DNA from: a virus
Lineage: Duplodnaviria; Caudoviricetes
Virus record (IMG/VR): IMGVR_UViG_3300046002_003876
Span: 1-30,311 of that record
Reading direction: 5' to 3' (one strand)
DNA: 30,311 nucleotides
Shown one piece after another: positions 1 to 30,311 of the stretch; the stretch's first letter is position 1, and each line of letters begins with the position of its first letter. The notes below the pieces were generated by a model that was not told where the DNA came from, made no database searches, and worked only from the letters and a program-made list of their open reading frames with translations. A program made the translations under genes and the position numbers.

Positions 1-1
1 G

Positions 2-454
2 CGCACGAAGGCCGTGCATCGGAACCTGCCGCTTTTGCAGCGCGACGGGCAGGTGTTCCCGGAACGCCGACTGCACTACCTGCTGTTACTGCGCGACCAC
101 CTGAACCTCGCCACGTGGATTATGGAATCGCACGGGCCGACCGACCAGAGCCGCGAGCATCTGCGGAAGTGCATCGAACTCTTCGAGACGCACTTCCCCG
201 ACTACGCCGACAAGTATCACCAGTTGGCGCGGCCGTTCTACGAGCAGGCCGTCAAGCGCGTCACAGGCGCGTTTGAGGTGGAGTTGGCCTTTGCCGCAGG
301 GCAGCAGGGCTTGCAGGGCCGCGCGGCTCCCACGCGGGTCTGGGTGCGGCATGCGGGGCAGATTCCCGCGCTGCTGGCCGCGAAACAGGCCGAATGGCTG
401 GGGCACTTCACGCCCGAGCCGCCGATTGACGTGGAACCGCTGGAGGCCGTATGA
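2..454 (+). CDS. 3' part of a probable glycosyltransferase (GT2-type C-terminal region), truncated at window start
   Basis: Frame open from base 2: RTKAVHRNLPLLQRDGQVFPERRL..., resembling the R.K..RNL.LL......P segment that follows the GT-A domain in GT2/TPR proteins. The catalytic domain is not in the window. Stop overlaps the next ATG (ATGA). Confidence 0.45.
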   Translation, partial: RTKAVHRNLPLLQRDGQVFPERRLHYLLLLRDHLNLATWIMESHGPTDQSREHLRKCIELFETHFPDYADKYHQLARPFYEQAVKRVTGAFEVELAFAAGQQGLQGRAAPTRVWVRHAGQIPALLAAKQAEWLGHFTPEPPIDVEPLEAV

Positions 455-1323
455 GCGTCTGGTTTCCGAACGACGTGGTATTTGACTCGGACTTGCAGGA
501 CTACGAGCAGAGCATCCTGACGCAGTTTGGCAAGACGGATTGGCAGGCCAAGCGCCGGAAGGCGCTAGAGGACTGGGCGTTTCCGACGCTGGCCAAGGCG
601 GGCTACGTGCCCGAGCGCCTGCGGACGCGCCGTGCGCCTGCCCAGGTGTGGGGCTACACTGGCGGCAGCTACGTGGACTACACCAGCGCCGCCACGACGG
701 CTGGCGTCGACGGCCTGCCGCTAGGCACCGTCTTTGCCGCGCCGTCAAGCGACTTCCTCTACATCGGCTCGCAGGAGCAGTTCCGCGGGCTGTCCATTCG
801 CATGCTCGACCGAGTGGCGACGGCGGCGGGCACGCTGACCGTGCAGGTGTGGTCGGATGCCTGGACGAGCGTGGGCACGCTGAACGAGACGCAGTTCCTC
901 AACGTGAAGCCGTTCTCCCGCGGCGGGGATGTGCGCTGGGAGATGCCGCAGGACTGGGTGACGCGCGCCGTCAATGGCTCCGCGCCGCTCTACTGGGCAC
1001 GCATCAAGGTCAGTGCCACGCCCACGGGCGCGTATTGCGGGCAGATTGGCTGCATCCGCGGCACGGCGCTGACGGGGCCGGTGACGCTGAGAACGCTGGG
1101 CCTCATTTTCCGCGAGGCGCAGACGATGCAGGGCGGGCCGTGGCAGGAGAAGGCCGACGCCTACTTCCGCGAGGCCGAAGAGGCCATGCAGGGCGCGCTG
1201 GCACTGGTCGCGCGCGACTTTGACACCGTGACGGTGGATGACCAAGTGGATACCACGGAAACCACGCAGACCGCTGACGATGTGACCGGCGGCGGCGCGT
1301 CCTTCCAGTGGACGAGGGCGTAA
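451..1323 (+). CDS. Putative head-tail adaptor/neck protein with an inserted beta-rich domain
   Basis: 290 aa, upstream of the tail genes. Helical N- and C-terminal parts (C-terminal W..KADAYFREAEEAMQGAL) surround an aromatic beta-rich segment. Confidence 0.5.
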   Translation: MSVWFPNDVVFDSDLQDYEQSILTQFGKTDWQAKRRKALEDWAFPTLAKAGYVPERLRTRRAPAQVWGYTGGSYVDYTSAATTAGVDGLPLGTVFAAPSSDFLYIGSQEQFRGLSIRMLDRVATAAGTLTVQVWSDAWTSVGTLNETQFLNVKPFSRGGDVRWEMPQDWVTRAVNGSAPLYWARIKVSATPTGAYCGQIGCIRGTALTGPVTLRTLGLIFREAQTMQGGPWQEKADAYFREAEEAMQGALALVARDFDTVTVDDQVDTTETTQTADDVTGGGASFQWTRA

Positions 1324-1751
1324 TGGCAACGACTCCAGATGTGCTTCTGAACCGAGTGCGATCCTTGATGGTCGATGCGCCGTTCTACTGGCGCGAGGCT
1401 GTCAGCAGCGAGGACTTCGCCTTGCAGGGAACTGGCAGCAGCGACGCCGTGTTCCGGTGCAAGATTCGGGGCGGGAACAGTCTCGGAGGGTTTGGGTATT
1501 CAGAAGACCGGGTCGACACGCTGGACATCGAAGTGGCGCGGCAGATTGCCGCGGACTACGTGGCGACGCATGCGGCCTTGGTCAGAGATTGTTCCAGTCT
1601 CACCGCAGCGATTATTCAGGACGGGCACGTCACCTCAGGTGAATACACCGTCCCGGATACTGGTCGAGCCTGGGAAGTGGCGGCACCGATTGGCGCGTCG
1701 TATCTCACGTTGCGCTTGACGATGCCGCTCAACTACGAAGCACAAGTGTAG
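1323..1751 (+). CDS. Putative tail terminator/completion protein
   Basis: ATG 1323 overlaps the TAA of the previous gene. ~142 aa directly before the tail tube gene, ending in LTLRLTMPLNY. Confidence 0.5.
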   Translation: MATTPDVLLNRVRSLMVDAPFYWREAVSSEDFALQGTGSSDAVFRCKIRGGNSLGGFGYSEDRVDTLDIEVARQIAADYVATHAALVRDCSSLTAAIIQDGHVTSGEYTVPDTGRAWEVAAPIGASYLTLRLTMPLNYEAQV

Positions 1752-1763
1752 GAGAGTCCACAC

Positions 1764-2828
1764 ATGGCAGGATTGACCGGCAGAGAAATTAAAGCCGCGT
1801 TTGCGAAGTTTGCGACGAACTCATGGGGCGTCGCGGCCTCGGTCACGCGCGGCATTCACTTCACCTCGGACGGCGGCGCGAAGCTCTCGCGGCTGCGTGT
1901 CAATGACGAGGCGCTCGGCCAGACGTTTCTGGGCCGCGGCGACTTTGGCGACACGCAGGCGCAGGACATCACGCTGACGAAGCAGGACCGCTACGCGGAC
2001 TTTCAGTATGTCTATGAGGCACTGGCGATGGGATCCCCAGCCGCCGTGACCCTCAGCACGTCGACGGCCAGTGCGCCAACCTCATGGCGTCACGTGATTG
2101 ACCTTGCCCCGTCGATTGACGGGCTGGGCGTCACGATGGCCTACGACAAGGTGACGTTTGTGGACGAGATGACCTCGGCCAAGGTCTACGGCATGAGCAA
2201 GACCGTGGGCGATTCCGGCGTGATGGACACGACGTTCAACCTGATGGCCGCGCAGATGACCGACATTTCCTCGGTCAACACGCGCAGCACCGTCAACGGG
2301 GCCACCTATCCGGCGCTTGACAATCGCGTCTTCCGTCGGCAGGGCACGTTCCGTCTCAACCCGCAGTCGGCGGGGTCACTGGCGGCGACCAACGCGGTCA
2401 ACCTCGAAGGCTTCACGTTCGAGTTCTCGCGGCCGCAGGACGCCCCGAACGTCACGGGTCAGGACTTCATCTTCGAACCGGCCGATGCTGGGTTCCCAGA
2501 GACGAAGCTGACCATCACGTTCCCGCGCATGAACACCGTGTCGGCCAACAGCGTCTACGCGGCCCTGCGCGCAGATACCGTGTTTAAGGCTGATATGGAG
2601 TTCCTTGGCTCGTTCATCAACTCCACCGACCGGTTCACCGAGCGCATCGAGTGGCCCGCATTGGAACTGGACACGGACGGCTTCACGGCGACCGAGAGCG
2701 GTGCCAATCAGGTGAAGCCGCAGGTGGTGTTCCTCGCCAAGTCGGCCGCAACCTCACCGAACGGCATGGCCTTCGTCAATCCGTTCCGCATTACCCGTAT
2801 CACGACGCAGTCTCTCGTCGCCTTCTAG
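1764..2828 (+). CDS. Major tail (tube) protein
   Basis: 354 aa, AGGAG RBS, S/T/G-rich beta-type composition, directly upstream of the chaperone pair and tape measure. Confidence 0.7.
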   Translation: MAGLTGREIKAAFAKFATNSWGVAASVTRGIHFTSDGGAKLSRLRVNDEALGQTFLGRGDFGDTQAQDITLTKQDRYADFQYVYEALAMGSPAAVTLSTSTASAPTSWRHVIDLAPSIDGLGVTMAYDKVTFVDEMTSAKVYGMSKTVGDSGVMDTTFNLMAAQMTDISSVNTRSTVNGATYPALDNRVFRRQGTFRLNPQSAGSLAATNAVNLEGFTFEFSRPQDAPNVTGQDFIFEPADAGFPETKLTITFPRMNTVSANSVYAALRADTVFKADMEFLGSFINSTDRFTERIEWPALELDTDGFTATESGANQVKPQVVFLAKSAATSPNGMAFVNPFRITRITTQSLVAF

Positions 2829-2858
2829 CGGCGGGACTTTTCAGGGAGCGCACCGAGC

Positions 2859-3272
2859 ATGCCGCGACAGCTACAGACCGATGACCTCACCTTCTGGGTG
2901 GCCGAGACTGACCTGGACGATATCAGCGAAGCCGACCCTGAGGTGCGCTACGAACTCCGCGAACTGACGACCAACACGTGGCGACGCATTCACAAGGCCC
3001 ATACCAAGCGAGTGCCGAATAAGGCCACCAAGGCGATGGAGTCCGAGACGGATGCGGAAGCGTTTGCGGATGCCCTCGTAGACTACGTGCTGGTGGGCTG
3101 GAGCGGCATTGTGGAGCGGGGCGGCGCACCTGCGCCCTGCACCACTGAGAACAAGCTGCGTCTTGACAGCGTGGTCAAGGCGGCGCTGGTCGGGCGGGCA
3201 GGCCTCACGCAGATTGTGCAGGCCGACGCCGTGCGCGAGAACTCCTTTCGCCGGACTGACCCGGTGGGCTGA
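2859..3272 (+). CDS. Tail assembly chaperone (gpG-like)
   Basis: 137 aa between tube and tape measure. DYVLVGWSGI...PCT.ENK motif is typical of phage tail chaperones. GGGAG RBS. Confidence 0.7.
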   Translation: MPRQLQTDDLTFWVAETDLDDISEADPEVRYELRELTTNTWRRIHKAHTKRVPNKATKAMESETDAEAFADALVDYVLVGWSGIVERGGAPAPCTTENKLRLDSVVKAALVGRAGLTQIVQADAVRENSFRRTDPVG

Positions 3273-3597
3273 GTTCTGGGCTGATTCGGTCATGACCGGG
3301 CAGGTTATCTGCTGCCAGGTCGCGCCGGATGAACTACTAGAGCAGGAGGCCGAGCAGTATGACTGTTCGGCCTGCTTGCTCCAACAGCAGGTCGACGCGC
3401 TCGACGAGGACAACAAAGAGGCATGGGCGCTGTATCGCTCGTGCTGCAATCGGTTTACGCAAGACTTGCAGGCGGGCGCGGTCGTGCTGGACCGACTCAC
3501 CCAACATCTGAGTGCGGACGAGTTCCGTGACATGTCTGAGCGGCTCCGCATCATCTACGATGTAGTCTCACCGCCCCGGAAGGAGACGCCGCGCTAA
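3247..3597 (+). CDS. Tail assembly chaperone extension (gpT-like), probably reached by frameshift
   Basis: Open +1 frame overlapping the end of the chaperone gene, without a good RBS of its own. Ends at TAATG coupled to the tape measure start. Confidence 0.6.
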   Translation, partial: FAGLTRWAEFWADSVMTGQVICCQVAPDELLEQEAEQYDCSACLLQQQVDALDEDNKEAWALYRSCCNRFTQDLQAGAVVLDRLTQHLSADEFRDMSERLRIIYDVVSPPRKETPR

Positions 3598-6290
3598 TGG
3601 CACGTGAAATTGATATCAAAATCACTGCGGACATTGCTCAGGCAATCGAGGCGCTGAGAAACGCCGAACGCGCGCTGGGCGAGATGGGCGACGCAGCAAA
3701 AGATGCTGGCAATAAAACAGACGATTTAGGAGAAAAGACAGAAAAAGCCGGGAAAAAAACGAAACAAGTTAAAACCGACATGGATATCCTAATGGAATCC
3801 ATGAGGCGGTATGTTTCATATGCCGCCATTGGTGCGGCTATTGATAGGTCTATTGAGTTTGGCTCAGCCGTCAATGACTTATCCATACGGACCGGCATCG
3901 GAACGGACGCCCTGCAATCTCTGGGGTTTGTAGCTGAGCAGACTGGCAGTTCGATGGAAACGATGGCGCGAGCCGTCACGTTCCTCGACAAAACCTTGGA
4001 AGGCGGCGGGAAGAAGGCTACCGATGCCATTCGTGGATTGGGCCTCAGCACCAGCGAACTCTTAACGCTCAGCCCGGAAGACCGATTCAGGGCCGTGGCC
4101 TCGGCCATTGGGCAAATTGGCAACGACTCTGAGCAGGCGCAAGCGGCCGTGGCATTGTTTGGCCGCAGTGGCGCGGAACTCATTCCGATGTTCGAAGAGG
4201 TGGCCAAAGGCGCGGAAGATGTCAGTCTGGTCATGAGTCAGGAAGTCATTAGCAATCTTGACGCCGCTGGTGACGCCATGAACTACGTCACGCAGGCCGG
4301 GAAGGTGCTCATCGGCATGATTGTCGCCGTCGGCGTGGAAACGTATCGGATGATGGTGGAGCCGTTTACGCTGGCGCGACAGGTCACCATGGGCTTGGGC
4401 GATGACATTGCGGCGCTGGCCAACGAATTGCCCAAAGTGCCTGATATCACAGGCAAGCTGATACCGCCCGGATTGGGCAGCGTCGCGGTCGACGATTTCA
4501 ATAAAGCCAGCAAAGCGCTCGACGACCAACGGCGCGCCGCAGAGGCCGCAGAAAAGCAGATCTTGCGGCTTGCTGCCGAGCAGAAAAAAGCGCGCGAGGC
4601 GTCTATTGTGATGGGCACAGGCATCGAATACGCCAGCCAGTGGGTGCAACGGCTTGACGCGGAGATTCTGCGGCTCAATGCGTCTGGCGGCAAGAAAATT
4701 ACCGATATCTTTGAGTTTGACCGCCAGCCCGTGGACAACGCCACAGCGGCCCTGCTGAAGTTTCAGGGCAGCATTAGCTATTTCAGCAGCCAAGGGTCAA
4801 AGGCGTGGTCGACGTTCGCGCAAACCGTGCAGCGCGACACGGAACGGTTCAAGCCGTCATTCGAAGGGTTGGCCACGGCATTTCAGAACCTTGGCCCTGC
4901 CGTGGTGGGCGCGGTGCAGGGCGGCGGGTCGGTCACCAAGACGATTGGCTCGATGCTGGGGCAAGGGCTGGGCGCGGACCTCGGGCAGCAGTTTGGCGCG
5001 GTCATTGGCAAAAGCCTTGGCCCGACGCTCGGCAAGGCGCTCGGCAGTCTGGGCGGGCCGCTAGGAGCCATCGTCGGGCAACTTGGTGGGGAACTGGCCG
5101 GAAAGTTGTTTGGGAAGCTGTTTGGCCCATCACAGCAGAAGCTTGCGTCAGACATGCGCGACAAGTTCCTGGCGGCTGGAGGCGGCATTGATGCCGTCAG
5201 AGACCGGGCAAATGCGGCTGGCGTATCGATGGACAAATTGTTCAGCGCGCAAAAACCGAAAGATATGGAAGCGGCGATTAATGCGTTCAACAAAGAATTA
5301 GAAGCCGCCGAAGAAGCTGCGGAAAAAGCCAAAGAAGAACTGGCCAAGATGAACACCGAGATGGGCACGCTGCTAAAAGAAGCCGATACCCTAGGGCTGG
5401 TACTGCCAGAGTCGCTGCAATTGTCCATTGATAAACTCATTGAGTCTGGGCAATTGACTGAAGAAAACAAAAAACTCCTAGAAGGGCTTGGTCGTGGGAG
5501 CCAAAGCGAGTTTAAAGCCATGGAAGAGGCCGCAAAGAAATATGGCGTCGAACTCACGGCACTTGGCCCAGCATTCAACCAGAACAAAGTCAATGAAACG
5601 GCGTCTGACATCATTGGGTCATTTGACACGATGATTAAGGGAGGCGCTGACCTTAATGGCGTTATTGCTGGCATGTCTGACGAAATCAATAAGTTTCTTG
5701 AGAATGCGATGAAGACCGGGTCAACCGTGCCAGAAAACATGCGCCCCATTTTGGAGGCCATGATACAGCAGGGCAAGTTGACCGATGCCAACGGCAAAAA
5801 ACTGACGGACTTGGGCGGCATTAAGTTTGGCGCGCCGGTTGAGACTGCTGTCGATAAGTTGATTGCCAAAATTACCGAACTCGTGGACAAAATCACTGAC
5901 GGGTTTACGAGTTCATTTAAAACTGCGGCACAGCAGGCCGACAATTTCTCGCGCAAAGCCACAGATGCCGTCAATCGTGTGCCGCGAGAAATTGATTTCC
6001 GCTATAGAGGCTATCCTGATACGGAGCCTCCGGGTTTTGACCGCGGTGGCGTGGTCGGTCGAGACTATCGACCACCGTCAAGCCGCGATATCATCCCGGC
6101 CCTGCTGCGCCCAGGTGAGGTCGTGTTGACACCAGAACAGGCGCGCATGGGTGGGGCACGTGGCCCTGCGGTCAACGTCGTGATTAACGTGGCAGGCTAC
6201 CTTGACAGCCCGACGGCGCGCTCTGGGCTGGCCGATATCGTGCGCGATGAACTGAGCAAGAATCTGCGCCGGGTGGGACGGGCCGCATGA
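3597..6290 (+). CDS. Tape measure protein
   Basis: 897 aa, Ala/Gly-rich and helical. N-terminal MAREIDIKITAD, LFGRSGAELIPM motif, C-terminal FDRGGVV...IPALLRPGEVVL motif typical of TMPs. Confidence 0.9.
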   Translation: MAREIDIKITADIAQAIEALRNAERALGEMGDAAKDAGNKTDDLGEKTEKAGKKTKQVKTDMDILMESMRRYVSYAAIGAAIDRSIEFGSAVNDLSIRTGIGTDALQSLGFVAEQTGSSMETMARAVTFLDKTLEGGGKKATDAIRGLGLSTSELLTLSPEDRFRAVASAIGQIGNDSEQAQAAVALFGRSGAELIPMFEEVAKGAEDVSLVMSQEVISNLDAAGDAMNYVTQAGKVLIGMIVAVGVETYRMMVEPFTLARQVTMGLGDDIAALANELPKVPDITGKLIPPGLGSVAVDDFNKASKALDDQRRAAEAAEKQILRLAAEQKKAREASIVMGTGIEYASQWVQRLDAEILRLNASGGKKITDIFEFDRQPVDNATAALLKFQGSISYFSSQGSKAWSTFAQTVQRDTERFKPSFEGLATAFQNLGPAVVGAVQGGGSVTKTIGSMLGQGLGADLGQQFGAVIGKSLGPTLGKALGSLGGPLGAIVGQLGGELAGKLFGKLFGPSQQKLASDMRDKFLAAGGGIDAVRDRANAAGVSMDKLFSAQKPKDMEAAINAFNKELEAAEEAAEKAKEELAKMNTEMGTLLKEADTLGLVLPESLQLSIDKLIESGQLTEENKKLLEGLGRGSQSEFKAMEEAAKKYGVELTALGPAFNQNKVNETASDIIGSFDTMIKGGADLNGVIAGMSDEINKFLENAMKTGSTVPENMRPILEAMIQQGKLTDANGKKLTDLGGIKFGAPVETAVDKLIAKITELVDKITDGFTSSFKTAAQQADNFSRKATDAVNRVPREIDFRYRGYPDTEPPGFDRGGVVGRDYRPPSSRDIIPALLRPGEVVLTPEQARMGGARGPAVNVVINVAGYLDSPTARSGLADIVRDELSKNLRRVGRAA

Positions 6291-7723
6291 GCCACGGCAT
6301 TGTCGGCTCGGGCACCGTGGGCAGCATGACGCTGGGGGTGTATCCTCGGCGGCTGCAATTCTGGGTCAGTAGCACGGTGGCCGGGTCCACGTATGTGCGT
6401 CGCGACATCACGCCCTACGTCGCCAATGATTGGCAAATCGCGCAGAAACTGGGCGAGCCGTCAACGCTCAATTTCACGCTCGTGAATGACACGGCGCTCC
6501 TGAATGCAGGCCTCGTTCGGGTGACGCAGGTGCCGCCCTCGTCGCTGACGACCACGACCAGCCCGACAGACTTTGGCGATGTGCTGTTCGAGGGCAACAT
6601 GCTGGAGCGGCGCGACGTGCTGCGGCATGTGTCGCAGACGGTGGTGAGCGAGATTGCCGCGCAGGACCTCACGTGGCAGCTCAACCAGACGGGCGGCGTC
6701 ACGGGCACGTACGGCAGCGTGGGCTTCAATACGCTCGTCGGGCAACTGCTAAACCAATACAACAGCGTGTTCGTGCCTGGGTATATCTCGCAGGGGCTGG
6801 GCGATGCGCCGCAGTTGACGTTTGACAACGCCACGCTACTGGAGGCCTTGCAACGAGTAGCCGACACGGCCAGCGCGTATCTGAGCGTGACGCCAGACCG
6901 GCATGTGCATGTGTTCCAGAACGCGGACCACCTCTCGCAGGTCAACACCATCACGACGACCAGCCGCAATGTGGCCGATGTCAACGTCTACCGTGATTAC
7001 ACAAATACGGCGACCGAAGCGCGCGTCCTAGGCAAAGGCACGACACTGGCCACGGATGTCAACAGCACGCGCATCTACCTGCAAGATATGGTGTCGTTCA
7101 TCGCGCCAGACTACCTGCCCAATGATGGATTGATTCCCGGCTTTCCTGGTGGCATCGCCGTGAACAATGCGATCCAAGTAGGCACAGAGGTGGCGTCTGT
7201 GTATTTTGCGGGGCGCACCTATCTGGCGGCGACTGAAGGCTATCTGGAATTGATTTCGTCGCTCACCACGGCGTGGCCTGCGGGCACCGCGGTGCGCTGG
7301 TTTGGTCGCGCGACGAACGCGACGGCGAGCCTGACGCTGCGCGACATCAATGACTCGGTGGTCCGCGCGGCGCGTATTGTGCTGGATGACAATACGGCGC
7401 TGGCACGTAATGAGGTGGCTCCGCGCGCGGCCGCATTGGCCTCTAAGATTTCTGGCGGGTATCAGGAGATTACGTTTGTCGCGGATGACATCCGGCACGA
7501 CGTGGCCCGACAGGTCTATCCGGGGGCGCGCATCTACACGGCGATTACCTCGCCCACGAACGTCTCCATCACCAGCCCTGCGCCAGTGGCGCAGGATGTG
7601 ACCATTTCCGTCAAGGGCACGGTGGCTAATTCCACCGTCGACATCAGCCGACAGGTGAAGGCCGCGCCGTCGGTGCGGACGCAGACGCTCGACCAAGTGC
7701 TGGCCCAGACTAAAACCTCGTAA
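6287..7723 (+). CDS. Tail tip / hub-like protein
   Basis: 478 aa directly after the TMP. Segments EPSTLNFTL, EIAAQDLTWQL and TLLEALQRVAD...VTPDRHVH resemble tail hub (Tal/gp27-like) proteins. Confidence 0.6.
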   Translation: MSHGIVGSGTVGSMTLGVYPRRLQFWVSSTVAGSTYVRRDITPYVANDWQIAQKLGEPSTLNFTLVNDTALLNAGLVRVTQVPPSSLTTTTSPTDFGDVLFEGNMLERRDVLRHVSQTVVSEIAAQDLTWQLNQTGGVTGTYGSVGFNTLVGQLLNQYNSVFVPGYISQGLGDAPQLTFDNATLLEALQRVADTASAYLSVTPDRHVHVFQNADHLSQVNTITTTSRNVADVNVYRDYTNTATEARVLGKGTTLATDVNSTRIYLQDMVSFIAPDYLPNDGLIPGFPGGIAVNNAIQVGTEVASVYFAGRTYLAATEGYLELISSLTTAWPAGTAVRWFGRATNATASLTLRDINDSVVRAARIVLDDNTALARNEVAPRAAALASKISGGYQEITFVADDIRHDVARQVYPGARIYTAITSPTNVSITSPAPVAQDVTISVKGTVANSTVDISRQVKAAPSVRTQTLDQVLAQTKTS

Positions 7724-7732
7724 GGATATTGC

Positions 7733-8566
7733 ATGGCTGCTTCCACCATTACCCGCTCGACATTTACGGATGGCACCACGGCATGGAATGCCGCGCAGAT
7801 TAGTAGCAGCGTCTACGACAAAATCGACCAGATGTTCGGCGGGGCCGGGTCGTATGCCACGTTTGAGTTTGGCGGCAAGGTGGCGATTGTGGCGGGGACG
7901 GCGGCCGCGCCATCGTTCTACCCGACAGGAGACACCAACACGGGCCTGTGGTTTCCAGCCGGTGACAACGTCGGCCTAAGCTGTGGTGGCTCTGAGGCGC
8001 TGCGCGTCAATTCGTCGCGTAACGTGTGTATCGGCGTGACCACCGAGCTGGTCAGCGGCGGCAGCGCGCGACGGCTGAACGTCTCCGGAGGCAGTGGCCA
8101 CGCCTTGACGCTCTACAGCACGACGGCGGCAACCGCGACTGGCGAAGTGTGGAACGGCGCAACGGCTGGCGACAATAGCTTTGTGGCGTTTGCGACAGAG
8201 GCGTCACCCAGTGTGCGCGGCTCCATTACGTTCAATCGCGCCAGCGTCTTGACGGCCTACAACACGACCTCGGACTACCGTGCCAAAGACATTCTCGGGC
8301 CAGTGACCGATGCGGGCAGCGCGATTGATGCGCTGAAAGTCTATCGAGGGTTGATGAAAGGGGCCACGATGGAACGGCCCATGCTGATTGCCCATGAGGC
8401 GGCAACGGTGGCCCCGTATGCCGTGACTGGCAGCAAAGATGCGGTGGATGGCAACGGCACCCCGCGCTATCAGCAAATGGACGTCAGCGCGTTTGTGCCG
8501 CTCCTGATTGCGGAGGTGCAAGATTTGAGGGCGCGCGTGGCGGCGCTGGAGGGTCTCGGGGCATAA
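7733..8566 (+). CDS. Tail fibre/spike with C-terminal intramolecular chaperone (Peptidase S74-like)
   Basis: YNTTSDYRAKDI autocleavage-type motif, LIAHE, and terminal VPLLIAEVQDLRARVAALE coiled coil. Confidence 0.8.
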   Translation: MAASTITRSTFTDGTTAWNAAQISSSVYDKIDQMFGGAGSYATFEFGGKVAIVAGTAAAPSFYPTGDTNTGLWFPAGDNVGLSCGGSEALRVNSSRNVCIGVTTELVSGGSARRLNVSGGSGHALTLYSTTAATATGEVWNGATAGDNSFVAFATEASPSVRGSITFNRASVLTAYNTTSDYRAKDILGPVTDAGSAIDALKVYRGLMKGATMERPMLIAHEAATVAPYAVTGSKDAVDGNGTPRYQQMDVSAFVPLLIAEVQDLRARVAALEGLGA

Positions 8567-8584
8567 TGCCCGAGAGTCTCTGCC

Positions 8585-8788
8585 ATGTCTGACGAAGCAA
8601 CCATCACCCTCGCACTGGCCATCGTGATGGGCATTGCGTGGCTCGTGCGGATTGAAGGGAAAGTGCTGTCCACGGAGCGTGACTTGGCGCGCATCGAAGC
8701 CGACCAAGACTCGAAGATGAATCAGATTTTGGCAGACATTCGATATCTGCGCGACCGCATTGACCGAGTCTTAGAGGACCGGAAATGA
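8585..8788 (+). CDS. Small membrane protein in the lysis cassette (holin-like)
   Basis: One N-terminal hydrophobic helix plus coiled coil. Overlaps the endolysin start. Confidence 0.5.
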   Translation: MSDEATITLALAIVMGIAWLVRIEGKVLSTERDLARIEADQDSKMNQILADIRYLRDRIDRVLEDRK

Positions 8789-9228
8789 ACCTCACCAAAC
8801 TCAAGCGTCACCTACGCGAGGCCGAGGGGTTCCGCTCGCGGCCGTATCAGGACACCGTCGGCGTGTGGACGATTGGGTTTGGACACGCGCTGCACGGCCG
8901 CATGGCGCACGAAGTGCAACACATGAAGTGGACGCGGGCGCAGGCGAACAAGGCGCTGGACGTGGACATTGCCGACGCCCTGCATGACGCGACCTCGTTC
9001 CCGTGGTTTGAGACGCTCGACGAAGTGCGGCAGCGGGTCATCGTGGAACTGTGTTTCAACCTGGGCCGACCGCGTGTGCTGGGCTTTCGCAAGATGCTGG
9101 CGGCACTGGCCGCGAAGGACTATGCCCGCGCCGCGGACGAACTGAAGGACTCGCGCTGGTATGTGCAGGTGGGACCGATTCGTGGCAATCGGCTGGTGAA
9201 CATGTTGCGCACCGGAGCGGAGCCATGA
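8785..9228 (+). CDS. Endolysin, T4-lysozyme-like muramidase (GH24)
   Basis: EG.R..PYQDTVGVWTIGFGH (E-x8-D-x5-T triad), FNLG, AADELKDSRWY.QV..R..RL. Confidence 0.92.
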   Translation: MNLTKLKRHLREAEGFRSRPYQDTVGVWTIGFGHALHGRMAHEVQHMKWTRAQANKALDVDIADALHDATSFPWFETLDEVRQRVIVELCFNLGRPRVLGFRKMLAALAAKDYARAADELKDSRWYVQVGPIRGNRLVNMLRTGAEP

Positions 9229-9434
9229 CGGATGCGCGCCCCGGCCCGTCGGTGCGACGGGATACGCTGGACGACGACCGCGTCCGCATCATGATTCCGG
9301 TGACCTCTGAGGCCACGGGACAGCGTCAGCCGGGGGCACTCATCATCACGGCGTCACGTGACGGGCAGATTACCGCGCGGCTGGGCCGCTGGGAGGAACG
9401 ACATGCAGAATCTACTGGAGAGCGTGAAAACTGA
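9225..9434 (+). CDS. Hypothetical protein
   Basis: ATGA overlap with the endolysin stop, GGAG upstream, 69 aa. Confidence 0.45.
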   Translation: MTDARPGPSVRRDTLDDDRVRIMIPVTSEATGQRQPGALIITASRDGQITARLGRWEERHAESTGEREN

Positions 9435-9921
9435 ACGCGCCAAGTATGGCGCACGGATGACTGATGACCAGTGTGCCGAGCTGTGCAACGCGGTGGCGTG
9501 GCGGCATCGGGGCGAAGGCTGGGGCACCTCGCGCAAGGTGTCTGGCACGCGTGGCCGTCTGCCGAATGGGCAGGAGATTGCCCACGACATCCTGCACTAT
9601 GCGCCCAGCAATGAGTTGGTGGACATTCTAACGGCCGCTGGGGCCGAGTCGCAGCCCACGTGGACGCCTGTGGGACCGCCGCAGAGCGCCGACCGCACGT
9701 GGGTGGCCCCAGTGGACCCTGCCACGTGGAGCGCGCCGCCTGCGCCGCCGGTGGTGGTGCCTACGGTTCCCGCAGGGCCGAGCGTCGCTGAGGTGCTGGA
9801 CGCGGTTGCCGCCTTGCGCGCCGAGGTGCAGCGGCTCCATGCGCGCTTGGACGCTGGCTTGCCGTTGCGGGTCAAGGCTGGCTTTCTCGGCACGCTCACT
9901 GGCACGGTCGGGCGCGACTGA
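9403..9921 (+). CDS. Hypothetical protein (globular domain, Pro-rich linker, coiled coil)
   Basis: GGAGGA RBS before ATG 9403. 172 aa within the lysis region. Confidence 0.6.
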   Translation: MQNLLESVKTERAKYGARMTDDQCAELCNAVAWRHRGEGWGTSRKVSGTRGRLPNGQEIAHDILHYAPSNELVDILTAAGAESQPTWTPVGPPQSADRTWVAPVDPATWSAPPAPPVVVPTVPAGPSVAEVLDAVAALRAEVQRLHARLDAGLPLRVKAGFLGTLTGTVGRD

Positions 9922-10283
9922 TGCGCCGCGCCTTGCGCCTGCTGCGGCTCTCTGGGGCCGCGTCGCGGCTATATGACCTGCTGGAGCAGGGCCGCGCGGA
10001 TTGGCAGACGGCGCGTGACCGGATGCGCACGAAGTATCTCTCGGCGTCCTGGTGGGACGCCGTGCTGCATGCCGCGCGTGACCTCGCGCTCGGCATGCCG
10101 GTCCCGGATGAGGTCAAGAAAGGACTGACGATGAAGAACTGGAAGACGACGTTGTCGGGTGTGGCCGCGATTCTGGCAGTGGTGTCCAAGATTATTGCGA
10201 CGGGCCAGATTGACTGGCAGACCGATGGGCCTGCGGTGCTGGCAGGCATCGGCCTGATTACGGCGAAAGACGCGAGCAACTAA
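9921..10283 (+). CDS. Holin-like membrane protein; internal start at 10131 likely
   Basis: C-terminal 50 aa MKNWKTTLSGVAAIL...GIGLITAKD has two hydrophobic segments, and AAGGA precedes ATG 10131. ATG 9921 is coupled to the upstream stop (TGATG). Confidence 0.55.
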   Translation: MRRALRLLRLSGAASRLYDLLEQGRADWQTARDRMRTKYLSASWWDAVLHAARDLALGMPVPDEVKKGLTMKNWKTTLSGVAAILAVVSKIIATGQIDWQTDGPAVLAGIGLITAKDASN

Positions 10284-10288
10284 CCGGT

Positions 10289-10471
10289 ATGTGTGACCAG
10301 TGCCCGACCACGTCACGCGCGCCAGGCTATCTGGTGTGCGCGGCGTGCGGGCGCTGGTTTGTGGCACTCGGAGGGCATCATGGTGTGGCTGACGATTGCG
10401 CTCGGGTTTGTGCTGGTGACGTATGTGCTGATGGTCGTGGCGGCGGTGGTGTTTCTGCCCGACGACCCTGA
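10289..10471 (+). CDS. Possible small zinc-ribbon protein
   Basis: CDQC...CAAC pairs in the first 20 aa. No clear RBS, and it overlaps the next ORF. Confidence 0.3.
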   Translation: MCDQCPTTSRAPGYLVCAACGRWFVALGGHHGVADDCARVCAGDVCADGRGGGGVSARRP

Positions 10472-10490
10472 CGGCCCGGAGGACGACTAG
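10380..10490 (+). CDS. Small single-pass membrane protein
   Basis: GGAGG RBS before ATG 10380. Hydrophobic stretch followed by an acidic tail. Confidence 0.5.
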   Translation: MVWLTIALGFVLVTYVLMVVAAVVFLPDDPDGPEDD

Positions 10491-11635
10491 TGCCGCAGCC
10501 CTCCTTGTCAGAAGCCGACCTCCAAGACACCTACGAACTGGTCTGCCGCTACCAGAACGTCACGCGTGCTGCCGAGGCGGTGGGTATCAACCGGAAGACT
10601 TTTAGCGCCCGCTGGCTGATGGCGCGGAGCTGGGCGCGGAGCCGTGGCTTGCCCGTGCCTGCGGTCGGGCTGGCCCCGCCGACGCCGGAGCCGCCGCCGC
10701 CCCCGCCGCTACCGCCCACGATGGTGGCGCAGCCGCGCGCCGCCTACGAGGAGACGCCGTCGCGCTTGCCGTCCACCGCCGAGGAAGCCTGGGCGATTCT
10801 GGATGCGTTCATCGGCCGCGCCCGTGTGCAGGTCACCGCGCCGCCCTATCAGGCCGGAGAGACGCGCCGATATGTGGTGGCGTCAGACTTTCACGCGCCC
10901 TTCCATGACCCGGAGGCCGTGGCGCATCTCATCGCGCAGGAGGGGGGCAAGCCCGATACGACACTCATCATTGCGGGCGATTTCCTCGACCTCTACAGCA
11001 TCTCGTCCTATAGCAAACACGAACGCGTCGGCATCGAGACGGAACTGGCGGGGGCCGAAGCTCTGCTCGGCACGCTGGCCGGGGCGTTTTCGGACATCCT
11101 CCTGATTGAAGGCAACCACGACCAACGGCTTGACCGCCGCGTGCGGGCGCTCCTGCCCGAAGAGATGGTGGCGGCGCTGCAATATCTTGCGGGCGGCGAC
11201 CTCTCGGTGCTGCGCGCCATGTGCCGCCGCTATCCGAGTGTGCGGTTCAACCCGGTGCAGGTGGGTCGGTTCGACGTAAAGTGGTGTACGCAGGTGGGCG
11301 ACATCATCGTCAGCCACGCGGAGAAGTTCTCGCGCGTGCCGGGGTCGGCCATGCGCGGCGTGGAGGAATGGCTGAGCGACCAGGAACAGGCCATGCAGCT
11401 CGACCCGTGGCGCATCCTCTGCCAAGCCCACACGCACCAGCTGGCGTGGATTCCGTGGCGCGCCGACAAACTCCTCATCGAACTCGGCTGCATGACGGAG
11501 ACGCACGGCTACCAGCTCTCGGCCCAGGTGCGCGGACGCCCGCAGCGCCGGGGCTACTGCACCCTGACACAGCATAAGGGCCGGACGGACATGCACTCGG
11601 TGCGGATGGTATGGCTCGACCCAGCACGCTGGTAG
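10490..11635 (+). CDS. Calcineurin-like metallophosphoesterase with N-terminal HTH
   Basis: Motifs SDFH, GDFLD, GNHD, SHAE, AHTH. N-terminal NVTRAAEAVGINRKTF helix-turn-helix, then a poly-Pro linker. Confidence 0.88.
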   Translation: MPQPSLSEADLQDTYELVCRYQNVTRAAEAVGINRKTFSARWLMARSWARSRGLPVPAVGLAPPTPEPPPPPPLPPTMVAQPRAAYEETPSRLPSTAEEAWAILDAFIGRARVQVTAPPYQAGETRRYVVASDFHAPFHDPEAVAHLIAQEGGKPDTTLIIAGDFLDLYSISSYSKHERVGIETELAGAEALLGTLAGAFSDILLIEGNHDQRLDRRVRALLPEEMVAALQYLAGGDLSVLRAMCRRYPSVRFNPVQVGRFDVKWCTQVGDIIVSHAEKFSRVPGSAMRGVEEWLSDQEQAMQLDPWRILCQAHTHQLAWIPWRADKLLIELGCMTETHGYQLSAQVRGRPQRRGYCTLTQHKGRTDMHSVRMVWLDPARW

Positions 11636-12030
11636 GCAGTCCCCCGCATCTGGTGCGGTTTGTGCCGCAGCAGCAGGGGCATGGCGACTGCGCGGTGGCC
11701 TCACTGGCCATGCTGTGCGGCGTCGACTGGCCCACGGCCTTTGCCGCCTTCGACGACCCAGCCAGCGTGCTGGCGCAAGGCGTGGCCCCGTGGGCCGAGT
11801 TTCGCCACGCGGCGTCTCGGCTGGGCATCAAGACGCGCGTGAAACGCCGACCGGACCTGCACGCGGACACAGGCATCCTCTATTGCACGGACATTGACGG
11901 GCCTGACGGGCATGCTGCCTTCCTGTGGGCGGGGCGCATCATCGACGGCGACGGGCGGTGCTACCTCTTCGTGCCAGACTATCTGCGGCTGCGGCAGTTC
12001 AGGTCGCATTCCCTGCTGATGCGGGCCTAA
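11611..12030 (+). CDS. C39-like cysteine peptidase
   Basis: QQQGHGDCAVASLAML (Q-x-C nucleophile motif), later GH and IID candidates for His and Asp. Start uncertain. Confidence 0.6.
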   Translation: MARPSTLVGSPPHLVRFVPQQQGHGDCAVASLAMLCGVDWPTAFAAFDDPASVLAQGVAPWAEFRHAASRLGIKTRVKRRPDLHADTGILYCTDIDGPDGHAAFLWAGRIIDGDGRCYLFVPDYLRLRQFRSHSLLMRA

Positions 12031-12032
12031 CC

Positions 12033-12230
12033 ATGCGCCTGCTCTGGGCTATGCTGTATGCGCCGATGGCCGTGGTGTGGGTGGGCATCTGCCTGCTGCA
12101 TGCGCTGGCCGTGGGCATCCTGCGGGCACTGGATTGGGTGACGCTCCAGCTCTACCCGGGCATTATGGCCGTCGCACGACGGGCTGACGGACTCACGGAT
12201 GATGACGACGACGACTTGGCCGGATCTTGA
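12033..12230 (+). CDS. Small membrane protein
   Basis: 65 aa, hydrophobic N-terminal two-thirds, poly-Asp tail. Confidence 0.45.
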   Translation: MRLLWAMLYAPMAVVWVGICLLHALAVGILRALDWVTLQLYPGIMAVARRADGLTDDDDDDLAGS

Positions 12231-12780
12231 CGGCGTGGCCCTCGTGGGCCTCGGACACAAAGCGCGGCAGGGCAAGGACATGCTGACCGATGCCCTGCTC
12301 AACCACTACGGCAACAGCCGCCGCTTGGGCTTTGCCGACGCGGTGAAGGTGCTGGCACGGGCCGACTACGGCATGACGACCAAGGACGGGCCACTCCTGC
12401 AACGGCTCGGCATGGAGGGCCGCGCGCATGACCCGGACACGTGGGTGCGCATTGTGGCGTGGACGATCCATGAGTGGCTGGAGAGCGCGCCGGAGGGGCT
12501 GCTGGTCGTGATTCCGGATCTCCGGTTCCCTAACGAGGCCGCGTTCATTCGCGCCTACGGGGGCATCTGCGTGGACGTGCGGCGGTGGCATGCGGACGGC
12601 TCGCGGGTCATCACGACCGACCGAGATGCGGGCCACGCCAGCGAGACCTCGCTGAACGGCTTCACGTTTGACGCCATCATCGACAACATCGAGGCGCGCC
12701 AGGACGAGGCGCGCGACCGGCTGATTCGGCTCGTCGACCGAGCGTTTGACCCAGACCGCGCGCGACGGAGGTTCCAGTGA
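12199..12780 (+). CDS. Deoxynucleoside monophosphate kinase (T4 gp1/T5 Dnk-like)
   Basis: P-loop variant GHKARQGKD, FADAVK, LLQRLG.EGR, DLRFPNE, HASE. Confidence 0.88.
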   Translation: MMTTTTWPDLDGVALVGLGHKARQGKDMLTDALLNHYGNSRRLGFADAVKVLARADYGMTTKDGPLLQRLGMEGRAHDPDTWVRIVAWTIHEWLESAPEGLLVVIPDLRFPNEAAFIRAYGGICVDVRRWHADGSRVITTDRDAGHASETSLNGFTFDAIIDNIEARQDEARDRLIRLVDRAFDPDRARRRFQ

Positions 12781-13118
12781 CGCCGCTGGTCTATATCGCG
12801 GGACCCATGACGGGCCTGCCGAGCTGGAACCACCCAGCGTTCTATGCCATGGAAGAATGCCTGCGGCAGCGGGGCATTACGGCCATCAACCCAGCAACGC
12901 TGAATCCCATCACACGGCCGTGGTGGCGGTGCCTGCTGGTCTGCCTGTGGCATCTGCGCTTGGCAGACGCCATCGTGCTGCTGCCCAGCTGGGAAGCCTC
13001 ACGGGGCGCGCGCTGGGAACTCTGGCTGGCCCTGTGCCTCGGGTTGCCGGTCTTTGTGGCCCCGATGCAGGCCGAGCCGCCAGCCATTGCGCCGCCGACG
13101 TCTGGCGTGGTGCATTAA
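12777..13118 (+). CDS. DUF4406-like protein (nucleoside 2-deoxyribosyltransferase-like fold)
   Basis: VYIAGPMTGLP..N.PAF, INPA, ADAIVLLPSWEASRGARWE...A..LGLPV. Confidence 0.85.
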   Translation: MTPLVYIAGPMTGLPSWNHPAFYAMEECLRQRGITAINPATLNPITRPWWRCLLVCLWHLRLADAIVLLPSWEASRGARWELWLALCLGLPVFVAPMQAEPPAIAPPTSGVVH

Positions 13119-13127
13119 CGCAAACTT

Positions 13128-13136
13128 TGGTATAGT
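13128..13136 (+). promoter_or_regulatory. Extended -10 promoter candidate for the small RNA
   Basis: TG-G-TATAGT ending 6 nt before the first hairpin at 13142. Confidence 0.55.
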
Positions 13137-13141
13137 CGAGA

Positions 13142-13218
13142 CATTCGCCCTCCGCGAATGCGCGTGTCCTCCGCACGCCTGCCCCGGCACTGCCGCCCAA
13201 CGGTGCCGGGGCTTTTTT
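13142..13218 (+). ncRNA. Candidate three-hairpin small RNA with CCUCC loops
   Basis: CATTCGC-CCTCC-GCGAATG, then GCGTGT-CCTCC-GCACGC, then a terminator hairpin and T6. Confidence 0.65.
13181..13218 (+). terminator. Rho-independent terminator
   Basis: 12-bp stem GCCCCGGCACTG / CGGTGCCGGGGC (one G-U), 8-nt loop, followed by TTTTTT. Confidence 0.85.
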
Positions 13219-13223
13219 ATCGC

Positions 13224-13252
13224 TTGCACTGATGTCTTGCATGGTGTATAGT
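13224..13252 (+). promoter_or_regulatory. Sigma70-type promoter
   Basis: TTGCAC - 17 bp - TATAGT, directly after the terminator. Confidence 0.7.
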
Positions 13253-13259
13253 AATTCGC

Positions 13260-13475
13260 ATGGACAATCGACCAGACGGGGCAATGACCATGAAAGAGTA
13301 TGCGGCCGAGCTGGGGGTGACCCGCGCGCGGGTGCATCAGCTCGTGCAGGCCACGGGGCTGACGCTGGCCAAGTTTGGCGGCGTCTGCATCCTGACGCCT
13401 GCCGACCGCGAGGCCATCCAGAACCGGCCGCGCCGCAAGACGGGACGGCCGCGCAAAGTGCAGGAGGCACAATGA
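13260..13475 (+). CDS. Small HTH DNA-binding protein with AT-hook-like tail
   Basis: MTMKEYAAELGVTRARVHQLV helix-turn-helix and C-terminal KTGRPRK. Confidence 0.75.
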   Translation: MDNRPDGAMTMKEYAAELGVTRARVHQLVQATGLTLAKFGGVCILTPADREAIQNRPRRKTGRPRKVQEAQ

Positions 13476-13576
13476 GGACACCGAAAGAACCGACGTGGGG
13501 CGAGGCGCTGGTGTTTGGCGTGGTGGTTGGACCCATCATGGCCTTCTGGACACTGGTGGCATTGGGCGCATTCTAA
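13472..13576 (+). CDS. Small membrane peptide
   Basis: AGGAGG RBS, ATGA overlap, 34 aa hydrophobic. Confidence 0.55.
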   Translation: MRTPKEPTWGEALVFGVVVGPIMAFWTLVALGAF

Positions 13577-13594
13577 AACGACAGCGGAGGGCAT

Positions 13595-14206
13595 ATGCAG
13601 GTCTACAAGGCAATTGCGGCGGTGGCCGCAGAGTTGGCGCAAGTGGGCGTGGGCAAGCGCCAGAAGAACGAGTCGCAAGGCTTCCGGTTCCGGGGCATTG
13701 ACGACGTCATGAACGCGCTATCGCCGGTCATGGCGCGGCACGGGCTGATGCTCCTGCCACGGGTGCTGTCACGCACGGTAGTTGAACGGGCGAATGCGCG
13801 TGGCACGGCCCTGTTTTATGTGGTTTTGGATGTGGAATACGACATCGTGGCCGCAGAAGATGGGTCCAAGCATACCGTCCGCGTGATGGGCGAGGCGATG
13901 GACTCTGGAGACAAGGCCACGAACAAGGCGATGTCTGCCGCCTACAAGTATGCGATGTTTCAGGCGTTCTGCGTGCCCGTCGACGGCACGCCGGATGCGG
14001 ACGCCACGACGCACGAAGTGGTGGTGACCGAGCCGGAAGGCTTCTCGCAGTGGCTGCTGGACCTCGAAGTGCTGGCAGAAAATGGGTCCGCGGCGGTGGC
14101 CGAGTGCTGGAAGACGAGCAAGCCGGAATACAAGACCTTCGCCAAGACACACTACGACCAGCACTTGTCTGGCATCAAGGCCCGTGCGGCACAGGTGCAG
14201 GCATGA
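13595..14206 (+). CDS. erf: ERF-family single-strand annealing recombinase
   Basis: FRFRGIDDVMNAL.P, GEAMDSGDKATNKAMSAAYKYA...FCVP, DAD. GGAGG RBS. Confidence 0.85.
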   Translation: MQVYKAIAAVAAELAQVGVGKRQKNESQGFRFRGIDDVMNALSPVMARHGLMLLPRVLSRTVVERANARGTALFYVVLDVEYDIVAAEDGSKHTVRVMGEAMDSGDKATNKAMSAAYKYAMFQAFCVPVDGTPDADATTHEVVVTEPEGFSQWLLDLEVLAENGSAAVAECWKTSKPEYKTFAKTHYDQHLSGIKARAAQVQA

Positions 14207-14859
14207 GGCCCGACCGGTATACGGTGCATCCGGCGGCGCAGGGCACGCCGGAGTGGTTGCAGGCCCGTGTGGGTTACGTGACCGGGTCGAGAGCCTCAGA
14301 CATCACCGCGACGCGGAAGGACGGCAAGCCCAGCGCGGCTCGTGAGGACTACCTGACGCAGGTGGTGGTGGAGCGGCTGACGGGCCAGAGTGCCGAGGAT
14401 GCCGTGGTCACGCCGTGGATGGTCCGCGGCAGTGAACTGGAATGCGCGGCGCGGTCGGCTTTGGAGACGCGGCTGGACACGCTGATCTTTGAGTCTGGCT
14501 TCCTGCAATCGACGCAGGTGCCGTGGGTCGGGTGCAGCATCGACGGCTACACCAGCCAGGGCGACATCGTGGAACTGAAGGTGCCAAAGCCGAAGACGCA
14601 CTGGCGCTACCTGAACGCACCCACGGCGATGGTGCGCGACTACCTCGATCAATGCACGCACAATCTGCTGGTGACGGGGGCTGATGCCTGCTGGCTCGCC
14701 AGCTATTGCCCCGCGATGCCGCCCCACATGCAGCTCGTGGTGGAGGTGGTATCGAGGATTCGAGTGGAGATGTATCGGATGGACTACCTTGAGCCGTTCC
14801 TGGCCGAGGTCAACGCGGCCGTGCAGACGTGGCGGCAACCAGAAGGAGTGACAGCGTGA
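14203..14859 (+). CDS. YqaJ/lambda-exonuclease-family nuclease
   Basis: QGTPEWLQARVG.VTGS, RGSELE..AR, GCSIDG, VELKVP. Confidence 0.9.
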   Translation: MRPDRYTVHPAAQGTPEWLQARVGYVTGSRASDITATRKDGKPSAAREDYLTQVVVERLTGQSAEDAVVTPWMVRGSELECAARSALETRLDTLIFESGFLQSTQVPWVGCSIDGYTSQGDIVELKVPKPKTHWRYLNAPTAMVRDYLDQCTHNLLVTGADACWLASYCPAMPPHMQLVVEVVSRIRVEMYRMDYLEPFLAEVNAAVQTWRQPEGVTA

Positions 14860-15104
14860 GCGACCAGCAGCAGAAGAAAGACATTGGCGGTCTGTGGAAG
14901 CAGACCAGCAAGAGCGGAATGCCCTATCTGAGCGGCACGGTGAACGGGCAGCGCATTGTGGTGTTTCCGAATAGCAAGAAACAGGACGGGGAAAAGACGC
15001 CGGACTACCGCATCTACGAACAGACGCCGATGGGGCAGCAGGCCGCGCCTGCGGCCGCACCGTCCGGCCGTCGGGCGGTGACGAGCGACGACATTCCGTT
15101 CTAA
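14856..15104 (+). CDS. Small ssDNA-binding-like protein (DUF736-like) with SSB-type acidic tail
   Basis: IGGLWKQTSKSG.PYLSG, PDYRIY, C-terminal DDIPF. GAAGGAG RBS before GTG 14856. Confidence 0.7.
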   Translation: MSDQQQKKDIGGLWKQTSKSGMPYLSGTVNGQRIVVFPNSKKQDGEKTPDYRIYEQTPMGQQAAPAAAPSGRRAVTSDDIPF

Positions 15105-15110
15105 GGTGGT

Positions 15111-15272
15111 GCCGGTTGTGCTCGGTGCCCCCGCTTCAGCCCGAACCCTGAGCGGAAACCACCGCACGCTGTGTGCGGCGCTGGGAGGCGGCACAACCGG
15201 CCCTGCATCTGGGCCGACGCTTCGGTGCTTTCACTTAATTGAGGTGGAAGGAGAGACGCCGGGGCGTCGGTC
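15111..15272 (+). ncRNA. Structured RNA region (multi-branch element plus long hairpin)
   Basis: 11-bp perfect stem 15111-15121/15191-15201 enclosing two hairpins. 16-bp stem 15212-15227/15257-15272 plus inner 9-bp stem. Confidence 0.45.
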
Positions 15273-15399
15273 TGGTATAAACTAGACGGGCACGACCGAG
15301 GTATGAGGCCTCGCCCGTGCCCTGACCGTGACGCTGGAATCCGCAGCGACAGGCTCCCGCCATTGTACCGTGGGTGCTGTCCTGCATGAAAGGACAGAG
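15273..15399 (+). promoter_or_regulatory. Extended -10 promoter and structured 5' leader of the replication initiator
   Basis: TGGTATAAA at 15273. Hairpins at 15288-15322, 15332-15348 and 15377-15397, the last covering the RBS. Confidence 0.5.
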
Positions 15400-16248
15400 A
15401 TGGACGAATCGCCCGCTCGATTTCGCACACAACTTGGGCCGTTTGGCATGACACCCGCGTGGGTGTTAACCGCGCCGATTCAATCCAACGCCAAGGTGTT
15501 ATTTGGCTGGATGGCATGCCGGTATGCCAACCGCGAGACCTGGCAATGCTGGCCCGGACAGCAGCGTCTGGCCGATGACCTTGGCTGGCATCGCAACACC
15601 GTCACCAACGCCTTACGCGAGCTGGTCAGCATCGGCGCGTTGACCAAGGATCGGCGCATGACCAAGGACGGCAAGGTCATGACGAATCACTATACGCTGG
15701 TCTTCGTGGCCCCACCGCAGATGGCCGCGCGCACGACAGATGGCGCTCAGTCGCCCAGCCATGCACACCAGCAGGACATGCCCTCACAGAGTGCTGCTGC
15801 ACAAATTGGTGGGGGGATACCCCCCCAAGGATTTGTGCAAGGATACCCCCAAGGATTTGTGCAAAAACCAGAGGTAGTTGAACCAGAGTCAGTACAACCA
15901 GAGAGAAGAGGTTCTCTGGTTGAAAGCCCATTGCATTTCCACAAGCGCCACGGAGGTCACGTCAGCGAACTGTGCGACTGGGTCTGCCTACCGGAAGACA
16001 TGGCCAACCAGTTTGCGCGACGGGCGAAGATGACGCCCGCGCAGGTGCTGGCCTGGGCGCAGTCCGTGCGGGAGCGCTGGGAGGCTTCTGGGCGGGTGCC
16101 TACAGGGTCGATGTGGGAGTTCTGGAACGCTCGGTGGACGGAGAAGATGGACGACGGGGACCGCGACCTCTACCCCAATGAGGGGCCGGTCACGCGCATC
16201 ATTCGACTGAACGCTGAACGCAGGGCACGCATGCAGGAGGGCCGATGA
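15400..16248 (+). CDS. Replication initiator (N-terminal winged HTH, lambda O-like role)
   Basis: CWPGQQRLADDLGWHRNTVTNALRELVSIGAL...TNHYTL, low-complexity linker with DNA repeats, AAAGGA RBS before ATG 15400. Confidence 0.8.
   Translation: MDESPARFRTQLGPFGMTPAWVLTAPIQSNAKVLFGWMACRYANRETWQCWPGQQRLADDLGWHRNTVTNALRELVSIGALTKDRRMTKDGKVMTNHYTLVFVAPPQMAARTTDGAQSPSHAHQQDMPSQSAAAQIGGGIPPQGFVQGYPQGFVQKPEVVEPESVQPERRGSLVESPLHFHKRHGGHVSELCDWVCLPEDMANQFARRAKMTPAQVLAWAQSVRERWEASGRVPTGSMWEFWNARWTEKMDDGDRDLYPNEGPVTRIIRLNAERRARMQEGR
15798..15903. repeat. Iteron-like repeats, probable replication origin
   Basis: GGATA(C7/C5)AAGGATTTGTGCAA tandem at 15815-15840 and 15841-15864, inverted partial copy TGCACAAAT at 15798, AACCAGAG three times at 15-bp spacing (15866, 15881, 15896). 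Confidence 0.7.
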
Positions 16249-16787
16249 GGATACACGACGTCTTTGAGGAAATGAACCGGCTCGCGCTGGCGGGCTACTA
16301 CGTGCCCCACAGCATCGAGTCGATGGGGCAGGAGTGGCACAAGGCCTTGGAGCATATTGACGCCGAGCGGCTGACGCGCGCGGTGGACAACCTCATGGCC
16401 AAGAAGACCGACCGCTGGTGGCCGACGCTGGCCGAGCTGCTCGCGGAAGTCACGGCCCTCAAAGCGCCGGACCAGGTGGTCTCGCGCAAGTGCCCGACCT
16501 GCGCGGGGTCGACGTGGATCGACGCCGTGCCATTCCGCGGCTACGGGCTTGGCGAGACCGTCTACGAAGGCGTCAGGCGCTGCCCAGACTGCCGAGTGCC
16601 GCCGCCTGATACTAGCCACCTCGCGAAGTCGCAGATGCCAATCAGCGCCGCCGAGCAGCGCGCACGGGCGAAGCTCATGCCCACGGCGGTGACCATGACC
16701 GAAGCGGAGTTTCTGGCGCGCCTGCAGGCGATGGGACAGCACAGCTTGGCGGCACGTATCGCAGGTCCGGAGGCATCATGCCAGTGA
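16245..16787 (+). CDS. Putative helicase loader/inhibitor (G39P-like) with C-terminal zinc finger
   Basis: W...LEHID...L..AV..L......WPTLAEL motif following the initiator, plus CPTC...CPDC. Confidence 0.6.
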   Translation: MRIHDVFEEMNRLALAGYYVPHSIESMGQEWHKALEHIDAERLTRAVDNLMAKKTDRWWPTLAELLAEVTALKAPDQVVSRKCPTCAGSTWIDAVPFRGYGLGETVYEGVRRCPDCRVPPPDTSHLAKSQMPISAAEQRARAKLMPTAVTMTEAEFLARLQAMGQHSLAARIAGPEASCQ

Positions 16788-17128
16788 AGAAAATCTGTAT
16801 CACCTGCAAGAAGGCCTTCGACGCGCCACGCGCCGTGCAGAAGGCCTGCTCGCGCAAGTGCCGGAAGCGCACGATTGGCCCGGAAGAGAAAGCCAGGCTA
16901 CGCGCGTGGGCCGAAGCCGCCGGCAAACGCGGGGCACTGGCCACGAAGCGCAAGCACTTTGAGCGTGTCCGGGCGATGATTGGCGAGATTGACGCGCCCA
17001 CGGCCTACGCGAAGGCCTACCGGAAGGGCTATCATGCCGGAGCCACTACGGGATACAACCGCGGCTACACCAAAGGCTACGAAGCCGCCCTCAAGGAGCA
17101 TGGACTATGGACCGAACCGCTCGACTAA
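16778..17128 (+). CDS. Hypothetical zinc-binding protein
   Basis: CITC.K.F...CSRKC and C-terminal GY repeats. GGAGG RBS. Confidence 0.6.
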   Translation: MPVKKICITCKKAFDAPRAVQKACSRKCRKRTIGPEEKARLRAWAEAAGKRGALATKRKHFERVRAMIGEIDAPTAYAKAYRKGYHAGATTGYNRGYTKGYEAALKEHGLWTEPLD

Positions 17129-17328
17129 TCTGCGAAGGCCGCTGCAATCCCGGGCTGGCCGAACTGGACGCCGCACGCCGAGACGCCACGGCCCACCTGC
17201 GGATGCCAGACGCCGTGTGGTTTGCCGCTCACCGGCAGCTCAGGCACACGCTCCATGCCGAGCAGCGGGGGCCGTTCTTCACGTCCGCATGGGCCTGCAC
17301 GGTCTGCGGCACGGTGCGGAAGTGGTGA
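17107..17328 (+). CDS. Hypothetical protein, possible zinc ribbon
   Basis: AAGGAG upstream. CEGRC and CTVC. Confidence 0.55.
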   Translation: MDRTARLICEGRCNPGLAELDAARRDATAHLRMPDAVWFAAHRQLRHTLHAEQRGPFFTSAWACTVCGTVRKW

Positions 17329-17372
17329 AAATTGTTAAGGATGTTAAATCTTTCGGGGGCTGAATAAATCTA

Positions 17373-17401
17373 TTGACACGCTGAAAGTAGGCATGTAAAG
17401 T
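17373..17401 (+). promoter_or_regulatory. Strong sigma70-type promoter
   Basis: TTGACA - 17 bp - TAAAGT, AT-rich upstream tract, hairpin TGTCGGC/GCCGACA (17408-17428) at the predicted 5' end. Confidence 0.8.
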
Positions 17402-17447
17402 GGTTTCTGTCGGCGGGCGGTGCCGACAACAACCAACGGAGGACACC

Positions 17448-17717
17448 ATGACGAATACGGACTGGACACGGAACACCACGATTGGCAACGCAACCAACCC
17501 CGGCGTGCAGGATACCGGCACCGGAGCATTGGCCATTTATGAAATCAACTCAGCCTATCCAGGGGTGCAGCGCATCACGGTGCGCCCGTATGCTGGGCGA
17601 GGTGCCACGACGCGCTATTACGTCGACGGGCAGGGCCGTCGCCATGCCTCGCCCACCGCGGCGTCGCTCATGACTGGCGCATCCATCGAGCGGATGCTGA
17701 CAGGACGGTCGTTCTAA
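17448..17717 (+). CDS. Hypothetical protein, first gene after the strong promoter
   Basis: GGAGGA RBS before ATG 17448. 89 aa. Confidence 0.7.
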   Translation: MTNTDWTRNTTIGNATNPGVQDTGTGALAIYEINSAYPGVQRITVRPYAGRGATTRYYVDGQGRRHASPTAASLMTGASIERMLTGRSF

Positions 17718-17784
17718 TGTGGGCCTGGCTTCCGCGCTGGCTGCGATGGCGGCTGGCGCGGATCGCCATACGGAGGATGATGCG

Positions 17785-17982
17785 ATGACACCGGACACAC
17801 TGTGGGTAAGTTTGATGCTCGGCGTAATGGTCGGCATGGCGGTCGGATTCACGGCCGCGTGGCGTCTGGCGCGGAAGCTGGAGTTCCACGCCGTGAGCCT
17901 CGCCAAGTGGGACGAAGACGACTGGCAGCAGCGGCAGGAAGTGGCCACGACACGCCTGCGCCGCGTGGCAGGTGAGCGATGA
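17785..17982 (+). CDS. Small membrane protein
   Basis: GGAGGA RBS. N-terminal hydrophobic helix. Confidence 0.6.
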   Translation: MTPDTLWVSLMLGVMVGMAVGFTAAWRLARKLEFHAVSLAKWDEDDWQQRQEVATTRLRRVAGER

Positions 17983-18014
17983 GTGGTGAACAGAACACGT
18001 CGGAGGAGACAACG

Positions 18015-18851
18015 ATGCATGTCACGATTGAGACTATTACGCCAGCGCGTGCGGCTGAACTGCTAACCGCAAACACCAACAACCGACCGCTGCGCAGCAC
18101 GGTCGTCTCGCACTACGCAAGCGAGATGAAGACCGGGCGTTGGCTGCTGACGCATCAGGGCATCGCGCTGAACTGCGACGGGACGCTGCTGGACGGCCAG
18201 CATCGGCTCGCAGCCATCGTGGAGAGCGGTATGCCGCAACGGATGGTGGTGACACGGGGGGTACCGTCGTCCTCGCAGATTGCGATGGACGACCACGCGA
18301 AGCGAACGGCCTCTGACTCGATTTCCTTGGATCGCGGGGAAGTAGTGACACAGACGACGGTCGCCATTGCGAGGAGCGTAATGCGGTATGCCAAAGGCGA
18401 TAATCGGCAGGTGTCCAAACAGGAAGTTGCGCAGATGATCGACACGCTGCGATCGCCGCTTGAGTTCATTGCGCCGTTTATTGCGGTGAAGCAGCGTGGG
18501 GTCACGGCGGCGTGTGTGTGGAGCGCGGTGGTACTTGCGTGGTTTTATGTGCGTGACCTCGACAGGCTGGGCGACTTCTGCCGGATTCTCTGTGGGCAGG
18601 AACTGCCTAGCGGCGACGGAGACAAGCCCGCGGTGCTGTTGCGGGAATGGCTGCTGCGGACGGGTGTACGACAGTCGACGTACCATGAGGCGTTTCGTAA
18701 GACGCAGCGGGCAATCGTGGCGTTCATGGAGTATCACTCCATCGGGAAGCTGTACGGCACCTCGGTGCATTACCCGTGGCCGCTGATTGATCCTGTGCGG
18801 TCATGTGCATCGCAGTCGACGGCTGGAAGGCGCGTTGCAGGTGAGCGATGA
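18015..18851 (+). CDS. ParB/Srx-like (DGQHR) domain protein
   Basis: ITP..A..LL..N.NNRPL, LLDGQHRLAAIVESG. GGAGGAG RBS before ATG 18015 (in-frame ATG also at 17979). Confidence 0.75.
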   Translation: MHVTIETITPARAAELLTANTNNRPLRSTVVSHYASEMKTGRWLLTHQGIALNCDGTLLDGQHRLAAIVESGMPQRMVVTRGVPSSSQIAMDDHAKRTASDSISLDRGEVVTQTTVAIARSVMRYAKGDNRQVSKQEVAQMIDTLRSPLEFIAPFIAVKQRGVTAACVWSAVVLAWFYVRDLDRLGDFCRILCGQELPSGDGDKPAVLLREWLLRTGVRQSTYHEAFRKTQRAIVAFMEYHSIGKLYGTSVHYPWPLIDPVRSCASQSTAGRRVAGER

Positions 18852-19159
18852 GCTGCACGCCCGGTGAAGTGAACCTCCGCTGCCTGCGCCTCCAAGCCGA
18901 CCGCATTGCCCACGCGCAGCGCTATACGGCCGACCTGATGGTCTGGGCGGCTGACACCATCGAGGCGCTCCAGCAGTCCCAGCGCGACCCGCACGGCTGG
19001 CAGGACATGGACGTCTACACGCCTCGTCCGGGTTACGTGCTGGTGCAGGACGGCGAAGAAATCTACCGGGCGCGCCGCATCGGTGGCACCTGGTATTGCG
19101 ACGACGACACCATCGTCTACCCGTCCAGGTGGATGAGTTTCGAGGCGGTGACGCGATGA
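18848..19159 (+). CDS. Hypothetical protein
   Basis: ATGA-coupled on both sides. C-terminal W......P..GYVLV...W...P.RWM resembles DUF551-type phage proteins. Confidence 0.55.
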   Translation: MSCTPGEVNLRCLRLQADRIAHAQRYTADLMVWAADTIEALQQSQRDPHGWQDMDVYTPRPGYVLVQDGEEIYRARRIGGTWYCDDDTIVYPSRWMSFEAVTR

Positions 19160-19431
19160 TGCCGCACACGCCAACCATTGACCTTGACCGCTGGGGCCGC
19201 AACATCCGCGAGGCGACCAGCCGGGACATCATGGACCAGCTGCTATACCACGCCGTGTGCGGCAGCAGCTACGCCGCGCGGCACGGCGACGAGACCAGCG
19301 CCAACGTGTATGCCAGTCTGGCGAGGCTCATCCGCTACGAACGCGCCAAGCGGTTCCAAGTGCATGACGAAGGCATCACGCACCATGCGGCCGACAGTGG
19401 CTACCGCGAAGCCCTGCGGAGGATGCAATGA
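19156..19431 (+). CDS. Hypothetical protein
   Basis: ATGA overlap, 91 aa, phage-like codon usage. Confidence 0.55.
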   Translation: MMPHTPTIDLDRWGRNIREATSRDIMDQLLYHAVCGSSYAARHGDETSANVYASLARLIRYERAKRFQVHDEGITHHAADSGYREALRRMQ

Positions 19432-19550
19432 CGGCACTGCTCTGGGGCATTGTCATTGCCGCCGCCTGCCTGCTGGTGGTGGTGCTGGTGGCGCTGCTGT
19501 CGGTGTGTTTTGACTATCTGGTGGACGAGCCCGGAGGACGCGATGACTGA
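19428..19550 (+). CDS. Small membrane peptide (not in ORF track)
   Basis: GGAGGA RBS, ATGA overlap. MTALLWGIVIAAACLLVVVLVALLSVCFDYLVDEPGGRDD. Confidence 0.55.
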   Translation: MTALLWGIVIAAACLLVVVLVALLSVCFDYLVDEPGGRDD

Positions 19551-19731
19551 CGAACAGGCCATCCAGCAGCGTATTGACGCGGCAGTCAAGGCCGAACGGG
19601 AACGCATTGGCCAGTTGTTGGCTGACCAGATGGCCTACTGGCAAACCGATGACGAGTGGCGAGAATTGGCGGGCATGTGGCAAGTGCTGGTTAGGCTCGT
19701 GGAAACTGGGAAACGCCATGACGCGCGATGA
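19543..19731 (+). CDS. Hypothetical protein
   Basis: GGAGGA RBS. AVKAERERI motif common in small phage proteins. Confidence 0.6.
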   Translation: MTDEQAIQQRIDAAVKAERERIGQLLADQMAYWQTDDEWRELAGMWQVLVRLVETGKRHDAR

Positions 19732-19895
19732 ACAGCCACAGCGGCGGCGTATGTGTATAGCAAATGGCGGTTTGCTTGGTGTATCTGAGCGATCTGTATA
19801 GTTGAGCGAAATGAACGGAGGGACGCGATGACTCCGCGCAACAATGACCGCATCGGCGCAACAATTAGACCCTACGCGCAACACCGGAGACGACG

Positions 19896-20120
19896 ATGAC
19901 CACACCGCGTGACACCTACTACCCATGTCCACCAGCCGCGTGGCGCTACCGCACCGGCCTTGACGCGGACTGGCACCTTGCCGCGCACGACCCGCGCGAC
20001 TGGGGGAGCCAGCACTGGATTGTTGAACCGCTCTACAGCATTCGAGAACTCTACGACGCCTTACACCTGGTCCTGCATGGAGGCCCCGATGCCACAGAAG
20101 ACCCTCGCCCCGACGCATAG
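19896..20120 (+). CDS. Hypothetical protein
   Basis: GGAG RBS. PAAWRY...VEPLY pattern. Confidence 0.55.
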   Translation: MTTPRDTYYPCPPAAWRYRTGLDADWHLAAHDPRDWGSQHWIVEPLYSIRELYDALHLVLHGGPDATEDPRPDA

Positions 20121-20433
20121 CGGCAAGGCCCGCCCACGCTGCAAGTGCGGCTGCGGGCAAACCATCCCGTGGCGCGACGGCTCGCCAGGACTCAAGCAGC
20201 GCCTTTACGTCAATAGCGAGCATCGCGCCGCCTACTTCCGCAGGGAGCGCAAGCAGGTGCGTCCCGCCAACCTGCGACGGCCGGGGCAACTCGTCCACGC
20301 CAGAAGCCTGGACGACCTCCAGAAGCAGCTCCGGACGCCAGCCATTGGCGACATTCCGAGCAGCGAAATCGAACGGCTGATTGCGCAGGCGCGGGCCGAT
20401 ATTCGCTATCGGCGGGCACTGGCGCAGTCTTGA
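20089..20433 (+). CDS. Hypothetical basic protein with CKCGCG motif
   Basis: GGAGG RBS before ATG 20089. CxCGCG metal-binding motif. Confidence 0.6.
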   Translation: MPQKTLAPTHSGKARPRCKCGCGQTIPWRDGSPGLKQRLYVNSEHRAAYFRRERKQVRPANLRRPGQLVHARSLDDLQKQLRTPAIGDIPSSEIERLIAQARADIRYRRALAQS

Positions 20434-20507
20434 CGGTTGGCGCAGCCCTTATTCTTGGGGCGGTCCTCGTCGTGGTGCTCTGGGCAGACGGTTACCTGGA
20501 CCGATGA
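20430..20507 (+). CDS. Possible 25-aa hydrophobic peptide
   Basis: TTG start overlapping the upstream TGA. MTVGAALILGAVLVVVLWADGYLDR. Confidence 0.35.
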   Translation: MTVGAALILGAVLVVVLWADGYLDR

Positions 20508-20536
20508 CCGTGCTACCATCACGACGGGGACCACCT

Positions 20537-20674
20537 ATGCCCAAGAAACTCGAAGCCGAACTGCGGAAAGAAGCCAAAAAGAAAGGGTTGACCGGTGCCA
20601 GAGCCGACGCCTACGTTTACGGCACCCTCCGGAAAACGGGCTGGACGCCGTCCACGCAGACCTACGGCAACTAG
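20537..20674 (+). CDS. Small basic protein
   Basis: GGGGA RBS. MPKKLEAELRKEAKKKGLTGARADAYVYGTLRKTGW. Confidence 0.6.
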   Translation: MPKKLEAELRKEAKKKGLTGARADAYVYGTLRKTGWTPSTQTYGN

Positions 20675-21026
20675 CCCGAAGCTGACGAAGGCGCAAGCGA
20701 CCTTGCTGGCCCTCACGGCTGACCTCGGCGCGGTGCCCGAATACCGGTTCCATCCCGTCAGACTCTGGCGCGTCGATATCGCCTTCCCTGGCCACAAACT
20801 CGCCGTGGAAATCGACGGCGGCATCTGGAACGGCGGCCGACACGTGCGCGGTCTCGGCGTCATGGGCGACTGCGAGAAAATTGCCGCCTTGGCCATTGCC
20901 GGGTGGCGCTTTCTTCGCGTGACCCCCCAGCACGTGACCAGTGGCGTGGCCCATGCGTGGGTGCGCGCCGCCATCCAATCCAAAATATTGGATGGACTCC
21001 AAACGTCCCCAAGATTTGAGGGTTAA
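20595..21026 (+). CDS. PD-(D/E)XK endonuclease, Vsr/DUF559-like
   Basis: EYRFHP.R.WR.DIAFP..KLAVEIDGG.W..GRH.RG.G...DCEK...A...GWR.LR. True start uncertain, possibly downstream. Confidence 0.8.
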   Translation: MPEPTPTFTAPSGKRAGRRPRRPTATSPKLTKAQATLLALTADLGAVPEYRFHPVRLWRVDIAFPGHKLAVEIDGGIWNGGRHVRGLGVMGDCEKIAALAIAGWRFLRVTPQHVTSGVAHAWVRAAIQSKILDGLQTSPRFEG

Positions 21027-21029
21027 CCC

Positions 21030-21383
21030 ATGGCCGCACCAGCAGGGCAGTATCACATCATCACCGACCAAGGCGCGACGTTCACGCGCCAGCTCACGTG
21101 GAAAGACGACACCGGCGCGGCCGTCAACTTGACGGGCTACACCGCTCGGATGCAACTCCGGACGTCGGTGGCTAACGATTCTGTGGTCCTTGAACTGACC
21201 GACAGCAACGGCCGGATTGCCCTCGGCGGCATGGCAGGCACGATCACGCTGACTGTCACGGCCGCGGACATGACGACGCTGCCGCCGCAGAAGTATGTCT
21301 ATGATCTGGAGCTGGTGAACGGAGCGGTGGTCACGCGCTTAGTGCAGGGCACCTTCACGGTGAGAGCCGAGGTGACGCGATGA
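21030..21383 (+). CDS. Ig-like virion structural/adaptor protein (BppU-N-like)
   Basis: QGATF...LTWKD..G.AVNLTGYTARMQLR...GTITL...YVYDLEL...RLVQG.F.V..EVT. Confidence 0.65.
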   Translation: MAAPAGQYHIITDQGATFTRQLTWKDDTGAAVNLTGYTARMQLRTSVANDSVVLELTDSNGRIALGGMAGTITLTVTAADMTTLPPQKYVYDLELVNGAVVTRLVQGTFTVRAEVTR

Positions 21384-24300
21384 GCGTGGAGTATCATGAC
21401 CGGCCCAACACGGTCAACGTCGACGAGGACCAGCGCAGCGTCGAAAACGTCGACCAGCCAAACGTCGTTGAGGTTATCGACAACGGCACTACCGTCACGG
21501 TTGTGGCGTCCGTCGGGGCCATTGGCCCGCAGGGACCAGAAGGCCCACAGGGGCCGCAGGGAGTGCCAGGCGCGGTGCAGTCCATTACGGCGTCGTCACC
21601 GCTGTCGGTGGTGGGCAGTCTCAGCCCCAATATCAGCCTCAGCGGAATTGTCGGTGTCGCTAATGGTGGCACCGGCGCGTCGAGCCTGACGGGATACGTT
21701 TACGGCAATGGAAGTAGCCCGTTCACCGCGTCACTGACAATCCCGAATAGTGCCGTCTCTGGCCTTGGCACGATGGCCCTGCAAAACGCTACCAGTGTAG
21801 CCATCACCGGAGGCACGGTTACCGGCGTAGCCGTGCCAAGTGCAGGGGCCATCAACTGGGACGGCGGTGCAGCGCCAATGGCATGGGACACCACAGATAG
21901 CACGCTGACGCTGGCGCTCAACGCGAATGTGAGTTACCGACTGGGCGCGCAAGAGCTAGTGCGTGTCATGAACCGCACCGGCACGACAATCGCCAAAGGG
22001 AAAGCGGTCTATATCCTCGGCGCACATGGCGACCGGCCAGAAGTGGCGCTAGCTGATGCATCCGGAGAACTGACCGCCGCTACGACCCTTGGCATCACCG
22101 CAGAAAGCATCGACCATACAGCCGAAGGGTTCGTCTGTATCACGGGCATGCTGCGTGGTATCAATACGAACGCGCTAACTGAAGGCGCGCTGGTCTGGCT
22201 GTCTCAGACGGCTGGAGAACTGACCAACACGCGCCCCACGCAGCCATTGCACGGCGTCTTTATGGGGCTATGCGTGCGGCAGGCTCCGGGCGACGCTGGC
22301 ATCCTATACGTCTCGGTCGTCAATGGGCAGGAACTGGACGAGCTGCACGACGTGCTGATTACCAGCCCCACGGCTGGACAGCTCTTCAAGCGCAACGCAG
22401 GCAACACGTTGTGGGTCAATGCCACACCTGGTGCGCTGACCAAGACCGACGACGCCAACGTGACGCTGACGCTTGGTGGAAGCCCATCGGCCGCGCTCGT
22501 GAACGATGCCTCGCTCACGCTGGGTTGGACGGGCACGCTGGCCGCGTCGAGACTGAACGCCAACGTCGTGCAGAGCGTGACGAATGACAGCAACGTCACG
22601 GGCAGCATTGCGTCGCAGCGCTTGACGCTGGGCTGGACGGGCACGCTGCCTGCCTCGCGGCTCAATGCCAGCGTGGTGCAGAGCGTCACGAATGATACGA
22701 ACGTGACCGGCAGTATCAACACGCAGAACCTGACGCTCGGATGGACAGGGCAACTGGGCGTGGCGCGTGGCGGCACTGGGACGGCGACGCTGACTGGCTA
22801 TGTCAAGGGCAACGGCGTGTCTGCCATGACCGCGGCGTCCACGATTCCCAGCAGCGACATTACCGGGCTGGGCACGATGTCGGCGCAGAACGCCACGAGC
22901 GTGGCCATTACGGGCGGCACCATCTCCGGCATTGCGGACTTGGCCGTCGCGGACGGCGGCACCGGGGCGTCGACCGCGCAGGCCGCCATGAACACGTTCG
23001 CTGGGGCAGTGACCTCCGGGCAGTATCTGCGCGGCAATGGCTCCAACGTCGTCATGTCGGCCATCCAAGCGGCCGATGTGCCCACGCTGAACCAGAACAC
23101 CACGGGCACGGCGGCGGGCCTGTCCCAGACGCTGGCCGTCAGCAGCGGCGGCACGGGCACGACCTCGTTGACCGGTTACCTGGTGGGCAACGGGTCGTCG
23201 GCCTTTACGGCTGTATCGAGCATTCCCGGCTCGGCCATCTCAGGCAACATCGCTGGCAATGCCGCAAACGTGACCGGGCTGGTGGCCGTCACCAATGGCG
23301 GCACCGGCGTGGGCAGTCTGACGGGGCTGGTCAAGGGCAACGGCACCTCGGCCTTTACCGCCGCGACCTCTGGCGTTGACTACGCGCCTGCTACCTCGGG
23401 CACGGCCATTCTCTACGGCAACGGCTCGGGCGGCTTCAGCGCGGTCAGCATCGGCGCGAACTTGTCCTTTACGGGCGGCACGCTGTCGGCCACTGGCGGC
23501 GGCGGTGGCGTCTCGGCTGTCACCGCTTCTGCGCCGCTGGCCTCGTCTGGAGGGGCCACACCGGATATTAGCTTTACCGGCACGCTCGGCATTGCCAATG
23601 GTGGCACTGGGCAGACCACAGCGGGCAACGCCTTTGATGCGCTGGCTCCGACGACGACACTGGGCGACGTCATCTACCACGACGGCACCGACAATGTGCG
23701 GCTGGCTGGGCAGACGACGACCACGCGCAACTTCCTGCGGCAGACGGGCACGGGCAGTCTCTCAGCCGCTCCGGCGTGGGACACGGTGACCAAGACCGAC
23801 GTGGGCCTGTCGAACGTGGAGAACACCGCGCTATCCACGTGGGCGGGGTCTGGCAATCTGACGACCACAGGCACGATTCGCCCCACGGCTGATGACGGCG
23901 CAGCGCTGGGCGTGTCTGGCACGGCCTACAGCGATGTGTATCTGGCCAGTGGTGCGGTGGTGGACTTCAATGCCGGTGACGTCACCATCACCCATAGTGC
24001 CGCCAGCAGTGGAGGCCTGACCTTCGCTGGTGCATCGGCCGGGTATACGTTTAGCAACGGCGATGTGATGATTCAGTCGGTCCGAGTGGGTAAGGGCGTC
24101 AATGCGCTTGCCGAAAACACCTGCGTGGGTGTGAGCGCCTTGAGCGCAGTGACGACTGGTAGCCATAACACCGCAGTAGGCTGGAATGCGCTGAATGCCA
24201 ATAGCAGCGGCACATATAACGTGGCGCTTGGGCGCAGTGCATTGCTCGCCAATACTAGTGGCATTCAAAATGTTGCGCTTGGCGCATTGGCGCTGTCTGG

Positions 24301-25831
24301 CAATACCAGTGGTCAATACAATATTGGCATCGGCGCAGATGCGCTACGCGCGGGCACAATATTTGTCAGCAATATTGCAATTGGGGATACGGCCCTGAGG
24401 AACTGCACGGGTGATCAAAACATCGCCATCGGCTATCTATCAGGACAAGCCATTACCACAGGATCGAATAACGTAATTATTGGACGCTACAGCGGTAATA
24501 CTGCCGCGCTGGATATCCGAACCGCCAGTAATTATCTTGTACTGTCTGACGGCGCTGGGAATATTCGATTTACTGTCAATAATAGCGGGCACGCGGCGAT
24601 TCCATCAACTTCGCGCATCTGCCTAGATGGCGTAGCCGGAACCGGAGACACCTACCTCGTCGAATCAGCCGCGAACACGCTCGACCTCGTGGCCGGTGGC
24701 GTCACGGCAATTTCCACGACGGGCACGCTGACCACATTTGGCACGGCCACCGTGCGTCCGACGGCGAATGACGGGGCCGCGCTGGGAGCGTCTGGCACGG
24801 CATGGTCTGACCTGTTCCTCGCGTCTGGCGCGGTCGTGAACTTCAACGCAGGCGATGTCACCATCACGCACGCGGCCAATACGCTCACGTTTGGTGGGGC
24901 CACGACTGGCTACGTGTTCAGCGATGGGCCAGTAACGGTCACGGCGGGCAGCGCCAGTGCGCCAGCAATCACGACTAGCGGCGACTTGAATACCGGTGTG
25001 TTTTTCCCAGTGGCTGATGAAATTGCCATTGCCACTGGCGGCAGTGAGCGCGTCCGCATCGATTCGAACGGCAACCTCGGCATTGGGGTGGCCGCAGGCA
25101 CAGCCTTGCAGGTATTCGACATTATGCGTGACGGCGCGGTCACGGCCCGTCAAACGCGGTATAGCACCGATGCCAGCGGGGGACTCAACACCATCCGCAA
25201 GGCACGAGGCACGCAAGCGTCGCCATCGGCGGTCGCCGCCGCAGACACGATGGGAAATTTTACGTTCCAAGCCTATGGCGGTACCAATTACCGCACGCTG
25301 GCGGTAATCGGCGCTGTTGTTTCTGCCTACGTGTCCGACACGAACATGTCGGCCAATCTGCGGTTTTCTACCACCAATGCCAGCACGGCCAGCACGGAGC
25401 GTCTGAGGATTACCGCCGCAGGCGATGTGGCGATGGGTGCGGCGGCTAAACTCCTGCTCGATAATGTCGACGGCAGTGGCGATACCTACATCACCGAAAC
25501 GTCAGCCAACAACATCGCGATCTTTACGGGCGGCTCCGAGCGCCTGCGCCTCGATGGCAGCGGAAACGTGGGCGTCAACGTCACGACCTTTGGCACCTCG
25601 GCGGCAGGCGTGCTGGGCCTGAAGAATGGCACGGAGCCGAGCAGCGGCCCGGCCGATACGGTACAGGTCTATAGCGTCGACCGCAGCGCGGGCAATACGA
25701 TCCCGGCCATCTACTGTGAGGGGAGTGGCGTCACCAATGCCGGAATTACCAGCACGACGGTGACCCACAAAATCGCACTCAAAGTGAACGGCACGGTATA
25801 CTACTTACTGGCGACGACGAACGCCACCTAA
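21380..25831 (+). CDS. Large fibre/adhesin-like structural protein (1483 aa)
   Basis: G/T/S/A-rich. Collagen stretch GPQGPEGPQGPQGVPG, repeated GV.NGGTG units, N.A.G..AL repeats, ER.RI...GN.GIG repeats. Confidence 0.8.
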   Translation: MSVEYHDRPNTVNVDEDQRSVENVDQPNVVEVIDNGTTVTVVASVGAIGPQGPEGPQGPQGVPGAVQSITASSPLSVVGSLSPNISLSGIVGVANGGTGASSLTGYVYGNGSSPFTASLTIPNSAVSGLGTMALQNATSVAITGGTVTGVAVPSAGAINWDGGAAPMAWDTTDSTLTLALNANVSYRLGAQELVRVMNRTGTTIAKGKAVYILGAHGDRPEVALADASGELTAATTLGITAESIDHTAEGFVCITGMLRGINTNALTEGALVWLSQTAGELTNTRPTQPLHGVFMGLCVRQAPGDAGILYVSVVNGQELDELHDVLITSPTAGQLFKRNAGNTLWVNATPGALTKTDDANVTLTLGGSPSAALVNDASLTLGWTGTLAASRLNANVVQSVTNDSNVTGSIASQRLTLGWTGTLPASRLNASVVQSVTNDTNVTGSINTQNLTLGWTGQLGVARGGTGTATLTGYVKGNGVSAMTAASTIPSSDITGLGTMSAQNATSVAITGGTISGIADLAVADGGTGASTAQAAMNTFAGAVTSGQYLRGNGSNVVMSAIQAADVPTLNQNTTGTAAGLSQTLAVSSGGTGTTSLTGYLVGNGSSAFTAVSSIPGSAISGNIAGNAANVTGLVAVTNGGTGVGSLTGLVKGNGTSAFTAATSGVDYAPATSGTAILYGNGSGGFSAVSIGANLSFTGGTLSATGGGGGVSAVTASAPLASSGGATPDISFTGTLGIANGGTGQTTAGNAFDALAPTTTLGDVIYHDGTDNVRLAGQTTTTRNFLRQTGTGSLSAAPAWDTVTKTDVGLSNVENTALSTWAGSGNLTTTGTIRPTADDGAALGVSGTAYSDVYLASGAVVDFNAGDVTITHSAASSGGLTFAGASAGYTFSNGDVMIQSVRVGKGVNALAENTCVGVSALSAVTTGSHNTAVGWNALNANSSGTYNVALGRSALLANTSGIQNVALGALALSGNTSGQYNIGIGADALRAGTIFVSNIAIGDTALRNCTGDQNIAIGYLSGQAITTGSNNVIIGRYSGNTAALDIRTASNYLVLSDGAGNIRFTVNNSGHAAIPSTSRICLDGVAGTGDTYLVESAANTLDLVAGGVTAISTTGTLTTFGTATVRPTANDGAALGASGTAWSDLFLASGAVVNFNAGDVTITHAANTLTFGGATTGYVFSDGPVTVTAGSASAPAITTSGDLNTGVFFPVADEIAIATGGSERVRIDSNGNLGIGVAAGTALQVFDIMRDGAVTARQTRYSTDASGGLNTIRKARGTQASPSAVAAADTMGNFTFQAYGGTNYRTLAVIGAVVSAYVSDTNMSANLRFSTTNASTASTERLRITAAGDVAMGAAAKLLLDNVDGSGDTYITETSANNIAIFTGGSERLRLDGSGNVGVNVTTFGTSAAGVLGLKNGTEPSSGPADTVQVYSVDRSAGNTIPAIYCEGSGVTNAGITSTTVTHKIALKVNGTVYYLLATTNAT

Positions 25832-25842
25832 CGGAGAGACCC

Positions 25843-26100
25843 ATGGCACTCACAGGCACCTTGCTCCAGGCCGCGGCCCAGTTTCGGCTGGATGGCACGA
25901 CGGTTCTGAACTACACCATCAACATTGAAGACGACGTGCTGGGCGTCGTGGGCAGCCGTGGCTACACGGTCGACGACCCGGCGGTGGTCGCCAACGTGCT
26001 GGCCTACGTGAACCAGATGTTGCCCATGATTGAGGCCCAGACGGGCATCCCGGTGGCCCTGCCCGTGGCCCCGCCTGCCCCGCCGGACGTGGAGGAATAA
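25843..26100 (+). CDS. Hypothetical protein, fibre-associated
   Basis: GGAGAG RBS. Directly follows the fibre gene. Confidence 0.6.
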   Translation: MALTGTLLQAAAQFRLDGTTVLNYTINIEDDVLGVVGSRGYTVDDPAVVANVLAYVNQMLPMIEAQTGIPVALPVAPPAPPDVEE

Positions 26101-26303
26101 TGCGCGTCACGAATTACTGGAAACTCAAGGCGGCGGTCGTGCAGCATCAGAACGCCCAGATGAAGCTGGAAGTGCTGGCCGCGCAGACAAAGCACGCCTT
26201 CGACACCGCGCTACGTGAGGCGGGGCTGGACCCGGCCAAGACCTACACGATGGATGACGCCACCGAGACGGTGGTGGAGACGGAGACGGCCCCCGCCGAG
26301 TAG
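26100..26303 (+). CDS. Hypothetical small coiled-coil protein, fibre-associated
   Basis: GGAGGA RBS, TAATG coupling. Confidence 0.6.
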   Translation: MRVTNYWKLKAAVVQHQNAQMKLEVLAAQTKHAFDTALREAGLDPAKTYTMDDATETVVETETAPAE

Positions 26304-26308
26304 ACCGC

Positions 26309-26764
26309 ATGCCGGTGACCAAGCCCATCGCGCCGTATCGCAAGGCGAAAACGAAAAGCGACAAGCGCCGCCCGCCGCACACGGCCGAGGAGACGCAGAT
26401 TGTCGAGCGCCGCGCGCAGGCTCTGAGCTTGCGGCGCGAAGGGCTGACGTATCGGCAGATTGGCAAACGGCTCGGTGTCTCGGTCGAAGTGGCGTATGCC
26501 GACGTGCAAGCGGAACTCTCGGCCCTCCGCACCATCACCGCGGAGGACGCCGAAGCCGTGCGCGACCTTGAACTGCGGCGGCTGGACGACTACGTCTCCG
26601 CGCTATGGCCGAAGGCGGCTGAGGGCGATACGGCCGCGATTGCCACGCTGCTGCGCGTGCAGGAGCGCCGCGCCAAGTATCTGGGCCTTGACGCCCCGGA
26701 CAAGCAGGAAATCCTCGGAGACGCGCCAGTCTTCACGCTCCGCATTGACCGTGGCGACGGCTGA
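26309..26764 (+). CDS. terS: Terminase small subunit
   Basis: HTH ALSLRREGLTYRQIGKRLGVS, EL.RLD, RRAKYLGLDAP. Directly upstream of TerL. Confidence 0.75.
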   Translation: MPVTKPIAPYRKAKTKSDKRRPPHTAEETQIVERRAQALSLRREGLTYRQIGKRLGVSVEVAYADVQAELSALRTITAEDAEAVRDLELRRLDDYVSALWPKAAEGDTAAIATLLRVQERRAKYLGLDAPDKQEILGDAPVFTLRIDRGDG

Positions 26765-28022
26765 CCTCAGCCTGCATCCGGGGCAGGCGCAGGTCTTCGA
26801 CTCCGACGCCGCTTACCGCGTGCTGGTCAGCGGCCGACGTTGGGGCAAGACGGAACTGTGCAAGGCTGAGACGCTCCGCGAGATGGGCACACCGGGCACC
26901 CTCTGGTATATCGCGCCCACCTACGACATGGCGCGTGACCTCATGTGGGAGCCGCTACGGGCCATTGTGCCGCGGCACTGGTTGGCGCGTGACCCGAACG
27001 AATCGCGTATGGAACTGTGGACGCACTGGGGCTGCCGCGTGGCGTGCAAGTCGGCCGAGCATCCCGACCGGTTGCGTGGCAGGGGCTTGCGGAAGGCCAT
27101 CATGGACGAGTTCCAAGACTGGCGCGACGGGCTGGCCATCTGGGAAGAGGTGGTGCAGCCCATGCTGCTGACCACGCGCGGCACGGCGCTGTTTACGGGC
27201 ACGCCGAAGCACTTCAACCATCTCTACCAGCTCTACGCGCGGGGCCAGTCCACCGACCAGCGGTGGGCCAGCTGGGCCTCGTGGCAGTTCCGCACGGCCG
27301 ATGCGCCGCACATCCCGCGCGAATTGCTTGAAGAGATGCGCCAGCAGATGGACGCGCGCGCGTTCCGGCAGGAGTTCGAAGCCTCGTTTGAGGCGCTGTC
27401 TGGCCGCGCCTACTATGCCTTCGTGCGGGGCCAGCACGTGCGCCCAGTCACGCTGGAGCCTGGGGCACCCGTGGCGGTCACGTTCGACTTCAACATCCAG
27501 CCTGCCACCGCGCTCATCTGCCAGCGCATCGGTGACGAGGCCCGCGTCTGGAGAGAAGTCTGGATTACGAGTGCCGGGGGCGAGGCGACCCGCGCGGCGG
27601 CGTCCCGTGCGCGTGACCTGCTGGCCGAGGCGGGCTACCGCGGGGCCGTGCAGGTCTACGGCGATCCGGCGGGACGGGCAGGGAAGACGACTGGCCCGTC
27701 TGACCATGCGGTGCTGCGTGAGGTCTTCGGCGGGGGCAGCTTCTACATTCCCAAGGTGGCCCCGCACGTGAAAGACCGCGTGGAGGCCGTCAACGCGCGG
27801 TGCCAGACGGCCAGCGGGGCGGCACGGCTGACGGTGGACCCGTCCTGCGAGCATCTCATCAGCGACCTAGAGCAAGTGGTTTATACTGACGCGGGTGACC
27901 TTGACAAGCGGAGCAACCCCATGCTGACCCACATCTCAGACGCGCTCGGCTACTGGATTCACCAGGCATGGCCTCCCGTGGCCCGTGGCGGCGTGGGCAT
28001 GGGGCACGTGTCATGGCTGTGA
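26751..28022 (+). CDS. terL: Terminase large subunit
   Basis: LHPGQ, Walker A GRRWGKT, YIAPTY, LRG.GL, Walker B IMDE, TGTP, FRQEFEASF, nuclease DFN and HISDALGY. GTG 26751 is the likely start. Confidence 0.95.
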   Translation: MATADLSLHPGQAQVFDSDAAYRVLVSGRRWGKTELCKAETLREMGTPGTLWYIAPTYDMARDLMWEPLRAIVPRHWLARDPNESRMELWTHWGCRVACKSAEHPDRLRGRGLRKAIMDEFQDWRDGLAIWEEVVQPMLLTTRGTALFTGTPKHFNHLYQLYARGQSTDQRWASWASWQFRTADAPHIPRELLEEMRQQMDARAFRQEFEASFEALSGRAYYAFVRGQHVRPVTLEPGAPVAVTFDFNIQPATALICQRIGDEARVWREVWITSAGGEATRAAASRARDLLAEAGYRGAVQVYGDPAGRAGKTTGPSDHAVLREVFGGGSFYIPKVAPHVKDRVEAVNARCQTASGAARLTVDPSCEHLISDLEQVVYTDAGDLDKRSNPMLTHISDALGYWIHQAWPPVARGGVGMGHVSWL

Positions 28023-28237
28023 GGCGCAGCGGCTGGGCCGTGCTGGCGCAGATGGCCGCCTATCTGGCGCTCGGCGTCGGCTTTATTGTCGGGCTGGGCC
28101 TCGGGCCGTGGTGGGCGTGGGCGGTGGCCACGTTCTACGGCATGAACGCGGGGATTGTCTTGCAGACCTACTGGGCCACACGCCACGTGCCAGACAACGT
28201 GGTGCCGTTTCAACGCACGACCACGACGCAGAGGTGA
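28013..28237 (+). CDS. Small membrane protein
   Basis: Two hydrophobic segments. Overlaps the TerL end. Confidence 0.55.
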   Translation: MAVRRSGWAVLAQMAAYLALGVGFIVGLGLGPWWAWAVATFYGMNAGIVLQTYWATRHVPDNVVPFQRTTTTQR

Positions 28238-28241
28238 ACCA

Positions 28242-28532
28242 ATGGCCAAGAAAGCGAAAGACCCGCGCCTGACCCGATTGGGGCTGGAAGACTACAACCA
28301 GCCGAAGCGCACGCCGTCGCATCCGACGAAGTCTCACGTGGTGGTGGCCAAGGAAGACGGCGAGGTCAAAACGATCCGCTTCGGCCAACAGGGCGTGAAA
28401 GGGTCACCGCGCCGCGAAGGCGAGTCGGCCGCAGACCGTGAGCGTCGTGAGGCCTTCCGCGCGCGCCATGCCGAGAACATCGCCAAAGGGAAAATGAGCG
28501 CGGCGTACTGGTCTAACCGTGTGAAGTGGTGA
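28242..28532 (+). CDS. Conserved basic viral protein (Tlr6F-like motif pattern)
   Basis: GAGGTG RBS. K.IRFGQQG...RR.AF.ARH...SAAYWS..VKW. Confidence 0.65.
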   Translation: MAKKAKDPRLTRLGLEDYNQPKRTPSHPTKSHVVVAKEDGEVKTIRFGQQGVKGSPRREGESAADRERREAFRARHAENIAKGKMSAAYWSNRVKW

Positions 28533-28534
28533 GT

Positions 28535-29878
28535 ATGTGGTCAGTGACGCACGGCGATTGCCGGGAGGTGCTGCGCGGCATTGCAGACGCATCAGTGGAC
28601 GCGGTAATCTGCGACCCGCCCTATGAGCTGGGCTTCATGGGCAAGGCGTGGGATTCATCCGGCATTGCCTACGATGTGACCGTCTGGCGCGAGTGCCTGC
28701 GCGTGCTGAAACCGGGCGGGCACCTGATCGCCTTCGGCGGGAGCCGCACGTATCACCGGCTGGCGTGCGCGGTCGAGGATGTGGGCTTCCAGATCCGCGA
28801 CCAGGTGTTGTGGCTGTATGGTTCAGGGTTCCCGAAATCGCTGGATATCAGTAAGGCAATTGACCGACGGGGCGGATCGCAGATTGCATGGTTTGGGCCG
28901 TGGTTCCGCGCTTGGAGAGAATCTCGTGGTATCACGCAGAAGGCAGTCGCTGCATTATTTCCAAGTCGATCTGGCGGGCTTACTGGGTGTGTAGCTAATT
29001 GGGAGCTTGGATTTAATCTTCCTACGGTCGATCAATTTAATACGATCAAGGACGCATTTGGGCTTCCGTTTGAGAGCATGAACGAAGCCGCGCGCGAGGT
29101 GGTCGGGCAAAACTGGCGACTGGATCGCAAGGAAGGCGTAGTGAATTACGGTGGAGGCACTCCAACGGGAGTATATGACCTGACAGCCCCTGCGACCGAC
29201 GAGGCTCGCCAGTGGGCCGGATGGGGGACGGCGCTGAAGCCCGCACACGAACCGGCAGTGCTGGCGCGGAAGCCGATCGTCGGGACGGTGGCCGAGACCG
29301 TGCTTGCGTATGGGACTGGTGGGATCAACATCGACGCAGGGCGCGTCGATGGCAACCGCTGGCCCGCCAATCTGATCCACGACGGCAGCGAGGCTGTGAC
29401 GGCGATGTTCCCGCAGTCAGATTCGGGAACATCTGAGAGCGCGGCGCGGTTTTTCTACTGTGCAAAGGCGAGCAGGGCCGATCGCGAGTTCGGCCTGTCG
29501 GACGACGCTCCGGAAGTCTCTGCCGAGGATCGCGTCGGCCGCGCGGCCGGAAGCGCAGGGATGGACAATCCAAGGGCCGGAGCCGGGCGCACTGCGGCCG
29601 GGCGGAATCACCACCCGACCGTGAAACCGATCGCGCTGATGCGGCATCTGGTGCGGCTGGTGACGCCACCGGGAGGGCTGGTGCTTGACCCATTTGCTGG
29701 CAGCGGCTCCACTGGCGTCGCCGCGAAGCTCGAACGGATTCGGTTTCTCGGCATTGAACAGGACGCCGGATATGCCGCGCTGGCGCAGGCGCGGATTGAT
29801 GGCACGACGCCCACGCAAAACGACCCGCCCGCACAACCGACCCTCTGGCCAAATGAGGCCACTACACCATGCCACTGA
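28535..29878 (+). CDS. DNA N6-adenine/N4-cytosine methyltransferase (beta-class order) with inserted HTH
   Basis: GDC, DPPY, RVLKPGG, HPTVKP..LMR.LVRLVTPPGG.VLDPFAGSGSTG. Confidence 0.92.
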   Translation: MWSVTHGDCREVLRGIADASVDAVICDPPYELGFMGKAWDSSGIAYDVTVWRECLRVLKPGGHLIAFGGSRTYHRLACAVEDVGFQIRDQVLWLYGSGFPKSLDISKAIDRRGGSQIAWFGPWFRAWRESRGITQKAVAALFPSRSGGLTGCVANWELGFNLPTVDQFNTIKDAFGLPFESMNEAAREVVGQNWRLDRKEGVVNYGGGTPTGVYDLTAPATDEARQWAGWGTALKPAHEPAVLARKPIVGTVAETVLAYGTGGINIDAGRVDGNRWPANLIHDGSEAVTAMFPQSDSGTSESAARFFYCAKASRADREFGLSDDAPEVSAEDRVGRAAGSAGMDNPRAGAGRTAAGRNHHPTVKPIALMRHLVRLVTPPGGLVLDPFAGSGSTGVAAKLERIRFLGIEQDAGYAALAQARIDGTTPTQNDPPAQPTLWPNEATTPCH

Positions 29879-30105
29879 TGCAGCGCGCCACGGAAGAAGT
29901 CTGCGAGTCGATTGCCTCGCAGATTGACGCCATCATCCGCGAACGACGGATGTCCTACGCGCAAGTGGCCGCGTTGGCCGGGGTCTGCGAGAACACAGTC
30001 GGGCGCGTCATGACCCTCAAAAACACGCGCCTGTCGGTGCTGGTGCAGATTGCAGAAGGGCTAGGCTGTCAGTTTGTGGTCACATTGACGCCGCGCAACC
30101 CATAA
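29869..30105 (+). CDS. XRE/Cro-family HTH regulator
   Basis: RERRMSYAQVAALAGVCENTVGRV....NTRLSVLVQIAEGLG. Confidence 0.8.
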   Translation: MPLMQRATEEVCESIASQIDAIIRERRMSYAQVAALAGVCENTVGRVMTLKNTRLSVLVQIAEGLGCQFVVTLTPRNP

Positions 30106-30155
30106 TCTAGGGGTTGCGCCTTGATTCTGGCCACTGCGCCACGCACAATGAACCC

Positions 30156-30311
30156 GTGGCTATCCCAGCATCAGCGCCGCTTGGTGCGCCGTCCTCTGTT
30201 ATCGGTGTCGTGCATCCGCTCTACCTGCGGTGGCGCGACGTCTGGGTCAAACTCCTCGACGTCTACGAAGGCGCGGGGGGCTTTCTCGACGACACCAAGC
30301 CCTACCTGATT
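30156..30311 (+). CDS. Portal protein, N-terminal fragment (not in ORF track)
   Basis: GTG 30156 opens MAIPASAPLGAPSSVIGVVHPLYLRWRDVWVKLLDVYEGAGGFLDDTKPYLI, running off the window end. HP.Y......W....D.Y.G.......YL is a typical portal N-terminus, and the position after TerL fits. Confidence 0.7.
   Translation, partial: MAIPASAPLGAPSSVIGVVHPLYLRWRDVWVKLLDVYEGAGGFLDDTKPYLI

Follow-up and report, generated by a model that had tools for sequence, protein, structure and literature searches.

The locus and its predicted small RNA

The window, i.e. the whole stretch of 30,311 nucleotides (30.3 kb) analysed here, belongs to a tailed phage with no close cultured relative of record: among cultured phages only ERF fragments match, capsid and terminase relatives show 30-40% identity, and the HTH alignment, scanned against GTDB, returned 10 weak matches. 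A second record of the same phage (G001) is complete (37.9 kb, terminal repeats), holds both ends of the window and carries 57 genes, called with our own script and located on one strand throughout. Upstream of the element described below lie genes for a lysozyme, a phosphoesterase, a dNMP kinase and a DUF4406 protein, the last being its direct neighbour (12777..13118, + strand; Pfam PF14359, E 1.6e-20). Downstream follow, on the + strand, genes for an excisionase-like HTH protein (13260..13475; phrog_66, E 2.4e-4), a hydrophobic peptide of 34 aa (13472..13576) and an ERF single-strand annealing protein (13595..14206; Pfam PF04404, E 2.5e-20), then those for YqaJ and a replication initiator. 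Judging from gene content and strong sigma-70-like promoters, the downstream block probably comprises early genes. The HTH gene is preceded by a sigma-70-type promoter read from the sequence (TTGCAC-17-TATAGT; 13224..13252, + strand).

Between the DUF4406 gene and this promoter, the first-pass annotation had placed an extended -10 element followed by three hairpins, all of which were recovered at the same positions. The promoter-like extended -10 (TGnTATAGT; 13128..13136, + strand) is one of three TGnTAnnnT motifs on the + strand of the window, and a standard promoter scan detected no -35/-10 pair at it. It would give rise to a predicted small RNA of 78 nt (13141..13218, + strand; earlier put at ~77 nt), the 5' end of which is deduced from promoter spacing. 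According to folding, hairpin 1 (13142..13160, + strand; 7 bp) and hairpin 2 (13162..13178, + strand; 6 bp including a closing U-G) present the same CCUCC pentaloop, at 13149-13153 and 13168-13172, as had been claimed. CCUCC is the core of the 16S anti-Shine-Dalgarno (SD) sequence. The 5' arm of hairpin 1 additionally carries CAU four bases from the loop, which corresponds to the register of GGAGG-N4-AUG. Hairpin 3 (stem 13181-13212, + strand; 12 bp with an 8-nt loop) is followed by T6 and forms with it an intrinsic terminator (13181..13218, + strand), in agreement with the first reading; it also ends the dNMP-kinase/DUF4406 gene run upstream.

The folding z-score amounts to -4.39 for 13128-13218 and to -6.32 for 13140-13218, with none of 200 shuffles equally stable. 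Only two of the 13 CCTCC copies on the + strand of the window close a stem of at least 6 bp, and the tandem pair with identical loops is the sole case on either strand, a configuration yielded by 0/60 shuffles. The close spacing of two CCTCC motifs is not significant on its own (4 matches; reached by 6/100 shuffles). As the minus strand folds equally well by energy (-45.1 versus -43.9 for the + strand), the strand assignment relies on the promoter, on the U tract and on G-U pairing within the hairpins, which breaks on the minus strand, as had been noticed before. Loops of CsrB/RsmZ-type sponges follow an ANGGA consensus; a minus-strand sponge of this type, directed at CsrA, was considered and rejected, with no ANGGA on the minus strand and the terminator on the + strand only.

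The phage harbors further conspicuous features. In the window, the stop of the HTH gene overlaps the start of the small hydrophobic gene (region 13219-13475); a second promoter directly after the HTH gene is present in the relatives G003, the L137 group and L139, with none evident in the window. A hydrophobic ORF of 31-49 aa precedes ERF in 8/8 loci with little sequence conservation; a family search with the window copy (13472-13576) gave no match, and the ORF could encode a host-takeover or exclusion peptide. A gene-free run of 290 nt before the replication initiator (window 15105-15399) aligns across G001, G003 and G005 and holds GC-rich hairpins whose sequences vary while the fold is kept; it has no Rfam match and is a candidate for a structured leader, a second RNA or an origin. 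At 17373-17427, a 6-bp GTCGGC/GCCGAC hairpin comes after a strong promoter (TTGACA-17-TAAAGT); early promoters of G003, G005 and L139 have this hairpin or one like it behind them, possibly as a 5' stabiliser or operator. Outside the window, G001 encodes a 973-aa protein directly after the major capsid gene (L126 13041-15959, - strand) with glycosyltransferase- and methyltransferase-like segments and a 977-aa counterpart in G003, possibly a capsid or DNA modification enzyme. Finally, G005 contains a gene-free run in its early region (~10906-11095) with short imperfect repeats of the GGCGAGGC/GGCTGGGC type.

Distribution, conservation and variable loops

Relatives were gathered by ERF, kinase and HTH searches. 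They comprise near-identical strains (L001-L004, L133) and five further lineages, namely L134 (HTH 83% identical), G003, G004, the L135/L137/L138 group and L139. In all six lineages a promoter-like -10, a structured unit of 64-78 nt and a U tract lie directly before the HTH promoter. The promoter-like element, read from the sequence as TGnTAnnnT or a -35/-10 pair, is found at the equivalent position in 6/6 lineages; the U tract comprises at least 5 U in five of them and 4 U in G003. In L133, promoter and RNA are identical at 100/100 bases, and the two genes upstream are 93-94% identical. The HTH ATG lies 7 nt after the -10 in the window and 6-7 nt downstream of a -10 in 6/6 lineages; the HTH gene is thus likely leaderless and is therefore predicted to escape the RNA.

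Comparison of the DUF4406-HTH intergenic regions of related phages, which had been proposed as a check, revealed stems with compensatory changes. L134, the closest distinct relative, keeps a single CCUCC hairpin, hairpin 2, with one compensatory stem change. In the terminator stem of the L135/L137/L138/L139 group, 4/16 pairs are compensatory, all four from L139. The loops themselves, which had been expected to be invariant, turned out to vary: the twin pentaloop is confined to the near-identical strains (when 80 ERF loci were searched with strict criteria for paired CCUCC hairpins, only four of these strains came up), and two of the six lineages expose no CCUCC. What is common to 6/6 lineages is a set of exposed C-rich bases, containing CCUCC in 4/6 and the full CCUCCUCCC once, in one G003 loop. 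The architecture presenting these bases differs between lineages: two small hairpins in the window, one small hairpin in L134, a 5' tail in G004, and the terminator loop in G003, L137 and L139.

Among the metagenome loci, nine of 12 were inspected (L136, L143 and L144 left out) and seven carry the unit; it is absent from L141 and L142, which are weak partial HTH matches. About a dozen more HTH homologues are available as sequences lacking their genomic surroundings. Since six distant dNMP-kinase loci and 11 of 79 YqaJ loci, as far as viewed, do not show the gene order of the unit locus (an HTH gene was found in 0/5 of the latter), the RNA unit seems to be confined to one clade. Rfam gave no match at gathering score in the window or in five relatives; its best weak matches (Esr41, anti-hemB, sX13) rest on the terminator and were discarded, the 10 weak matches including no cuckoo family. 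A literature search, with most subscription papers outside its coverage, found no description of this phage RNA element. Taken from sequence data, the element is likely an uncatalogued small-RNA unit of one phage clade.

Predicted pairing with the start sites of early genes

The main predicted target is the ribosome-binding site and start codon of ERF (13584..13597, + strand; rank 2/57 start regions). Hairpin 1 offers a 9-nt perfect complement to 13584-13592 that places its CAU on the ERF AUG, and hairpin 2 can form 11 bp, G-U included, with the same site. Hairpin 2 is moreover complementary over 10 nt to 17437-17446 and over 8 nt to 13474-13481. The former lies in the ribosome-binding site of an 89-aa gene behind the strong promoter at 17373 (17437..17450, + strand), which is predicted as a target at rank 1/57 and whose 10-nt perfect match was equalled by 41/2000 flank shuffles; the latter marks the 34-aa hydrophobic peptide gene as the second predicted target. 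In the relatives, hairpin 2 of L134 forms 17 contiguous pairs (2 G-U) with its own ERF site, and the tail of G004 (L123) forms 16 bp with its own, 14 of them perfect, spanning SD and AUG; its 31-kb record contains no longer perfect complement. The first hairpin of L139 covers the small-gene AUG with 10 nt.

How far such matches exceed the complementarity between any C-rich loop and any SD sequence was addressed with 2000 shuffles of the flanks in which SD core and start codon stayed unchanged. The ERF match including G-U was reached by ~72 (65-72) shuffles for the window, 0 for L134, 533 for G003, 0 for G004, ~1781 (1706-1781; no better than chance) for L137 and 82 for L139. For the small gene, the perfect match was reached by 389, 1124, 122, 29, 434 and 19 of 2000 shuffles in the same order; the window match is thus not significant on its own, and the small-gene matches are lost once G-U is allowed (combined p 0.57). 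It follows from these counts that the signal beyond the SD is strong in two lineages, modest in the window (ERF match p ~0.03; the match is strongest in relatives) and absent for the ERF site of L137. Within the window, GGAGG copies at start sites pair deeper into the stems (mean 7.0 nt, n = 17) than internal copies (5.9 nt, n = 26; p = 0.005).

Because any anti-SD RNA favours strong sites, a matrix of own and foreign pairings served as the key control. Every RNA of the six lineages was paired with every ERF and small-gene start region, giving 720 assignments; L135 and L138 were dropped as near copies of L137, and the lineages are related. For both genes together, the native assignment ranks 1/720 by cofold energy, 1/720 by perfect-match length and 3/720 with G-U, and it ranks 1/24 in all four sister-collapsed sets, in which one of each sister pair was kept. 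For the genome-wide comparison an accessibility model was used, since cofolding cannot see the loop pairing in G003. With this correction, the own ERF start ranks 2/57, 2/60, 1/56 and 1/26 in four genomes, the HTH start 44 (of 57, in the window), 24, 34 and 23. Of the eight best-ranked start regions per genome, 5, 7, 8 and 6 belong to early genes, and the early genes are separated from the others with p values of 0.021, 0.043 and 5e-5, with G005 at 0.21 (not significant), gene calls and early/other boundary coming from our own script and the boundary having been set after the first rankings were seen. Own pairing ranks 1/24 over early genes and 19/24 over the other genes. Words complementary to the seed are enriched in own early genes relative to those of relatives, at 5/17 versus 3/64, 3/23 versus 0/58 and 4/25 versus 1/56, and for G005 at 3/16 versus 3/65 and 2/16 versus 0/65. 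Of the two sets of targets that the first-pass annotation had offered for the RNA, host mRNAs or the phage's own GGAGG-led early genes, these results favor the second.

The permutation ranks, the control with non-early genes, the promoters conserved among lineages and the twin loops of the window all speak against the locus being a mere terminator with protective hairpins, whose matches would reflect the chance meeting of G-rich start sites and C-rich loops. This reading, to which the ordinary appearance of hairpin 3 and the several single matches without significance would be congenial, is regarded as very unlikely.

Part of the pairing signal is generic anti-SD pairing. The window RNA shows weak accessibility-corrected energies (best -7.9 kcal/mol), as its 5-nt loops require stem opening; its mean over own early genes (-2.65) is weaker than that over early genes of relatives (-3.1 to -3.3). 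In cofolding it binds the ERF site of L134 better (-17.5) than its own (-12.0), and it ranks foreign ERF starts at 17/60, 12/56 and 10/26. The G003 RNA places two foreign ERF starts at 2/56 and 1/26. Such high ranks of foreign ERF sites for some RNAs, together with exposed C-rich bases in every lineage, the frequent CCUCC and the single complete CCUCCUCCC, would also be expected from a generic anti-SD RNA directed mainly against host mRNAs, i.e. a cuckoo- or sX13-like agent of host shut-off for which the phage matches are a by-product. A host-only RNA should, however, avoid the early sites of its own phage, and the helices of 16-17 bp with own ERF sites, as well as an own-over-foreign advantage that is limited to early genes, point the other way. 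In addition, the bases flanking the CCUCC core follow each phage's own targets and not the 16S tail, in the form that we assumed for this comparison. An RNA aimed chiefly at the host thus appears unlikely.

The genes closest downstream are the targets found most consistently, which raises the question of action in cis. The hairpins might act only within transcripts that read through from the upstream gene run, where they would pair, 300-450 nt further on, with the sites of ERF and the small gene and thereby keep late read-through from restarting early proteins. Four riverine metatranscriptome runs contain low-depth contigs (2-7 per listed contig) with small word shares, scattered over the region, none of which corresponds to the RNA. 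One low-depth contig from an RNA library bridges 13160-13408 across the terminator, which may reflect either read-through or DNA, and the stem of G003 is followed by just four U. Against a purely cis-acting element stand the promoter-like element, which in 6/6 lineages immediately precedes the RNA, the location of top-ranked sites kilobases off behind other promoters (17437) and the possible DNA origin of the bridging contig, so that we consider it quite unlikely. The metatranscriptome strains carry changes at 13576-13582 beside the ERF site; no change is recorded at 13584-13594 or within those parts of the RNA that the contigs span, an observation that carries little weight at such low depth.

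The covariation of seed and target invites comparison with phage immunity, in which a C4- or CI-like RNA would maintain a carrier state or block superinfection among kin and the covarying pairs would set immunity groups. It recalls the heteroimmunity of P1/P7 by c4 (PMC12197685, in the text available); a gene for a small hydrophobic peptide, loosely reminiscent of icd (PMC8198154, excerpt), is among the predicted targets; and the HTH gene is likely leaderless. Yet genes for a tyrosine integrase, a resolvase or ParA are absent from 4/4 records (one of them 100% complete), with controls found in 12-14/14 genomes. No antirepressor appears among the family matches of the phage genes, Rfam gives no C4 match, and a divergent repressor switch is lacking because all 57 G001 genes occupy one strand. 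An immunity function of this kind is therefore considered unlikely.

Proposed mode of action and comparison with known systems

It is proposed that the element probably encodes an antisense sRNA which, acting in trans, keeps ribosomes from loading on early genes of the phage itself and thereby serves as a timer. The first-pass annotation had assumed a standalone RNA at the boundary of the early operon, which the data support as a predicted unit. The host polymerase would transcribe the predicted 78-nt RNA, or the 3' end of the upstream gene run would also release it, and the RNA would accumulate because both of its ends are structured. A CCUCC loop would nucleate on the GGAGG of an SD sequence, whereupon the short stem would open and let its arms base-pair with the AUG and the flanking bases, so that the paired start sites would exclude the ribosome. 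Gradual build-up of the stable RNA would then probably lead to delayed damping of the early genes, those for recombination and replication among them. Most structural genes would be spared, since GGAGG precedes 8/17 early versus 6/40 other genes.

Tentatively, a wider scheme may be drawn, in which a phage devoid of integrase achieves early shut-off or carrier-state immunity via one master antisense RNA that reads the SD-plus-AUG signature of the early regulon. Following the drift of the start sites, every lineage might build its seeds anew and shift them from one structural module to another, and the leaderless regulator might be built to escape. Anti-SD loops are common in bacterial sRNAs, but which genes they act on is difficult to tell, as their core suits so many; here natural variants point at the targets. 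They may provide ready-made orthogonal RNA-target pairs for learning how flanking bases lend specificity to a generic anti-SD core. The proposed timer further suggests that apparently non-integrating phages time their expression by self-directed translational repression; as far as the available sources describe them, phage RNAs known to act on their own phage mostly control lysogeny and have a single target gene. Phage sRNAs of unknown function come, in the supplementary list of the partly available PMC12197685, only from phages of E. coli, Pseudomonas, Salmonella and Yersinia.

The cuckoo RNAs of Alphaproteobacteria (RSs0680/CcsR, alpha-r14), to which the element had been likened, share with it tandem hairpins, identical anti-SD loops and variable stems, and occlusion of ribosome-binding sites has been proposed for them (PMC4615179, in excerpt). 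The kinship was not borne out: loop motif, size limits, Rfam and host context all disagree. According to the same excerpt, the cuckoo loop motif is CCUCCUCCC in loops of 9-27 nt, and two to four adjacent hairpins of 24-50 nt with stems of at least 6 bp are present; the window has CCUCC in loops of 5 nt and two hairpins of 19 and 17 nt (PMC4615179). Agreement is thus restricted to the two adjacent hairpins and the stems of 6-7 bp. Cuckoo RNAs belong to alphaproteobacterial chromosomes or plasmids, and the available part of their description makes no mention of phages (PMC4615179), whereas the window unit is phage-encoded and its loops vary across relatives.

A closer functional parallel is C4 RNA of P1/P7, whose loop sequences pair around the ribosome-binding region of the phage's own ant mRNA, heteroimmunity resting on this sequence-specific pairing (PMC12197685, PMC8198154 for the former, PMC12197685 for the latter; both in part). 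Here, too, the RNA is complementary to the ribosome-binding region of a gene further downstream on its own phage, and this complementarity varies among related phages. The structure and sequence of C4 in Rfam find no match in the window or in five relatives. C4 targets the icd-ant antirepressor operon of a temperate phage; here, HTH, small peptide, ERF and YqaJ genes occur without integrase, resolvase or ParA. Unlike C4, the window RNA ends at a terminator of its own, with a separate promoter following downstream; it is predicted to target several early genes in different operons, and its seeds are built on SD and start codon. CI RNA of the phage-plasmid P4 likewise silences the phage's own replication genes by pairing with its own transcripts (PMC4825925, excerpt). 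As far as that account extends, CI arises by processing of the very transcript under its control and causes termination at seqA/seqC; the window unit possesses its own terminator, and its matches fall on start sites.

sX13 of Xanthomonas, as well as RNAIII and RepG, resembles the unit in having three stems and C-rich loops that face G-rich motifs near starts, and sX13 represses mRNAs with G-rich motifs near their start sites (PMC3771888, available part). The Rfam gathering score of sX13 (RF02232; 50) is not reached by the unit (19.4 bits, E 0.23). RNAs of this type are regulators encoded on the host chromosome, and their loops are conserved; the seeds found here vary from phage to phage, in step with the viral targets. 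A member of none of these families, the window RNA would work like C4 and the C-rich sRNAs (cuckoo, sX13).
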